A DNA stretch of 64,000 bases from Spirochaetia bacterium. GTDB taxonomy: Bacteria; Spirochaetota; Spirochaetia; SZUA-6; Bin103. A model generated the notes under the pieces. The model was not told where the DNA came from and ran no database searches. It saw nothing but the letters and a program-made list of their open reading frames with translations. Of this stretch, positions 1 to 64,000 are shown piece by piece (the first letter of the stretch is position 1; every line of letters starts with the position of its first letter). The position numbers and the translations under genes are program-made. The DNA lies in assembly GCA_965208575.1 (NCBI GenBank), contig CBDBOV010000005.1, positions 352,001 to 416,000 of the forward strand, in the 5' to 3' direction.

Positions 1-1
1 C

Positions 2-1345
2 GAGTGCCTGGCGAGCGACGCGGGGCGCAACCTGATGACCCTGTTCTTCAGCCGCAACGTGCTGCGGCGCGAGCGGTTCGGGCTGGACGACGCGCAGCCG
101 AGGCCGCTGGCGCGGGCGGCGGTGCTGGGCGCCGGCGTGATGGGCGGCGGCATCGCCTGGGCGCTGAGCAACGCCGGCCTGCCGGTGGCGATGAAGGACG
201 TGGCCGCGGAACCGCTGCAGCACGGCACCGAGGCGGCGGCCCGCGTCTACCGCCGCCTGGTGGCGCGCGGCCGGCTGGCCGAGGCCGAGGCCGCGGACCG
301 GCAGCGTCTGATCACGCCCACCACCGCGTTCGGTGCGGAGTTCGCTTCGGTGGACCTCGTGGTGGAGGCGGTCAGCGAGGACGCGGAACTCAAGAAGCGC
401 GTGCTGGCGGAACTGGAGGAGCGGGTCGGGCCGGACACGGTGATCGCCACCAACACCTCGTCGCTGCCGCTGGAGCGGTTGGCGGCGGCGCTGCGGCGGC
501 CGGAGCGGTTTCTGGCCATGCACTTCTTCAACCCGGTCGACCGCATGCCGCTGGTCGAGATCGCCGCCGTCCCCGCGACCAGCGGCGTTGCGCTGGCCGG
601 CGCGGTGGAGCTGGCGCGGCGCCTGCGCAAGACCCCGGTCGTGGTGCGCAACCGGCCCGGATTCCTGGTCAACCGCATCCTCTTTCCCTACCTCATGGAG
701 GCGGCGCGTGTCTTGGAGGTTGGCGGCGACTGGCAGGCGCTGGATCGTGATCTGGTGGCGTGGGGGATGCCGATGGGGCCGTTCCGGCTGATGGATGAGA
801 TCGGCCTCGACGTGACGGTGAACATCGCCCGCTCGCTGGCCGCCTCCTTCGACGAGCGCATGGCTCCGCCGCCGTTCCTGCACCGGCTCGTGAAGCGGGG
901 AGCCGTGGGCCGCAAGGGGGGTGCGGGAACCGGTTTCTACCGCTACGCCGGCCGCGAAGCGGTACCCGACCAGGACTCCGTCACGGCCGCCGTGGCGCAG
1001 GCTGTCCCGCCGGCGGGGATGGCCGGCGCCGGTCAACCCGCCGAACGGCCCGACGGCGCAGACCGAGTAGCGCGCTGCCTCGTCATGCTGGTCAACGAGG
1101 CGGCACGCTGCCTGGAGGAACGGATCGTGGACCGTCCTCTGTACCTCGACTTGGCGCTGCTGCTCGGCATCGGCTTTCCCGATCACCGCGGCGGCGTGTT
1201 GCGCTACGCCGACCAGTACGGCTTGCCGCGGATGGTGGAACGGATGGAGGAGTTGCGCGAGCGGTACGGCGAGCGGTTCCGGCCCTGCACCGGGCTGAGC
1301 GAACGCGCCGCCGCGGGAACCACGTTCTACGGACCCGGCCGGTGA
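2..1345 (+). CDS. 3-hydroxyacyl-CoA dehydrogenase portion of a fatty-acid oxidation complex alpha subunit (FadB/FadJ-like), 5' partial
   Basis: Rossmann motif VLGAGVMGGGIA, plus VEAVSE, ATNTSSL, MHFFNP, PGFLVNRIL and GMPMGPF. The frame is open to the window edge. Confidence 0.9.
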   Translation, partial: ECLASDAGRNLMTLFFSRNVLRRERFGLDDAQPRPLARAAVLGAGVMGGGIAWALSNAGLPVAMKDVAAEPLQHGTEAAARVYRRLVARGRLAEAEAADRQRLITPTTAFGAEFASVDLVVEAVSEDAELKKRVLAELEERVGPDTVIATNTSSLPLERLAAALRRPERFLAMHFFNPVDRMPLVEIAAVPATSGVALAGAVELARRLRKTPVVVRNRPGFLVNRILFPYLMEAARVLEVGGDWQALDRDLVAWGMPMGPFRLMDEIGLDVTVNIARSLAASFDERMAPPPFLHRLVKRGAVGRKGGAGTGFYRYAGREAVPDQDSVTAAVAQAVPPAGMAGAGQPAERPDGADRVARCLVMLVNEAARCLEERIVDRPLYLDLALLLGIGFPDHRGGVLRYADQYGLPRMVERMEELRERYGERFRPCTGLSERAAAGTTFYGPGR

Positions 1346-1360
1346 CCGCACCCGGCAACG

Positions 1361-1426
1361 TGCACCGCAACGCGAAAGAAGGCGCCCCGAGCATGATCGA
1401 GGTCCGCGGCATGGAGCATTCGCCTG
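1361..1426 (+). repeat. Degenerate duplicate of the 5' end of the downstream CoxG-like gene
   Basis: gcatgatcgaggtccgcggcatggagcattcgcctg (1391) matches gcatgatcgagatccgcggcacggagcaattcgcctg (1681). Confidence 0.75.
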
Positions 1427-1682
1427 CGTGCCGCGAACCGGGGCGTGGCCAAGGCCCTCACGTCGGTCCTCCCGGCCACTACCCAGCGGCTCGACGGCCC
1501 CTGAACGGACCCGCGTGTGCCTTCAGCCATGCAGCCTCGCCATGGCGCCTGCCGGATCGCTACCGGCGCCTGTCAATCCAACGCAATGCCCGCTGGAATC
1601 CGCAACCGCCCGTGCTGCTCTTGGAACAAATTGCAAGTAGTGGTTTCAATATGTACGCCACGGCAGGGGAGGCGCAGCGAGC

Positions 1683-2129
1683 ATGATCGAGATCCGCGGC
1701 ACGGAGCAATTCGCCTGTGACCGCGATCGGGTGCGCGCCGCTCTGGGCGACCTGGAACAGGTGGCGGCGGCGCTGCCCGGACTGTCCCGCATCGAACGCA
1801 GCGGCGGCGATTCCCTGGTGTGCCGGGTGCGGCCCGGTCTGACATTTCTCAGCGGCTCCCTGCGCACCACGATCACGCGCCGGGAGGAGGCGCACAAGGA
1901 GGCGCTGGGCTACCGGATCGACAGCAGGGGCATTGGCGCCGGCGCGGTCGCGAATGCGCACATCCGCTGCCTGCCTGACGGCGAGCGCCGCAGCCGGGTG
2001 GAATGGCAGGTGCAGGTGGAGGAGCTGAGCGGCCTGCTGAAGCCGGTCGGCGCAAGCCTGGTCGAGGCGGCGATGGGGAGGGTGGCCGCGGCTACCTGGG
2101 AGGGGCTGCACGCCCGGCTCGGCGCCTGA
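1683..2129 (+). CDS. CoxG/SRPBCC (START-like) family protein
   Basis: 148 aa with a CoxG-like pattern (LGDLEQVAAALPG ... LSGLLKPVG). Confidence 0.75.
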   Translation: MIEIRGTEQFACDRDRVRAALGDLEQVAAALPGLSRIERSGGDSLVCRVRPGLTFLSGSLRTTITRREEAHKEALGYRIDSRGIGAGAVANAHIRCLPDGERRSRVEWQVQVEELSGLLKPVGASLVEAAMGRVAAATWEGLHARLGA

Positions 2130-2182
2130 CGCTGGCGCTTGCGAGCCACCACAGCCGAGGAACAGCAATCAGGAGTGAACCA

Positions 2183-2587
2183 ATGCCATCGAAAGAAGAA
2201 ATCCGATTGGCCAGGGAGCGGGCGATCCCCGTGCTCGACGCATGGATGGTCGCGTTCAACGCGCTCGACCTGGAGGCCTGGAAGGCCACCATGCAATATC
2301 CGCACTACCGTCTTGCGTCCGGTGCGATGCACACATGGGAAGATGCGGACATGGACGGCGCCTACCTGGCGCGCGTGCGGGCAGGACTGGGTGCAATCAA
2401 GTGGCATCACAGCGTTTGGACGCGGCGTGAGATCGTGCACTGCTCCGACCGGAAGATCCACCTCGACACCCAGTTCACCAGGTATCGGGAAGATGGATCG
2501 GTCATCGCGGTGCACGACTCGCTCTATGTCCTCACCTGGGAAAACGACAAGTGGGGCGTCAAGCTGCGCTCCAGCTTCGCCAGATAG
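2183..2587 (+). CDS. NTF2/SnoaL-like hypothetical protein
   Basis: SD aggag before ATG 2183. Motifs AFNALD, YPHYRL, FTRYREDG, SLYVLT..W.VKLRSS. Confidence 0.7.
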   Translation: MPSKEEIRLARERAIPVLDAWMVAFNALDLEAWKATMQYPHYRLASGAMHTWEDADMDGAYLARVRAGLGAIKWHHSVWTRREIVHCSDRKIHLDTQFTRYREDGSVIAVHDSLYVLTWENDKWGVKLRSSFAR

Positions 2588-2715
2588 ATTCGCCGGGCGA
2601 GGCAACCGCGCGGCAACGACGTCGTCGAGCGCGGATCGCTCCCGGATCGCCGCGTCCGGTTGACCGGCGGCCGCGACGGCGGTCAGAATGGCACTCAGGG
2701 GGTGAGGCTGCTACC

Positions 2716-3723
2716 ATGCGCTACCGTCTTGAGGACCTAGGCAAGGGCGTGACCGTGCCTTGCATCGACCTGGACCTGACCGGCTCTCCGGATGCGCCGG
2801 CGCGGCGCGAATTGGCGGCCGACATCTACGAGGTGGTGGACCGGGAGGGCGGGCTGCTGATCCGCGAGACCGGCATCGGCAATACCGGCGGGTACGGTGC
2901 GTTCCTGGCCTCCATCGACTTCCACCACCACTCCTACGTCGGCGGCACCACTCCCAGGAGCGAGCGCGGCAACGGCGTGTATACCGCCACCGAGCTGCCG
3001 CCGGCGGTCACGCTGCACAGCCACCAGGAGATGTCCTACCTCGACTCGGTGCCCGACTACGTCTCCTTCTACTGCGAGCGCCCGCCGGACCGCGGGCAGA
3101 AGACCAACCTGTTCGTCGACATGCGCGCCTTTGACGCGCACCTGCCGGAGGAGTTCAAGGCGCGCTACCGCGGCCGCCGGGCACGCCTGCAGCGCACGCT
3201 GGCCAGCAACGATCCCGGTCCAACGGTACCCGGCAGGAAGTACTGGCAGGAATCACTCGGCACCACCGACCGCGGCGAGGCGCAGGCAATCGCGGACGAA
3301 CACGGCTGGCACCTCACCTGGAAGGCTGACGGGTCGCTGGTAATCCGGCAGGAGCCGGCCCGGTTCTTTCGTCCGCATCCCATTCACGGCGAGTTGTGGT
3401 GCACCCAGGCGATGCTCATCAATCCGGTCACCCGCTTGCGCGACGCGCAGCGGGATGGCCGCCACGAGGACGCGGCCGGGGTCGAACGGCAGCGCGCCGC
3501 CGACCCGGACAGCCTCGACCAGATGTTCCTGGAGGACGGCAGCCGCATCCCGGACGCCGACGTGCACCTGTGGTTCGACCTGATGATGGAACACGAGACC
3601 CGATTCGCGCTGCAGCGCGGCGACGTGCTGGTCCTGGACAACATGCTCATCGGCCACGGGCGCAGCTCCTTCGAGGGACCGCGCCGGATGTTCGCCGCGC
3701 TCGGCAGCCGCCGGGCCGCCTGA
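2716..3723 (+). CDS. TauD/TfdA family Fe(II)/2-oxoglutarate dioxygenase (SyrP-like)
   Basis: LHSHQEMSY (HxE) and GDVLVLDNMLIGHGR motifs. Confidence 0.85.
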   Translation: MRYRLEDLGKGVTVPCIDLDLTGSPDAPARRELAADIYEVVDREGGLLIRETGIGNTGGYGAFLASIDFHHHSYVGGTTPRSERGNGVYTATELPPAVTLHSHQEMSYLDSVPDYVSFYCERPPDRGQKTNLFVDMRAFDAHLPEEFKARYRGRRARLQRTLASNDPGPTVPGRKYWQESLGTTDRGEAQAIADEHGWHLTWKADGSLVIRQEPARFFRPHPIHGELWCTQAMLINPVTRLRDAQRDGRHEDAAGVERQRAADPDSLDQMFLEDGSRIPDADVHLWFDLMMEHETRFALQRGDVLVLDNMLIGHGRSSFEGPRRMFAALGSRRAA

Positions 3724-3753
3724 CCCCTGGGCGCTACGCTCGCGGCGACACGG

Positions 3754-5166
3754 TCAAGTTACGCCGGCTGGAGCGTTGTGCGGCTGGGCGAGCAGGTCTT
3801 CGAGGAAGCACATGGTCTTCAGGACGCCAACGTCGTCGCGCTGGTTGCCGATGATCTGCAGGCCGACCGGCAGGCCGAGTCCGGTCTTGCCGACGCACAC
3901 GGTACCCGCCGGGTTGCGCGTCATGTTGATGCCGTACGTGAAAGCAACCCAGCCGTCGGTCTGTGTGCCGTTGATCGTGCCGGAGGCGGAACCGGCCTTG
4001 GGAGTCTGGCCGCACGTGGTCGGCGTGAGGATGAAGTCTCCCGCCTGGAACGCGTCGACCAGCCCGGCGTTCAGATAGTGGCAGGCATCGACCGCGCGGG
4101 CGTAGTCGACTCCGCTGACGTTGTCCATGCCGTGCTCGATCTGCGGCCTGAGCCCCTCGTCGATCTGCTCCCATTGCGGTGTGCCGCGCAGGTCACCCTG
4201 AGCCCGCGCCCGCGATGCGGACCAGAACTGGTACCATGGTCCGCGCGGGTCCTCTTCCCAGATCGTCTCCCGCAAGACTACGTCGACACCTGCACCGCGG
4301 AGGGCCGCGATGGCCGCTTCGCAATGTTGCATGATCTCCGAGTCGACCGTGGCGAATCCCATCGTCGGCGACCAGACGACGCGCCGCGGCCTGTTGTGCC
4401 GGTTCAATGCGGCACGCCAGGACTCGGCCGGCCGGGGCATCGAAAAGATGTCGGTCGGTTCATGCTCCAGGACGGCATCCAGCGCATAGGCGACGTCGCG
4501 AACGCGAAGCGCCATCGGACCCTTCAAGCTCAGGATGCCCGATCCGGGTGGGGAGGTGCCACCGGCCGGCACCCGCCCCTGGCTTGCCTTGATGCCGCTG
4601 AATCCGCACACCGACGCAGGAATGCGAATGGAACCTCCGCCATCCGATCCGGTGCCGAGCGGAATCATGCCCGAAGCGAGCGCCGCCGCCGTGCCACCGG
4701 ATGACCCTCCCGGGCTGTAATCCAGGTTCCAGGGATTGCGCGTCGCCCCGAATGGCCGGTTGTCGGTCACTCCCTTGTAACCGAACTCGGGCGTGTTCGT
4801 CTTGCCCAGGATCACGCAACCAGCCTTGCGCAGCAACGCGACCAGCACCGAGTCGTGTTGTGCGGGTGCATCGCCGGCGTGCAGTTCGGAGCCGTAGGTC
4901 GTGACGAATCCACGCGCATCCTCGAGATCCTTGACGCCTATCGGAATGCCGGCCAGCGGCCCTACCGGATCGCCTTGCCTCAGGCGCGCATCGATGGCGT
5001 CGGCCTGCGCCAGGGCATCCTCGAAGTTCACCGCGCAAAACGCGTTCAGCCGCGGGTTCAACGACTCGATGTTGTCGATCGCCGCTTGCGTCAGGTCACG
5101 TGCTGACACCCGCCGCGCAAACACGGCCCCGACCAGCTCCTCAACCGTCGTTTCACGAAAGTCCAT
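3754..5166 (-). CDS. Amidase (amidase signature family)
   Basis: GIPIGVKDL, PGGSSGG and GSDGGGSIRIPAS motifs. Confidence 0.92.
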   Translation of the reverse strand: MDFRETTVEELVGAVFARRVSARDLTQAAIDNIESLNPRLNAFCAVNFEDALAQADAIDARLRQGDPVGPLAGIPIGVKDLEDARGFVTTYGSELHAGDAPAQHDSVLVALLRKAGCVILGKTNTPEFGYKGVTDNRPFGATRNPWNLDYSPGGSSGGTAAALASGMIPLGTGSDGGGSIRIPASVCGFSGIKASQGRVPAGGTSPPGSGILSLKGPMALRVRDVAYALDAVLEHEPTDIFSMPRPAESWRAALNRHNRPRRVVWSPTMGFATVDSEIMQHCEAAIAALRGAGVDVVLRETIWEEDPRGPWYQFWSASRARAQGDLRGTPQWEQIDEGLRPQIEHGMDNVSGVDYARAVDACHYLNAGLVDAFQAGDFILTPTTCGQTPKAGSASGTINGTQTDGWVAFTYGINMTRNPAGTVCVGKTGLGLPVGLQIIGNQRDDVGVLKTMCFLEDLLAQPHNAPAGVT

Positions 5167-5518
5167 GCCGAAGCAGCCTCCGGCTTCCGCGCGGACCTGT
5201 CAACACACGCGGCGGTTACTTCGAGACGGAGAATGCGCACGGCAATACCACCGTGGTGGTGCTCGCGGTTTCGTTCGCCTACATGAGGCAGCGGGCGAGG
5301 TCAGCCGCCGTGACCGTGCGATCGGCGCAGCGCGGCAAGGAAATCGGCCTCGTCCGCGCAGCCGAGCGCCGCCGCCAGCAGCGCTTGGCGTAGCCCATCT
5401 CGCGCGGACATGCAAACCGGACGTTCCAGATCCACAGAGCCGGGAACGATCGCATAAGCGTGAGATTGACAGTGTGCGGCGGGCATTGCAAAGTAATGTG
5501 ATCAGGGATTCTTGCCGC

Positions 5519-5611
5519 ATGCCGACCACCCTCGACCATAGCATTCAGCGCAGGCACCGGTTGACGCAGATGTCCCCCCCCCCGGCAACTCTTTATATGA
5601 CAAACCATTAA
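5519..5611 (+). CDS. Putative leader peptide (uORF E), MPTTLDHSIQRRHRLTQMSPPPATLYMTNH
   Basis: Follows TTGACA (5466-5471). Contains CACCGGTTGAC and C10 (5574-5583), as in the leaders of the other SBP loci. Confidence 0.45.
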   Translation: MPTTLDHSIQRRHRLTQMSPPPATLYMTNH

Positions 5612-5892
5612 CCGCTTCCGCTGATCGCCGCGTACGCGACCCCGAGCACGCCGTCGCCTTCACCACCGCCGTACCTGTCGGTGGCGCCGGCTACGGAATA
5701 CGGCGGTGCAAGGTGGTACTCAAAGAACCGCACGCGCGCGCGGCGTGAGCCCGGGTGAACCCGGTGAGTCACACGCCGCGCGCTTGCAGAGACTTGACTC
5801 AGACTGGCGGCCCGCGTTGCGGGTGCGAGAGTAGCCAGGGTAGCGGTAAGTCGCTCCGCAATACTCCAAGAGATCTACATACGGAGCAGCGT

Positions 5893-7689
5893 ATGAATAT
5901 TGCACAAATCACCAGGGCCTTCGCGGTTGCGCTGGTCGTGGTCCTGACCGCAACCGGCCTGTGGGCCACTGGCACGGAAGAGGCACCGGCAGCGGCCGCC
6001 GACAAGGAGTATGTGACCGATCCCACCACCGGCAAGGTGGTGGTGGCGCCACAGTACGGCGGGACAATTACCTTCGTCGACAACGGTTCCGCGGGTACGG
6101 TCACCGACTACTACGTGAGTGGGGCTGGCCCAAAGAACGTCCAGCTCTTCATGGAGAAGCTGGGTATTGCGAACTGGGCGATAGATCGGGACGTATGGCC
6201 CTATAACACACAGCACATCCCGGACTTTGCCTTGTCAGGGCGGCTGGCCGAAAGCTGGGAGCAACCCGACCTGGACACCATTATCTTCAAAATCCGGCAG
6301 GGCGTGCACTGGCATGACAAGCCACCGATGAACGGTCGGGAGTTGACCGCCGCGGACGTCGAATGGAGCTTTCATCGCCTGCTGGGACTGGGCAGCGGCT
6401 TCACCGAGCCCGCCCCAACGGTCTGGGCTCTGCCCCAATTCAGAACCAAGTCGGTAACCGCCACCGACCAGTATACGGTTGTCTTTGAGCTGGAGCCACC
6501 AGCCCCCTGGGCACTGAATCGGATCCTCCGTGGAGATAACACCGCCATACTGCCGCGCGAGGTAATCGAGCAATACGGCGACTATAATGATTGGCGGAAC
6601 GTGGTCGGCACCGGGCCCTTCATGTTGACTGACCACGTCGAGGGCACCTCCTGGACCTACGTCAAGAATCCCGACTACTGGGGATATGACGAAAAATACC
6701 CGGAGAACCGGCTGCCCTATGTTGACGAGATACAACGCCTGATATCGAAGGAACAAGCCACCATTCTGGCGATGATGAGAACGGGAAAGGCTGATTACAT
6801 CGGTTACGGCGGCGACACGCAGATTACTTCAATCGATGCGGCAACGAGCCTGCAGGAGACCAACCCGGACCTGAACCTGTGGCCATACTCATACCGTGCG
6901 GAGACGGCTATGGCCTTCAACACGCAGATATCGCCCTGGAACGACATCAGGGTACGCCGCGCAATACAGATGGCAATCGACCTTGAGACGATTAACCGGA
7001 CCTATCACCAGGGTTGGGCAAATCCGGCCGCTGCAGCGGCTCTAGGGGACGCCATGGTCGGGTATGTCACCCCATTTGAAGAGTGGCCCGACGATCTCAA
7101 GGGATACTATACCTATGACCCGGAACGGGCAGAAGCTTTGCTTGACGAGGCTGGATATCCGCGCGGCGCCGACGGCATTCGATTCGAAACAGTCTACGGT
7201 CACTTGGATCGCGGCGACTTCGATCTGGACTATTTCCAGATCGTCATGGAATACTTGCGTGCCATTGGTATTGATATAGAGGTGGAGAAACTTCCGGTAG
7301 CGCAGTGGGGGTCTTATATTAATAACCATCTGGGGGAAGGTCTGTTTCTTGCCGTACACAACGCCGACTACATAACCGCAATAGACGTTTTTTACTCGAC
7401 CAATGGATGGAACCCATCCAACGTCAACGACCCGGTTTTTGACGCCACAATGGACGCCTTCCGAGCCGCTACTGCAACCGAGGAGCAGCAGAGGCTGGTG
7501 CGGGAAGCAGTTATGCGCATAGCGGAGCAGCACTGGACCATAGCGGGACCGAGAGTTCCAAGTTTCATCGTCACCCAACCCTGGCTGGTGGGTTACAGCG
7601 GTGAAGTCGAGCTGGGGGAAATGGACCGTGCGATCATACTTTCCCGCCTCTGGATCGACCAGGACCTGAAGGCGGAAATGGGCTCGTGA
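5893..7689 (+). CDS. ABC transporter substrate-binding protein, family 5 (DppA/OppA-like), locus E
   Basis: Signal peptide ending LWA. Motifs LAESWE, IRQGVHWH, VGTGPF, VRRAIQMAID and C-terminal WIDQDLK. Confidence 0.92.
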   Translation: MNIAQITRAFAVALVVVLTATGLWATGTEEAPAAAADKEYVTDPTTGKVVVAPQYGGTITFVDNGSAGTVTDYYVSGAGPKNVQLFMEKLGIANWAIDRDVWPYNTQHIPDFALSGRLAESWEQPDLDTIIFKIRQGVHWHDKPPMNGRELTAADVEWSFHRLLGLGSGFTEPAPTVWALPQFRTKSVTATDQYTVVFELEPPAPWALNRILRGDNTAILPREVIEQYGDYNDWRNVVGTGPFMLTDHVEGTSWTYVKNPDYWGYDEKYPENRLPYVDEIQRLISKEQATILAMMRTGKADYIGYGGDTQITSIDAATSLQETNPDLNLWPYSYRAETAMAFNTQISPWNDIRVRRAIQMAIDLETINRTYHQGWANPAAAAALGDAMVGYVTPFEEWPDDLKGYYTYDPERAEALLDEAGYPRGADGIRFETVYGHLDRGDFDLDYFQIVMEYLRAIGIDIEVEKLPVAQWGSYINNHLGEGLFLAVHNADYITAIDVFYSTNGWNPSNVNDPVFDATMDAFRAATATEEQQRLVREAVMRIAEQHWTIAGPRVPSFIVTQPWLVGYSGEVELGEMDRAIILSRLWIDQDLKAEMGS

Positions 7690-7712
7690 GGAACTCGTTG
7701 TAGACGATCCGC

Positions 7713-7795
7713 AGTGGACTCCGCCTTTTTGGGCGGGGTCCACGAATCCCACGAGACTCACGGAGGGGCCGGGAGCGTTGCGCTCTCCGGCTCCC
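7713..7795 (+). other. Intercistronic hairpins between SBP and permease
   Basis: gtggactccgcc/ggcggggtccac and gccgggagcg/cgctctccggc inverted repeats. Confidence 0.55.
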
Positions 7796-7810
7796 ATTTA
7801 GTACGAGGAT

Positions 7811-8767
7811 ATGAGAGCCTACATCATCCGACGGCTGCTGCTGGTCATCCCCACGCTACTCATATTGAGCATCCTGGTCTTTCTCTCGGTCCGCTTCATC
7901 CCCGGCGATGTAATAGATGCGATGTTTGGTGACCTGCAATACATGAGTGTGGGTATCGACCGTGCAGCGTTCGAGCGCCGGCTGGGACTGGACGTGCCGG
8001 TCTACGTGCAGTACGGACGCTGGATAGGGGGTGTTTTCCTGCACGGCACGCTTGGCGAATCGATGATGTACGGTTGGCCGGTAGAGGAGAAGTTGCTCGG
8101 CAGATTGCCGTTGACCATGCAGCTTGGCGTCATGGCAATCGTAGTGGGGCTGTTGATCGCCCTCCCCGTCGGCATCTACTCGGCGATTCGCCAGGATACC
8201 GCCGCCGACTACCTGGGGCGCTCCATCGCCATCGTTGGCCTGGCTACGCCGAACTTCTGGCTGGGACTCATGGTCATGCTGTTCCCGGCACTCTGGTGGG
8301 GCTGGTCGCCACCGGTACAGTGGGTTCCGTTCGCCGAAGACCCGCTGGGGAACCTGGGGGTGCTCCTCATTCCCAGCCTGATTCTGGGAACGGCATCGGC
8401 TGCAGCCACCATGCGGATGACGCGCACCATGATGCTGGAGGTGCTGCGGCAGGACTACATACGGACGGCCTGGTCCAAGGGTCTGAGGGAGCGGGTCGTC
8501 GTCATGCGGCACGCCATCAAGAATGCCCTCATCCCGGTTGTCACGCTGATCGGTCTGCAGTTGCCGATCCTGGTGGGGGGCGCGGTTATCATGGAGAACA
8601 TATTCAACCTGCCGGGGCTCGGTCGTCTCATGGTGCTTGCACTCGAGCAGAGAGACTACCCGGTGGTGTCCGGAGTAAACCTGTTATTCGGCACCGCGGT
8701 GGTGCTGTTCAATCTCCTGATCGACCTGTTCTACCCTTTCCTGGATCCAAGAGTCCGCTATCAATGA
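7811..8767 (+). CDS. Peptide/nickel ABC permease (DppB-like)
   Basis: MRAYIIRRLL, QDYIRTAWSKGL and IFNLPGLGRL motifs. Confidence 0.93.
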   Translation: MRAYIIRRLLLVIPTLLILSILVFLSVRFIPGDVIDAMFGDLQYMSVGIDRAAFERRLGLDVPVYVQYGRWIGGVFLHGTLGESMMYGWPVEEKLLGRLPLTMQLGVMAIVVGLLIALPVGIYSAIRQDTAADYLGRSIAIVGLATPNFWLGLMVMLFPALWWGWSPPVQWVPFAEDPLGNLGVLLIPSLILGTASAAATMRMTRTMMLEVLRQDYIRTAWSKGLRERVVVMRHAIKNALIPVVTLIGLQLPILVGGAVIMENIFNLPGLGRLMVLALEQRDYPVVSGVNLLFGTAVVLFNLLIDLFYPFLDPRVRYQ

Positions 8768-8783
8768 GAGACAAGGAGCGATC

Positions 8784-9716
8784 ATGAGTAACGCTTCCGG
8801 TACGCGGACAACGGCACGCGCGCCGAGGAGACATACCGGTCTGGGCGATTTCTTCATCAGGCTGTGGACAGAGAAGCCGCTCGGCAGTGCGTGCGGGATT
8901 ATCGTATTGCTGTTGATTGTGGTGGCCGTCTTCGCCGATGTTCTGGCCCCCTATGGCTATACGGAAATACACCTGGCGGACAGGCTGCAGGGCGCATCGG
9001 CACGGTATCTGCTGGGTACCGACCAGTTGGGGCGAGACTACCTGAGCCGCCTCATCTACGGGGCTCGTCTTTCGATGCTCGTCGGGCTGTCCGCGACCAC
9101 GCTCAATGTCGTCGTCGCGGTCCTCGTCGGCGGCATTTCCGGATTCCTCGGTGGTAAGCTGGACCTGGGTGTGCAGAGATTCGTCGATGCCTGGATGGCT
9201 TTTCCGGGCCTGCTCCTGCTGCTGACCATCATGTCCATATTGGGGCAGGGTGTGCCCCAGATGATCCTGGTCCTGGGAATATCAGGAGGCATCGGTGGCT
9301 CGAGAGTAGTCAGAGGCGCCGTCATCACCGTAAAGGAGAATGACTATTTTCAGGCGGCGGCGTCGATTGGCTCGGCAAAATGGAGAGCATTTGCGCGCCA
9401 CGTTCTGCCCAATATCGGGGCGCCGCTGATCATCATCTTCAGCATCAACATCGGCGGGGCGATCATGAGTGAGGCTTCGCTGAGCTTCCTCGGATTCGGT
9501 CTGCCTCCCGAGTTTCCCAGTTGGGGTACTCTGCTCAGTTGGGAAGGCCGGCGCTACATGGAGCAGGCGCCATGGCTCGCCCTGTGGCCGGGTCTCTGCC
9601 TGACCCTCGTGGTGTACAGTCTGAACATGTTCGGCGATGCCATGCGCGACCTGCTCGACCCGCGGCTCAGGGGCGGCGGCGGGCGGCTGGGCGCCAACGC
9701 CGCCACGCCGGTTTAG
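8784..9716 (+). CDS. Peptide/nickel ABC permease (DppC-like)
   Basis: LLGTDQLGRD, RHVLPN, EASLSFLGFG and GDAMRDLLDPR motifs. Confidence 0.93.
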   Translation: MSNASGTRTTARAPRRHTGLGDFFIRLWTEKPLGSACGIIVLLLIVVAVFADVLAPYGYTEIHLADRLQGASARYLLGTDQLGRDYLSRLIYGARLSMLVGLSATTLNVVVAVLVGGISGFLGGKLDLGVQRFVDAWMAFPGLLLLLTIMSILGQGVPQMILVLGISGGIGGSRVVRGAVITVKENDYFQAAASIGSAKWRAFARHVLPNIGAPLIIIFSINIGGAIMSEASLSFLGFGLPPEFPSWGTLLSWEGRRYMEQAPWLALWPGLCLTLVVYSLNMFGDAMRDLLDPRLRGGGGRLGANAATPV

Positions 9717-9717
9717 A

Positions 9718-9757
9718 CCCGCCGGACCGCGGGCAGAAGACCAACCTGTTCGTCGAC
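9718..9757 (+). repeat. 40-bp exact direct repeat of 3081-3120 (internal to the TauD-like gene)
   Basis: cccgccggaccgcgggcagaagaccaacctgttcgtcgac occurs at both positions. Confidence 0.9.
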
Positions 9758-9887
9758 GGCCGAAGTGCAGGAACTTCTCGGCTTGGTGCGCGCCCAAGTC
9801 GCAGATGATCCCGCCTTACCGCTTCCTTGCGAAGGGCCCACCTACAGGTTTCCGTCTGCGCGCCGGCGTCGCGATCAATCAAGTGGG

Positions 9888-10568
9888 TCAGGCGGTTCGT
9901 CTCTCAAGCCGCGAGACCCAGCAATCGAAGTGGGGACACTCGGCGCGCATGGTCTCCAAGCCAATCGCGCGTGCGGCGAGAGCACCCAACCGCGGCTTCT
10001 CATAGCCAGGGACGAGCGCCTCGATTCGCTTGGACGGGGCGGTAACGGGTGAATCGTCGATCGCTTCAGGGGTTGGAAAAGCAGCCCGGATCTCCTGAAA
10101 GGAGCTCGCCAATTCGGGCCGATCAATCCCTATGGCGAACCGCTCGCAATCGCTGAACAGCAGGGCCTCGAACTCGTGCATCATCACGAACGGAATGAAC
10201 CGACGTTCGTCAAACCTGGATCCCATGGCAAGATGGATGTCAGCGGCGAGCGCGTCTTCGACAGCCTTCGCTCTCTGTGGATACGGGAGATTGGCTGCCG
10301 TAGCGCGCCCCGGCCACGCCTTGGAACCGCTTTGTGGCATACCATAGTAGTCCGCCATGGTGGTGGCGATGATCGTCTTGTCTTCCTTCAAGTGCCGCAC
10401 GATTTCACGACAGACCGCCGGCCAGGCCGTGCCTCTGCCGCGTCTCCGAGCCTTTCCGTACAGGCGGGCCCACACTTGCGAGAAGCCTTGTCCGTAGAGG
10501 TGAGAGGCGAGCAGTTCGTTGACAAATAGCTCTTCTGTTTGACCTTCCACATGAACACCCAGGCGCAT
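9888..10568 (-). CDS. DUF4276 family (TOPRIM-like) protein
   Basis: VHVEGQTEE, ADYYG, MHEFEALLF, PSKRI and CPHF motifs. TGATG overlap with the upstream ATPase. Confidence 0.82.
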   Translation of the reverse strand: MRLGVHVEGQTEELFVNELLASHLYGQGFSQVWARLYGKARRRGRGTAWPAVCREIVRHLKEDKTIIATTMADYYGMPQSGSKAWPGRATAANLPYPQRAKAVEDALAADIHLAMGSRFDERRFIPFVMMHEFEALLFSDCERFAIGIDRPELASSFQEIRAAFPTPEAIDDSPVTAPSKRIEALVPGYEKPRLGALAARAIGLETMRAECPHFDCWVSRLERRTA

Positions 10569-11668
10569 CACTCCGAAAATCTCCGATCCGTGCGCTCCGG
10601 GACAGGCCGCCCGCCGAATTCGTTCTTTTCCCAAAGTTCCCCCAGGCTGTAGTCTTCAAGCCACGATCGGAGCTTGTCATCATCCAGCCGGTTGAGCTTC
10701 GTCGCTCCGTTCACGCGGTCAGCCACTATCACATCTTCCGGATCGAAATGATCCAGCAGCACCGGCGACTGCGTTGCGACGATGATCTGAGACTCCACAG
10801 CCGCGTGCTTGAGCATGGAGGCCAGCAGGGTGATAGCGAAGGGATGCAGACCAAGCTCCGGCTCGTCAAGGAGCACGACCGGCGGGCGGAGCGACGCCGG
10901 CTGGAGCAGAAGCGTGGCAAGGGTAATGAATCGGAGCGAACCATCGGACAGGGACGACGCGTCGAAGTAAGCGTCCGACCCGACGTGCCGCCACTCAAGC
11001 CGGATCTTGTCTTCGTTCAGCTCCAACGGCTCCATGGAGAAGTCTTCGAAGAAAGGGGCGGTCAGTCGGATCGTGTTGCGAATCTGCGTGTAAGCTCCCT
11101 CGTGTTTCTTGCGCAGCAAGTATAGGAATGCCGCAAGGTTGGACCCATCGGGTCGCAACCGGCGGTTGTCGTGTAAGTCGGCTGTTTTTTTTATTGGGGA
11201 GGAGGGGCTGGTGTCGTGAAAGTGGTAGAGATGCCAGTGCTCGATCCGGTAACGAAGAAACTCAAGAAGAGGAGCGACTCCAGGCCGTGGCACAAGATGC
11301 TCCATGAAGTCCGCAGGCAACTCGGTCTCGGCAACCCAAATCCTAGGAAACAATCGATCATCAGACCCATGGCGCATGTCGACACAGAAGTCAGTCAGTT
11401 CGTCCGTGAATTTCACTCTGAACCTCATCGTGGGCGTCGTCTTGGATCCAAAGTGGAGTAGACGGTCGGCACCGCCCGCGCGTAGAACGTGATCCGACAT
11501 CTGATTCATGCTCAAGACAGCAGTGCGCAGGAGCCCGAGCGCGCCGAGGAAGTTCGACTTGCCTGATCCGTTGGCGCCGATCAGGACGTTAAGAGAGCGC
11601 AGTTGTAGCCCCGGCAACTCGGCAATGCTCCTGAAGCCTTCAATCGTGATCGTGCGGATCAAGGACAT
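10568..11668 (-). CDS. AAA/ABC-type ATPase (AAA_21/AAA_15-like)
   Basis: IEGFRSI, Walker A GANGSGKSN, signature LSDGS, Walker B LLDEPELGLHP, ATQS. Confidence 0.9.
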   Translation of the reverse strand: MSLIRTITIEGFRSIAELPGLQLRSLNVLIGANGSGKSNFLGALGLLRTAVLSMNQMSDHVLRAGGADRLLHFGSKTTPTMRFRVKFTDELTDFCVDMRHGSDDRLFPRIWVAETELPADFMEHLVPRPGVAPLLEFLRYRIEHWHLYHFHDTSPSSPIKKTADLHDNRRLRPDGSNLAAFLYLLRKKHEGAYTQIRNTIRLTAPFFEDFSMEPLELNEDKIRLEWRHVGSDAYFDASSLSDGSLRFITLATLLLQPASLRPPVVLLDEPELGLHPFAITLLASMLKHAAVESQIIVATQSPVLLDHFDPEDVIVADRVNGATKLNRLDDDKLRSWLEDYSLGELWEKNEFGGRPVPERTDRRFSE

Positions 11669-11711
11669 GTTCACCAATACCTCAATTGGCTCGGGCAGGA
11701 CGTAGTCTTCA

Positions 11712-12929
11712 CTACCGGAACGCGGCGTAGTCGCGGCCGAGGACGCCGGCGGCGATCTTGAGCTTCAGGACTTCGTCGGTGCCCTCGTAGATGCGGCACA
11801 CGCGCACGTCCTTGAGGTGGCGGCCGGGCCGGTACAGGTCGGACCAGCCGCGCCCGCCGTGCACCTGCAGCGCCCGGTCGGCCGCGTCGAAGGCGGCGTT
11901 GCTGGCCGCGAACTTGGCCCCCGCGATGAGCTGGTCCACGCGGGCGCCGAGGGCGGCGTCGCCGGGGCGGTCGTCGCTGGCCGCCTTCCAGCGCGCGGCG
12001 TCGGCGACAATGCTGGTGCTGGTCTGCCGGGCTACCTCGATCTGCGCGATGTGCTCCTGCACGAGCTGGTGGCGGGCGATCGCCTTGCCGTGCTGGCTGC
12101 GCTCCTTGGCGTACTCCACGGCGGCGTCGAGGCAGTCCTCGATCACGCCCACGCAGCCCGCCGCCACGCTGAGGCGGCCGCTGCGCAGCGTCTGCATCGC
12201 CACCGCGAAGCCGTCGCCCTCCGCGCCGAGCATGTTCTCGACCGGCACCCGGTACTCGGTAACTTCGAACATGCCGGTGTCGCTGGTGGGCATGCCGAGC
12301 TTGGCGGTCAGCGCCTCGCGCTCGATGCCGTCGCCGTCGGTGTCCATGATGAACGCGCTGATGCGCCGCTTGCCGCCGCCGGGATCCTCAGGGTAGGCGA
12401 ACATGATGATGGCGCCGGCGATGGTGGCGTTGGAGATCAGGTACTTGACGCCGTTGAGCACGTAGAAATCGCCCTCGCGCCGGTAGGTGCTTTGCATCTC
12501 CAGCGGATTGGAACCCGCCTCCGGCTCGGTGAGGCCGAACGCCAGGATGCGCTCGCCGGTCGCCGTGCCCGGCAGGTAGCGCCGCTTCTGCTCCTCGGTG
12601 CCCCACTCCACGATCGGGGTCTGGCCGATCGAGCAATGCCCCGAGAACAGGGTGCGCACGCTGGTGCCCTCGCGTCCGATGCGCGCGATCGCCGCCGCGT
12701 AGGTGGCGGTATCGGCGCCGCGACCGCCGTACTGCTTCGGCACCGTCATGGCGAGGATGTCGTGCTTGTGCGCCAGCGACACCACCGCCTCGTTGTAGCG
12801 GTGCTCCAGGTAGCACAGGTCCTCGATCGGCCGCACTTCCCGGCAGTAGGCGTCGACGTCGGCCAGCAGCGCCTCCCGTTCCGCCTCCGGCATCGCGGTG
12901 TAGGTTGGGGTGTCCAGAATCGAATTCAT
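11712..12929 (-). CDS. Acyl-CoA dehydrogenase
   Basis: AFGLTEPEAGS, LNGVKYLISN, R.Q.GK.I and RIYEGT motifs. Confidence 0.93.
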   Translation of the reverse strand: MNSILDTPTYTAMPEAEREALLADVDAYCREVRPIEDLCYLEHRYNEAVVSLAHKHDILAMTVPKQYGGRGADTATYAAAIARIGREGTSVRTLFSGHCSIGQTPIVEWGTEEQKRRYLPGTATGERILAFGLTEPEAGSNPLEMQSTYRREGDFYVLNGVKYLISNATIAGAIIMFAYPEDPGGGKRRISAFIMDTDGDGIEREALTAKLGMPTSDTGMFEVTEYRVPVENMLGAEGDGFAVAMQTLRSGRLSVAAGCVGVIEDCLDAAVEYAKERSQHGKAIARHQLVQEHIAQIEVARQTSTSIVADAARWKAASDDRPGDAALGARVDQLIAGAKFAASNAAFDAADRALQVHGGRGWSDLYRPGRHLKDVRVCRIYEGTDEVLKLKIAAGVLGRDYAAFR

Positions 12930-14155
12930 GCCGTTGCAATTGCCCCCTCTCGTTCCAGCTCGGCCAGGTGCGGCGCCGCCAGGCCTAGCAGTTCCGCCAG
13001 CACCTCGTGCGTGTGCTGCCCAAGCAGCGGCGCACCGCACGGGTCGCCGCGCAGCCCCGGCATCTCCACCACCGGCCCGACGGAAAGATAGCGCCTGTCG
13101 TCCGCCGCCGCCAGTTTCAGCAGGTTGACCCCGGGCGGCGCGGCCGGCGGCGCGCCGAATACCCCCGGCAGGTCGGCCACCGCACCGGCCGGTACCCCGG
13201 CCGCCGTCAGCTCGGCAACCAGCTCCGCCACGGCGCGCCGCGCGATCAGCGGGGTCAGGACGGCGTTCAGGGCGGCCCGGTTCGCCACCCGCGCCGAGTT
13301 GTCGCCGAAGCGCGCATCGCGCAGGAGTTCGGGGCAGCCGAGCACCGTGCACAGCCCGGTGAACAGCTTGTCGTTGCCGGCGCCGATGGTCAGGTAGCCG
13401 TCGCCGGCCGCGTACACCTCGTACGGCACGATCTGCGGATGGGCGTTGCCGAACCGGCGCGGCGGGCGCGCGTTGAGCAGGAACGCCTGCGCCACGTTGA
13501 CCAGCGCGGCCACCGTGGAGCCCATCAGGTTGACCTCCAGGTGCTGTCCCCGGCCGGTGCGCTGCCGGCTGACCACCGCGGCCAGGATGGCGCTGGCGGC
13601 GTGCAGGCCGGCGATCACGTCGGTAAGCGCCACGCCCACCTTCATGGGCGACCCCTCCGGCTCGCCGGTCAGCGACATCAGCCCGCTCAGCCCCTGGATC
13701 ACCAGGTCGTAACCCGGCCCCGGCTTGCGCCCGAACGCCGTGATCGAACAGTGCACGAGGTCGGGCCGGGCCGCGCACAGGGCCGCGTGATCCAGCCCCA
13801 GCCGCTGCGCCACGCCGGGCGCGAAGTTCTCGACCACCACGTCGCTCTTGCCCGCCAAGTCCAGGAACAGGCGCCGGCCGCGCTCGCTGCGCAGGTCGAT
13901 CGCCACGCTGCGCTTGCTGCGGTTCACCGCCAGGAAGTAGGCGCTGAGCCCGTCCGCCGGGTCGCCCAGGTAGGGCGGCCCCCAGGCGCGCGTGTCGTCG
14001 CCGCCGGCCGGGCGCTCCACCTTGACCACGTCGGCGCCCATGTCCGCCAGCACCATGGTGCAGTAGGGGCCGGCCAGCACGCGCGAGGCATCAAGCACCC
14101 GGACCCCCGCCAGCGCCGCACCGCCGCCGCAGCCGTCGTCCTGCTGTCCCGTCAT
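12926..14155 (-). CDS. Family III CoA transferase (CaiB/BaiF)
   Basis: LAGPYCTMVLADMGADVVKVE, NRSKRS, ENFAPG and APLLGQHT motifs. Confidence 0.92.
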   Translation of the reverse strand: MTGQQDDGCGGGAALAGVRVLDASRVLAGPYCTMVLADMGADVVKVERPAGGDDTRAWGPPYLGDPADGLSAYFLAVNRSKRSVAIDLRSERGRRLFLDLAGKSDVVVENFAPGVAQRLGLDHAALCAARPDLVHCSITAFGRKPGPGYDLVIQGLSGLMSLTGEPEGSPMKVGVALTDVIAGLHAASAILAAVVSRQRTGRGQHLEVNLMGSTVAALVNVAQAFLLNARPPRRFGNAHPQIVPYEVYAAGDGYLTIGAGNDKLFTGLCTVLGCPELLRDARFGDNSARVANRAALNAVLTPLIARRAVAELVAELTAAGVPAGAVADLPGVFGAPPAAPPGVNLLKLAAADDRRYLSVGPVVEMPGLRGDPCGAPLLGQHTHEVLAELLGLAAPHLAELEREGAIATA

Positions 14156-14248
14156 GGCGGTACTATGCCCGACTCAGCGCCGCTCGCCGGCTGCGTCCCG
14201 CGGCGCAAGAAAGTTGAGCCGCGGCCCCACGGTGGTTCTGGAGTGACA

Positions 14249-14407
14249 GCAGCCCGTGACGAACCCCGGGCTGCATCGAATTGGGCGATGCAGCCCGGCG
14301 GCTGCGTTGCTGCTCGCCCAAATGTGCCGGCCAAGCTCGTCCGTCGTGCCCTGCCAGCCGGGCGCCTCGCCGCCCTCGGTGCGTCGCCGTGCGCCGCCAC
14401 GGGCTGC
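14249..14407. mobile_element. MITE-like element, long copy
   Basis: Terminal inverted repeats gcagcccgtgacg / cgccacgggctgc (12/13). Internal perfect 13-bp hairpin at 14266-14298. Related copy at 19795. Confidence 0.65.
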
Positions 14408-14492
14408 CGGCGTGCGCCGGAGTGGCCGCTTACGGCTTCGCTTGCGGCCCAACCGGCATACGTCTTTGAGCCCCCGGCAATCCCGCGGGCCG

Positions 14493-16271
14493 TCAGGAAG
14501 ACCGGTGCGGTCGGCGCACCAGGCGGCCCGGAAGCGCGCCGGTCAGCTCGTCGTTCTCCAGCACCACCTCGCCGTTGCAGACGGTGAGGTCGTAGCCCAC
14601 GGTGCGCTGCATGAACCGCTTGGCCTTCTCCGGCAGGTCGTAGACGATGTGCGGCGGCGGCCATGACAGGCGCTCGAAGTCGATCACGTTGACGTCGGCG
14701 CGCATGCCGGGCTGCAGCAGGCCGCGGTCGAGCAGCCCATACACCTCCGCCGGGCCGCGCGTCTGCTTGTTTACGATCGTCTCCAGCGGCACCTTGCCGC
14801 CGCGGGTGCGGTCGCGGCCCCAGAACGCCAAGTTCCAGCTCGGCATGTGGGCGTCGCAGATGGCGCCGACGTGGGCGCCGGCATCGCTGAGCCCGTTGCG
14901 GGTAATCGGATGGCGCATCATGTCGGCCATGTACTCCAGGTTGCCCTGTGAGTAGCCCTCCAGGTAGTGGATCAGCATGGTCTGGCCGCGGTCGGCGGTG
15001 AGCAGGTCGTAGAACGCCTGGGCGTCCGAGATGCCGTGCTTCCTGGCGTAGGCGGCGACGCTCGCCGACTCGTCCGGCTCGTAGTTGGGCGGATCGCCGA
15101 GCACGTACACCTTCTCGGCGCTGCCGGTGATCCGCTCCAGCAGCCAGGGCAGCCGGCTGCCCGGCGTGGTGTCGTCCACGAACGTGTTGTCGTCGGGGCC
15201 CACCTTGCCATATTTGTTGCCGGGCTTCAGGCGCACGTCGTTGGTCAGATCCCAGTCGCTGGCCAGGATCTTCGCGCGCACCTCGGGGTCGCGCATCTTG
15301 CGAATCCGCTCCGCCATCGGCAACGAGCCCACCAGGTCACGGTAGGCGTAGTTGATCATGTACGGATGCAGCGACGCCTCCAGGTTCATGATGATCATGG
15401 TGCCGCGCCCGCGCACCTGCGGATACACCCGCCAGCCGTTGGCGTACGCCTTCTCCTCCAGCGGATCCAGCGTCTCCCGTCCACCTTCGCCCATCAGGTA
15501 GGTCACGCTGATGCCGTCCATCTGCGCCAGCGAGTACAGCCACTCGCGCTCGAACGGCCCGACAAACTGCAGCACGCCGCCGCCGGCCTCCTCCGCGCCC
15601 TTGGCGATCGCCTCAATCTCCGGGTAGCGGGCCAGGGTGCCGGGAATCAGCTCGCCCGCCTTGGTGCGGTGCGCCAGCAGCCGGTTGCTCGATACGCCGA
15701 ACGCGCCCGCTTCGATGCCCTGGCGCACGATGCGGGTCATCTCGGCCAGCTCGGCGTCGGTCGGCTGGATGTCCTCGGCGCCGCGCTCGCCCATCACGTA
15801 GCAGCGCAGCGCGCAGTGTGGGAGCTGGGTCAGGACGTCCATCACGCGCGGCTTGTGGTCGATGGCGTCCAGGTATTGCGGGAACGTCTCCCAGGCCCAT
15901 TCCATGCCGGCCGACATGGCGATCGCCGGAATGTCCTCGACCGCGTCCATCAGGTCCATCAACCAGTCGCGGTCCTTGACGTGCACCGGTGCGAAACCGA
16001 CCCCGCAGTTGCCCATCACGATGGTGGTCACGCCGTTCCAGCACGACGGGGTGAGGTAGGGGTCCCACGACACCTGCGCGTCGAAGTGGGTGTGCATGTC
16101 GATCCAGCCCGGCGTCACCAGCTTGCCGGCGGCGTCGATCTCGCGCCGCGCCGGTCCCACGTCCGTGCCGACGGCCGCGATGTTGCCGCCGTCGATACCG
16201 ACGTCGCCCTGAAACTCCGGTCCGCCGCTGCCGTCGATGACGCGGCCATTGCGAATCGCTATGTCGTGCAT
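14493..16271 (-). CDS. N-acyl-D-amino-acid deacylase (amidohydrolase family)
   Basis: PGWIDMHTHFD, MGNCGVGFAP, SDAGAH and DRGLLQPGMRAD motifs. Confidence 0.88.
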   Translation of the reverse strand: MHDIAIRNGRVIDGSGGPEFQGDVGIDGGNIAAVGTDVGPARREIDAAGKLVTPGWIDMHTHFDAQVSWDPYLTPSCWNGVTTIVMGNCGVGFAPVHVKDRDWLMDLMDAVEDIPAIAMSAGMEWAWETFPQYLDAIDHKPRVMDVLTQLPHCALRCYVMGERGAEDIQPTDAELAEMTRIVRQGIEAGAFGVSSNRLLAHRTKAGELIPGTLARYPEIEAIAKGAEEAGGGVLQFVGPFEREWLYSLAQMDGISVTYLMGEGGRETLDPLEEKAYANGWRVYPQVRGRGTMIIMNLEASLHPYMINYAYRDLVGSLPMAERIRKMRDPEVRAKILASDWDLTNDVRLKPGNKYGKVGPDDNTFVDDTTPGSRLPWLLERITGSAEKVYVLGDPPNYEPDESASVAAYARKHGISDAQAFYDLLTADRGQTMLIHYLEGYSQGNLEYMADMMRHPITRNGLSDAGAHVGAICDAHMPSWNLAFWGRDRTRGGKVPLETIVNKQTRGPAEVYGLLDRGLLQPGMRADVNVIDFERLSWPPPHIVYDLPEKAKRFMQRTVGYDLTVCNGEVVLENDELTGALPGRLVRRPHRSS

Positions 16272-16368
16272 GATTGCTCCCTCGCGCGCGCCGAGTTAAG
16301 TGCCTTGAGGCCAGTGCCGGCGCCGCGCAGCCAAGTTGGGGCGACGTTAGCCAAGTGAGCCGCGCGCG

Positions 16369-17694
16369 TCAAGGATCGTCGGCGAACCGCAGCGCGTCGG
16401 GCAGCGCGTACAAGGGTATGTTGAGCACCCGAGCGTCGTGCTTCAGGTTCAACAGGGTGCTGCGCACCAGCAGCGGCGGGGCGAACTGGGAGTCGAACGA
16501 CCGCAGGCTCTTGCTGCGCGGGTTGACGCCGGACTTCACCTCCAGCGGCACAACCTCGCCGCTTCGCTCCAGCAGGAAGTCGACTTCCGCCTTGCCCCCG
16601 GAACTGCGCCAATAGTGCAAGTCGCCGGCCGCCGCCGCGGCCAGTTGCTGCGCAACGTAGTTCTCGACCAGCGCTCCCCGGTACTCGGCGAACAGGCGGT
16701 CGCCGTGCACCAGCAGCTCGGGCGCGGCCCCGGCGAGCGCGCCGAGCAGGCCGACGTCCAGCGCGTACACCTTGAACGATCTCCGGTCCGCGTAGCCGCG
16801 CAACGGCAGCCGGGCCGTCTCGACGCCGAACGCCCGCAGGATCAGCCCGGCGCCCTCCAGCCACACGACGGCATCTTCGTAATCGCGCGCCCGCGCGCTC
16901 GGACGGATAGCCGAAAACATGAACTTCTTGTTCTCGCGCGCCAGGTGTCCCGGCAGCGAATCCCAGACCGCGATGATGCGCGCCACCTCGCGCGCGGGGG
17001 CATGCTTGGCGAAGTCGAGCACGTAGGCATCGAGGATCGCCTGCTGCACGGTTCGCACCTCCGCAGGGTTCTGGTTGTCCCGGTTGGCGGCGTAGCGGGC
17101 GACCGCCTCGGGCATGCCGCCGACGAAATAGTAGGCGCGCAACAGGTCGACCAGGACGGTGTGGAACGCTTCGGGGAACGGCTCGGGCAGCGCGTGTTCC
17201 TCGATCAGTTTCCGGTAGCGCCCCGCGCCGACCGCATCGAGGAACTCGAGGAAGGTCATCGGATGCAGGTCCACGAAGTCCACCTTGCCCACCGGGAACG
17301 AACGCGGTGTCGAGAGGGCGACACCGAGCAGCGAGCCGGCGGCGGCGACATGGTACTGGGGCGCGTCCTCGGCGAAGTACTTCAGCGAGTTCAGCGCCGC
17401 GTTGCACGCCTGGATTTCGTCGAGGATGAGCAGCGAGCCGCCGGGCACAATCCGTTCTCCCGCGAACACCGAAAGGTCGCGGACGATGCGCATGGGATCG
17501 AGGTCGCGCTCGAACAGGCTGGCGAGAGCGGGCGTCTGCTCGAAGTTGAAGTAGTGACTGGCCGCGTACCGCTCCCGGCCGAAGGCGCGCAGCAGATAGG
17601 TCTTGCCGGTCTGGCGCGCACCGCGCATCAGCAGCGGCTTGCGCCCCGGCGCGTCGCTCCAGGTCAGCAACTCCTCGTACGCATCACGCTTCAT
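16369..17694 (-). CDS. ATP-binding protein, AAA_14 plus DUF4143 (C-terminal PD-(D/E)XK-like)
   Basis: GARQTGKT, LDEIQ, GGMPE, EVDFL and PLEVKSG motifs. Confidence 0.88.
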   Translation of the reverse strand: MKRDAYEELLTWSDAPGRKPLLMRGARQTGKTYLLRAFGRERYAASHYFNFEQTPALASLFERDLDPMRIVRDLSVFAGERIVPGGSLLILDEIQACNAALNSLKYFAEDAPQYHVAAAGSLLGVALSTPRSFPVGKVDFVDLHPMTFLEFLDAVGAGRYRKLIEEHALPEPFPEAFHTVLVDLLRAYYFVGGMPEAVARYAANRDNQNPAEVRTVQQAILDAYVLDFAKHAPAREVARIIAVWDSLPGHLARENKKFMFSAIRPSARARDYEDAVVWLEGAGLILRAFGVETARLPLRGYADRRSFKVYALDVGLLGALAGAAPELLVHGDRLFAEYRGALVENYVAQQLAAAAAGDLHYWRSSGGKAEVDFLLERSGEVVPLEVKSGVNPRSKSLRSFDSQFAPPLLVRSTLLNLKHDARVLNIPLYALPDALRFADDP

Positions 17695-17866
17695 GGACGC
17701 CCACAATAGAACGAAAACGGCGATTATGTCACATAATACAGACGTATTTCTGGCAATTGAGGCCGTTATACGTCCTAATAACGTGTAAACACATAGTAAC
17801 GCCGACCGTCCGTTCCGGTAAAGCCGCCGGAACAATCAACAGCAATCAAATCGAGAGCTGATGCCG

Positions 17867-18811
17867 CTACTTCCGGGCGGCGCCGTAGCGGCCGAGGCGG
17901 CCGCGCAGCCGCGGGTCCAGCAGATCGCGCACCGCGTCGCCGAACATGTTGAGGCTGTACACGACCACGGTCAGGCACAGTCCCGGCCACAGCGCCAGGT
18001 GCGGCGCCATCTCCATGTACTGCCGCCCCTCGCGGCTCAGCATGCCGCCCCAGCTCGGAATGTCCGGCGGCAGTCCGAAGCCCAGGAAGCTCAGCGCCGC
18101 CTCCGACATGATCACCCCGCCCACGTTGATGCTGAAGATGATGATGATGGGCGCGGCGATGTTGGGCAGCACGTGGCGCAGCAGCGAGCGCCGGCGCGAG
18201 CTGCCGATCGCCTGCGCCGCCTGGAAGTAGACGTTCTCCTTCACCCCCAGCACCGCTCCGCGCACCACCCGCGAGGCCGGGATGCCGCCCGACACCCCCA
18301 GCACGATGATGATCTGCGGCATGCCGCGGCCGGCAATCGACATGATGGTGAGCAGCAACAGCAGCCCCGGGAACGCCATCCAGGCGTCGACGAAGCGCTG
18401 CGTCACCAGGTCCAGCCGCCCGCCGATGAAGCCGGTGGTGCCGCCGATCAGCACCGCCACCACGACGTTGAGGGCCGTGGCGGCCAGCCCCACCGTCAAC
18501 GACAGCCGCGCCCCGTGGATGAGGCGGCTCAGCAGGTCACGCCCCACGTGGTCGGTGCCCAGCAGGTACTGGGCCGAGGGGGCCTGCAGACGGTCGCGCA
18601 GGTGGATCTCCTCGTAGCGATAGGGCGCCAGCCCATCGGCGAAGATGCTGACCAGCACCAGGAGCAGGATGACGATGCCGCCGGCGGTGCCCAACGGCTG
18701 CTCACGGACCAGCCGGCCGAAAAACCGCCGCGCTCCAGCCTGCCCAGCCGCAGCCGCGCCGCCCGCGGCCGGCTCGGCGCCGGCCGGCGTCAGCTGTGAT
18801 ACATCACCCAC
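17867..18811 (-). CDS. Peptide ABC permease (DppC-like), unit A
   Basis: Paralog of 8784-9716 with the same motifs. Confidence 0.93.
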   Translation of the reverse strand: MGDVSQLTPAGAEPAAGGAAAAGQAGARRFFGRLVREQPLGTAGGIVILLLVLVSIFADGLAPYRYEEIHLRDRLQAPSAQYLLGTDHVGRDLLSRLIHGARLSLTVGLAATALNVVVAVLIGGTTGFIGGRLDLVTQRFVDAWMAFPGLLLLLTIMSIAGRGMPQIIIVLGVSGGIPASRVVRGAVLGVKENVYFQAAQAIGSSRRRSLLRHVLPNIAAPIIIIFSINVGGVIMSEAALSFLGFGLPPDIPSWGGMLSREGRQYMEMAPHLALWPGLCLTVVVYSLNMFGDAVRDLLDPRLRGRLGRYGAARK

Positions 18812-18820
18812 GCGCGTGCC

Positions 18821-19777
18821 TCATTCGTAGCGAATCCGCGGGTCCAGCGACGCGTACAGCAGGTCGGTCAGCAGGTTGACAAGCACCACCACCGTGGCGA
18901 AGAACAGATTCACCGCCGACACTACCGGGTAGTCGCGGTCGTTGAGGGCGTCCAGCATCAGCCTCCCCAGCCCCGGCAGGTTGAAGATGTTCTCGATGAT
19001 CACCGAGCCGCCCACCAGGATCGGCAACTGCATGCCCACCAGCGTCACCACCGGGATGATCGCGTTCTTGACGGCGTGGCGCAGGATCACCGACCGCTCC
19101 AGCAGACCCTTGGCCCAGGCGGTCCTGACGTAGTCCTGCCGCAGCACCTCCAGCATCATGGTGCGCGTCATGCGCATGGTGCTGGCCGCCAGGTAGGTGC
19201 CGAGGATCAGGCTCGGGATCAGGAACATGCCGAGGTTGCCCAATGGGTCTTCGGAGAACGGAATCAATTCCATCGGCGGCGACCACGTCCACCAGATGGC
19301 CGGGTAGATCATCACCATCGTGCCCAGCCAGAAGTTGGGCGTCGCCAGCCCCATGATGGCGGCCGACCGCCCCAGGTAGTCGGCGGCGGTGTACTGGCGC
19401 ACCGCCGAGTAGATGCCCACCGGCAGGGCGATGACCAGGCCGATGAGGATGGCCATAACACCGAGTTCGAACGTGACCGGCAGTCGTCCCAGCATGCGCT
19501 CCTCGATGCGCCAACCGCCCAGAAGCGACTCGCCGAGCGTGCCGCGCAGGACGATGCCGCCGATCCAGCGGCCGTACTGCACGTGGATCGGGAGGTTCAG
19601 GCCGAGCCGCTGTTCGATGGTCGCGCGGTCGACCTGGCCGCCGACGAATGCCGTGCGACCGGCCATGATGTCGATGACGTCGCCGGGGATGAAGCGGACG
19701 GACAGGAACACCAGCACGCTCAGGATGAACAGGGTGGGGACGACCAGTAGCAGCCGGCGAATGATGTACGCTCTCAT
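18821..19777 (-). CDS. Peptide ABC permease (DppB-like), unit A
   Basis: Paralog of 7811-8767. Confidence 0.93.
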   Translation of the reverse strand: MRAYIIRRLLLVVPTLFILSVLVFLSVRFIPGDVIDIMAGRTAFVGGQVDRATIEQRLGLNLPIHVQYGRWIGGIVLRGTLGESLLGGWRIEERMLGRLPVTFELGVMAILIGLVIALPVGIYSAVRQYTAADYLGRSAAIMGLATPNFWLGTMVMIYPAIWWTWSPPMELIPFSEDPLGNLGMFLIPSLILGTYLAASTMRMTRTMMLEVLRQDYVRTAWAKGLLERSVILRHAVKNAIIPVVTLVGMQLPILVGGSVIIENIFNLPGLGRLMLDALNDRDYPVVSAVNLFFATVVVLVNLLTDLLYASLDPRIRYE

Positions 19778-19794
19778 ATCTTCGTGGCACTAAT

Positions 19795-19865
19795 CAGCCC
19801 GTGGCGAACTCCAGGCTGCATTCGAGCGCCGCGCTCGGTGCGACGCCGGGTTCCACCACGGGCTG
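19795..19865. mobile_element. MITE-like element, short copy
   Basis: cagcccgtggcgaac ... gttccaccacgggctg. Absent from the paralogous spacer of unit B (24832-24853). Confidence 0.7.
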
Positions 19866-19869
19866 CTCT

Positions 19870-19899
19870 GGCGCCGGGAAGCTCGGGCCTCCCGGCGCC
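19870..19899 (-). other. Conserved intercistronic hairpin between SBP and permease
   Basis: ggcgccggga-N10-tcccggcgcc, also present at about 24853-24882. Confidence 0.65.
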
Positions 19900-19941
19900 C
19901 TGCTGTGCAAGCAGAACGAGCGCGCCCCAGGGGCGATCGAT

Positions 19942-21771
19942 TCAGAATCCCATTTCTCGCTTCAGATCCTGGTCGATCCAGAGGCGGGCGAGGATGGGAT
20001 GATACGTCAGGTCTCCTAGCGAGTATTCACCGTTATAGCCCTTGACCCACGGATTGTTCGCCTGAAACTGTGGCGCCAGAGGACCCCAAATCTGCATGTG
20101 TTGCTCGAGCACGAACATATTGTACGCTTTCGCTGCCTCGAACTGCTCCTCTTTGGTCGTAGCAGCGTAATAGGCATCGGAGGCCGCGTCCAGCACGGAG
20201 GTGTCGATTGCGCATGGGTCGCTACAGGCCAAGTATTCGCGGGGGAACAGATTGCTATCGCGATGAGTCTGCATGGCCCAGACAGCAGCCGGATGGCCCA
20301 TGTCGCCAGTGGCCATTTCATACGCGGTTTCTGCCTTGGCAGCCACCCAAGTCCCCGTGTCGGCAATACGGGTCGTTATATCAACGCCAATATCAGCCCA
20401 GTACCCGGCGGCGACTTCCGTATAGCCCAAGTCTATGACGTCTCGGTGCAAATACTCTGCCGTGAATCGAATTCCGTCCGCGCCGCGCGGATAGCCTGCC
20501 TCATCCAGGAGCTTCTCGGCACCCTCCGGGTCATACCTGTAGTATTGCTGGAGCTCTTCTGGCCACTCTTCAAATGGGGTGTAGTGCCCCTTGGCGCTAA
20601 TCCACGCAGGGTCTTCCCAGTCTGAAAAACCGCCAAAGTAGGTATCGTCAATCGTCTCCAGATCGAGTGCCATCTGCAGTGCGTGGCGCACCCTGACGTC
20701 GTCAAATGGCGCGTTGCGAATGTTCAGAGTAAAGACCTGAAACGCCCGCTGGTAGTAACTGTACACCTCGATTTCCGGGTTGGTCCTCTGGATGCTCCTT
20801 ATCACGTCCATGTTTCCTATGTCAGCGACCCCTGCGTGTTGTATGATATCAATCTTACCCGTACGCAGTGCCGAGATACGGGTTGCTTCTTCTGCCATGA
20901 GGGGGGCCCTTATCTCGTCAACATAGGGCAAGCGGTTCTCCGGGTATTTCTCGTCGTAGTCCCAGAAGTCAGGATTCCTGGTAAAGGTCTTGGAGACGCC
21001 CTCGACATACTCGGTCAGGATAAGAGGCCCGGTGCCGACCACGTTCTTCCAGTCCTCATAGTTGCCGTAATGCTCGATTACGTCGCGGGGTAGTATCCAA
21101 CTCTGGCTTTCACCGAGGATCGGTTGTAGCGCATCGAGGTATGGCTCAGTGAGCTTCATAACAACCGTATATCTGTCGGTGGCCTCTATCGATTCCCATG
21201 GCAGGTTGAACGTGGGGCCGGCCTGAGCGGGAGGTTCGGTGAAGTCCCCCTGAGCGGTCTGGCGCTGATAGGAATAGACGACATCATCGGCGGTCAGCTC
21301 CCGACCGTTTACCAACCGACTGGCCTCACTGTCCGGATCAAGAGCGTAGTGAACGCCCTGGCGGATGTGAAAGACGTAGGTCACCGGGTCGGGCGTCTCC
21401 CAGCTTTCCGCCAGATTCCCGGTCAGGACGTGGGTAGGAACGAAATTGTCCGTCCAGTCGAATACTTCCCTATCCAGTGCCCAGTCCCCGATGGCGAGCT
21501 TCTCATTGACACCGTCTATGAGCCAGCCCGCTTCGAAGCCAACAGCAAAGGGGTCTACATTGTCGCTTACCCTACCACCCCAGCCGTAGGTCAGTGTCCC
21601 GCCGTACTCCGGCGCGGTCACCATCTTTCCGGTGGCGGGGTCCATCACCATTTCCTTCTCCATGGCGGCTGCCGGCTCCTGTTCGGCGGCCGGGCTTGCC
21701 CACAGGCCGGTCGCGGCCACACCGAAACCGATCAGTACCGCCAGGGTCTTTCGCAAGACTGCGTATTGCAT
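19942..21771 (-). CDS. Family-5 ABC substrate-binding protein, unit A
   Basis: SD aggagg, signal peptide MQYAVLRK...GLWA, family-5 motifs, ends WIDQDLKREMGF. Confidence 0.92.
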   Translation of the reverse strand: MQYAVLRKTLAVLIGFGVAATGLWASPAAEQEPAAAMEKEMVMDPATGKMVTAPEYGGTLTYGWGGRVSDNVDPFAVGFEAGWLIDGVNEKLAIGDWALDREVFDWTDNFVPTHVLTGNLAESWETPDPVTYVFHIRQGVHYALDPDSEASRLVNGRELTADDVVYSYQRQTAQGDFTEPPAQAGPTFNLPWESIEATDRYTVVMKLTEPYLDALQPILGESQSWILPRDVIEHYGNYEDWKNVVGTGPLILTEYVEGVSKTFTRNPDFWDYDEKYPENRLPYVDEIRAPLMAEEATRISALRTGKIDIIQHAGVADIGNMDVIRSIQRTNPEIEVYSYYQRAFQVFTLNIRNAPFDDVRVRHALQMALDLETIDDTYFGGFSDWEDPAWISAKGHYTPFEEWPEELQQYYRYDPEGAEKLLDEAGYPRGADGIRFTAEYLHRDVIDLGYTEVAAGYWADIGVDITTRIADTGTWVAAKAETAYEMATGDMGHPAAVWAMQTHRDSNLFPREYLACSDPCAIDTSVLDAASDAYYAATTKEEQFEAAKAYNMFVLEQHMQIWGPLAPQFQANNPWVKGYNGEYSLGDLTYHPILARLWIDQDLKREMGF

Positions 21772-22062
21772 CTTTGCCTCCTGCAATTCGAGAGTGCCGG
21801 TCTCACTGTGCATCCGTCGCCCACTCTCGACGCGCACCGGCAATCTCCGGTGCCCGGAAAGCGACGGCGACAGCCCCGAGCTACATCGACATCCGGCACC
21901 TCCTTGAACGCGCGCGCGGACCTGAGCCCGGAGCACCGCGTGAGGCGGTGTGCTGCGGCGTAGCGAAAGTCAGGGACCGGCAACGTCGGCGGTGCGGTGT
22001 GCAGGCGGTCGGAGGAGCGGCGGTGCGGCCGAAGCGGCGCGCGGGGCGATCAGCCGGAGCGA

Positions 22063-22164
22063 CTATTGCTTGTGATTCAGGTATTTGCCGGGGGGGGGTA
22101 GGACACACCGGGTCCCGTTAACCGGTGGCGTCCTCAAGTGCCTGTGGTATTGCATCGTCCACAT
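22063..22164 (-). CDS. Putative leader peptide (uORF A), MWTMQYHRHLRTPPVNGTRCVLPPPGKYLNHKQ
   Basis: Start and stop positions are conserved in copies B and C. The C9 tract encodes PPP. Confidence 0.6.
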   Translation of the reverse strand: MWTMQYHRHLRTPPVNGTRCVLPPPGKYLNHKQ

Positions 22165-22188
22165 AAGCCTGTTCTCCGACAGAGGGGC

Positions 22189-22217
22189 ATCATAAGCCAC
22201 GCGCAACGGGCTGTCAA
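22189..22217 (-). promoter_or_regulatory. Sigma70-like promoter TTGACA-N17-TATGAT
   Basis: Near-consensus match at the same position in units B, C and D. Confidence 0.8.
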
Positions 22218-22510
22218 ATCGCGCGGAGCACGACCCTGCGGCACTGCTCAATCCGCGAAGATCTCGTGAAACGGAGTTTGGTACGGGAGGAGTATTCCGG
22301 TGGTAACGCTCGTCGTGCAAGGACACTACTCGGTCGTCCGATCCGTTCGCGTCCGTCTGCCCGTTGCCAACTCGCGACCCGTTCGAGTCCCAACCTCGAT
22401 GCCCGTGCACACGCGCGGCGGGCGGTCAAGCGCCTTCAGCACGCGTTCTCTCTTGACCTCTTGACCGCGCCATCTGCCCTCTGTTCGATGCAACATGCTA
22501 CACTGCAGCC

Positions 22511-22765
22511 ATGATCAGCCGTGGCATTCGCGCCTATATGGCTCGCGAGTGGCGAACGGCGCGTGCTGCCAAGGACGCGTATTGGGCCGAGCGCATCGCC
22601 CGTTGCGGACCGCTGGAAGGACTGCGCATCGCCGACGAGTTGCGCAGGCAAGCACTGCTGCACAACCCGGAATGGCCGGATGCCGCCGCCCGGAAGCAGG
22701 ACCTCCTCGCTCACATACGCTTGGCCGAGTTGTTCACCCGTGCCGATTCCACCCGCCGCAGTTGA
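22511..22765 (+). CDS. Small hypothetical protein, probable antitoxin partner of the downstream nucleotidyltransferase
   Basis: 84 aa, overlaps the start of the downstream gene. Confidence 0.6.
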   Translation: MISRGIRAYMAREWRTARAAKDAYWAERIARCGPLEGLRIADELRRQALLHNPEWPDAAARKQDLLAHIRLAELFTRADSTRRS

Positions 22766-23330
22766 ACTGCTGACCGCACTGGCAAAGGTGCTCGCTGGCC
22801 GCGGGAGCTGGTACGTGTTCGGCGCCCAGGCAGTGATCGCGTACGGCGTGCCCCGTTTGAGCGCCGACGTCGACGTCACCGTCAGGCTGGAACCTGACGA
22901 TCCACAGCGGTTCGCATCCGCGATGCAGGCGGCGGGGTTCGTCTTGCGTGTCGAGGATCCGGAGTTCATCCGCCGGACTCGGGTGATGCCGTTCGTGCAC
23001 GCCGCCACCGGCATGCCGCTGGACATCGTGCTGGCAGGATCCGGACTGGAGGACGAATTCCTCCAGCGCACCCGGACGGTGGACCTCGGCGGCACGGCTG
23101 TCCCGTTGATCGCTCTCCAGGACCTCATCATTGCCAAGCTTCTCGCCAGCCGCCCCCAGGATCTCGCCGACGCGCAGAGCCTGTGGCGCATCCACGGGCA
23201 CAGCCTCGACGTACACTCGATTCGTCGGACACTGCGCTTGCTCGAAGAGGCGCTGGATCAAAGCGACCTGCTGCCGAGCTTCGACTCGATTCGCAGGACG
23301 GCCCGTGACGGGGAGCAATCGCCCCTGTAG
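22740..23330 (+). CDS. Nucleotidyltransferase (AbiEii/DUF6036-like)
   Basis: FGAQAV..YGVPRLSADVD and DLIIAKLLASRPQDLADA motifs. Confidence 0.8.
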   Translation: MPIPPAAVELLTALAKVLAGRGSWYVFGAQAVIAYGVPRLSADVDVTVRLEPDDPQRFASAMQAAGFVLRVEDPEFIRRTRVMPFVHAATGMPLDIVLAGSGLEDEFLQRTRTVDLGGTAVPLIALQDLIIAKLLASRPQDLADAQSLWRIHGHSLDVHSIRRTLRLLEEALDQSDLLPSFDSIRRTARDGEQSPL

Positions 23331-23400
23331 TGAGCAGCAACAGCAGCCCCGGGAACGCCATCAAGGCGTCCACGAAGCGCTGCGTCACCGGATCCAGCCG
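23331..23400 (-). pseudogene. Displaced internal fragment of a dppC-like permease (RLDPVTQRFVDALMAFPGLLLLL)
   Basis: Nearly identical to 18349-18418. Confidence 0.85.
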
Positions 23401-23669
23401 GCGAGGTCGCCTTCCACCAGCGACTCGATCAGCTTGCCCCACTGCCCGTTGAACAGCTCGTCCAGCTTGTACATGCGCCGGTCGGCTGCGCGTGTCTGCC
23501 GCGTGATCAGTTCATCGGTCGCCTGCAACCGCCGGTCGGTCTCCTGCATTTGGCGGTCGGTCGCCTGCATGCGCCGCTCAGCCTCCTGCTGCGCTGCGGA
23601 GATCTCCCGGAGAATCTCCCAGATCTCCTGCGGGGTCGCGGGTTCGCTGTGTCCGTTGCGGTCGGTCAT
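23401..23669 (-). pseudogene. Truncated coiled-coil DUF3782-like protein (N-terminal part)
   Basis: PQEIWEILRE, repeated ETDR heptads and WGKLIESLVEGDL, cut off at the dppC fragment. Confidence 0.65.
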
Positions 23670-23739
23670 CGGTACGCTCGCTCATCCCATTGTGGAGCAG
23701 ACCGACCGTTCCGGTAAAGCCGCCGGAGCAATCAAGCAA

Positions 23740-23865
23740 TCAATCGAGAGTCGACTCCTCTACTTCTCGGCCGGCGCCTGCGCGGCCGAGGCGGCCGCGC
23801 AGGCGGGCGTCCAGCAGGTCGCGCACCGCGTCGCCGACCGGCGTCCGCGGTGATACGTCACCCAC
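23740..23865 (-). pseudogene. dppC-like permease of unit B with almost the whole gene deleted
   Basis: First codons VGDVS are fused in frame to the terminal GDAVRDLLDARLRGRLGR. Flanks match 17803-17945 and 18795-18821. Confidence 0.85.
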
Positions 23866-23874
23866 GAGCGCACC

Positions 23875-24831
23875 TCATTCGTAGCGGATGCGCGGGTCCA
23901 GCGACGCGTACAGCAGGTCGGTCAGCAGGTTGACCAACACCACCACCATGGCGAAGAACAGATTCACCGCCGATACCACCGGGTAGTCGCGGTCGCCCAG
24001 CGCGTCCAGCATCAGCCGCCCCAGCCCCGGCAGGTTGAAGATGTTCTCGATGATCACCGAGCCGCCCACCAGGATCGGCAGCTGCATGCCCACCAGCGTC
24101 ACCACCGGGATGATGGCGTTCTTCACCGCGTGGCGCAGGATCACCGACCGCTCCAGCAGACCCTTGGCCCAGGCCGTGCGAATGTAGTCCTGGCGCAGCA
24201 CCTCCAGCATCATGGTGCGCGTCATGCGCATGGTGCTGGCCGACAGGTAGGTCCCGAGGATCAGGCTGGGGATGAGGAACATGCGGAGATTGCCCAGTGG
24301 GTCCTGGGCGAACGGCACCAGTTCCATCGGTGGCGACCAGGTCCACCAGATGGCGGGGTAGATCATCACCATGGTTCCCAGCCAGAAGTTGGGCGTCGCC
24401 AGCCCCATGATGGCCACCGACCGTCCCACGTAGTCGGCGACGGTGTACTGGCGCACCGCCGAGTAGATGCCTACCGGCAGGGCGATGACCAGGCCGATGA
24501 GAATGGCCAGCAGCCCGAGCTCGGCGGTGACCGGCAGTCGTACCAGCATGCGCTCCTCGATGCGCCAACCGCCAAGCAGCGACTCGCCGAGGGTGCCGCG
24601 CAGCAAAATATCTCCGATCCAGCGTCCATACTGCACGTAGACAGGCACGTCTAATCCCAGCATGCGCTCAAGAGCTTCACGGTCAACTTCGCCGCCGACA
24701 GATAACATACGACCGGCCATGATGCCGATGACGTCGCCTGGGAGGAAGCGGACCGACAGGAACACCAACACGCTCAGAATGAACAACGTGGGGATGACCA
24801 GCAGCAGCCGCCGGATGATGTAGGCTCTCAT
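23875..24831 (-). CDS. Peptide ABC permease (DppB-like), unit B
   Basis: Very similar to 18821-19777. Confidence 0.93.
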   Translation of the reverse strand: MRAYIIRRLLLVIPTLFILSVLVFLSVRFLPGDVIGIMAGRMLSVGGEVDREALERMLGLDVPVYVQYGRWIGDILLRGTLGESLLGGWRIEERMLVRLPVTAELGLLAILIGLVIALPVGIYSAVRQYTVADYVGRSVAIMGLATPNFWLGTMVMIYPAIWWTWSPPMELVPFAQDPLGNLRMFLIPSLILGTYLSASTMRMTRTMMLEVLRQDYIRTAWAKGLLERSVILRHAVKNAIIPVVTLVGMQLPILVGGSVIIENIFNLPGLGRLMLDALGDRDYPVVSAVNLFFAMVVVLVNLLTDLLYASLDPRIRYE

Positions 24832-25003
24832 ATCCTCGTGGCAAACAAAATGGGCGCCGGGAAGCTCAAGGCTCCCGGCGCCATTCTCTGCAGGTAGAAC
24901 AAGTGCGAAACGCTCGCGGACCCCGCTGACAGCTAGGCGTGGTCCCGGCTCGTGGAATCGCGCAGCGACTCCCGTTTCACTCGCCCAAGGGCGATTGACT
25001 TGC

Positions 25004-26842
25004 TCAGAATCCCATTTCTTCCTTTAGATCTTGGTCAATCCAAAGGTGGATGAGGACGCTCTTTGTTCCCGCATCCAGCACGTCCATTTCGCCGTTCCAG
25101 CCTTTCACCCACGGCTGGGCCAGCTGATAAAACGGAGCCATGGGAGGCCAAATCTGATTGTGCTGCTTTATCCCGAGCATATCAAACTCTTTGAATGCCC
25201 TCTGCTGCTCCTCAAGGGTGGTAGCGGCGAAAAAGGCTTCATAGGCGGCGGTCATCTCAGCGGTCTCGACATACCCGCCGATGTAATCGCGGCTAAATGG
25301 GCTCTCATCGCGATACCAGGCCATCAACTTTGAAGGGGCGAGATTAAAGCCCATGTCGCCAGTGGACATCTCATAGACAAGCTCTCCTGTATCACTGAAC
25401 GCCGAATGGCCCCTCCGACCGGCCCACGTAGCCGTGTCAACTATATTGATCGTTACATCAACGCCAATCGCAGCCCAGTAGCTTATGGCCACCTCTGGCC
25501 AGCCAATATCCCAGACATCGCGGTGGTCATAGGTGACCTTGAATCGAACGCCTTCCGCGCCGCGCGGATATCCAGCCTCATCGAGGAGCTTCTCGGCACC
25601 TTCCGGGTCATAGCGCCAGTATTGCTTGACCTCCTCGGGCCACTCTTCAAATGGGCTTCTATACTCCGGGAAGGCAAACCCTATCATCCCCATGGGTTCA
25701 GGCCTTGCGAAACCGCCAAAGAAGGTATCGTTAATCGTCTCGAGGTCCAGTGCCATCTGCATAGCGTGGCGTACCCTGACGTCGTCAAAAGGCGGCTTGT
25801 ACATGTTCAGTATGAAAGCACCACTCCCCCGCAGAAAATAGGGGCCCACCTGGATGTCGGGGTTGGTATTCTGGAGGCTCCTCAAAACGTCGCGGGATGT
25901 TATGGCAGCGCCGCCGCCGCCGGCGAAATGTATCATATCAACCTTACCCGTGCGTAGCGCCGCGATACGTGTTGCTTCTTCTTCCATATGCAGGCCCCGC
26001 AGCTTGTCAATATAGGGCAAGCGGTTCTCCGGGTATTTTGGGTCGTGGCCCCAGTAGTCAGGATTCTTGTCCCAGGTAGTCGAGACGCCTTCGACATAGT
26101 CAGTCAGCATAATGGGTCCGGTGCCGACCACGTTTCTCCAGTCCTTATAGTGGCCGTATTGCTCAATTACCTCGGGGGGCAGTATCCAACCCTGTTGGTC
26201 GGCGTGGATCGCCGTCAGCGCAGTGAGGTATGGTTCGGTCAGCTTGAATACAACCGTATATTTGTCGCTGGCCTCTATCGATTGCCATGGCAGGTTGATC
26301 AACTCGTAAGTCTGGAGGGGACGTTCGGTGAAGTCGCCTAGAACTACATTACGCTGAAAGGTATACACGACATCATCGGCAGTTAGCTCTCGACCATTCA
26401 TCGGTGGCTTATCATGCCAGTGAACGCCCTGGCGGATTTTGAAGATAATAGTTAGTGGGTCGGGCTGCTCCCAGCTTTCCGCCAGCCACCCTCTAGTTGC
26501 AGCTTCAATAAAGGTGAATGAGGTGGAAAAGTCCCATACGTCCCTATCTATTGCCCAGTCCCCCCAGGCGAGCTTCTCATTAACGGTACCGATCAGGTAT
26601 TCAACAGGGTGGCCAGTAATAAAGGGGTCACTAGTGTCGCTCACTGCTTTGTAGGGATAGGTTAGTGTTCCGCCATACTCCGGCGCGGTCACCACCTTGC
26701 CGGTGGCAGGGTCCATCACCATTTCCTTGTCCATGGCGGCGGCGGGCTCCTCTTCCCCGGCCGGGCTTGCCCACAGGCCGGTCGCGGCCAGACCGAGACC
26801 GATCAGTACCGCCAGTATCCTTCGCAAGATTGCATATTGCAT
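25004..26842 (-). CDS. Family-5 ABC substrate-binding protein, unit B
   Basis: Same signal peptide and motifs as unit A, ends WIDQDLKEEMGF. Confidence 0.92.
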   Translation of the reverse strand: MQYAILRRILAVLIGLGLAATGLWASPAGEEEPAAAMDKEMVMDPATGKVVTAPEYGGTLTYPYKAVSDTSDPFITGHPVEYLIGTVNEKLAWGDWAIDRDVWDFSTSFTFIEAATRGWLAESWEQPDPLTIIFKIRQGVHWHDKPPMNGRELTADDVVYTFQRNVVLGDFTERPLQTYELINLPWQSIEASDKYTVVFKLTEPYLTALTAIHADQQGWILPPEVIEQYGHYKDWRNVVGTGPIMLTDYVEGVSTTWDKNPDYWGHDPKYPENRLPYIDKLRGLHMEEEATRIAALRTGKVDMIHFAGGGGAAITSRDVLRSLQNTNPDIQVGPYFLRGSGAFILNMYKPPFDDVRVRHAMQMALDLETINDTFFGGFARPEPMGMIGFAFPEYRSPFEEWPEEVKQYWRYDPEGAEKLLDEAGYPRGAEGVRFKVTYDHRDVWDIGWPEVAISYWAAIGVDVTINIVDTATWAGRRGHSAFSDTGELVYEMSTGDMGFNLAPSKLMAWYRDESPFSRDYIGGYVETAEMTAAYEAFFAATTLEEQQRAFKEFDMLGIKQHNQIWPPMAPFYQLAQPWVKGWNGEMDVLDAGTKSVLIHLWIDQDLKEEMGF

Positions 26843-27130
26843 CTTTGCCTCCTGCAATCCGAGAGTGCTGGTCTCACTGTGCATCCGTCGCCCACTCTCG
26901 AGGCGCACCGGCAATCTCCGGTGCCCGGAAAGCGACGGCGACAGCCCCGAGCTACATCGAAATCCGGCACCTCCTTGATCGCGCGCGCGGACCTGAGCCC
27001 GGAGCACCGCATGAGGCGGTGTGCTGCGGCGTAGCGAAAGTCAGGGACCGGCAACGCCGGCGGTGCGGTGTGCAGGTGGTAAGAGGAACGGTGCAGGCGA
27101 AGCGGCGCGCGGGGCTATCGGCCGGAGCGA

Positions 27131-27232
27131 TTATTGCTTGTGATTCAAGTATTTGCCGGAGGGGGGGTAGGACACACCAATCCCGTCAACCGGTGGCGTC
27201 CTCAAGTGCTTCTGGTAGTGCATCGTCCACAT
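27131..27232 (-). CDS. Putative leader peptide (uORF B), MWTMHYQKHLRTPPVDGIGVSYPPSGKYLNHKQ
   Basis: Same length as uORF A despite compensating indels. Confidence 0.6.
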   Translation of the reverse strand: MWTMHYQKHLRTPPVDGIGVSYPPSGKYLNHKQ

Positions 27233-27258
27233 AAGCCTTTTCGCCGACAGGAGGGCCA

Positions 27259-27287
27259 AGTCTATTCCACGCGCAACGAGCTGTCAA
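27259..27287 (-). promoter_or_regulatory. Sigma70-like promoter TTGACA-N17-TAGACT
   Basis: Consensus-like and position-conserved. Confidence 0.8.
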
Positions 27288-27326
27288 ATCGCGCGGAGCA
27301 CGACGAGCACGACCCTGCCGCGCTGC

Positions 27327-27500
27327 TCAATCCGCGAAGATCTTGTTGGTGTCGAGGTTCAGTCCCGCCAACAGCGGCGATGTCGGGCGCTGCCCTTCCG
27401 GGTAGCGCTGCACCGGCTCGAAGTCATGCTGGGCGAGCGCCAGCACCTCGATGGTGCGAGCTTCGGCTACCACCCAGTACTCGGCCACGCCGTCTTGCTT
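27327..27500 (-). pseudogene. C-terminal fragment of a Uma2-family endonuclease
   Basis: GVAEYWVV...IEVL and SPLLAGLNLD..IF motifs. N-terminus missing. Confidence 0.7.
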
Positions 27501-27568
27501 TCCCGGTGCAATCAGACATATTGTTACCACTTATAAATCAAGTGGAGACAATTTGTCTGAGCCGGACC

Positions 27569-28162
27569 ATGCAAGAACGACCTGAAGAGATCTTCCGCCG
27601 GCACGGCGGCCAGCTCCGCATGAGCGAAGCCCTGGCGCACGGGATGACGCGCTACACCCTCTATGCGCTGAGGGACCGGGGCGTTGTCGAGCTGGTGAGC
27701 CGGGGCATCTACCGGCTGGTGGAACTGCCTCCCATTGGCAACCCGGACCTGGTCACGGTGAGCCTACGCTTCCCGAACGCCGTGATCTGTCTCGTCTCCG
27801 CGCTGGCCTTTCACGACATCACGACCCAGATCCCCCATGAGGTCTCCGTGGCGGTGCCACGGGCATCGCGTGTGCCGTCGCTGGACTATCCGCCCGTCCG
27901 GGCGTACCGATTCTCCGCGGAAACCTACCGACCCGGCATCGAAGCCCATCGCATCGATGGCGCGACGGTAAAGGTCTACAACAGCGGGAAGACCCTGGTC
28001 GACTGCTTCAAGTTCCGCAACAAGATCGGCATGGACGTGGTGCTGGAGGCGCTCAAACTCCACAAGGAACGAAACGGCTTCGATGTTCGGGTACTGCTTG
28101 GCTACGCCAAGGTCTGCCGGATGGAGAAGGTGATGCGGCCCTATCTGGAGGCCACCGTATGA
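27569..28162 (+). CDS. Type IV toxin-antitoxin AbiEi-family antitoxin
   Basis: N-terminal HTH, SRGIYRL, CLVSALAFHDITTQIP, KTLVDCFKFRNKIG. Confidence 0.85.
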   Translation: MQERPEEIFRRHGGQLRMSEALAHGMTRYTLYALRDRGVVELVSRGIYRLVELPPIGNPDLVTVSLRFPNAVICLVSALAFHDITTQIPHEVSVAVPRASRVPSLDYPPVRAYRFSAETYRPGIEAHRIDGATVKVYNSGKTLVDCFKFRNKIGMDVVLEALKLHKERNGFDVRVLLGYAKVCRMEKVMRPYLEATV

Positions 28163-28678
28163 CGGCACTCCGCAACGTACCCGCGTCGGTGCGGCAACGA
28201 CGTCGGGTACGGCGACGTGGTATATCCCGCACCCGAGGCGGCGGACCTTCCGACCATGCTGGACTTCCCGGCGCCGCGGCTGCTCTGCTACAGCCGCGAA
28301 TCCTGCATTGCGGAAAAGCTCGAAGCCGCGGTCAAGCTCGGCATGCTGAACAGCCGGATGAAGGACTTCTACGACATCTGGCTGCTGTCCCGTCAGTTCG
28401 ACTTCGATGGGTCCGAGTTGGCCGCGGGCATTCGGCGCACTTTCGAGCGTCGGGGAACGGCGCTTCCCGTGGCAATCGAGGCATTCACCCAGCCCTTCAT
28501 CGATTCCAAGCAGATTCGATGGATGGCGTTCCGGAACAGGCTCCAGTAGGATCATGTCCCCGCCTCGTTCACCGACATTGTGGCCGCGATGGCCGGCTTC
28601 CTGTCGCCCATCGTCGCGGCCGTTTCCTCCCGCCAACCCGTTCCGAACCACTGGACCGCACCCGGCCCGTGGACCTGA
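28159..28678 (+). pseudogene. AbiEii nucleotidyltransferase toxin, internally deleted and with a nonsense codon
   Basis: NVPASVRQR joins out of frame to DVGYGD...AEKLEA...NSRMKDFYD. The KGG catalytic region is missing and there is a TAG at 28547. Confidence 0.85.
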
Positions 28679-28837
28679 GTGTCCGGTGTCTGCGCGCCCT
28701 CCTGGCGGGCGGTGAGGCGTACCCGGATGCGACCCGCTGGCTCGTCACGCTTGACTTCCGCGCCGCGGCGCCTGCCGGACACCGTGAAACTGGGCGGCCG
28801 CGCCCAGTTGGCTGCTCGAAGACTGGTGATCCTGACC

Positions 28838-28896
28838 CGGGCGGCGCCGTAGCGGCCGAGGCGGCCGCGCAGGCGCCGCAGGCGGGGGTCCACCAA
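28838..28896 (-). pseudogene. Last codons of a dppC-like permease, unit C remnant
   Basis: DPRL..RGRLGRYGAAR matches 17875-17920. Confidence 0.8.
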
Positions 28897-28974
28897 GCCG
28901 AGCGCCGCTGCAATGCAAGTCGGCGCAGGCGCGCCAGGCGCGCCTGCAATGGAACCCGCCCCTGGGCGGTTTCC

Positions 28975-30763
28975 TCAGAATCCCATTTCTCGCTTCAGAT
29001 CCTGGTCAATCCAGAGGCGGGCGAGGATGGTATGAAACAGAAAGTTTCCCATCCTGGTTTCACCGTTAAAACCTTTCACCCACGGTTGGCTGGCCTGATA
29101 ACTTGGAGCCAGAGGAAGCCCTATGTTATTGTGCTGCGTCATTAACGCCATACCAAACTGTTTTGCCGCCATTATCTGATCATCGATGCTGGTGGCGGCG
29201 AAAAAGGCAGCTTGGGCGGCGGCCAGATCAGGGTTCTCGACTCCGCCCATCCATTCACTTTGGTAAGGGACCTCGGAGCCATACGCCGACATGCTCGGGG
29301 TCGGGATCTCCCTGGCCATGGCGCCATAAATCGACTCATAGTTTTGTTCTGACCAATAACCGGTCAAAGTCCCCCAGTCGGCCGTACCAATCGTTACATC
29401 AACGCCAATATCATCCCAGTAGCCGGCGGCTATTTCTATAATGCCCAGATCTGCGATGTCGCGGTGCAGATGTTCGAACTTGAAGCGGACGCCGTCGGCG
29501 CCGCGCGGATATCCTGCCTCATCAAGGAGCCTCTCCGCACCTTCCGGGTCGTAGGTGTAGTATTGCTTGAGTTCTTCGGGCCACTCTTCCCATTCGGTGT
29601 AATACCCCTTGGCGCCAAGGTAGCGAGGTGGGTGCCACTGGGCGAAACCGCCATAGTAGGTATCGTTGATCGTCTCCAGGTCCAATGCCATCTGCAGTGC
29701 GTGGCGTACTCTGATGTCGTCAAAGGGGGCGTTGCGTATGTTCAGACTGAAAGCATCCGCCCGTTGGAAAAATGGCCATATCGCGATCTCGGGGTCGGTC
29801 CGCTGCAGGCTCCTTACCACGTCGATGGACTTTATCTCATTACCAGCGAGGCGTATCATATCAATCTTACCCGAGCGCAGTGCCGATAAGCGGGTCGCTT
29901 CTTCCGCTATATGCAGGGCCATCAGCTCGTCGACATAGGGCAGGCGGTTGTCCGGGTATTTTGGGTCGTAGCCCCAGTAGTCAGGATTCTTGGCATAGGT
30001 CTTGGAGACGCCTTCGACATAGTCAGTCAGAATGAGGGGCCCGGTGCCGACCACGTTCTGCCAATCCTTGTAGTCGCCGTATTGCTCGATTACCTCGGGG
30101 GGGTAATATCCAGAACAAGTGTTCGGCGATGATAGCCTCTAGCGCACCGAGGGAGGGCTCCATCAACTTCATGACAACCGTGTATTCGTCGGTGTCCTCG
30201 ATCGATTCCCATGGCAGATCGACAGCGGCAGTGGTACGTACAGGACGTTCGGTAAAGTCACCCTGAGCGGTAATGCGCTGATAGGTATAGACGACATCAT
30301 CGGCAGTGAGCTCGCGCCCGTTCACCGGTGCCTTGTTATGCCAGTGAACGCCCTGACGGATGTGAAAGACGTACGTTAGTGGGTCGGGCGTTTCCCAGCT
30401 TTCCGCCAGCTCCCCGGTGTAAGTAAACAGAGGAACGTAAGGCCCATCAAAGCCGAATTCTTTCCTATCCAGACCCCAGTCCCCGACGGCGAGTCTCTCA
30501 TTGACACCGTCTATGAGAAAGCCCGCATAGGCGCCGGCACTAAAGGGGTCGGCAGTTTCGCCAATCAAGACATACGAAACGATCAACGTCCCGCCGTACT
30601 CTGGCGCGGTCACCATCTTGCCGGTGGCGGGGTCCCTCACCATCTCCTTCTCCGTGGCGGCGGCCGGCTCCTCTTCGCTGGCCGGGCTTGCCCACAGGCC
30701 GGTGGCGGCCAGACCGAAACCGATCAGTACCGCCAGGATGTTTCGCAAGACTGCGTATTGCAT
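28975..30763 (-). pseudogene. Family-5 SBP of unit C, split by a +1 frameshift in a C7 tract
   Basis: Two ORFs (30023-30763 and 28975-30054). WILPP|EVIEQ is broken at G7 30097-30103, where unit B has G6. Confidence 0.85.
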
Positions 30764-31042
30764 CTTTGTCTCCAAAAAATTCGAGAGTGCTGGTCTCGCT
30801 GTGCATCCGTCGCCCACTCTCGATGCGCACCGGACATCTCCGGTGCCCGGAAAGCGACGGCGCCAGCCCCGAGCTACATCGACATCCGGCACCTCCTTGA
30901 ACGCGCGCGCGGACCTGAGCCCGGAGCACCGCATGAGGCGGTGTGGCGAAAGTGAGGGACCGGCAACGCCGACGGTGCGGTGTGCAGGTGGTAAGAGGAG
31001 CGGTGCAGGCGAAGCGGCGCGCGGGGCGATCAGCCGGAGCGA

Positions 31043-31147
31043 TTATTGCTTGTGATTCAAGTATATACCGGGGGGGGGGGGGTAGGACACACCTATCCCG
31101 TCAACCGGTGGCGTCCTCAAGTGCTTCTGGTATTGCACCGTGAACAT
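31043..31147 (-). CDS. Putative leader peptide (uORF C), MFTVQYQKHLRTPPVDGIGVSYPPPPGIYLNHKQ
   Basis: The C13 tract keeps the frame, adding one codon. Confidence 0.6.
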   Translation of the reverse strand: MFTVQYQKHLRTPPVDGIGVSYPPPPGIYLNHKQ

Positions 31148-31171
31148 AAGCCTTTTCGCCGACAGAGAACG

Positions 31172-31200
31172 AGTCTATTCCACGCGCAACGAGCTGTCAA
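31172..31200 (-). promoter_or_regulatory. Sigma70-like promoter TTGACA-N17-TAGACT
   Basis: Same as unit B. Confidence 0.8.
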
Positions 31201-31357
31201 GTCGCGCGGAGCACGACGAGCACGACGCGTCGCCGCCGGGTATTGGGCTGATATTGGCGTTGTGTGCCCGGTAAACCTCGGCGGTAGAGGCGTTGATCCA
31301 CCTGGGATGACAACCAGAATCGCGGTAGAATATGTCAAGAAGTATGAGGTGCCAGAA

Positions 31358-31708
31358 ATGAGGTTTCAGGAATTCGTCCGGGACCAAGTGTTCTCTCCGT
31401 CGCTCATCGCCGACGAGCTGCGTACCACCAAGTCCGAGATCGCCGGCACGCTGGGCCTCGGCAAGGATGCGTTCACCCGCGCGTCGCGGGTCCGGGCGCG
31501 CAAGACGCAGGTCCGGTTGCGCCAGATGCTGGAGATTCTCAATCGCGTGGAAACGGCAACCGGATCGCCGCTCGCGGCTTACGCCTGGTTCCGGGCCGAG
31601 CCGCTGCCGGGGTTCGGCGGCGCTACCCCCGATCTTCTGGTGCGCGAAGGCAGGGCCGACCAGGTGCATGCCTATCTGGACCGCATCATGGCCGGCGGCT
31701 ATGCCTGA
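31358..31708 (+). CDS. Xre/MbcA/ParS-type antitoxin (DUF2384-like)
   Basis: AYAWFRAEPLPGFGGATP..LV..GR motif, upstream of a RES gene. Confidence 0.85.
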   Translation: MRFQEFVRDQVFSPSLIADELRTTKSEIAGTLGLGKDAFTRASRVRARKTQVRLRQMLEILNRVETATGSPLAAYAWFRAEPLPGFGGATPDLLVREGRADQVHAYLDRIMAGGYA

Positions 31709-31723
31709 GTCTGCATTGTCCTG

Positions 31724-32263
31724 ATGCGGTTCCGGGCGCTGGTGTACCGGGCTCACAATCCACAGTGGTCCTGGACGCCGATATCCGGCGAGGGTGCCCG
31801 CCGTCACGGCGGACGATTCAACCGCCGCGGGGTGCCGGCGCTCTACACCTCGCTCGCCCCGCTCGTCGCCATCCGCGAAGCGCAGCCGTTTGGCCGGCCG
31901 ATGCAGCCGCTCACCCTGTGCGCGTACGAGGTCGATGCACAGCCGGTGTTCGATGCACTGGACCAGGAGCGGCGCCGGGCGTTGGGGGTGACGGAGTCCG
32001 ACCTCGCGTGTCCCACGTGGGAAGCGGAAATGCTCGCAGGTACAATCCCTGCATCGCAGGCTCTCGCCGACCGACTGATTGCAGCGGGATATGTTGGCAT
32101 GAGAGTCCAAAGCCATGCCGCCGGGGCCTCCGCCGACGACCTCAATCTCGTTCTGTGGAGTTGGAGCGCGGACCGACCCGCCCGCGTAGTCCTGATCGAC
32201 GACGAGGGCCGGCTCTCCGAGACTCCCGGCATACGTCGCGGGGACTCGGGGCCGACAAGGTGA
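31724..32263 (+). CDS. RES domain toxin
   Basis: YRAH, SGEGA..HGGRFN, ALYTS, AIRE and RVQS motifs. Confidence 0.88.
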   Translation: MRFRALVYRAHNPQWSWTPISGEGARRHGGRFNRRGVPALYTSLAPLVAIREAQPFGRPMQPLTLCAYEVDAQPVFDALDQERRRALGVTESDLACPTWEAEMLAGTIPASQALADRLIAAGYVGMRVQSHAAGASADDLNLVLWSWSADRPARVVLIDDEGRLSETPGIRRGDSGPTR

Positions 32264-32311
32264 GATCGGAATCGCTGGCAGCGGCGGCGGCATTGAGGTA
32301 GGGTGCGGCGC

Positions 32312-33271
32312 ATGGTGGAGACTACTTTGCCGCTGAGGCCGCTGGGCAACACCGGGCTGCAGGTGTCGGCTGTTTCACTTGGCGCGGCACCGTTCGGGGG
32401 GGTCGATGACGAGGTGGCGGCGCAGACCGCGCACCGCGCGCTTGAACTGGGCGTCAATCTGATCGATACCTCGCCGCTGTACGGCGACGGCGAGAGCGAG
32501 CGGCGGCTCGGCCTGGCGCTGGAAGCGTGGTGGGCGCAGGGCGGCCGGCGCGCCGACCTGGTTCTGTGCACCAAGACCGGCACCCGTTCGCGGCCCTACG
32601 ACTACTCGGCGGACGCCACCCGCTGGAGCATCGACGAGAGCCTGCGCACGCTCAAGACCGACTATCTCGACGTGGTGCACATCCACGACCCGGACCGGAT
32701 CGAGCAGGCGCTCGGACCCGGACGCGCGCTGGAGGCGCTGCAGGAGCTGAAGCGGCAGAACGTGGTGCGCCACATCGGGCTCGGAGTGCGCGGCCTGGAT
32801 CTGCACTGCGCGTTTCACGACACCGGCTCCTGCGAGGCGTCGCTCACCTACCGCGACTACAGCCTGATCGACCAGACGGCGGCGGAGCGCCTGCTGCCCT
32901 CCGCCGAGCGCCACGGGGTAGGGCTGCTGAACGCCCAGATGGTGCGCCACGGCTTGCTCGGCGGCGAGGATCCGCGCACGGTGGAGCGCCGCTTCAGTGG
33001 CCGGCCCGGCTTCCAGCCGGGCGATATCAGCTACATCGAGCCGTGGGAGGTGGAGCGCGCCACCCGGCTCTGGCAGTGGTGCCGCGACCGTAATCTCGAC
33101 CTGCTGGCGCTCAGCGTGCAGTTCGGACTGCGCGACCCGCGCATCTCCTCGCAGATGATCGGCACCGGCTCGCCCGCCCACCTGGAAGCGGGCGTGCGCG
33201 CGGCGCTGGCGCCGATCGCCGACCAGGTGTGGCAGGAGCTGGCCGCCGACTTCGCCATCCGCGGGATATAG
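32312..33271 (+). CDS. Aldo/keto reductase
   Basis: LGNTGLQVS, IDTSPLYG and SLRTLKTDYLDVVHIHDP motifs. Confidence 0.9.
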   Translation: MVETTLPLRPLGNTGLQVSAVSLGAAPFGGVDDEVAAQTAHRALELGVNLIDTSPLYGDGESERRLGLALEAWWAQGGRRADLVLCTKTGTRSRPYDYSADATRWSIDESLRTLKTDYLDVVHIHDPDRIEQALGPGRALEALQELKRQNVVRHIGLGVRGLDLHCAFHDTGSCEASLTYRDYSLIDQTAAERLLPSAERHGVGLLNAQMVRHGLLGGEDPRTVERRFSGRPGFQPGDISYIEPWEVERATRLWQWCRDRNLDLLALSVQFGLRDPRISSQMIGTGSPAHLEAGVRAALAPIADQVWQELAADFAIRGI

Positions 33272-33289
33272 CTGGTCTACAGCCGCCGA

Positions 33290-34336
33290 TTACTCGCTGT
33301 TGGCCGCTACGGCGATCTTCAGGGCTTCGCGCCCGTCCAGCCGGTAGTTGCTGTCCAGGGCGTGGAAGCCCTCGGCGACCCGCTCCAGCGGGACGGCGTG
33401 GCTCACGAACCCCTCGAACAGCGAGGCGTACCGCTCCAGCAGCGCCAGCGAGCGCACGAAGTGCGGGCCTTCGAAACCCCAGGCGGCCTCCAGGCGCAGG
33501 TTCTTGCGCATCAGCATCTGGTTGGGGTTGCACTCGAAGGTGCCGGTGTCCACGAAGTGGCCGAACTCGACGTAGGTGCCGCTGCGCCGCAGGTAGTCGA
33601 GGCCTTCCGGAATCGCAGACAGGAAACCCGCGCACTCGCACACCACGTCGGCGCCGGCGCCGCGCGGCGTGTTGTCGCGCACGATCTTTATGCGTTCCGC
33701 GGCGTCCGGCACCTCCTCGATGTTGATCGCCAGGTCGGCGCCAAGCCGCTCGGCGAACTCCAGGCGCCCGGCGGGGCCGCCGACCGCGATCAGCCGGCCG
33801 GCGCCGGCGCGCCGGGCCCAGGCGATCGCCAGCAGCCCGATCGGTCCGGTGCCCTGGATCACCACGGTGTCGCCGAGCTGGATGCCGGCGCGCGACACGC
33901 AGTGGTAGGAGCAGGCAGACGGCTCGGTCAGCACCGCGATCTCGGGCGGAAGGTCGGTCTTCAGGAATACGTTGGTGGGATTCCACAGGTAGATGTACTG
34001 TCCGAAGCCGCCGCGCAGCCCGGGCGCGTGGTCGGTCGGTTGGAATCCGACGCCCAGGTGCGGGGAGACCACCACGCGGTCGCCAACCTGCACCGGGTTG
34101 CCGAGGGCATCCTCGCTGACCCCGTCACCGAGCGCATCGAGCGTGCCGACGTTCTCGTGGCCGAGGATGACGTCGTAGCCGAGGCGCTGGAACTGCCAGT
34201 TGTGCAGATCGGTGCCGCAGATGCCGCCCAACTCCTGCTTGACCAAGACCTTGCCCGGTTCCGGCTCCGGCACCGGATACTCGCGAATCTCGAACTCCTT
34301 GCCAGCCATCACGCTGGCGCGTGCCGTTCTTCCCAT
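33290..34336 (-). CDS. Zinc-binding (MDR) alcohol dehydrogenase
   Basis: GICGTDLH, ILGHE and GTGPIG motifs. Confidence 0.9.
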   Translation of the reverse strand: MGRTARASVMAGKEFEIREYPVPEPEPGKVLVKQELGGICGTDLHNWQFQRLGYDVILGHENVGTLDALGDGVSEDALGNPVQVGDRVVVSPHLGVGFQPTDHAPGLRGGFGQYIYLWNPTNVFLKTDLPPEIAVLTEPSACSYHCVSRAGIQLGDTVVIQGTGPIGLLAIAWARRAGAGRLIAVGGPAGRLEFAERLGADLAINIEEVPDAAERIKIVRDNTPRGAGADVVCECAGFLSAIPEGLDYLRRSGTYVEFGHFVDTGTFECNPNQMLMRKNLRLEAAWGFEGPHFVRSLALLERYASLFEGFVSHAVPLERVAEGFHALDSNYRLDGREALKIAVAANSE

Positions 34337-34474
34337 CAATGGACCTCCTCCGTCCGCTTGGCGATCTGTGCTGCCGGCAAGTAACGCAGCCCCCGGCCAA
34401 TCCGTCAAGCGCCGCACACCCCGGGGCGTTGGCGCGCTGACAGCACGCCCGGAAGGGGCTACACTCTCGGCACC

Positions 34475-34993
34475 ATGAGCGGTAAGGCAAACGAGGTTCG
34501 CGCGGACTGGACCGGGCGATTTTTCGAGGATCTCGACGTGGGTGACGTGTACCGCAGCCGGTGGGGGCATACGGTGACCGAGGCCGACAACGCGCTGTTC
34601 ACGCAACTGACTCACAACACCAACCCGCTGCACTTCGACGCCCGCTACGCCGCCGATTCGCGCTGGGGCAGGATCCTGGTCAACAGCACCTTCACCCTGG
34701 CGCTGATCACCGGCATGAGCGTGAACGACGTCACCGAGCACGCCATGGCTAACCTGGGCTGGGAAGAGATCAAGCTGCCCAACCCGGTGTTCCTGGGCGA
34801 CACCCTGTACTGCGAGACCGAGATCCTGGCGCGGCGCGACTCCAAGTCGTACCCGGAGGCGGGCATCGTGCGGTTCCGCTCGCGCGGCATCAACCAGGAC
34901 GGCGACGTGGTGCTGGAGTACACCCGCAGCGCAATGATCTACCGGCGCGCCGCCGCTCCGCAGGTATCGTTTCCGGTAGCCAACGGGCGCTGA
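34475..34993 (+). CDS. MaoC-family (R)-hydratase/dehydratase
   Basis: GRFFED..VG, TVTEADN, NTNPLHFD, ANLGW and PVFLGDTL motifs. Confidence 0.9.
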   Translation: MSGKANEVRADWTGRFFEDLDVGDVYRSRWGHTVTEADNALFTQLTHNTNPLHFDARYAADSRWGRILVNSTFTLALITGMSVNDVTEHAMANLGWEEIKLPNPVFLGDTLYCETEILARRDSKSYPEAGIVRFRSRGINQDGDVVLEYTRSAMIYRRAAAPQVSFPVANGR

Positions 34994-35003
34994 CCGCTCC
35001 GCC

Positions 35004-36512
35004 GTGAAACCGCTGGCGGGGCTGCGGCTGATCGACCTGTCCACGGTCGTGGCCGGCCCCTATTCGGGCGCGCTGCTGGCCGACCTCGGCGCGGACGTGA
35101 TCAAGGTGGAGCCGCCCGCCGGCGACGCCGCCCGCGGCCTGGTCACCGAAGAGGGGCTGGCGCCCCACGTTCACACCAACCAGCGCAACAAGCGCGGCAT
35201 GGTGATCGACCTCAAGCACCCCGCCGGCAAGGCGGCGTTCCAAGACCTGGTGCGCTGGGCGGACGTGGTGCTGGAGAACTATCGCCCCGGCGTCACCGAG
35301 CGTCTGGGCATCGACTACCCGGCGCTGGCCGCGCTCAACCCGCGCATCGTCATGTGCTCGATCACCGGCTACGGACTGACCGGTCCGGGAAGGGACCGCG
35401 CAGCGTTCGACGCCAACATACAGGCTTACGCCGGCGTGATGGGCCTGACCGGCGAGCCGGACGGGAGGCCGGTGCGGGCGGCGCTGGCGTACGCCGATCT
35501 GTGCGCGGGCATGGCGGGCGCGCTGGGCATCCTGGCCGCGGTGGTGGCGCGCGACCGCACCGGACGCGGCCAGCACGTCGACCTGGCCATGTTCGACGTC
35601 CAGCTCTCGATGCAGAACTACTTCTGTACCATGCAGTTGGCATCGGCCAGGCCACCCCGGCGCCTGGGCAACGAGCATGAGCTGCACGTGCCCTACAACG
35701 CGTACCCGACGGCCAGCGGACCGCTGTTCGTGACGGTGGTGACGGAGGCGCAGTGGAGCGGCCTGCTGCGCGCGCTCGGGCGGCTGGACCATCCGCCCGA
35801 GGTGGGCACCCACCTGCAGATGCTGGCGGATGGCCGGCTGCGATCGCGCGGCCACCGGATCGCGGCGCGGGATGCGATCAACGCGGCGCTGGAGGCCATT
35901 CTCGCGACGCGCCCGCGCGAGGAGTGGATGGCCGCGCTGGCCGCCGAGCGGTTGCCGTTCGCGCCCGTCAACACGCTGGCCGAGGCGCTCGCCGACCCGC
36001 AGGCGGCCGCGCGCGGCATGGTGGCCCCCATACCGCTGCCGGACGGCGGCACCCGCCCGGCGTCCGGCAACCCGATCAAGCTGTCGGACGCCGGTCCCGA
36101 CACCTTCACGCCGCCGCCGAAGCTCGGCCAGCACACCCGGGAGGTGCTCGTCGACGTCCTGGGCTACGACGAGGCTCGGGTCGCCCGCCTGCTGGCGTCG
36201 GGCGCGTTCACCGCGGCCTCGGAACGGCGGGTTCCCGAAGGTAGCCAAGCGTTTGGCGCCAGCGGTAGCGGGCACAAGCCGGCGGACGATGCCGGCGGAG
36301 TGGGCGTCCGGTCCGGCGACGCGACAAGCGCCGACCGCGCCCTGCCCGGGACGCCGGGCGCCGGCGCGGAAGGCCCGCCGGAATCGGCGCCGGAGGGTGG
36401 AGCGGTGCACCGGCGCGATCCGGACGCTGGCGCCGGAGCGGCAACGTTGCACGCGGCTGCACCCGGCACGGCGGCCACCGGCCCCGGTGCGTCCCCCGGC
36501 GCGGAGGGCTGA
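35004..36512 (+). CDS. Family III CoA transferase with a low-complexity C-terminal tail
   Basis: AGPYSGALLADLGADVIKVE and PPKLGQHT motifs, then about 95 Ala/Gly/Pro-rich residues. Confidence 0.9.
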   Translation: MKPLAGLRLIDLSTVVAGPYSGALLADLGADVIKVEPPAGDAARGLVTEEGLAPHVHTNQRNKRGMVIDLKHPAGKAAFQDLVRWADVVLENYRPGVTERLGIDYPALAALNPRIVMCSITGYGLTGPGRDRAAFDANIQAYAGVMGLTGEPDGRPVRAALAYADLCAGMAGALGILAAVVARDRTGRGQHVDLAMFDVQLSMQNYFCTMQLASARPPRRLGNEHELHVPYNAYPTASGPLFVTVVTEAQWSGLLRALGRLDHPPEVGTHLQMLADGRLRSRGHRIAARDAINAALEAILATRPREEWMAALAAERLPFAPVNTLAEALADPQAAARGMVAPIPLPDGGTRPASGNPIKLSDAGPDTFTPPPKLGQHTREVLVDVLGYDEARVARLLASGAFTAASERRVPEGSQAFGASGSGHKPADDAGGVGVRSGDATSADRALPGTPGAGAEGPPESAPEGGAVHRRDPDAGAGAATLHAAAPGTAATGPGASPGAEG

Positions 36513-36515
36513 CCG

Positions 36516-37418
36516 ATGGTGCTGCCGGCGCGGTCGCTGCTGTTCGTGCCCGCCAACCGGCCCGACCGCTATGCCAAGGCCGCCGCCGCCGGAGCGGACA
36601 AGGTGATCATCGACCTGGAGGACTCGGTGCCGGCCGACCAGCGCGCCGCGGCGCGCGAGATGATCGCGCCGGCCTTGCCCGAGGTGGCGCGCGAACGGCT
36701 GCTGGTGCGGGTCAACCCGATCGCCGATCCGGACCACGCCGCCGACCTTGCCGCGGTGCCGCTGGCGGCGGTGGGAGGGCTGATGGTGCCGAAATTCGAG
36801 CACGCCGCCGAGCTGCGCGCCCTGGCCGCCGAGCTGGAACGCCGGGAAACGGCGGCCGGCTTGGCGGCCGGTTCCACGTTCCTGGTGGTCCTGATCGAGA
36901 CCGCGCGCGGCGTGCGCGATGCGGACGCGCTCATGGAGGCGGCCGCATCGCTGGGCCGCGACTCCGTGGCCGCATTCGGGGCGCTGGACTACGGCGTGGA
37001 GGTCGGTACGGAGGCGACCGGCGTCGAGCCGGAGCTGCTATACCCGCGCGTGCGGTTGACCGTGGCCGCCGCCGCCGCCGGCCTGGAGCCGCCGCTCGAT
37101 TCGCCAAGCACCCACCTGCGCGACCCCGACCGGGTGCGCGCGGAGGCGCTGGCGGCGCGCCGGCTCGGGTTTCAGGGCAAGCTGTGCGTGCACCCGCTCC
37201 AGGTCGGCGCCTGCAACGAAGTGTTCACTCCGCCGCCGGCGGCGGTGGCCGAAGCGCGCACCGCGGTCGACGCCTACGATGCGGCGCGGGCCGCCGGACG
37301 CGGCGCGGTGGCGCTGGACGGGCGCATGATCGACATGCCGGTGGTGCGGCGGGCGCAGCGCACGCTGACCCTGGCGCGCCGCCTGCAGCAGGAAGGCCGC
37401 TCCGCCGGCAACGCCTGA
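36516..37418 (+). CDS. CitE-like CoA-ester lyase (HpcH/HpaI aldolase/citrate lyase family)
   Basis: RSLLFVPA, IDLEDSV, LIETARG, GFQGKLCVHP and GRMIDMP motifs. Confidence 0.9.
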   Translation: MVLPARSLLFVPANRPDRYAKAAAAGADKVIIDLEDSVPADQRAAAREMIAPALPEVARERLLVRVNPIADPDHAADLAAVPLAAVGGLMVPKFEHAAELRALAAELERRETAAGLAAGSTFLVVLIETARGVRDADALMEAAASLGRDSVAAFGALDYGVEVGTEATGVEPELLYPRVRLTVAAAAAGLEPPLDSPSTHLRDPDRVRAEALAARRLGFQGKLCVHPLQVGACNEVFTPPPAAVAEARTAVDAYDAARAAGRGAVALDGRMIDMPVVRRAQRTLTLARRLQQEGRSAGNA

Positions 37419-37436
37419 ACGCCGCCCCGCCGGCTC

Positions 37437-37814
37437 TCAGTTCTGCGCCGAAAAGTAGCGGTCGAAGTGCCGGTCGAAGTGGATGATCGGCGCGTGGTGG
37501 TACTGCGCCACCGCGATGATCAGCAGGTCGGTGGGGGGGATGGTCAAGCCATTGGTCCGGCACCTGGTGGCGAGCTGCCACGATGATCGCCAGACCGCCT
37601 CGTCGATGCTCAGGAACGCAAGCGAATCCGCGAACCGGCGTAGCTGGGACCGCTCGTATGCTCCCCGGGCCCCGTTCCACAGTTCCAGCATGATCATGGA
37701 GCAGGTCGCGGCCTCCCCGGTCTGCAGGACGTGCGTCACCTGGCTTCGAGTCGCCGGGTCCCCATCCTTTCGCAGCGTTTCGACCCAGGCAGAGGTATCG
37801 ATCAGAATGCTCAA
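37437..37814 (-). CDS. VapC-like PIN domain toxin
   Basis: ILIDTSAW, ELW.GAR, DLLI and DRHF motifs. Confidence 0.88.
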   Translation of the reverse strand: MSILIDTSAWVETLRKDGDPATRSQVTHVLQTGEAATCSMIMLELWNGARGAYERSQLRRFADSLAFLSIDEAVWRSSWQLATRCRTNGLTIPPTDLLIIAVAQYHHAPIIHFDRHFDRYFSAQN

Positions 37815-38014
37815 TCCGAACCTCTCGATCGGTTGAGCTCGTCCGCGGTCATGAACTGGTCAAACGTCCCGACCACGTCGACCAGCGCCGCAACTTTCTT
37901 CTTGCGATTGTATTCCTCGATTGCGGTGAGAATCGCCTCCCGTTTGGTACGCGCCTCCGTATGCTCAATGAGCTCACCAAGCATATCATCGGGAATATCG
38001 ACGGTCGTCTTCAT
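37811..38014 (-). CDS. VapB-like antitoxin
   Basis: MKTTVDIPD...TKREAI, overlapping the vapC start. Confidence 0.85.
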   Translation of the reverse strand: MKTTVDIPDDMLGELIEHTEARTKREAILTAIEEYNRKKKVAALVDVVGTFDQFMTADELNRSRGSD

Positions 38015-38187
38015 ATTATCATTGTCGGCGATATGGAATATCGAGTCAACCTCGGTGTGCCTCGACAGTGGTCCGGCGTTGGGCTACGGTCGGAAGCGAG
38101 GCCGTTGCGCATGAGTGCCGTTCCGAGCGCCTGTCGACGGTCACGCGGGCACGGTCGCTGTGCTCGACGAGTGAAAGTGGAGGAAAT

Positions 38188-39006
38188 ATGAGGATTCTGG
38201 TCACAAACGACGATGGGATTGATTCGCCCGGCATCCGGGCTCTCGCCGAAGCGATGAGCCGGGTCGGGGAGGTGCTCGTAGTTGCCCCGGACCGCCAGCA
38301 GAGCGGCGTTGGCACCGCCGTATCCTTTCATGACGGCCTTGCTGCTGCGGAACGGGACACTGCCATCGAGGGGGCGCGCGCCTATGCGGTCAGTGGCACA
38401 CCGAGCGATTGTGTGATCCTTGGCCTCGGGCCACTCGCCGACGGGACTGTCGATCTGGTCGTGTCCGGCATCAACACGGGTGCCAACGTCGGCAACGCTG
38501 TTCTCGGATCAGGGACCACCATGGCCACCCGAGTGGCTCACGCCGGCGGTGCCAGGATCCCTTCGATTGCGATCTCGCTGAGTCTGCGTGGGCCGCAGGA
38601 TCACCGGGAGCCGCTCTTCCACCTTGCCGCCGCGGTCTCGGAGTTGCTGGCGCACAGCATGGCGGAGGGAGAAATGCCGGCCGGCATTACGCTCAACGTG
38701 AACGTCCCTAGTGTCCCCCGCGGAGAGATCCGCGGCATCGCCGTCACCAGACTCTCTCCTATTGGATACTGGCGATTGAGAACCGAACAGGACGGCGACG
38801 GTCTTTACCACAACAAGCTCTCAGCACTCGCAGCGGACCATCCCGACATCGTAGAGGGGACCGATGTCTGGGCTCTCAACAGGGGGCTCATCTCCGTCAC
38901 ACCGTTACGCCTTGAGGTCACCGACGATAGCCTCCTGCCAACGCTGGGCGAGCACGCGCGTCGCTTGGAGTCCGCTCTCGAGCGGATCGTTGCGGAGGTT
39001 CCGTGA
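38188..39006 (+). CDS. surE: 5'/3'-nucleotidase SurE
   Basis: MRILVTNDDG, GTPSDCV, SGINTGAN and ISVTPL motifs. Confidence 0.92.
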   Translation: MRILVTNDDGIDSPGIRALAEAMSRVGEVLVVAPDRQQSGVGTAVSFHDGLAAAERDTAIEGARAYAVSGTPSDCVILGLGPLADGTVDLVVSGINTGANVGNAVLGSGTTMATRVAHAGGARIPSIAISLSLRGPQDHREPLFHLAAAVSELLAHSMAEGEMPAGITLNVNVPSVPRGEIRGIAVTRLSPIGYWRLRTEQDGDGLYHNKLSALAADHPDIVEGTDVWALNRGLISVTPLRLEVTDDSLLPTLGEHARRLESALERIVAEVP

Positions 39007-39089
39007 CAGGCCGACCGGGCGACCGGCCGATGACCTTCTGATCGGGTATGCAGTCTGACCAACGGCGCCGCTCTTGGCCCATTCCGTCC

Positions 39090-39600
39090 GATCACTACCC
39101 ATGTCTCGCTTCAGGTCCTGGTCGATCCAGATGCGGGAGAATACGGCATTACGGTCGCCCCATCCCAGGTCTATTTCACCGTTGTAACCCTTGACCCAGC
39201 TCTGATTCACGTTGAACTGCGGAGGCTTGGGACTCCACACCAGCGCGTGGATCTGTGCCAGGTACAGATCGATCTCTCTGACCACCCTCTGCTGCTCCTC
39301 GACGTTGTCAGCGGCTTGAGCCGCATCAAACAAGGCGTCAAACTGCGGGTCCTGGAGTCCGGTTGTGCTCGCTCCGGTGCCGGATTTCCCTACCGAGCTC
39401 GAGTGGTACCCTCTTATCGCTTCCAATGCATCGAAGTCGTAGGATGACACCGTACTTGACATACCCTTATAGACAAGCCCTTGCGCAGCGGCGATCCAAG
39501 CAGGTCGGTCCACGACAATGACCTCGACATCAACGCCAATCTTCTTCCAGTACTCGGCGGCCAATTGATAGTAGTCGACATCCAAGGTGTCAATGATTAT
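39090..39600 (-). pseudogene. C-terminal remnant of a family-5 SBP, unit D
   Basis: YWKKIGVDV, WVKGYNGE and RIWIDQDLKRDMG. The 5' part of the gene and the stop codon are lost. Confidence 0.85.
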
Positions 39601-39637
39601 CAAGTCGAAGGCGTCTCCATGACCTTCACCAGGAATC

Positions 39638-39819
39638 GGAGCGAGCGCTTATTGATTCAGAGCTAATTAGTTGCGGGGTACCGCCGGGGGGGGGTAGGAC
39701 AGGCCGAGCTGTCAACCGGTGGTGTGTGCTCGGTGTGGTCGATTGCTTATGGTTGTGCATCATCCGTCCAGCGGCCCCGTGGCAACAGCCACCATATACC
39801 ACGGTGCAACTGCCGTCAA
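39638..39819 (-). promoter_or_regulatory. Divergent leader copy D: TTGACG-N17-TATGGT promoter and uORF MMHNHKQ...HRLTARPVLPPPG with a C9 tract
   Basis: Promoter at 39791-39819, CACCGGTTGAC, and TCCTAC9GG (G9 at 39686-39694). Confidence 0.65.
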
Positions 39820-39859
39820 ACGCGCATGCGCACACGATGCGCACACCCGCAGGGCGCGT

Positions 39860-40282
39860 TCATCCCCGCGCGAGGTACAGGGAATTCTCGCGCACCGCAA
39901 GGAGATCTGAAGCAATGACCGCGAGGTCGGAGAAGAAACGTTGCTCATCGGGTTGAGCGCGCCACAGAATCGTGGCGAACAGGTGCTGCGGGAAGGAGCA
40001 CACCAGGTCCGCGACGGTGGCCGCGTCGATCCCGGCCTCTTTCTGGTTTGCTTCGGCCATGACGTCGGACCAATGGAACGGCCTGCGGGTACAGATCGCC
40101 CAGAGATTCGCGATGTCCTTGCTCTCCAACCGGTATTCGGAATACCGGAATCCGAAGTAGTGTCTATGAAGCGCGGTACCACCGGTCAGATAGAACGGTG
40201 CGTCGCAAGCGGCGAGCGTGCTCAGCACTCCATTCTGCAGGGGGTACAGGTTCTCCTCGTAATAGGCGTCGGATTCGTGCAT
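39860..40282 (-). pseudogene. AbiEii-like nucleotidyltransferase with an internal deletion
   Basis: FYLTGGTALHRHY..RYSE is joined directly to the C-terminal R.ESKD..LW. The DxD motif and middle of the gene are missing. Confidence 0.75.
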
Positions 40283-40538
40283 AACGCTCCCGCAAGGGCG
40301 GCGGCCAAAGCCGCCCAATCGTCTCCGGAGTCAACAAGGCCCGGACTTCATCGAGCGTCAACGTCGTTACGACGCGCTGCCACGGCATCGTCTGCAGCAT
40401 TCGCACGAACAGTGCCGGCTTGTCGAGATGGCCGACCCGCTCGCGACGCCCGCGCAGTACTTCTGCCACCTCCTCGGGCCGGCAGCGGTAGTCCCATACG
40501 AGCGTCCTTGCAAGACGAGCCAGTTCCCGGTCGCCCAT
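40164..40538 (-). CDS. Hypothetical protein, probable antitoxin partner of the AbiEii-like gene
   Basis: 124 aa with a LVWDY motif, overlapping the 5' end of the nucleotidyltransferase. Confidence 0.6.
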   Translation of the reverse strand: MGDRELARLARTLVWDYRCRPEEVAEVLRGRRERVGHLDKPALFVRMLQTMPWQRVVTTLTLDEVRALLTPETIGRLWPPPLRERYARIRRLLRGEPVPPAEWSAEHARRLRRTVLSDRWYRAS

Positions 40539-40606
40539 CGTACCAATGTAGTACCAATCAGCGGAGCTGCCAAATCAGGGTACCGGCTACGTGCCGCGGG
40601 CGACGG

Positions 40607-41347
40607 TTACGGCGGGTCGATGCCGGTGATGAAGGTCAGGACCTTGTCCATCCAGCCGTTGAGCGTGCGGTACTTGGCCGATTCCGCGGCCAGGATGCGC
40701 TGCTCGGCCTGCACGTACATCGACGGCACCAGCTCGGCGCGGCAGTGCTCGACCAGCGCGCGGGCGCTGTCCGGGGTGGTGTCGAGGTGAAACTGCATGC
40801 CGATCACCGAGTCGCCGAGCTGAAACGCCTGGTTCAGCGCCGCGTTGCTGCGCGCCAGGCGGACCGCTCCCTCCGGCAGGTCGAAGGTGTCGCCGTGCCA
40901 GTGAAACACCTCCAGGAATGGCGGAAAGCGGAACGTGGCCGGCTGCTCGGCGCCCGAATCGCCAGCGCCGTCACCGCCGTGAGCGCCGGCGGGCGCCACG
41001 CCCTGGATCGGCAGCCAGCCGATCTCCTTGACCTTGTTGGGGTACACCGCCGCTCCGCAGGCGCTGGCAATCAGCTGTGCGCCCAGGCACACCCCCAGCA
41101 CCGGCCGCCCCAGTTCGATGGCGGCGCGGATGAACCGCTTCTCCGCCGCCAGCCAGGGATGCTGCTCCTCGTCGTTGACGCTCATCGGGCCGCCCATCGC
41201 CACCACGAGATCCACGTCGGCGGGTGGCGGCAACTCGGTCGAGTCGTAAAACCGCGTCGCGGTCACCTGGTACCCGGCGCGGTGCAGCCAGGACTCGATG
41301 CTGCCCAACCCTTCGAACGGAACGTGTTGCAGATAGTGCGCGCGCAC
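40607..41347 (-). CDS. Type 1 glutamine amidotransferase
   Basis: LQHVPFEG, MGGPMSV, GVCLGAQL, WHGDTF and MQFH motifs. Confidence 0.9.
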   Translation of the reverse strand: MRAHYLQHVPFEGLGSIESWLHRAGYQVTATRFYDSTELPPPADVDLVVAMGGPMSVNDEEQHPWLAAEKRFIRAAIELGRPVLGVCLGAQLIASACGAAVYPNKVKEIGWLPIQGVAPAGAHGGDGAGDSGAEQPATFRFPPFLEVFHWHGDTFDLPEGAVRLARSNAALNQAFQLGDSVIGMQFHLDTTPDSARALVEHCRAELVPSMYVQAEQRILAAESAKYRTLNGWMDKVLTFITGIDPP

Positions 41348-41430
41348 GGATCACCTCAGGTCATGTGGTCTTGCGGCCGCCGCGGCGGCCACGGCGCCAT
41401 AGTAGCCTGGAATGTGGTATGGTGGTGTCG

Positions 41431-42188
41431 ATGGCTGTGCAGGCGGATCAGGCAACACGCGAGCGTTTCGCGCCGGCGCCGGGCCACGGAGCCGAACGTG
41501 CCGCGGGCAAGCCGTTGCCGCTGGAGAACGGCGACCGGCTCTCGCGCAACGAGTTCGAACGGCGCTATACCGCTCGGCCGGATCTCAAGAAAGCAGAGTT
41601 GATCGAGGGGGTCGTGTACATGCCATCACCGGTACGCGCTGCCAGTCATGCCGAGCCGCATGCGGCGATTCTTGGATGGCTGGTGACCTACTGCGCATCG
41701 ACGCCCGGGGTGCGCGCGGCCGACAACGCAACGGTGCGGCTCGACCTGGACAACGAACCGCAACCCGACGCGCTGCTTCGTATCGTCCCGGCGGCGGGGG
41801 GCGCACGATGATGAGCGCCGACGACTACATCGACGGCGCGCCGGAGCTGATCGTGGAGATCGCCGCCAGCAGCGCCGCGATCGACCTGCACGACAAGCTG
41901 CGTGCCTATCGGCGCAACGGAGTGCAGGAGTACCTGGTATGGCGGGTGTTGGAACGGCAGATCGACTGGTTCGTGCTGACCGGCGGCGAGTACCGGCCGC
42001 TGGCCGCGACCGCGAGCGGCATGCTCGAGAGCCGCGTGTTCCCCGGCCTGCGCCTGGCGGTGGATGCGCTGCTGCAAGGAGACCTTGCCGGGGTACTTGC
42101 CGAGTTGCGAAACGGTCTGAGCATCCCGCAGCACGCCGAGTTTGTCGAGCACCTGCGGGCAGCGGAGGCAGCGGAGGACGATTCCTGA
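41431..42188 (+). pseudogene. Uma2-family endonuclease, frameshifted in a G6 run
   Basis: LENGDRL, AELIEG and EPQPD are in one frame. APELIVEIA and GVQEYLVW are in another. The shift is at 41796-41801. Confidence 0.82.
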
Positions 42189-42234
42189 GGTTGCAGCGAC
42201 TGAGGCGGACGCCGCCGGTGTGATCGACGCTACC

Positions 42235-42305
42235 TTGCGTAGTGCACGTCGCTGCCGCAGATGCCGGCCGCGGCCACCTTCACCAGGATGTCGCCGTCGC
42301 CCACC
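42235..42305 (-). pseudogene. Orphan fragment of a zinc alcohol dehydrogenase (GDGDILVKVAAAGICGSDVHY)
   Basis: GICGSD motif with no start and no continuation. Confidence 0.7.
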
Positions 42306-42434
42306 GCCGGGACGTCGCCCTCCCGCACCTCGATGCCCGGTGCCTGCCTCACCTCATGACCGCCTTCACGACGGGGCCAGTATGAACGTGCACCCGGCGT
42401 TGTTGGGATGCACGCTTGTGTCTACGATAGAGGC

Positions 42435-43607
42435 GTGCGAGTAATCAGTGTCGAAACGCGCCACTGCGATGCTGGCTGGCGCAACTACCATTTCGTGAAG
42501 CTCACGGCCGACGACGGCGTCGTGGGCTGGAGCGAGTACGACGAGCACCAGGGAGCCACCGGCGTGACCAGCGTGGTGGAGCGGATGGCCCCGTCCGTGG
42601 TAGGCGAGCGCGTGCAGGACAACGAACGGGTGTTCGCCCGGCTGCACGCGCAGGCGCGCCAGTCGATGTCGGGCGTCATGGCGATGGGGATCGGGGCGAT
42701 CGAGAACGCCCTGCTCGACGCCAAGGCCAAGCTGCTCGGCGTGCCGTGCTGCGATCTGCTCGGCGGCCGGGTGCGCGACCGCATCCGGGTGTACTGGTCG
42801 CACTGCGGCACCTGGCGCATCGCCCATCCCGGCCAGTACGGCCCGGTGATCACCGGCCTGGACGGCATCCGGGCGCTGGGCGAAGAGGTGCGGGAGGCGG
42901 GCTTCACCGCGCTCAAGACCAACATCTTCGACTACGGCGGCGAACGGGTGACCGGCTGGGCTCCCGGCTTCGGGCGCCCGTTTCAGCCCGACCAGAACGT
43001 GGAGCGGCACATCATCCGCCAGCTCCGCGGCCACCTGGAGGCGTTCCGCGACGGCGCCGGGCCGGACGTGGACATTCTGGTCGACCTCAACTACAACGCC
43101 CGGCCGGAGGGCTACCTGCGAATCCTGCGGGCGCTGGCCGATCTGGACATCTTCTGGTTCGAGATCGACTCGCCGCACCCGGAGGCGCTGGCCGACGTGC
43201 GGCGCGGCAGCCCGCACGCGATCGCCTCGTGCGAGTCGCTCATCACCCCGACCGCGTATCTGCCGTTCCTGCGGTTGCAGGCGATGGACGTGGCGATCAT
43301 TGACGCGGTGTGGAACGGCGCCTGGCAGTCGCTGAAAGTCGCCGCGCTCGCCGAAGCCCACCAGGTGAACGTGGCGCCGCACAACTACTACGGCCACTTG
43401 GCGACGATGATCAGCGCCCACCTGTGCGCGGCGGTCACCAACCTGCGCATCATGGAGACCGACGTCGACCGCGGCCCGTGGGACGACGAGTTGTTCACCG
43501 CGGCGCCCGACATCCGCGACGGCCACCTGCACGTGCCCGATACCCCCGGCTGGGGCACGGAGCCGGACGAGGCCGCGCTCGCCCGTCACCCGCCCAAGGA
43601 ACATTGA
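42435..43607 (+). CDS. Mandelate racemase/muconate lactonizing enzyme family protein
   Basis: IENALLDAKAK, KTN, DLN, WFE and VAPHN motifs. Confidence 0.9.
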   Translation: MRVISVETRHCDAGWRNYHFVKLTADDGVVGWSEYDEHQGATGVTSVVERMAPSVVGERVQDNERVFARLHAQARQSMSGVMAMGIGAIENALLDAKAKLLGVPCCDLLGGRVRDRIRVYWSHCGTWRIAHPGQYGPVITGLDGIRALGEEVREAGFTALKTNIFDYGGERVTGWAPGFGRPFQPDQNVERHIIRQLRGHLEAFRDGAGPDVDILVDLNYNARPEGYLRILRALADLDIFWFEIDSPHPEALADVRRGSPHAIASCESLITPTAYLPFLRLQAMDVAIIDAVWNGAWQSLKVAALAEAHQVNVAPHNYYGHLATMISAHLCAAVTNLRIMETDVDRGPWDDELFTAAPDIRDGHLHVPDTPGWGTEPDEAALARHPPKEH

Positions 43608-43670
43608 GCGCCGCGGCGTGCCGCGCCGCGTGGTTGACAGACGGCGCCGCGAAAATGCCTAGTGGACAGC

Positions 43671-44654
43671 ATGGCGAACGGTGACGAACGGGTATTCGTG
43701 GGCACGGTAGGAGAGGGGCTGTACATCAGCAACGACGGCGGTGAGACCTTCAAGCGTCCGTCAAACAACGGCCTGTACATCGAGGGCGAGGTAAGGGCGC
43801 TGGCCTCGCATCCCGACACCCCGGCCCGCATCTTCGCCGGCACCCACGCCGGCGTGTATCGCTCCACCGACGGCGGCAACAACTGGCAGCGACTGGACAG
43901 CCCCATGGACGGCATGCAGGTGTGGGCGCTGATGGTGCTGCCCGGCGATCCGGACACGGTGTTCGCGGGCACCCGCCCGGCGGGCATCTACCGCTCCACC
44001 GACGCCGGCGACACCTGGCAGGACGCGCAGCTCGGCGCGAGCACCGAGTGCCCGGTGATCGAGTTCACCCGTATCACCACCATCGTTGCGGACCCGATTG
44101 CCCCGCGCGGCGTGTGGGTAGGGGTGGAGATCGACGGCGCCTTCCGCAGCGACGACGCCGGCGACACCTGGAGCCGGCACGCGGACGGGCTCTCTTCGCT
44201 GGACGTGCACGGCATGGTGGTGGTTCCGGTCGACGGCTCGCGCACCCTGGTGGCGGCGACCAACAACGGCGTCAACGTAAGCGGCGACGAGGGCGCGAGC
44301 TGGCGGCGCCAGGATCTGAGCGGCATCGCGCCGTGGAACTACTTCCGCGGCATCCGGCAGCAGGCGGGGCGGCCCGAGACCATCTTCCTGGGCAACGGCA
44401 ACGGGCCGCCCGGATCGGAAGGTGCGGTGCTGCGTTCGCGGGACGGCGGTACGAGCTGGCAGCGGATGGCGCTGCCGGTCGATCCCAACTCCACCATCTG
44501 GGACTACGCGACGCACACCGCCGACCCCGACCTGGTGTACGCGTACACCTGTTCCGGCGAGTTGTACCGCTCCGCCGACGGCGGCGACCGGTGGGACAAG
44601 ATGCGCCACGAGTTCGGCGAGATTCGCGCTCTGATGTGGGCTCCGGCGCGATAG
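43671..44654 (+). CDS. BNR/Asp-box beta-propeller protein (Ycf48/VPS10-like)
   Basis: Seven SxD(G/A/E)GxxW/F repeats. Confidence 0.85.
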   Translation: MANGDERVFVGTVGEGLYISNDGGETFKRPSNNGLYIEGEVRALASHPDTPARIFAGTHAGVYRSTDGGNNWQRLDSPMDGMQVWALMVLPGDPDTVFAGTRPAGIYRSTDAGDTWQDAQLGASTECPVIEFTRITTIVADPIAPRGVWVGVEIDGAFRSDDAGDTWSRHADGLSSLDVHGMVVVPVDGSRTLVAATNNGVNVSGDEGASWRRQDLSGIAPWNYFRGIRQQAGRPETIFLGNGNGPPGSEGAVLRSRDGGTSWQRMALPVDPNSTIWDYATHTADPDLVYAYTCSGELYRSADGGDRWDKMRHEFGEIRALMWAPAR

Positions 44655-44676
44655 CACGCGAGATAGCCGCGGGCAG

Positions 44677-44705
44677 TTGACGGCGCCGCTTTGATGGAGT
44701 AGCAT
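44677..44705 (+). promoter_or_regulatory. Sigma70-like promoter of the pyr operon, TTGACG-N17-TAGCAT
   Basis: Directly upstream of the PyrR site. Confidence 0.75.
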
Positions 44706-44711
44706 ACGTCC

Positions 44712-44746
44712 ATCCTTTAACCCGGTCCCGCGAGGCCGGAAAGGAC
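44712..44746 (+). promoter_or_regulatory. PyrR-binding RNA element
   Basis: CCTTTAA-CCCG-GTCCCGCGAGGCCGG-AAAGG fits the CUUUAA...RUCCNGNGAGGY consensus. Confidence 0.85.
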
Positions 44747-44776
44747 GGACACTTGAACTCTGATCTTGTAACAACG

Positions 44777-44850
44777 AATAGTCGGCGAAGTCTCCGGCTC
44801 GCGCGCAACGGCAACGCAAGCGTGCGGGCGCCAGGAGGCTATTTTTTTGT
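44777..44850 (+). terminator. Putative attenuator terminator of the pyr leader
   Basis: Imperfect stem (aatagtc...ggctatt) ending in T7. Confidence 0.55.
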
Positions 44851-44879
44851 CCACTTTGCCTTACGGACTGGGAGGGAGT

Positions 44880-45530
44880 ATGGCGACGGCTGAACCACAT
44901 ACCCGGAGGCACGGTCCCTCCGTGACGCCAGAGACCATGGAAACCGGTGTACCGGGTTCGTCCGCCGGACACGAATCCCGGTCCCGCCACCGGGAGCGGC
45001 GCATCCTGGACGCGGCAGACCTGGCGCGCTGCCTGAGGCGGCTGGCGCACGAGGTGGTGGAGCGCAACCGTGATGTCGGCCAGGTGGTGTTCGTCGGGAT
45101 CCGCACCCGCGGCGTGCCGCTGGCGCGCCGCCTGCAGCAGACGGTGAGCGAGATCACCGGGACCGAGCCGCCGCTCGGCATCCTCGACATCAGTCTGTAC
45201 CGCGACGACCTGAGCCACGTAGCCAACGCACCAGTGGTGGGCAGGACCGAGATCGACTTCGCGCTCGAAGATCGCGTCGTGGTGCTGGTCGACGACGTAC
45301 TGTACACCGGGCGCACCACCCGTGCCGCGCTCGACGCGCTGATGGCGTTCGGTCGGCCGCGCCGTATCCAGCTCGCCGTGGTGATCGACCGCGGCCACCG
45401 CGAGTATCCGATCCGCGCCGACTACGTGGGCAAGAATGTGCCCACCAGCAGTGCGGAAATCGTGCACGTGCGGCTCACCGACACCGACCCCGTCGAAGAG
45501 GTAGTGATCGCACACCGTGGGGAGCAGTAA
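44880..45530 (+). CDS. pyrR: Pyrimidine operon attenuation protein/uracil phosphoribosyltransferase
   Basis: [26 protein letters not shown] and DRGHREYPI motifs. Start uncertain. Confidence 0.95.
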
Positions 45531-46749
45531 GGTGCGCCCCGCAACGGCATCCGGTCCCACGACGGCGGTTCCGGCGATCGCCGATTCGATTCTCGTTGCT
45601 TCGGGTGCCGGCGGTGCGGCGGCCGCCGCTCCGGCAGCGGCCGATTCGGGCCGCGTGCATCCGACGCCCGCCGCACCAGTGCCCGCGCGCGGCGAGAGTG
45701 CCGGGTTGGCGCAGCCCACCGTGTCCTGGCGGCGCAAGGACCTGCTCTCGCTGGAGGAGCTGGACCGCACCGAAATCGAGCTGTTGCTCGACACTGCCGA
45801 GTCGTTCAAGGAGGTGTCCTCCCGGCAGGTGAAGAAGGTGCCGGCGCTGCGCGGCAAGACCATCGCCAACATGTTCTTCGAGTCCTCCACCCGCACGCGC
45901 ACCAGCTTCGAGCTCGCCGCCAAGCGCCTGTCCGCGGACACCATCAACTTCCAGGGCTCCACCTCCAGCGTGCAGAAGGGCGAGAGCCTGATCGACACCG
46001 CCAAAACCATCGAGGCGATGCAGGTGGACACCGTGGTGGTGCGGCACGCCTCCTCGGGCTCCGCCGAGCTGCTCGCCAGGGAGCTGGCCGCCGGCGTGGT
46101 CAACGCCGGCGACGGCATCCACGAGCATCCCACCCAGGGGCTGATCGACCTGTTCACCATCCGCGAGCACCTGCCGCTGGAGGGACTGCACGTGTGCCTG
46201 GTGGGCGATATCCTGCACTCGCGCGTGGCGCGCTCCAACCTGTGGGGCCTGCGCAAGCTCGGCGCGGTGGTGACGGTGTGCGGTCCGCCGACGCTGATTC
46301 CGCACGGCATCGAGCAACTGGGCGCCACGGTCTCCTACGATCTCGACGAGGTGATCGAGGATGCCGACGTGCTCAACATCCTGCGCATCCAGTTCGAGCG
46401 GCAGCGCGGCGCCTACTTCCCGTCGGTGCGCGAGTACGCGGTCGAGTACGGGCTGTCGCGAGAGCGCCTGCAGCGCGCCAAGCCGAGCCTGCTGGTGCTG
46501 CACCCGGGGCCGATGAACCGCGGCATCGAGGTGGCGGCCGAGGTGGCCGACGGCACCCATTCGCTGATCCTCGACCAGGTGACCAACGGGGTGGCGATGC
46601 GCATGTCGGTGCTGTTTCACACCACCCTGACGCGCGAACCGGACGCGGGCAGAGCCGCGGGCACGAGCGCGGGCGCAGGCACGGGCGCAAGCGGTATCGC
46701 GGACGTGGACGGCGGCGCCGGCACCGCCTCCGCGTCCGGCGCGGAGTGA
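45517..46749 (+). CDS. pyrB: Aspartate carbamoyltransferase
   Basis: [15 protein letters not shown] and HPGPMNRG motifs. Start uncertain (alternative GTG 45721). Confidence 0.95.
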
Positions 46750-46751
46750 CG

Positions 46752-48092
46752 ATGGAATCGATCCTGGTGCGCGGAGGCCGGCTGGTAGACCCGGCCAACG
46801 GCGTGAACGCCCTGCTCGACCTGCTGGTGGCCGACGGCCGCGTGCGGCAGGTCGGCGCCGATCTCGCGGAGGCCGCCTCACGTGCGGGCGCCCGGATCAT
46901 CGACGCGCGCGGCAAGCTGGTGTTCCCGGGCCTGATCGACGTGCACGTCCATCTGCGGCAGCCCGGTTACGAGTACAAGGAGACGATCGAGAGCGGCCTT
47001 CGTGCGGCGCTGGCGGCCGGCTTTACCGGCGTGTGCCCGATGCCCAACACCGACCCGGTTTCCGATACCCGCGCCGACATGGAGTTCCTGCGCCGCGAGG
47101 CGCGCCGCCTGGACCTGATCAACCTGTGGCCGGTGGGGGCCGTGACGGTGCGCCAGGAGGGCAAGCAGCTCACCGAATTCGGCGAGTTGCGCAACGGCGG
47201 CGCGGTGGCGCTGTCCGACGATGGCAGGCCGGTGGTGTCGTCCGCGATCCTGCGCCGGGCCCTGGAGTATGCCCGGAAGTTCGACCTGCCGCTGCTGCTG
47301 CACGAGGAGGATCTGGAGCTGTCGCAGGGCGGGGCCATCAACGAGGGGGTGGTGGCCACCCGGCTGGGGCTGATCGGCAGTCCGTGCCAGGCAGAGTCGG
47401 CGATGGTGGCGCGCGACCTGGAGATCGCGGCGCTGGCCGGCGGGCGCATCCACTTCCAGCACATCTCCTGCGGGCGGTCGGTGGAGCTGATCCGCCAGGC
47501 GCGGGCGGCCGGCATCGAAGTGTCTGCCGAGACCTGCCCGCACTACCTGTTTCTCACCGAGGAGGCGGTGCTGCGCTATAACACGCACGCCAAGATGTAC
47601 CCGCCGCTGCGCACCGCCGCCGACGTGGCCGCGGTGCGCGCCGGCGTGGCGGACGGCACCATCACGATTGTCGGCAGCGACCACGCGCCGCACGCCGACT
47701 ACGAGAAGGCCGTGGAGTTCGACCAGGCGCCCAACGGCATCACCGGGGTGGAGACGATGCTGCCAATGATGCTGGCCCTGGAGCGCGAGGGCGTGGTCAG
47801 CCTGGAGCAACTGGTGCGCATGATGGCGGTGCAGCCGGCGCGGCTGATCGGCGTCGAGCGCGGCAGCCTGGAGGTGGACGCGGTGGCCGACGTGACGGTG
47901 GTCGATCCAGGCGAGACCTGGGTCTACGACGAGACCACCGCCCACTCCAAGTCGAGCAACTCGCCGTTCTGGGGCGAGACGCTGACCGGCCGCGCCAGCG
48001 ACTGCCTGGTGGCCGGAGCGGTGCGCTTGCGCGGCGGGCGGATCGTGGCTCCGGCGCCGCAGCGGCGCGAACCCGCGGAGGCGGCGGTGTGA
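46752..48092 (+). CDS. pyrC: Dihydroorotase
   Basis: [14 protein letters not shown] and SDHAPH motifs. Confidence 0.95.
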
Positions 48093-48157
48093 CGGGGGCA
48101 CGCGTGCGGCCGGCGCCCGCGGAAGCCACCGCGCCGGGGACGGGAGGCGGCGGCGCG

Positions 48158-49291
48158 ATGACCGAACGGCGTGCCCTGCTGGCGCTGGAGGACGGCGCGC
48201 TGTTTCCGGGCCGGGCGGTCGGCGCCGACGGCGAGGTGAGCGGCGAGGTGGTGTTCAACACCGCCATGACCGGCTACCAGGAGATCCTCACCGACCCCTC
48301 CTACTCGGGGCAGTTGGTGTGCCTGACCTATCCGCTGATCGGCAATTACGGGGTCAACGAGGACGACCCCGAGTCGCGGCAGCCGTGGACGCGCGGACTG
48401 ATCGTGCGCGAGCTGGCCGCCCGCCACTCCAACTGGCGCGCCACCGGCGACCTGGGCAGCTACCTGAAGAAGCACGGCATCGTCGGTATCGACGAGGTGG
48501 ACACACGCGCGCTCACCCGCCACCTGCGCCTGCACGGCGCCAAGACCGGGGTGATCTCCACCACCGACCTCGACGCGGACTCGCTGGTGCGCAAGGCGCG
48601 CGAGGCGCCCAAGCTCGGCGAGCTGGACCTGGTCCGCGGCGTGACCACCGCGGGCATCGCGCCGCTGCGCCTGCCGGCAGACGCCTACGATCCGGTTGCC
48701 GGGCAGTCCGTGGCGGGGGCGCATCACGTGGTGGCGATCGATGCCGGGGCCAAGCACAACATCATGCGCCACCTGGCGGCGCGCGGCTGCCGCGTCACCG
48801 TGGCGCCGGCCACCGCCACCGCGGAGCAGGTCTCGGCGCTGGCGCCGGACGGCCTGTTCCTGTCCAACGGCCCCGGCGACCCGGAGCAGGCGCCCTACTT
48901 GGCCGCCACCGTGCGCCACCTGCTCGACGCGCACCGCGACCTGCCGGTGTTCGGCATCTGCCTGGGCCTGCAGATCATGAGCCTGGCCCTGGACGCCACC
49001 ATTTACAAGCTCAAGTTCGGCCACCACGGCGCCAACCACCCGGTGCGCGAGGAACGCACCGGCATCATCTCGATCACCAGCCAGAACCACGGCTACGCGG
49101 TGGACGCCGACTCCCTGCCGGCGCACCTGCGCATCACCCACGTCAACCTCAACGACGGCACCATCGAGGGCCTGGAGCACCGCTCGCGCCCAGTGTTCGC
49201 CATCCAGTACCACCCCGAAGCCGCCCCCGGCCCGCACGACGCCCAACACCTGTTCGACCGCTTCATCGACGCCATGGAGCACTCTGCCTGA
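48158..49291 (+). CDS. carA: Carbamoyl-phosphate synthase small subunit
   Basis: GEVVFNT.MTGYQE, SNGPGDP, GICLG and QYHPE motifs. Confidence 0.96.
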
Positions 49292-49293
49292 AC

Positions 49294-52499
<3,206 letters not shown>

Positions 52500-52521
<22 letters not shown>

Positions 52522-53399
52522 CCGCCCCGCTCCAGGAACGCTGCCGGGTGCTGGCCAACCGCATCGTGGCGCCGGAACACAACCTCCTGACCGTAGCCAC
52601 CGATGAGATCGGTCGGCGTGCGCAGGCGGGCCAGTTCGTCCAGATCCGGGTGCCCGGCGGCGCGGTGTTCCTGCCGCGCCCATTCAGCTTCCTGGCGGCT
52701 GAGGACGACCGCTGCACCTTCCTGTCGCGGGCCATCGGACCGGGCACGCGTGCCTTGGCCGGCTTGGCTGACGGCGCCGAACTGGACCTGCTCGGCCCAC
52801 TGGGCCACGGCTTCGACCTGGCCGCGGCGGCGGCGGGCGAGGTGATCCTGGTAGGCGGCGGGGTAGGGGTGCCGCCCCTGGTGCACGCCGCCGCCGAACT
52901 GGCGCCGCTTACCGGCACCGCCCTGATCGGCGCCGCCCGCGCCGGCTTCCTGCTGTGCGAGCAGGAGTTCGCCGACCTCGGGTGGCACGTGCAACCCGCC
53001 ACCGACGACGGCTCCCGCGGCCACCACGGCCTCGTGACCGACCTCCTGGACCAGGCCCTGGCGTGTTCGCCGCGGCAGGGAGAGACCGTTCGGCAGCCGG
53101 CTCCGGCGCCGCAGGAGATGGAACCGCGCGCGGTAAGCGCTATCGAACCGAGCCAACGGCGTCCGACCGTGCTGGCGTGCGGTCCGCACCCCATGCTGCG
53201 CCGCTGCGCCGAGTTGGCCGCCGCGACCGGCGCCGCCTGCCAGGTCGCCCTGGAAGAGCCGATGGCGTGCGGCTTCGGCGTCTGCCTCGGCTGCGCCATC
53301 CGCGTCCACGTCCGCAATTCGGACGATCCCCCCGGCCCGGCCTACGCCCTGGTCTGCCGCGACGGCCCCGTCTTCCCCGCCCAACACGTGCTGTGGTAG
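52500..53399 (+). CDS. pyrK: Dihydroorotate dehydrogenase electron-transfer subunit
   Basis: RPFS, GPLGHGF, GGGVG and [11 protein letters not shown]...CRDGPVF motifs. TTG start inferred. Confidence 0.9.
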
Positions 53400-54346
53400 C
53401 TCCGAGCCTGTCGGTCGATCTCGGAACACTACGGCTGGCCAATCCGGTGCTGGTGGCGTCGGGGACATTCGGCTACGCGAGCGAGTTGGCGGGGATGGTG
53501 GATCTGGCGCGGTTGGGGGGGATCGTTACCAAGACGGTGACCGTGAAGCCGCGGCCGGGCAATCCGCCGCCGCGCATCGTGGAGACGCCGGCCGGGATGC
53601 TCAATGCGATCGGGCTGCAGAACGTCGGCATAGACCGGTTTGTCGTGGAGAAGCTGCCGTACCTGGCTGAGTTGGATCCGGTGGCACTGGTGTCGATCAT
53701 GGGGTACACGACCGGCGAGTTCGTGGCCCTGGCCGAGCGGCTCGATGACCTGCCGGGGGTGGACGGGCTGGAATTGAACCTGTCGTGTCCCAACGTTGCT
53801 TACGGCGCGGGCAGCGGCGCGAAGATGTTCGCCCACGAGCCGGAGCTGACCGCCGAGGCGGTAGGAGCGGTGCGAGCGGTCACCAGCCTGCCGGTGATTG
53901 CCAAGCTGGGGCCCGACGTGGCCGACATCGCCGCCATCGGGCGCGCCGCCGAGGACGCCGGTGCCGATGCGCTGGCGGTGATGAACACCATTCCCGCCAT
54001 GGTGATCGACCTGGAGAAACGGCGCCCCGTGCTCGCCAACGTTACGGGAGGGCTGTCCGGGCCGGCGATCCGGCCATTGGCGGTGCGCCTCACCTACCAG
54101 TTGGCGGGTGCCGTGAACATACCGGTGGTGGGCATCGGCGGCATCATGGATCACCGCGACGCACTGCAGTTCCTGCTGGCCGGGGCGAGCGCGCTACAGG
54201 TCGGCACCGCCACCTTCACCAACCCACGTGCGGCGCTGGAGGTGCTGGACGGTCTGAGGGGCTATCTTCGAGACACCGGCGTGGAGCGCATCACCGACCT
54301 GATCGGCGCCGCGCAACCGCCGGCCGCGCAGGAGGAGTCGCAGTGA
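53393..54346 (+). CDS. pyrD: Dihydroorotate dehydrogenase (family 1B)
   Basis: ASGTFG, NAIGLQN, LNLSCPN and GGLSGPAIRP motifs. Confidence 0.95.
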   Translation: MVAPSLSVDLGTLRLANPVLVASGTFGYASELAGMVDLARLGGIVTKTVTVKPRPGNPPPRIVETPAGMLNAIGLQNVGIDRFVVEKLPYLAELDPVALVSIMGYTTGEFVALAERLDDLPGVDGLELNLSCPNVAYGAGSGAKMFAHEPELTAEAVGAVRAVTSLPVIAKLGPDVADIAAIGRAAEDAGADALAVMNTIPAMVIDLEKRRPVLANVTGGLSGPAIRPLAVRLTYQLAGAVNIPVVGIGGIMDHRDALQFLLAGASALQVGTATFTNPRAALEVLDGLRGYLRDTGVERITDLIGAAQPPAAQEESQ

Positions 54347-54418
54347 ATCACACCACCGAGCCGCTGTCACGGGGCGGCGGTCGCCCGCCGTCGAGCTACC
54401 AAGTTGGAGACGCGCGCG

Positions 54419-55237
54419 ATGAGTAGTGCAACCGAGTCGTCGTCGCAGGCGGCGCCGGCGCCGGCAGCCGAACGTGCGGGCGCGGAGGAGTCGCGGCGCC
54501 TGGACTGGCTGATCGTCGGCCTGGACGTGCCCGACCTGGAGCGGGCGCGGCCGCTGGTGCGGGCACTCGCCGGCCGGGTTGGCGCGCTCAAGATCGGGCC
54601 GGTGCTGTTTACCCGCGCCGGCTCCGCGGCCGTCGACCTGGTGCACGAGCACGGCGGGCGGGTGTTCCTGGACCTGAAGTGGCACGACATCCCCAACACC
54701 GTGGCCGAAGCCTGCCGGTCCGCCGCGGAGCAGGGCGTGTGGATGGTGAACGTGCATGCCGCCGGCGGCGTACGCATGCTGGCCGCCGCGCGCGATGCCC
54801 TGGAGCAGGCCCGGCAGCCGGACACCGTGCGCCCGCTTCTCATCGCCGTAACCGTCCTCACCAGCCTCGACGCCTCCGATCTGGAAGCAACCGGCGTCGC
54901 CGGCTCCCCCGTGGAGCAGGCGGAGCGCCTGGCCGCCCTGGCGGAGCGCGGCGGTGCCGACGGCCTTGTCACCTCCGGCCTCGAGGTAGCGGCTCTGCAC
55001 GCCCGCTGGCCGCACTTCAACCTGGTCGTGCCCGGCATCCGCCCGCGGTGGCTCACCGCCCGCGGCCCCGCCCGCGTCGACGACCAGCGCCGCACCGGCA
55101 CCCCGGCCGCCGCCCTCGCAGCAGGCGCCAGCCAAGTGGTCATCGCCCGTCCCATCATCACGCATGGCGATCCCGCACAAGCCGTGCGCCTGACAGCGGA
55201 AGAAGTAACTGCCGAGCGTTGGCTCAGTCCGGTATGA
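54419..55237 (+). CDS. pyrF: Orotidine-5'-phosphate decarboxylase
   Basis: FLDLKWHDIPNTV, PGIR and DDQRR motifs. Confidence 0.95.
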   Translation: MSSATESSSQAAPAPAAERAGAEESRRLDWLIVGLDVPDLERARPLVRALAGRVGALKIGPVLFTRAGSAAVDLVHEHGGRVFLDLKWHDIPNTVAEACRSAAEQGVWMVNVHAAGGVRMLAAARDALEQARQPDTVRPLLIAVTVLTSLDASDLEATGVAGSPVEQAERLAALAERGGADGLVTSGLEVAALHARWPHFNLVVPGIRPRWLTARGPARVDDQRRTGTPAAALAAGASQVVIARPIITHGDPAQAVRLTAEEVTAERWLSPV

Positions 55238-55649
55238 GGCGCTTGCCCATGCTGACGGAGTCGTCCTCGGTGAATCCGAGCGAGTGGTAGAATTCGACGG
55301 CTTCAGCGTTCGAGCGTCTGATCTGCAGGTTGATCTTCGGGCAGTCTATCGCTCGCAGGCGTGCCTCCGCCTCGTCCATCAGGCGGCGGCCGAAGCCACG
55401 GCCGCGGCACTCCTTGGCCACTGCCAGGTAGTTGATCCAGCCGCGATGGCCCTCATATCCGGCCATCAGTGTCGCGACCAGCCGGCCATCCAGCGTCCCG
55501 ACCAGGAACAGGTCCCGCTGGACGCGCAGCTTGCGGTGGATGTCCTTCACGGGGTCGTTCCACGGCCTGACCAGCCCGCACTCGCGCCACAGTGCTACCG
55601 CGGCGCCCTGGTCGGACTCCCGGTACACCCGAATATGCAGCGCATCCAT
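55224..55649 (-). CDS. GNAT family acetyltransferase (YpeA-like)
   Basis: GLVRPWNDP, MAGYEGHRGWINYLAV and PKINLQIR motifs. Confidence 0.9.
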   Translation of the reverse strand: MDALHIRVYRESDQGAAVALWRECGLVRPWNDPVKDIHRKLRVQRDLFLVGTLDGRLVATLMAGYEGHRGWINYLAVAKECRGRGFGRRLMDEAEARLRAIDCPKINLQIRRSNAEAVEFYHSLGFTEDDSVSMGKRLIPD

Positions 55650-55743
55650 CGCAGGTCCGTCAGCCCTCGGCATGTCCACACCTTGGTCCAATGTGTGGAC
55701 AGGACACAAGGATCAGGCGTCGGGGGGCAGTTCCTCGCGAGTG

Positions 55744-58116
55744 TCATCCGGCGCGGGCGATGGCAGAGCGGAGTAGATCAAGTTCGGCGGCGTACGTGGC
55801 AGCCGTCGCTCCAAACCGTTCGGCGGCTCTTACCAGCAGGCGCATGTGCGTAACGTCCTCGGCATACTGTGCCAGCCGCCGCTGGTGACCGGCGCGGGTC
55901 TTGGTGCAGACCAGCGTGTACGGTCTGCCCTTGCGCTCGGTCTCGTGGAGCAGGTCGAGCCCGTTGTCGTCGATGATTCCGTGTACATGCCGGCGCAGTT
56001 CCTTGCGGAGTGGAAGGCGCAGTACGCGTTCCCGCGGGTCGGCGTAGAAGCGTTGCAGACGGCGGCAACGGGGGCAGTCGCACGGAATCGACGCGTCCAG
56101 CGCCCAGTCGCTCGGCGGTGTGGGTGGTAGTACGCTGCGAGTCAGCAGATAGCCGGCGGCATGGCGCCACAGCGTGTCGAATGCCGGGGCTGCCTTGGGA
56201 CGGTGCGTGAGGGTCGCAAGTTCCGACAGCGCAGCCGGCAGCGTCCGACCGGGCGGTGCGGCGGCCGGGTGCTCGACCAGCAGGGCGGCGGCGGCGTCCG
56301 ATTCCCCGGTCAGATCGAAGTGCCAGGCGAGGGCCAGCAGGTTGCGGATCGTGGCGGCATCCAGGGCAGGCGGAGGTTTGCGCGTAGCTCGATCCCGGCG
56401 CGTGTCGGTGTGCCGCTCGAGGGCGCCGGCGACGGTGCGCAACACGAGTTGCGTGGCGTGGAGCAGCGCCTCCTGCCGGTTGGCGTCCCGGACTTCGTTC
56501 GCAATCTCGACGAGCCGCCACACGAGGTCGATCACCCCGTCCGGCTGGTGCGCAAGATTCGCGCCGATGAAGTCCGGCAGCCAGTCGCGGAGCGCTGCCG
56601 GGAGAACCACCGTGGCAAGCGCCGCGTTCAGCCCGCCCGAGTAGTTCGCGGTGACAACGTCGCGCAAGAAGCGGAGCGTGATGGACTGGTCACCAAGCCG
56701 GAACAGCAGCCGCAACGCGGCTTGGCAGCTCTGCTCGACTTCGGGCCGGCGCCCCGGCGGCGGCGCTGGCCACGTGTCGATTAGCTGCGCAGCAAGCCCT
56801 CGCAGGCGGACGTGCGCGGCGTCCGACCGGCCGCTGCGCTCCAACTCTTCGGCCACGCAGGCAACCATCGCACCGGCGCCAGCGGCCGCCAGGGTCGCAA
56901 GTGCCCTGTCTCGCGGCCACACCACCAGCGCTGCCGAGCGATACGCCCGCTCGATCTCGACGCCCGCGTTACCGGTGGCCTCGTTTACCCACTCATCATC
57001 CGGGTCGACGCCGTCCAGGGCTCCGGCGGGCAGCAGCTCACCGGCCCGCAAGCGCAGCTTGCCGTACGCCGGCTTGGCGTCATCCGGAGCTACCCAGCCA
57101 TCGAGCCAGTGATCGGAGTCGATCACCTCACCCGCTTCCAGGTCGCTGTCGGTCGGATCGTAACCATACGGCAGGTCCTGCGGGTGCTCGGCGGCGCACA
57201 CTTCCTCAATGTGGAGGATCGCCGCGTGCAGGGCACAGCCGGTGCGCCGTGCGGCCTTGACCAGGGTGCGGGCCACGGCGGCGTCGGTGTTCTTCAGGGC
57301 CGCGAACGAGAGTCCTTCCTCGCTGTACTCGTGATCCAGCAACCAGACGATTTTCTCCGCCCCGCCCGTGCTCCGGTCCCATTGCTTCAGCAGCGTGGCG
57401 ACACGCTCGGTCACCGCGTCGTAGTCCGGGGCTCGCTGCAGCGCACCGTCGCTCCCATCGCGCAACAGCAGTTGGTATACGAGGACGATGCGGTGACCGG
57501 TGACGACCGGCCTGGTTTCGTGGACGCAGTCGGCGTAGAACGCCGCGAACGCGAGTTCCGATGGATCTTCGGTGCGCAGGTCGATCACCGCTTCGTGGTG
57601 CTTGTGGCGGATGACCAGTTCGCCGCCCGTGCCGGCCACCGGCAGCGAGATCACCAGCGTGGCGACCATGCCGGTCGCCTTCTCGCTGTCGCGGTGGGCG
57701 CTGAAGAATCCTCCCGGCTCGTAGACCAGCAGCTTGTAGAGCCGCGCTTCGGTACGCTCGCGCGGGCAGCCCAGGCCGTCGGCGGCCCGGCCGACGATCT
57801 GCGACAGCGTGTCGTTCCATGCCCCGCCGCCCACGTCCACCTTGCCGGCGTCGATCTGCCAGCAGTCGCGCACCGAGCGGTCCAGCACGGTGTCCGGTCC
57901 CTTGCCGTATGGCGCCCGTTCGGCAACCGCCACCAGTGCGTCGGCTTGGGCGGGCGGCACCGGGAAGGAGATCAACCCGGCACCGGCAACCTCCAGGCGA
58001 GGCAGTGGCACGAACAGCCGGCCGTGTGTGCAGTACTCGCCGGGGCGGTCGATCGACTCTATCAACCCTTCAAGGGCCGACTGAGCCGGGTGGTATGCTA
58101 CGTCGAAGTTCGGCAT
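55744..58116 (-). CDS. Large 2OG-Fe(II) oxygenase superfamily protein
   Basis: LYKLLVY..GGFF.AHRD and H...PV..GHR motifs, followed by a long helical C-terminal region. Confidence 0.82.
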   Translation of the reverse strand: MPNFDVAYHPAQSALEGLIESIDRPGEYCTHGRLFVPLPRLEVAGAGLISFPVPPAQADALVAVAERAPYGKGPDTVLDRSVRDCWQIDAGKVDVGGGAWNDTLSQIVGRAADGLGCPRERTEARLYKLLVYEPGGFFSAHRDSEKATGMVATLVISLPVAGTGGELVIRHKHHEAVIDLRTEDPSELAFAAFYADCVHETRPVVTGHRIVLVYQLLLRDGSDGALQRAPDYDAVTERVATLLKQWDRSTGGAEKIVWLLDHEYSEEGLSFAALKNTDAAVARTLVKAARRTGCALHAAILHIEEVCAAEHPQDLPYGYDPTDSDLEAGEVIDSDHWLDGWVAPDDAKPAYGKLRLRAGELLPAGALDGVDPDDEWVNEATGNAGVEIERAYRSAALVVWPRDRALATLAAAGAGAMVACVAEELERSGRSDAAHVRLRGLAAQLIDTWPAPPPGRRPEVEQSCQAALRLLFRLGDQSITLRFLRDVVTANYSGGLNAALATVVLPAALRDWLPDFIGANLAHQPDGVIDLVWRLVEIANEVRDANRQEALLHATQLVLRTVAGALERHTDTRRDRATRKPPPALDAATIRNLLALAWHFDLTGESDAAAALLVEHPAAAPPGRTLPAALSELATLTHRPKAAPAFDTLWRHAAGYLLTRSVLPPTPPSDWALDASIPCDCPRCRRLQRFYADPRERVLRLPLRKELRRHVHGIIDDNGLDLLHETERKGRPYTLVCTKTRAGHQRRLAQYAEDVTHMRLLVRAAERFGATAATYAAELDLLRSAIARAG

Positions 58117-58318
58117 GGTCCCTGTGCTGGCCGGGAGTGTAGCCCCCCCGACCGCCGCCGCGCCACCGACCGGCAAAGATGGAGCTCTCGCGGCGGGTCG
58201 GAACACACCTATCCGTGAGTCACTCCGCTCAAGTCCGGCGATCAGCCTTGGTTGAAGTCCCGCCGGCACGTTGCCGGGAGGGGCGGTACCGGGTAGCATC
58301 GTACCGCGAGGTACAGGG

Positions 58319-59242
58319 GTGGCATTCACCATAGCCGATGTTCGGGATCTGGTGCGGCTGCTGGACGAACGGCCGGAGTGGCGCGCCGAGGTGCGCCGCC
58401 AGCTTCTCACCGACGAGTTCCTGGCGCTGCCGGGTCAGGTCGTGGAGCAGCGGCGGGACATCCAGCGGATCGAAGAGCAGATTGCCGAGCAACGCCGGGA
58501 CATCCAGCGGATCGAAGGGCAGATTGCGGAGCAACGCCAAGACATCCAACGGATCGAAGGGCAGATTGCGGAGCAGCGCCGGGACATCCAGCGGATCGAA
58601 GAGCAGATTGCGGAGCAGCGGCGGGACATCCAGCGGATCGAAGAGCAGATCGCGGAGCATCGCCTGGAGATGGAGCGGCGCTTTCAGCGGATCGAGCAAG
58701 AGATGGTGGAGCAGCGGCGTGAGACCGACCGGCGTTTTCAGCAGGTCGAAGATCAGATCGCAGCCCTGACCCGTGCCGTCGACACCCTCGTAAATGACGT
58801 CGGCGAGTTGAAGGGAGACAGTCTGGAGCGCCGCTACCGGGAGAAGGCGCCCGCCTACTTCGGCCGTCTGTTGCGGCGTGCCCACGTCCTGACCAGCGAC
58901 GAACTCGACGAGTTGCTCGACGACGCCGTCGAGCGGGGCGTGTTGACCGAAAACGAGTACCACGAACTGACCTGGGCGGACGCCATCGTGCGCGGCCGCC
59001 GCCGCAGTGACCGCGCGCAGGTCGTGGCCGTCGCCGAGGTGTCGTGGGGGGTGGGAATCAAGGACGTGGAACGCGCGGTGCGCCGCGCGGACCTGCTCGC
59101 CCGCCTGGGCCTGACCACGCTACCGGTCGTGGGCGGCAAAGCGGTGACCAGGGAGGCCGCCGAGTTGGCCCGGCAGCAAGGGGTGTGGCAACTGTTCGAC
59201 GGCAGGCTGGTAGCCCCCGCCGCGGCCGGCGAACCCGGATAG
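58319..59242 (+). CDS. Coiled-coil tandem-repeat protein with a C-terminal PD-(D/E)XK-like domain
   Basis: DLVRLLDERPEWR N-terminus, repeats, LKGDSLE and AD...AEVS. Confidence 0.75.
   Translation: MAFTIADVRDLVRLLDERPEWRAEVRRQLLTDEFLALPGQVVEQRRDIQRIEEQIAEQRRDIQRIEGQIAEQRQDIQRIEGQIAEQRRDIQRIEEQIAEQRRDIQRIEEQIAEHRLEMERRFQRIEQEMVEQRRETDRRFQQVEDQIAALTRAVDTLVNDVGELKGDSLERRYREKAPAYFGRLLRRAHVLTSDELDELLDDAVERGVLTENEYHELTWADAIVRGRRRSDRAQVVAVAEVSWGVGIKDVERAVRRADLLARLGLTTLPVVGGKAVTREAAELARQQGVWQLFDGRLVAPAAAGEPG
58445..58654 (+). repeat. Five tandem 42-bp repeats encoding EQRRDIQRIE(E/G)QIA
   Basis: Direct inspection of the sequence. Confidence 0.92.
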
Positions 59243-59463
59243 CACTGCAACCTCGCCGCCTGCCGGCGCTGCCCTTTGGCACATCCCGTCCGTTGCCGCG
59301 CAGCGCCGACCTCGTCGCTCACCCCTCGATGACCCGGAAGGCGATGTCGACTGCGGTAAACCGCGCCTCGCCGAGGCTGCCGGGCGGCGCGGCGCGGGCA
59401 GCAATCAGCGCTCCTTCCGCCGGCGCACACCGGAATCGGGAGAAGCGCGGCGGTGCGCCCGTG

Positions 59464-60519
59464 TCACCGCGCGAGGATGGCGCGCACCGTCGGCCTGTGG
59501 GTAACGCTCACCGGCACCTTGTGATCCCCGGTGAGGCGCAGCAGCGTGCGCCTGCCGCTGCGTACCGATCTGGTCACGTGGCGGGTAGCCACCCAGTAAC
59601 TGCGGTGCACCTGGATGCCGCGGTCACCGAGCTCGTCCACCGCGTCCGAGAACCGCATCTTGATGAGGCCCGAGCCGACGGTGGTGTGCACTTCGAGATA
59701 GTGATCCTCGCTCTTGATGTAGACGAGGTCCGTTCCCAGCCGATCAGGCAGTAGTTGCAGCACGGTGCCGACCCGCCCGGCGGGCCGTTGAGGAGCGCGT
59801 TCACGTGGGTCGGCAGGTCGCTGTTCCGCCGCCGGCATCTCGTCTCCTGGTTGCACCTGCGAATCCGCAGTTTCGGCCTGAGCGTCGGCCGAGGCGCCGT
59901 CGGGTGCAACGTCCGGCGACGGGCAGTTGGGTTCCGAGCGATGTTGTTCGGTCTTGTGTGCGACCGTGTCGGTCGCTCCGAGCGGCTCGCCCGCCGCATC
60001 GGCGGGCGCCCGGCCACCACCGGCATCCGTGGCCGACCGGCCATGCCTGATGCGTTGCCACATCATGTAGAAATAGAGAACGCTGCAGACCACGGTCGTG
60101 GTCGCGACCAGCAGATATACCTCGAGCGGGCCGAGCTCGGGTGGCAGGGTGCGGATGACCAAGCGGTCGATCATCAGCGTCCACGCCGTATTCGGGAGTG
60201 CCACGATCAACGCCGCCGTCACCACGCCCGCCAGTGCCTCGGCCGGATTTCGATAACGCAGCACATAGAGCGTCACGACGGTGAGTGAGTAGTGCACGGG
60301 CCATCCCTCGACGGCACAGAGCGCGCCGTATGCCCAGCGATCCAGGAGATCCGCTACCGAGTAGGAGCCGAGGGGGCCGATCAGTGAATACACGGACGCT
60401 ACCGTAAGGCAGGTGGCGATGGTGACCTTCACCATGCGCGCGCTCAGCATTTCGACATAGCCACGCTCCATCGTCGCCGGCCGAGTTCTCCCGGCGCGCG
60501 TGCCGGATGTGTCGGTCAC
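59464..60519 (-). CDS. Membrane-anchored LytTR-family transcriptional regulator
   Basis: About 4 N-terminal TM segments, a disordered linker, and EDHYLEVHT...GIQVHRSYWV...PVS. Confidence 0.85.
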   Translation of the reverse strand: MTDTSGTRAGRTRPATMERGYVEMLSARMVKVTIATCLTVASVYSLIGPLGSYSVADLLDRWAYGALCAVEGWPVHYSLTVVTLYVLRYRNPAEALAGVVTAALIVALPNTAWTLMIDRLVIRTLPPELGPLEVYLLVATTTVVCSVLYFYMMWQRIRHGRSATDAGGGRAPADAAGEPLGATDTVAHKTEQHRSEPNCPSPDVAPDGASADAQAETADSQVQPGDEMPAAEQRPADPRERAPQRPAGRVGTVLQLLPDRLGTDLVYIKSEDHYLEVHTTVGSGLIKMRFSDAVDELGDRGIQVHRSYWVATRHVTRSVRSGRRTLLRLTGDHKVPVSVTHRPTVRAILAR

Positions 60520-60617
60520 GTGGCTACCGACCGGGTACGCCGGTATCGTGCTGGGCAGGGATGCAACTCCCGTGACAACCGCCCCGAGCGGGGAACGGTT
60601 TGGCGATCCGCTCCGAT

Positions 60618-61807
60618 CTATCCATCGCTTCGGTCGAGAGCCCCCTCGTCCCTTGGAAGAATCCCACCGACCGCTTGCACGAGCCTCGTGAGTTCTGCGC
60701 GGCAGGACACCCCGAGCTTTGCGTAAGCCTGTTTGATATGCCAGCGCACGGTATGTTCCCCTCGCCCGATCGTCCCTCGGACTTCCCGGATCGATTTTCC
60801 CTCGGCGACCAGGGCCGCGACTTCGCTCTCGGCCGCCGACAGCCCGAGACTCGTTCTCAGCACGTGTCGATCAATTCGTCCCTGGTTGTTCGGTTCGATG
60901 GCCAGCACCAGCGCAGCCGGGCGCAGGGATCGGAAGCCGGTGTCCCGGTCCTCAACCGGCGTGACGTGCAGTGCGATCGATGATGGGTAGTTGTTTGGGC
61001 GCCTCACCAACAGAGACCCGCTCTCGCCTTGTCCTCCGAAGCGTGGCAGAGCTCGAACCAGCAGCCGTTGGAGGTCAGTGTTGTCGCTCGGCTCCGAGAG
61101 ATGGAGCAGCCCGGTGCGATCGGACAGAAGAGCCCCTTGGCGGAACAACTCCTGCGCGCGGTCGTTCGCTGCCACGACGCGTCTCCGTCGGTCGAGCTGA
61201 ATTACCCCTGCCCGGGTGTTGTCGAGGAGCCCCTCAAGCGTGGTCTGCAGAGCACGGGCTGCAACCAGTGCGTGACGCATCCGGACGAACTGACGAACGT
61301 GCGGCAGCAGTCGCTTGACCATGTCGATCTGACCGGTGGACCACCCGTTGCCGTCACTCGGATCTGCGATCCCCCAGACGATTCGTGACCCGCCAGGTCC
61401 ATCGAGGCGGACATTCAACCCGTCCTGGAAATGGTAGCGCGGCATTATCTCGTTGTAGGTCACCGACTGCTCCAACCGCGATTCGGAAAGCACAATTCGG
61501 TGACGTGGACAACCTTGCCGTCCGGCAGGCGCCTCAGTCGCGGCACGTGTTCATCCGCCGGGTAGTCGTTGGCAAGGTACTCCTGTTCCCATTCGCTGCG
61601 ATGCTCGCCTCGGTAGCAGAACCGCATGAAGAGTGGCTCGATGGCGTCGTTCCGCTCTGTCGTGTCTGTCGTGCGAAGTACCAGGTGATTGCCCTTGGCT
61701 ACGCAAGCCTCGTCGATGAGGGCAGACACGGCGACCCAGTGGGACTCGTCGAGCATTGCCTCATGCACACCGGCGAGGATGCGCTCGAACCTTTCTCGAG
61801 GGTTCAT
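60618..61807 (-). pseudogene. PAS plus LuxR-type HTH regulator, frameshifted near 61492
   Basis: HVTEL|LSESRL is broken by a 2-bp TG duplication. C-terminal GLSAAESEVA...TVRWHIK..YAKLG. Confidence 0.8.
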
Positions 61808-61957
61808 TTCGCTTCTTCCACCATGTCCTATTCTGGATCGAACGGTCGTTCCTGTCACTACCAGAATTGGTAGAAACAGCTATGTTTTGGAGCGGGGGGA
61901 TGCCGCGCCTCGGTGGTCTTCGAGTATGCGCCGGACGAGCGTGCGGTACGGCGGTAG

Positions 61958-63013
61958 TCAGCGGCGCAGGGCGGCACGCACTGCAGGCAGGTGGGTCACG
62001 CTCACCGGAACCCGGTGGTCTCCGGTGAGGCGCAGCAGCGTGCGCTTGCCGCTCCTGACCGATCTTGTGACGTGGCGCAATGCAACCCAGTAACTGCGGT
62101 GCACCTGAATGCCGCGGTCGCTGAGCTCGGCGACCGCGTCCGAGAATCGCATCTTGATCAAGCTCGACCCGGCGGTTGTGTGGACCTCGAGGTAGTGATC
62201 CTCACTCTTGATGTAGATGAGGTCGGTACCCAGTCTCTCGGGCAGCAGTCTCAGGAGAGCACTCGACCGGTCGGCCGGGCGTGGCGTGATGGATCGCTGC
62301 GGGACCACGACGGCCTGCTCCGCCGCCGGCCCTCCACCGTTACGTTCCCGCGGATTCGTCGAGTCGTCCTGGACGCCAACTGCAGGCGATGTGTCAGGCG
62401 ATGTGTCGCGGGAATCTGGCGGCTCGGGCCCAGTCGAACCCCCACCCTCGGAAGGCGGCGTCCCGTTTGCTTCGCTGGTGGTCGCAGGAATGGTGCGGAC
62501 CGTGCCCGTGGGCTCTGCGGGCGTTGTGTTTCTGACTCGCTGCCGCAGCAGGTACCAGGACAGCATGGTCCAGGCCCACGCCTGGACAGTGACCAGGAAA
62601 TACAATTGCAGGATGTCGAGTCTCTTGGAATAGGAGGGGTGAGCCAGAGACTCGACCGCGATTACCACCGCGCTCGCCGGAAGGGCCGAACACATCGTCG
62701 CGATCGTCAAGGCAATCCCTATCTGCAACGGCGTCCGGAAGCGAAAGAAGTACAGCGTTACCACTATCTGAGAATAGAAAATGGGCCAACACACACAGGC
62801 ATACAGCAACCCGAACGCCAAGCGTTCCGGCAGCGCCAGAGCGTCGAAAGAACCAGCCGGGCCCACGAGCGACAAGATGAAGACGAAGGCGCCACTCAAG
62901 GCGACGTTGACGCGGACCGTGTGCCCACTGAGCATTTCCCGATAGCATTGCAGCATCGATCCTCGTACATGCTTGCTGTTCGGCGGGCGCGTTGCTGGAG
63001 TCGTTCTCATCAT
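61958..63013 (-). CDS. Membrane-anchored LytTR-family regulator, paralog
   Basis: LytTR domain nearly identical to that of 59464-60519. Confidence 0.85.
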   Translation of the reverse strand: MMRTTPATRPPNSKHVRGSMLQCYREMLSGHTVRVNVALSGAFVFILSLVGPAGSFDALALPERLAFGLLYACVCWPIFYSQIVVTLYFFRFRTPLQIGIALTIATMCSALPASAVVIAVESLAHPSYSKRLDILQLYFLVTVQAWAWTMLSWYLLRQRVRNTTPAEPTGTVRTIPATTSEANGTPPSEGGGSTGPEPPDSRDTSPDTSPAVGVQDDSTNPRERNGGGPAAEQAVVVPQRSITPRPADRSSALLRLLPERLGTDLIYIKSEDHYLEVHTTAGSSLIKMRFSDAVAELSDRGIQVHRSYWVALRHVTRSVRSGKRTLLRLTGDHRVPVSVTHLPAVRAALRR

Positions 63014-63188
63014 TATTCCTGAGCACTTATCTTATCGGCACGTTCACGATCGTGCAGTGGATATGGACTCCGAGTGTCCCCTATCCGGCTCACACCGTCA
63101 AGCAGCTCCGATTCATGATCGCAAGGTGTCGTCATTCTACCAAGCGACCCTTAAACACGTGTGATCCTCCATGTATTGTTGTCTGATC

Positions 63189-63307
63189 GTTCGCGTTTCA
63201 GCGTAACCGCGCATTCATGTTCGCGATTCAGCGGTTCCGCGAACAAATTCGCGGGACGCGAATCATTCCAATTCCGGGTTCGCGAACATTCGTCGGGTTT
63301 CGCGAAC
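63189..63307. promoter_or_regulatory. Cluster of TTCGCG(AA) motifs, candidate regulator binding sites
   Basis: TTCGCG at 63190, 63220, 63248, 63279 and 63299. CGCGAA at 63238 and 63257. Confidence 0.55.
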
Positions 63308-63678
63308 TAAAGCCCTCCTTCACGCACAAGATCGTTTGTCACTGACCGGAATTTTGTTAGCCTCGTGCCACGCAAGCAGGAAATGCGGTTGTTCATCTGA
63401 CCCCTTCCGCTTGCAGGAGGGCAGGCGCGAAGGACCTGCAGCGATCGCAAGCATAGCTTGGGCGCTGCACGCAGCTTGTCCGTTCAGGGCATTCGTTGTT
63501 GCCAGATCAGCGCAGCGCTGAGACGACTGGCAAGAACGAATATGTCCATAGAAATCCGTGTCGGGGCAGGAGGTTTTGTGTACGACGTATACCGACATTC
63601 CCAATTTGTACTGACAGGGCGCGCAGTGCGGCTGTGCGCCATCGCGACGGGCTTAATCTCACAATGCGGAGGGATAAC

Positions 63679-64000
63679 ATGAAGGAATGGGGCGTAATCA
63701 AACGAATTGCGCTGCTGATGGTGGTCGCGGCCCTGGGGTTCGCGATGGTGGCTTGCCAGGGCGCCGTAGGGCCATCTGGCGATGAGGGTGGCCAGGGACA
63801 AACCGGTAAGACCGGAGGGGTAGCACCCGCTGTCACCGCGGACGGCGTGAGAGCGCATGGCGGGTACACCTTTGAGGTAAGTGAAGACACGTACAACTGG
63901 TACCGAGTCAACAGGTGGTTCTCCGACCCTGACGCCACAGCCGAGACTGCTGCGCTGGAGTTCAGCGTGGACTCGTCGAACCGGAAAGTCGCGACGGCAG
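63679..64000 (+). CDS. Lipoprotein with a short collagen-like repeat and the start of an Ig/cadherin-like domain, 3' partial, not in the ORF track
   Basis: SD ggaggg. MKEWGVIKRIALLMVVAALGFAMVA-C lipobox, G-X-Y x7, WFSDPD...SSNRKVATA. Confidence 0.75.
   Translation, partial: MKEWGVIKRIALLMVVAALGFAMVACQGAVGPSGDEGGQGQTGKTGGVAPAVTADGVRAHGGYTFEVSEDTYNWYRVNRWFSDPDATAETAALEFSVDSSNRKVATA

Follow-up and report, generated by a model that had tools for sequence, protein, structure and literature searches.

A length-variable C tract within a putative translated leader of family-5 SBP operons in a sponge-associated bacterium

Background

What is the function, if any, of a run of cytosines located inside a short upstream reading frame (uORF) in front of transporter genes? 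The question is raised by five loci, A to E, in a 64,000-nt stretch of DNA (the window) from an uncultured sponge-associated bacterium. An earlier note on this stretch had described a promoter-like box, a uORF and a C homopolymer at each family-5 SBP locus, and had proposed a family-wide leader-peptide attenuator in which consecutive prolines stall ribosomes and homopolymer slippage may tune the response.

Five leaders in the window

Direct reading of the five loci reveals at each a TTGAC(A/G) box separated by 17 nt from a -10-like hexamer (TATGAT in A, TAGACT in B and C, TATGGT in D and a weak CAAAGT in E), in agreement with the earlier description. The reported succession of CACCGGTTRAC, C homopolymer and GG also holds: the tract is C10 in E, C9 in A, C7-T-C2 in B, C13 in C and C9 in D, GG follows directly in each case, and the pattern CACCGGTTRAC-N(8-30)-C7 has exactly five matches in the window, all at these loci, and none in 100 dinucleotide-preserving shuffles.

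Locus A is on the minus strand. Its promoter-like site (22189..22217) consists of TTGACA at 22212-22217, the 17-nt spacer and TATGAT at 22189-22194; the TTGAC box aligns across paralog leaders. The predicted reading frame, uORF1 (22063..22164, minus strand), extends over 33 codons from ATG to TAG and contains the tract, which is C9 on the sense strand (22090..22098, minus strand). Further downstream, a mini-ORF reading ATG TCG ATG TAG (21881..21892, minus strand), with AAGGAGG upstream, occupies the position that a second reading frame, uORF2, has in main-type leaders; its equivalent in B is ATG TAG. The SBP-A gene (SBP_bac_5, 19942..21771, minus strand) has its true start at MQYAVLRKTLAVLIGFGVAATGLW, 446 nt past the -35 box.

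Three further leaders lie on the minus strand. Locus B (27131..27287) has its -35 box at 27282-27287, uORF1 at 27131-27232 and the C7-T-C2 tract at 27158-27167. Locus C (31043..31200) has its -35 box at 31195-31200, uORF1 at 31043-31147 and the C13 tract at 31070-31082; SBP-C, downstream of this leader, is frameshifted near 30101. At locus D (39626..39819; -35 box TTGACG at 39814-39819, uORF1 at 39626-39763, C9 tract at 39686-39694), only the 3' remnant of an SBP (39097-39591), corresponding to the last ~165 codons, is fused to the leader. Locus E is on the plus strand, with a promoter-like site at 5466..5494 (TTGACA at 5466-5471, 17-nt spacer, weak CAAAGT at 5489-5494) and a C10 tract at 5574..5583. 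Its uORF1 (5519..5611) encodes MPTTLDHSIQRRHRLTQMSPPPATLYMTNH and is currently in an early-ending frame, closed by TAA. The SBP-E gene (SBP_bac_5, 5893..7689, plus strand) is followed by two permease genes (7811-9716).

The uORF1 peptides of A (MWTMQYHRHLRTPPVNGTRCVLPPPGKYLNHKQ), B (MWTMHYQKHLRTPPVDGIGVSYPPSGKYLNHKQ) and C (MFTVQYQKHLRTPPVDGIGVSYPPPPGIYLNHKQ), each followed by a stop, come from frames of 102 nt in A and B and 105 nt in C, with an extra base before the tract in A and an extra base within the tract in B. The compensating indels and the additional codon of C had been taken as a sign of selection on the reading frame. The observations are correct, but they make a weak argument when drawn from A-C alone, since the three leaders are 88-92% identical over ~445 nt. 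The coding regions of A and B are 75% identical in DNA and 58% in protein, and the higher identity of the leaders fits gene conversion as well as selection. A reading without dedicated function would have the leader homogenised by recent duplication or gene conversion, with the C run as a slippage-prone by-product and part of its apparent length variation due to assembly error. At these loci the promoter and the 5' portion of uORF1 also occur as partial copies in tandem, which shows that recombination takes place there, and homopolymer calls from long reads are generally error-prone.

A genus-specific leader family

The five loci are by no means exceptional. A tblastn search with SBP-E retrieves 127 family-5 SBP paralogs in the genome (hits longer than 450 aa), and an nhmmer leader profile yields 96 matches; at least part of the leader is present within 1.1 kb upstream of 63 of the 127 paralogs. 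Leader copies come from this genome and from five of the ten other genomes of the genus. The conserved promoter and leader span 450-1000 nt, and 89 unique copies were obtained; as these comprise both paralogs and orthologs, all counts given here overstate independent support.

Beyond the genus, a search of 400 sampled genomes from elsewhere in the phylum for the 22-nt core motif, allowing two mismatches at most, found it in none. The E leader gave weak BLAST matches in 4 of 13 genomes belonging to a second genus of the family (E-values of 8e-5 to 8e-4). The loci examined in three other MAGs with SBP homologs are devoid of the leader, one of these homologs being 80% identical to SBP-E. Judging from these searches, the predicted leader cassette is genus-specific and placed in front of family-5 SBP/ABC-transporter operons.

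A reading frame kept open up to the tract

Among 85 tract-bearing copies, 79 have an ATG located 44-63 nt past the -35 box. The frame set by this ATG is free of stops up to the tract in 73 of the 79 copies, against 7 and 2 for the other two frames; summed over copies, 11 stops occur between ATG and tract in the ATG frame and 128 and 137 in the others. Upstream of the ATG, 55 of 79 copies have an SD-like motif, compared with 3 of 79 control windows. The family-wide leader ORF proposed earlier is borne out at the level of sequence. A short, presumably translated leader ORF of this kind is also characteristic of mgtL/mgtP-type attenuators. The peptide itself, however, appears barely constrained: the comparison of substitution rates suggested in the earlier note gives a pN/pS of 0.72 for uORF1, compared with 0.98 and 0.82 in the shifted frames.

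A well-conserved TTGACA-17-TAnnnT promoter is found ~85-100 nt upstream of the tract. This position bears on a promoter-spacing switch of the Bordetella fim type, in which the C run would set the distance between an ACCGGT-N13-ACCGGT activator site and a downstream -10 element. Some copies do have a TTTATAC motif past the tract. Many others, however, have ACTTTTTCGAACC in its place, the spacing from TTGACG to TATAC would amount to 26-29 nt or more, and no -10 element is conserved after the tract, so that such a switch can hardly be credited.

Length and purity of the C tract

The tract measures 5-55 nt, with a median pure run of 9; its place in the leader is constant, and the C's are on the sense strand in every case. 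Genome-wide, 55 runs of at least 8 C or G are seen whereas 377 are expected under a first-order Markov model: there is strong purging of homopolymers elsewhere in the genome. Thirty-five of these 55 runs lie in leader matches or within 40 nt of them, and all 35 are runs of C on the sense strand. The tract is also kept across five further species of the genus. To judge from the sequences, then, the tract is under selection. Conversion alone would not be expected to maintain runs at one fixed position and on one strand of a genome otherwise poor in them, to preserve them in five more species, or to produce the layout of stops by frame and the dependence of frame on tract length described below; a leader without dedicated function is, for these reasons, very unlikely.

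Which property of the tract is selected? A purely proline-sensing attenuator would have ribosomes stall at CCC codons when EF-P or Pro-tRNA is limiting, the position of the ribosome deciding on read-through into the SBP gene; differences in tract length would then be neutral drift or sequencing error, and the frame past the tract would be irrelevant. Several observations agree with such a mechanism. uORF1 is open into the tract, at least three consecutive prolines are encoded in 50 of 84 copies, and the genome contains efp as well as two tRNA-Pro(GGG) genes. In one copy (G000 C6:904247), both T interruptions of the tract fall at third codon positions and leave the prolines intact. There is also precedent, in parts of two published accounts, in mgtL and in EF-P-dependent coupling (PMC12360218, PMC5021804); polyproline stretches combined with rut sites are described in a section of the latter as uncoupling translation from transcription when EF-P is lacking (PMC5021804).

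However, 25 copies encode only PP and 9 a single proline or none, so that an EF-P stall cannot define the family as a whole. Furthermore, CCC accounts for only 32% of proline codons in the SBP genes and yet the tracts are pure C, which argues that the homopolymer itself is kept, a feature that proline sensing leaves unexplained. The proline stall of the earlier note thus has partial support only. Its suggestion of tuning by slippage is plausible: the tract is long enough to slip, lies at a conserved 5' position of an ORF as in contingency loci, varies in length between paralogs and species, and is followed by a frame that differs between copies.

Reading frames and a second uORF past the tract

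The layout of the three frames past the tract was scored in 51 main-type copies, leaders A-C belonging to a subtype with a differing downstream block. One frame, frame c, is open for at least 150 nt in 50 of the 51 copies and stays open over a median of 344 nt. The other two frames reach a stop within 60 nt of the tract in 48 and 46 of the 51. These early stops persist as stops through sequence change: TAA and TAG replace one another, and in B a TGA is lost and a TAG occurs at the next codon. As one frame of three is open, a change in tract length predicts an ON or OFF state in silico, as it does in contingency loci.

Locus E illustrates this arrangement. Past its tract, a conserved C-rich, G-poor block (5584..5712, plus strand), delimited by conservation, composition and three-frame layout, contains the near-invariant out-of-frame stops, TAA in CATTAACC and TGA in GCTGATCGCC, while frame c is open. 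The block is followed by uORF2 (5713..5748, plus strand), which has a GTG start and encodes VVLKEPHARAA before its stop. A GC hairpin with approximate limits 5732..5783 (plus strand; GCGCGCGGCGTG ... CACGCCGCGCGC) has its 5' arm in the 3' half of uORF2 and the uORF2 stop at its top.

There are 45 copies of uORF2 in the genome, 42 of which lie 136-193 nt upstream of an SBP start. They begin with ATG, GTG or TTG in 38 of 45 cases, have an SD-like motif in 40 of 45, and keep their stop as TGA or TAA. The typical peptide is MILKEPHARAA; here again the 3' half of the frame is the 5' arm of a strong GC hairpin, without a U tract, and the stop is at its top. Of 26 long ORFs starting at the uORF1 ATG and having a recognisable uORF2, 22 end at the uORF2 stop, 3 at an ATGA overlap and 1 elsewhere. 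Among 28 copies, the distance from the anchor to uORF2 leaves a remainder modulo 3 of 0 in 17, of 2 in 9 and of 1 in the other 2. With a strong SD of its own, uORF2 could be translated regardless of uORF1, which would weaken a coupling of the two. The leader of the earlier note is therefore real but incomplete, the three-frame layout, long open frame, uORF2 and hairpin coming in addition.

The uORF2/hairpin module is also abundant separately. In public data aligned to 5300-7800 (two RNA and two DNA runs, as short Logan contigs, with 5468-5551 uncovered in each and no indels reported), the highest contig depth in all four runs is at the hairpin stretch of locus E (5732-5783); the very high depth at 5720-5803 comes from repetition of the uORF2/hairpin element and does not indicate expression.

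Run length and frame are linked. With pure runs of at most 8, 28 copies are in the long frame and 10 in a short one; the figures are 8 and 20 for runs of 9-12, and 6 and 12 for runs of at least 13. Short runs are thus mostly in the long frame (28 of 38) and runs of at least 9 mostly not (14 of 46), with the reservation that homopolymer lengths in long-read metagenome assemblies are error-prone and that such errors could alone scatter the frame at tracts of 9 or more. A mechanism based purely on proline sensing has no use for two conserved early stops and one long open frame, for long ORFs that end at uORF2, or for a dependence of frame on tract length; we regard it as unlikely.

Does the long ORF, of 125-200 aa, encode a protein? 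It could be a functional, disordered and basic small protein whose gene is phase-variable through a coding poly-C near its 5' end, the SBP gene being the next gene of the operon. Contingency loci most commonly take the form of homopolymers in 5' coding regions, the frame here remains open, and the long ORF matches 119 protein clusters in public metagenome assemblies, in which most aligned members run from MKRHDD... through ...MILKEPHARAA. The composition and evolution of the frame point the other way. For frame c, pN/pS amounts to 1.17 over the conserved block and 0.87 over the spacer; the GC content of the frame is flat over codon positions (.68/.63/.70), compared with.60/.43/.69 in the SBP gene. 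No Pfam family matches the long ORF, and an AlphaFold2 model based on 43 sequences has a pLDDT of 56 and a pTM of 0.11, without secondary structure. By these sequence measures and this model, frame c is devoid of apparent protein-level constraint. A spacer ranging from 41 to 706 nt between copies is also difficult to reconcile with a protein, and we rejected the long ORF as a real protein in view of the Pfam and AlphaFold2 results; a phase-variable protein gene is highly improbable. Long antisense ORFs overlap leaders A-C as well; an antisense gene was considered there and dropped, since the codon-aligned frame has a flat GC profile over the three codon positions.

Folding and base composition

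We found no terminator/antiterminator pair in the surroundings of the tract: RNAalifold on 38 sequences gives a consensus of -1 kcal/mol with 2 pairs. This absence of an alternative structure near the tract is a further point against pure proline sensing. Rfam, which the earlier note had suggested searching, gives 0 matches for the whole window when gathering scores are applied; with E-values up to 10, the region 5400-5950 returned only two chance matches (mir-3960 and NEAT1). The CACCGGTTGAC motif is translated as HRLT in D and E, in another frame, as had been pointed out, and had therefore been thought to act at the DNA or RNA level. This has modest support only: a 6-bp ACCGGT helix inside uORF1 has 89.6% of cells paired, compared with 86.7% after shuffling, and 9 cells with double changes. 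A conserved structure with covariation, the mark of a structured cis-regulatory RNA, was not observed.

The 78 nt from the start of the tract contain 35.9 C and 15.2 G on average, with a C/G ratio above 2 in 60 of 85 copies, and C remains in excess for ~200 nt. Among 22 minimum-energy folds, the tract is wholly unpaired in 9 and at most partly paired in the others, sometimes with a GGGG upstream of the uORF1 ATG. The genome has a rho gene (699 bits, above cut-off), and C-rich, G-poor and mostly unpaired RNA, as judged from sequence and folds, is what uORF/Rho-controlled leaders present. Rho sites are poorly predictable, least of all in an uncultured spirochaete-like lineage.

These features may also suit an untranslated RNA or DNA element, either a C-rich loading site for Rho or a site bound by a protein or by a G-rich small RNA, to which the ORFs would be incidental. 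The C over G skew is strong and the tract is single-stranded in predicted folds. The post-tract block is 85-90% identical among paralogs whose proteins are only ~45-50% identical, and has no protein-level signature; the modest covariation of the ACCGGT helix is compatible with such an element as well. A variable homopolymer in an mRNA leader is described as a small-RNA target in part of PMC8295292. However, an untranslated element does not account for stops that are more than ten times rarer in the ATG frame, for a conserved ATG and SD-like motif, for a frame c that is open in 50 of 51 copies while both others close within 60 nt, or for stops retained through exchanges of TAA, TAG and TGA. With neither an Rfam match nor a consensus structure to support it, we hold it to be quite unlikely.

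A possible frame switch

The anatomy of the leader, its open frames and stops, its base composition and the link of tract length to frame are features of the sequences themselves; from them we infer translation, a role for Rho, an ON/OFF outcome and actual switching. In the reading that we prefer, to which we assign a probability of roughly 0.45, the leader is translated, the C tract is a frame switch, and the outcome is probably coupled to Rho. Transcription would start at the sigma-70-like promoter and, ~15 nt further, ribosomes would initiate at the invariant uORF1 ATG and read ~20 codons into the tract. Tract length would set the frame in which they leave it. In two frames, they would meet near-invariant stops within 60 nt. 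In frame c, they would travel a median of 344 nt through the C-rich, G-poor leader, and terminate in frame at the uORF2 stop or at a TGA overlapping the uORF2 ATG. The act of translation, not the peptide, would decide on expression of the SBP operon, most likely by shielding C-rich RNA from Rho and by opening the GC hairpin. Tracts of at most 8 C would be mostly fixed in the long frame; those of 9 or more would scatter over the three frames by DNA or RNA slippage, and act as contingency switches or rheostats. Where at least three prolines occur, EF-P or Pro-tRNA may provide an additional input.

A more ambitious hypothesis, possible but doubtful, is that of a new kind of contingency switch: a poly-C tract in a non-protein leader ORF would toggle more than 50 nutrient-transporter operons independently and generate a combinatorial, heritable diversity of uptake. 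In a still bolder variant, tracts of at least 9 C would be analogue rheostats operating by transcriptional slippage. Nine C is approximately the length of the RNA-DNA hybrid, and slippage from this length on would explain why only tracts of up to 8 need to be in frame at the DNA level.

uORF-controlled Rho termination and Rho-based phase variation are both established according to passages of PMC12360218. We found no description in the open-access literature of a leader design that joins slippage-based phase variation with uORF/Rho control. If the frame-switch model is true, the two are joined here, at dozens of operons per genome in an uncultured, non-pathogenic sponge symbiont, and contingency loci can act through the translation of a meaningless ORF. 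Symbionts would thereby have a means to diversify or economise a transporter repertoire of 127 SBP paralogs. The cassette (ATG, C tract, two early stops, long open frame and uORF2 hairpin) would be compact and portable. The long ORFs in the 119 metagenome clusters are called hypothetical proteins, and probably should not be.

Relation to known leader and phase-variation systems

A close parallel is found in mgtL and mgtP, in the mgtA and mgtCBR leaders of Salmonella, and in EF-P-dependent coupling of transcription and translation: a short ORF with proline codons lies in a long leader, and the progress of the ribosome is proposed to decide on transcription of the transporter gene, with the involvement of Rho, in the portions of PMC12360218 and PMC5021804 that treat them. 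The present leaders have no sequence or Rfam relationship with these. Their proline codons arise from a homopolymer of pure C whose length varies, and fewer than three prolines are encoded in 34 of 84 copies; the design further includes the frame past the run, a second uORF and a hairpin, and it is present in tens of copies per genome instead of one.

The tnaC, speFL, cruR, corL and hisL leaders likewise have a translated ORF on or beside C-rich RNA, and the ribosome shields a Rho site, as outlined in part of PMC12360218. Those leaders sense a small molecule or a charged tRNA through a specific peptide, whereas in the present leaders there is hardly any constraint on the peptide, and what varies as input appears to be the frame that the homopolymer sets.

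In Mycoplasma vlp-type families and in the C stretch of the Bordetella fim promoter, the tract is part of the promoter spacer. Our leaders resemble these systems as a paralog family with a conserved 5' region containing a homopolymer and diverged mature proteins, but their tract is ~85-100 nt downstream of the -10-like box, inside uORF1.

In Rho-dependent phase variation by invertible DNA, found at E. coli fim and C. difficile flgB, a stochastic switch in the leader also decides on Rho termination, according to a section of PMC12360218. There, inversion by a recombinase exposes a rut site in one orientation; here, homopolymer slippage would act through translation. A leader homopolymer of variable length also tunes expression in H. 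pylori, where the G-repeat of the tlpB leader is the target of RepG, as described in part of PMC8295292. That repeat is an untranslated pairing site for a small RNA; the C tract is inside an open ORF.

Simple-sequence contingency loci of Neisseria, Haemophilus, Campylobacter and Helicobacter have a homopolymer of variable length close to the start of an ORF, and only one of the three frames is open. The leaders studied here have the same tract placement, length variation between copies and single open frame in three. Their shifted ORF is, in our interpretation, a non-protein leader ORF upstream of the functional gene, so that the SBP would be affected only indirectly, by way of polarity or structure. 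These leaders also belong to a non-pathogenic symbiont and would have dozens of nutrient-uptake operons as targets.

Leaders upstream of the SBP loci

The earlier note described one element in front of all five family-5 SBP loci in the window (E on the forward strand, A to D on the reverse), and a pattern search bears this out: CACCGGTTRAC-N(8-30)-C7 matches exactly these loci, with 0 matches in 100 shuffles. Direct reading finds at each of them a TTGAC(A/G) box, a 17-nt spacer and a -10-like hexamer (weak in E), followed by an ORF starting with ATG that enters the C run (C10 in E, C9 in A, C7-T-C2 in B, C13 in C, C9 in D). As claimed, these upstream ORFs end alike in A to C, with (K/I)YLNHKQ-stop; those of A and B are equally long (102 nt), A having one extra base before the tract and B one within it, and that of C is longer by one codon. 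The leaders of A to C are 88-92% identical, against 75% for the coding DNA of A and B, so that this agreement weighs little on its own.

SBP_bac_5 proteins with permeases are encoded downstream of the leaders. The SBP-C gene (28975-30763, reverse strand) breaks into two frames near 30101-30102, through a frameshift or else through an error in sequencing. At locus D (39097-39819, reverse strand), a deletion remnant in a stretch of locally lower GC, the leader runs straight into the last ~165 codons of an SBP. Between two transporter loci, adjacent DUF4276 and AAA_21 (AbiEii-like family ATPase) genes (9888-11677, reverse strand) may form a defence or toxin-antitoxin-like pair.

The surrounding genome (6.5 Mb, 67% GC) belongs to an uncultured lineage, and the public runs containing the window's sequence are sponge and reef metagenomes. 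A tblastn search with SBP-E gave 127 genomic matches longer than 450 aa, mostly at 42-52% identity: one transporter family is extremely expanded in a 6.5-Mb genome. Many of these matches cluster on contigs C3-C6. A census of C/G runs of at least 8 yielded 55, from whose flanks a common motif emerged, and a profile built from 23 seeds located 96 leader places. At least a partial leader lies within 1.1 kb upstream of 63 of the 127 SBP genes. The five window loci are thus members of a very large leader family. Directly upstream of some full leaders we observed 2-4 tandem partial copies of the promoter and 5' part of the upstream ORF, ~120 nt per unit (C4:537555-538067 and C6:950785-951324 in this genome; L005:1476-2141 among the other loci compared), which points to unequal recombination between leaders.

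Within the genus, 5 of 10 other genomes gave BLAST matches to the E leader, as many as 18 scored ones per genome; in a second genus of the family 4 of 13 genomes matched weakly, and the rest of the order gave none. None of 400 other genomes sampled from the phylum has a 22-nt core motif of the leader. Three other MAGs encode SBP homologs, and none of their examined loci carries the leader. One of these homologs, 80% identical to SBP-E (OZ242383.1), has an AT-rich, unrelated upstream region and may reflect gene transfer without the leader between sponge symbionts. In OY761144.1, labelled Dehalococcoidia, two loci carry a TTGACR box that is followed 5 nt later by a G8-G9 run, with SBP homologs ~575-655 nt downstream; possibly this is an unrelated leader bearing a homopolymer in another phylum. 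No Rfam family matches the leader, and searches of the open-access literature returned no description of one like it.

Leader architecture

The leader opens with a promoter-like site, TTGACA-17-TAnnnT. About 15 nt further, behind a G-rich SD-like motif, an ATG starts uORF1, of ~20 codons (consensus M-x-MKRHDDSQRSDRLAVTQPVH), and the C tract comes next. A block of ~120 nt after the tract is 85-90% identical among paralogs and likewise across species, and is separated by a spacer of 41-706 nt from a second small ORF, uORF2, which reads M(I/V)LKEPHARAA-stop behind a strong SD (GGAGG). The final codons of uORF2 make up one arm, the 5' one, of a 12-bp GC hairpin with the stop at its top, and another 136-193 nt of structured RNA lead to the SBP SD and start; 42 of the 45 genomic copies of uORF2 sit at that distance from an SBP start. 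At locus E, uORF2 and its hairpin (5713-5783) have the top contig depth in 4 of 4 sponge runs, DNA and RNA libraries included, which we ascribe to the repetition of the element. In the A-C subtype the block is diverged and uORF2 is replaced by AAGGAGG followed by ATG TCG ATG TAG, or by ATG TAG in B.

Sequence signals of possible translation in uORF1

Pooling this genome with loci from five related genomes gave 89 unique leader copies, of which 85 have the tract and 84 an ATG-ORF reading into it. The sequences counted throughout are related and so not independent. We defined the uORF1 start independently of any ORF, as the first ATG to lie 44-63 nt downstream of the -35 box, present in 79 of the 85 tract-bearing copies. 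The proposal that reading frames are not random holds: this frame is stop-free to the tract in 73 of 79 copies, and each of the others in only 7 and 2; stops in the three frames, ATG frame first, add up to 11, 128 and 137. An SD-like motif lies 5-17 nt upstream of the ATG in 55 of 79 copies versus 3 of 79 control windows. Judged from these signals (ATG, open frame, SD-like motif), uORF1 is a candidate translated ORF of the leader.

A test of the dN/dS type, as the note advised, showed that the peptide is barely constrained: pN/pS is 0.72, versus 0.98 and 0.82 when the frame is shifted, and third positions show no excess of change. The suggested stalling at consecutive prolines finds partial support: of 84 copies, 50 encode at least three prolines in a row, 25 encode PP and 9 have at most one. 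As for a role of the ACCGGT motif in RNA, covariation lends modest support to an ACCGGT...ACCGGT helix within uORF1; RNAalifold, applied to 48 nt ahead of the tract and 78 nt behind it, gave no consensus structure.

Three frames beyond the tract

Among 51 main-type copies (E included, the A-C subtype left out), one frame, c, stays open for at least 150 nt past the tract in 50 (median 344 nt), and the other two run into a stop by 60 nt in 48 and 46 copies. These two early stops rank among the best-conserved positions of the block and stay stops despite change (TAA/TAG; in B, a TGA is lost and a TAG stands one codon on). From the block anchor to uORF2, 19 copies of this genome hold 10 stops in c, 39 in c+1 and 30 in c+2; this distance is a multiple of 3 in 17 of 28 copies and leaves a remainder of 2 in 9 and of 1 in 2. 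A uORF2 can be recognised downstream of 48 ATG-ORFs. Of these, 22 are short; the rest run exactly to the uORF2 stop (22), to a TGA that overlaps its ATG (3) or to another place (1).

Frame c is without a protein signature. Its pN/pS comes to 1.17 over the block and 0.87 over the spacer, and its GC by codon position is.68/.63/.70, compared with.60/.43/.69 in an SBP gene. The long ORF matches no Pfam family, and AlphaFold2 with a 43-sequence alignment predicts no secondary structure (pLDDT 56, pTM 0.11). Such ORFs are nonetheless called as genes in public assemblies (119 clusters, all unnamed).

The C tract and the reading frame

Under a first-order Markov model, 377 C/G runs of at least 8 are expected in the genome against the 55 seen, of which 35 lie in, or within 40 nt of, leader matches, all 35 with C on the sense strand; homopolymers have thus been purged everywhere but in leaders. 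Since CCC makes up only 32% of proline codons in SBP genes, peptide-level selection alone would not give a homopolymer. C19 and C21 runs also occur outside the leader family (C5:1098574-1098592 and C5:712418-712438), the former directly after a promoter-like TTGACA-N17-CATAAT.

Pure C runs measure 5-55 nt (median 9). Classified by the longest pure run per copy, those of at most 8 go with 28 long and 10 short ORFs, those of 9-12 with 8 and 20, and those of at least 13 with 6 and 12. The ATG-ORF is currently in frame c in 29 of 50 main-type copies. By these counts, the long frame is preferred where the tract is stable, and slippery tracts scatter over frames. The lengths are those of metagenome assemblies, and heterogeneity within the population, slippage during transcription or miscalled homopolymers in the assembly would each produce this scatter.

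A possible Rho-dependent switch

From the tract onward, the RNA is C-rich and G-poor over ~200 nt; a 78-nt window holds on average 35.9 C and 15.2 G, 60 of 85 copies have a C/G ratio above 2, and minimum-energy folding of 22 whole leaders leaves the tract largely unpaired. The genome has both rho and efp. In our best reading, which we infer rather than observe, the tract would act as a frame selector: translating frame c across the leader, to uORF2 and its hairpin, would permit transcription or translation of the SBP operon, and early termination in the other two frames would expose C-rich RNA to Rho. Proline runs would be a secondary input. Known systems offer precedents for these steps. One paper describes ribosomes on a uORF that can shield Rho loading sites, and phase variation that can be carried out by Rho (PMC12360218); in another, expression falls about 30-fold when polyproline is paired with rut sites and EF-P is missing (PMC5021804).
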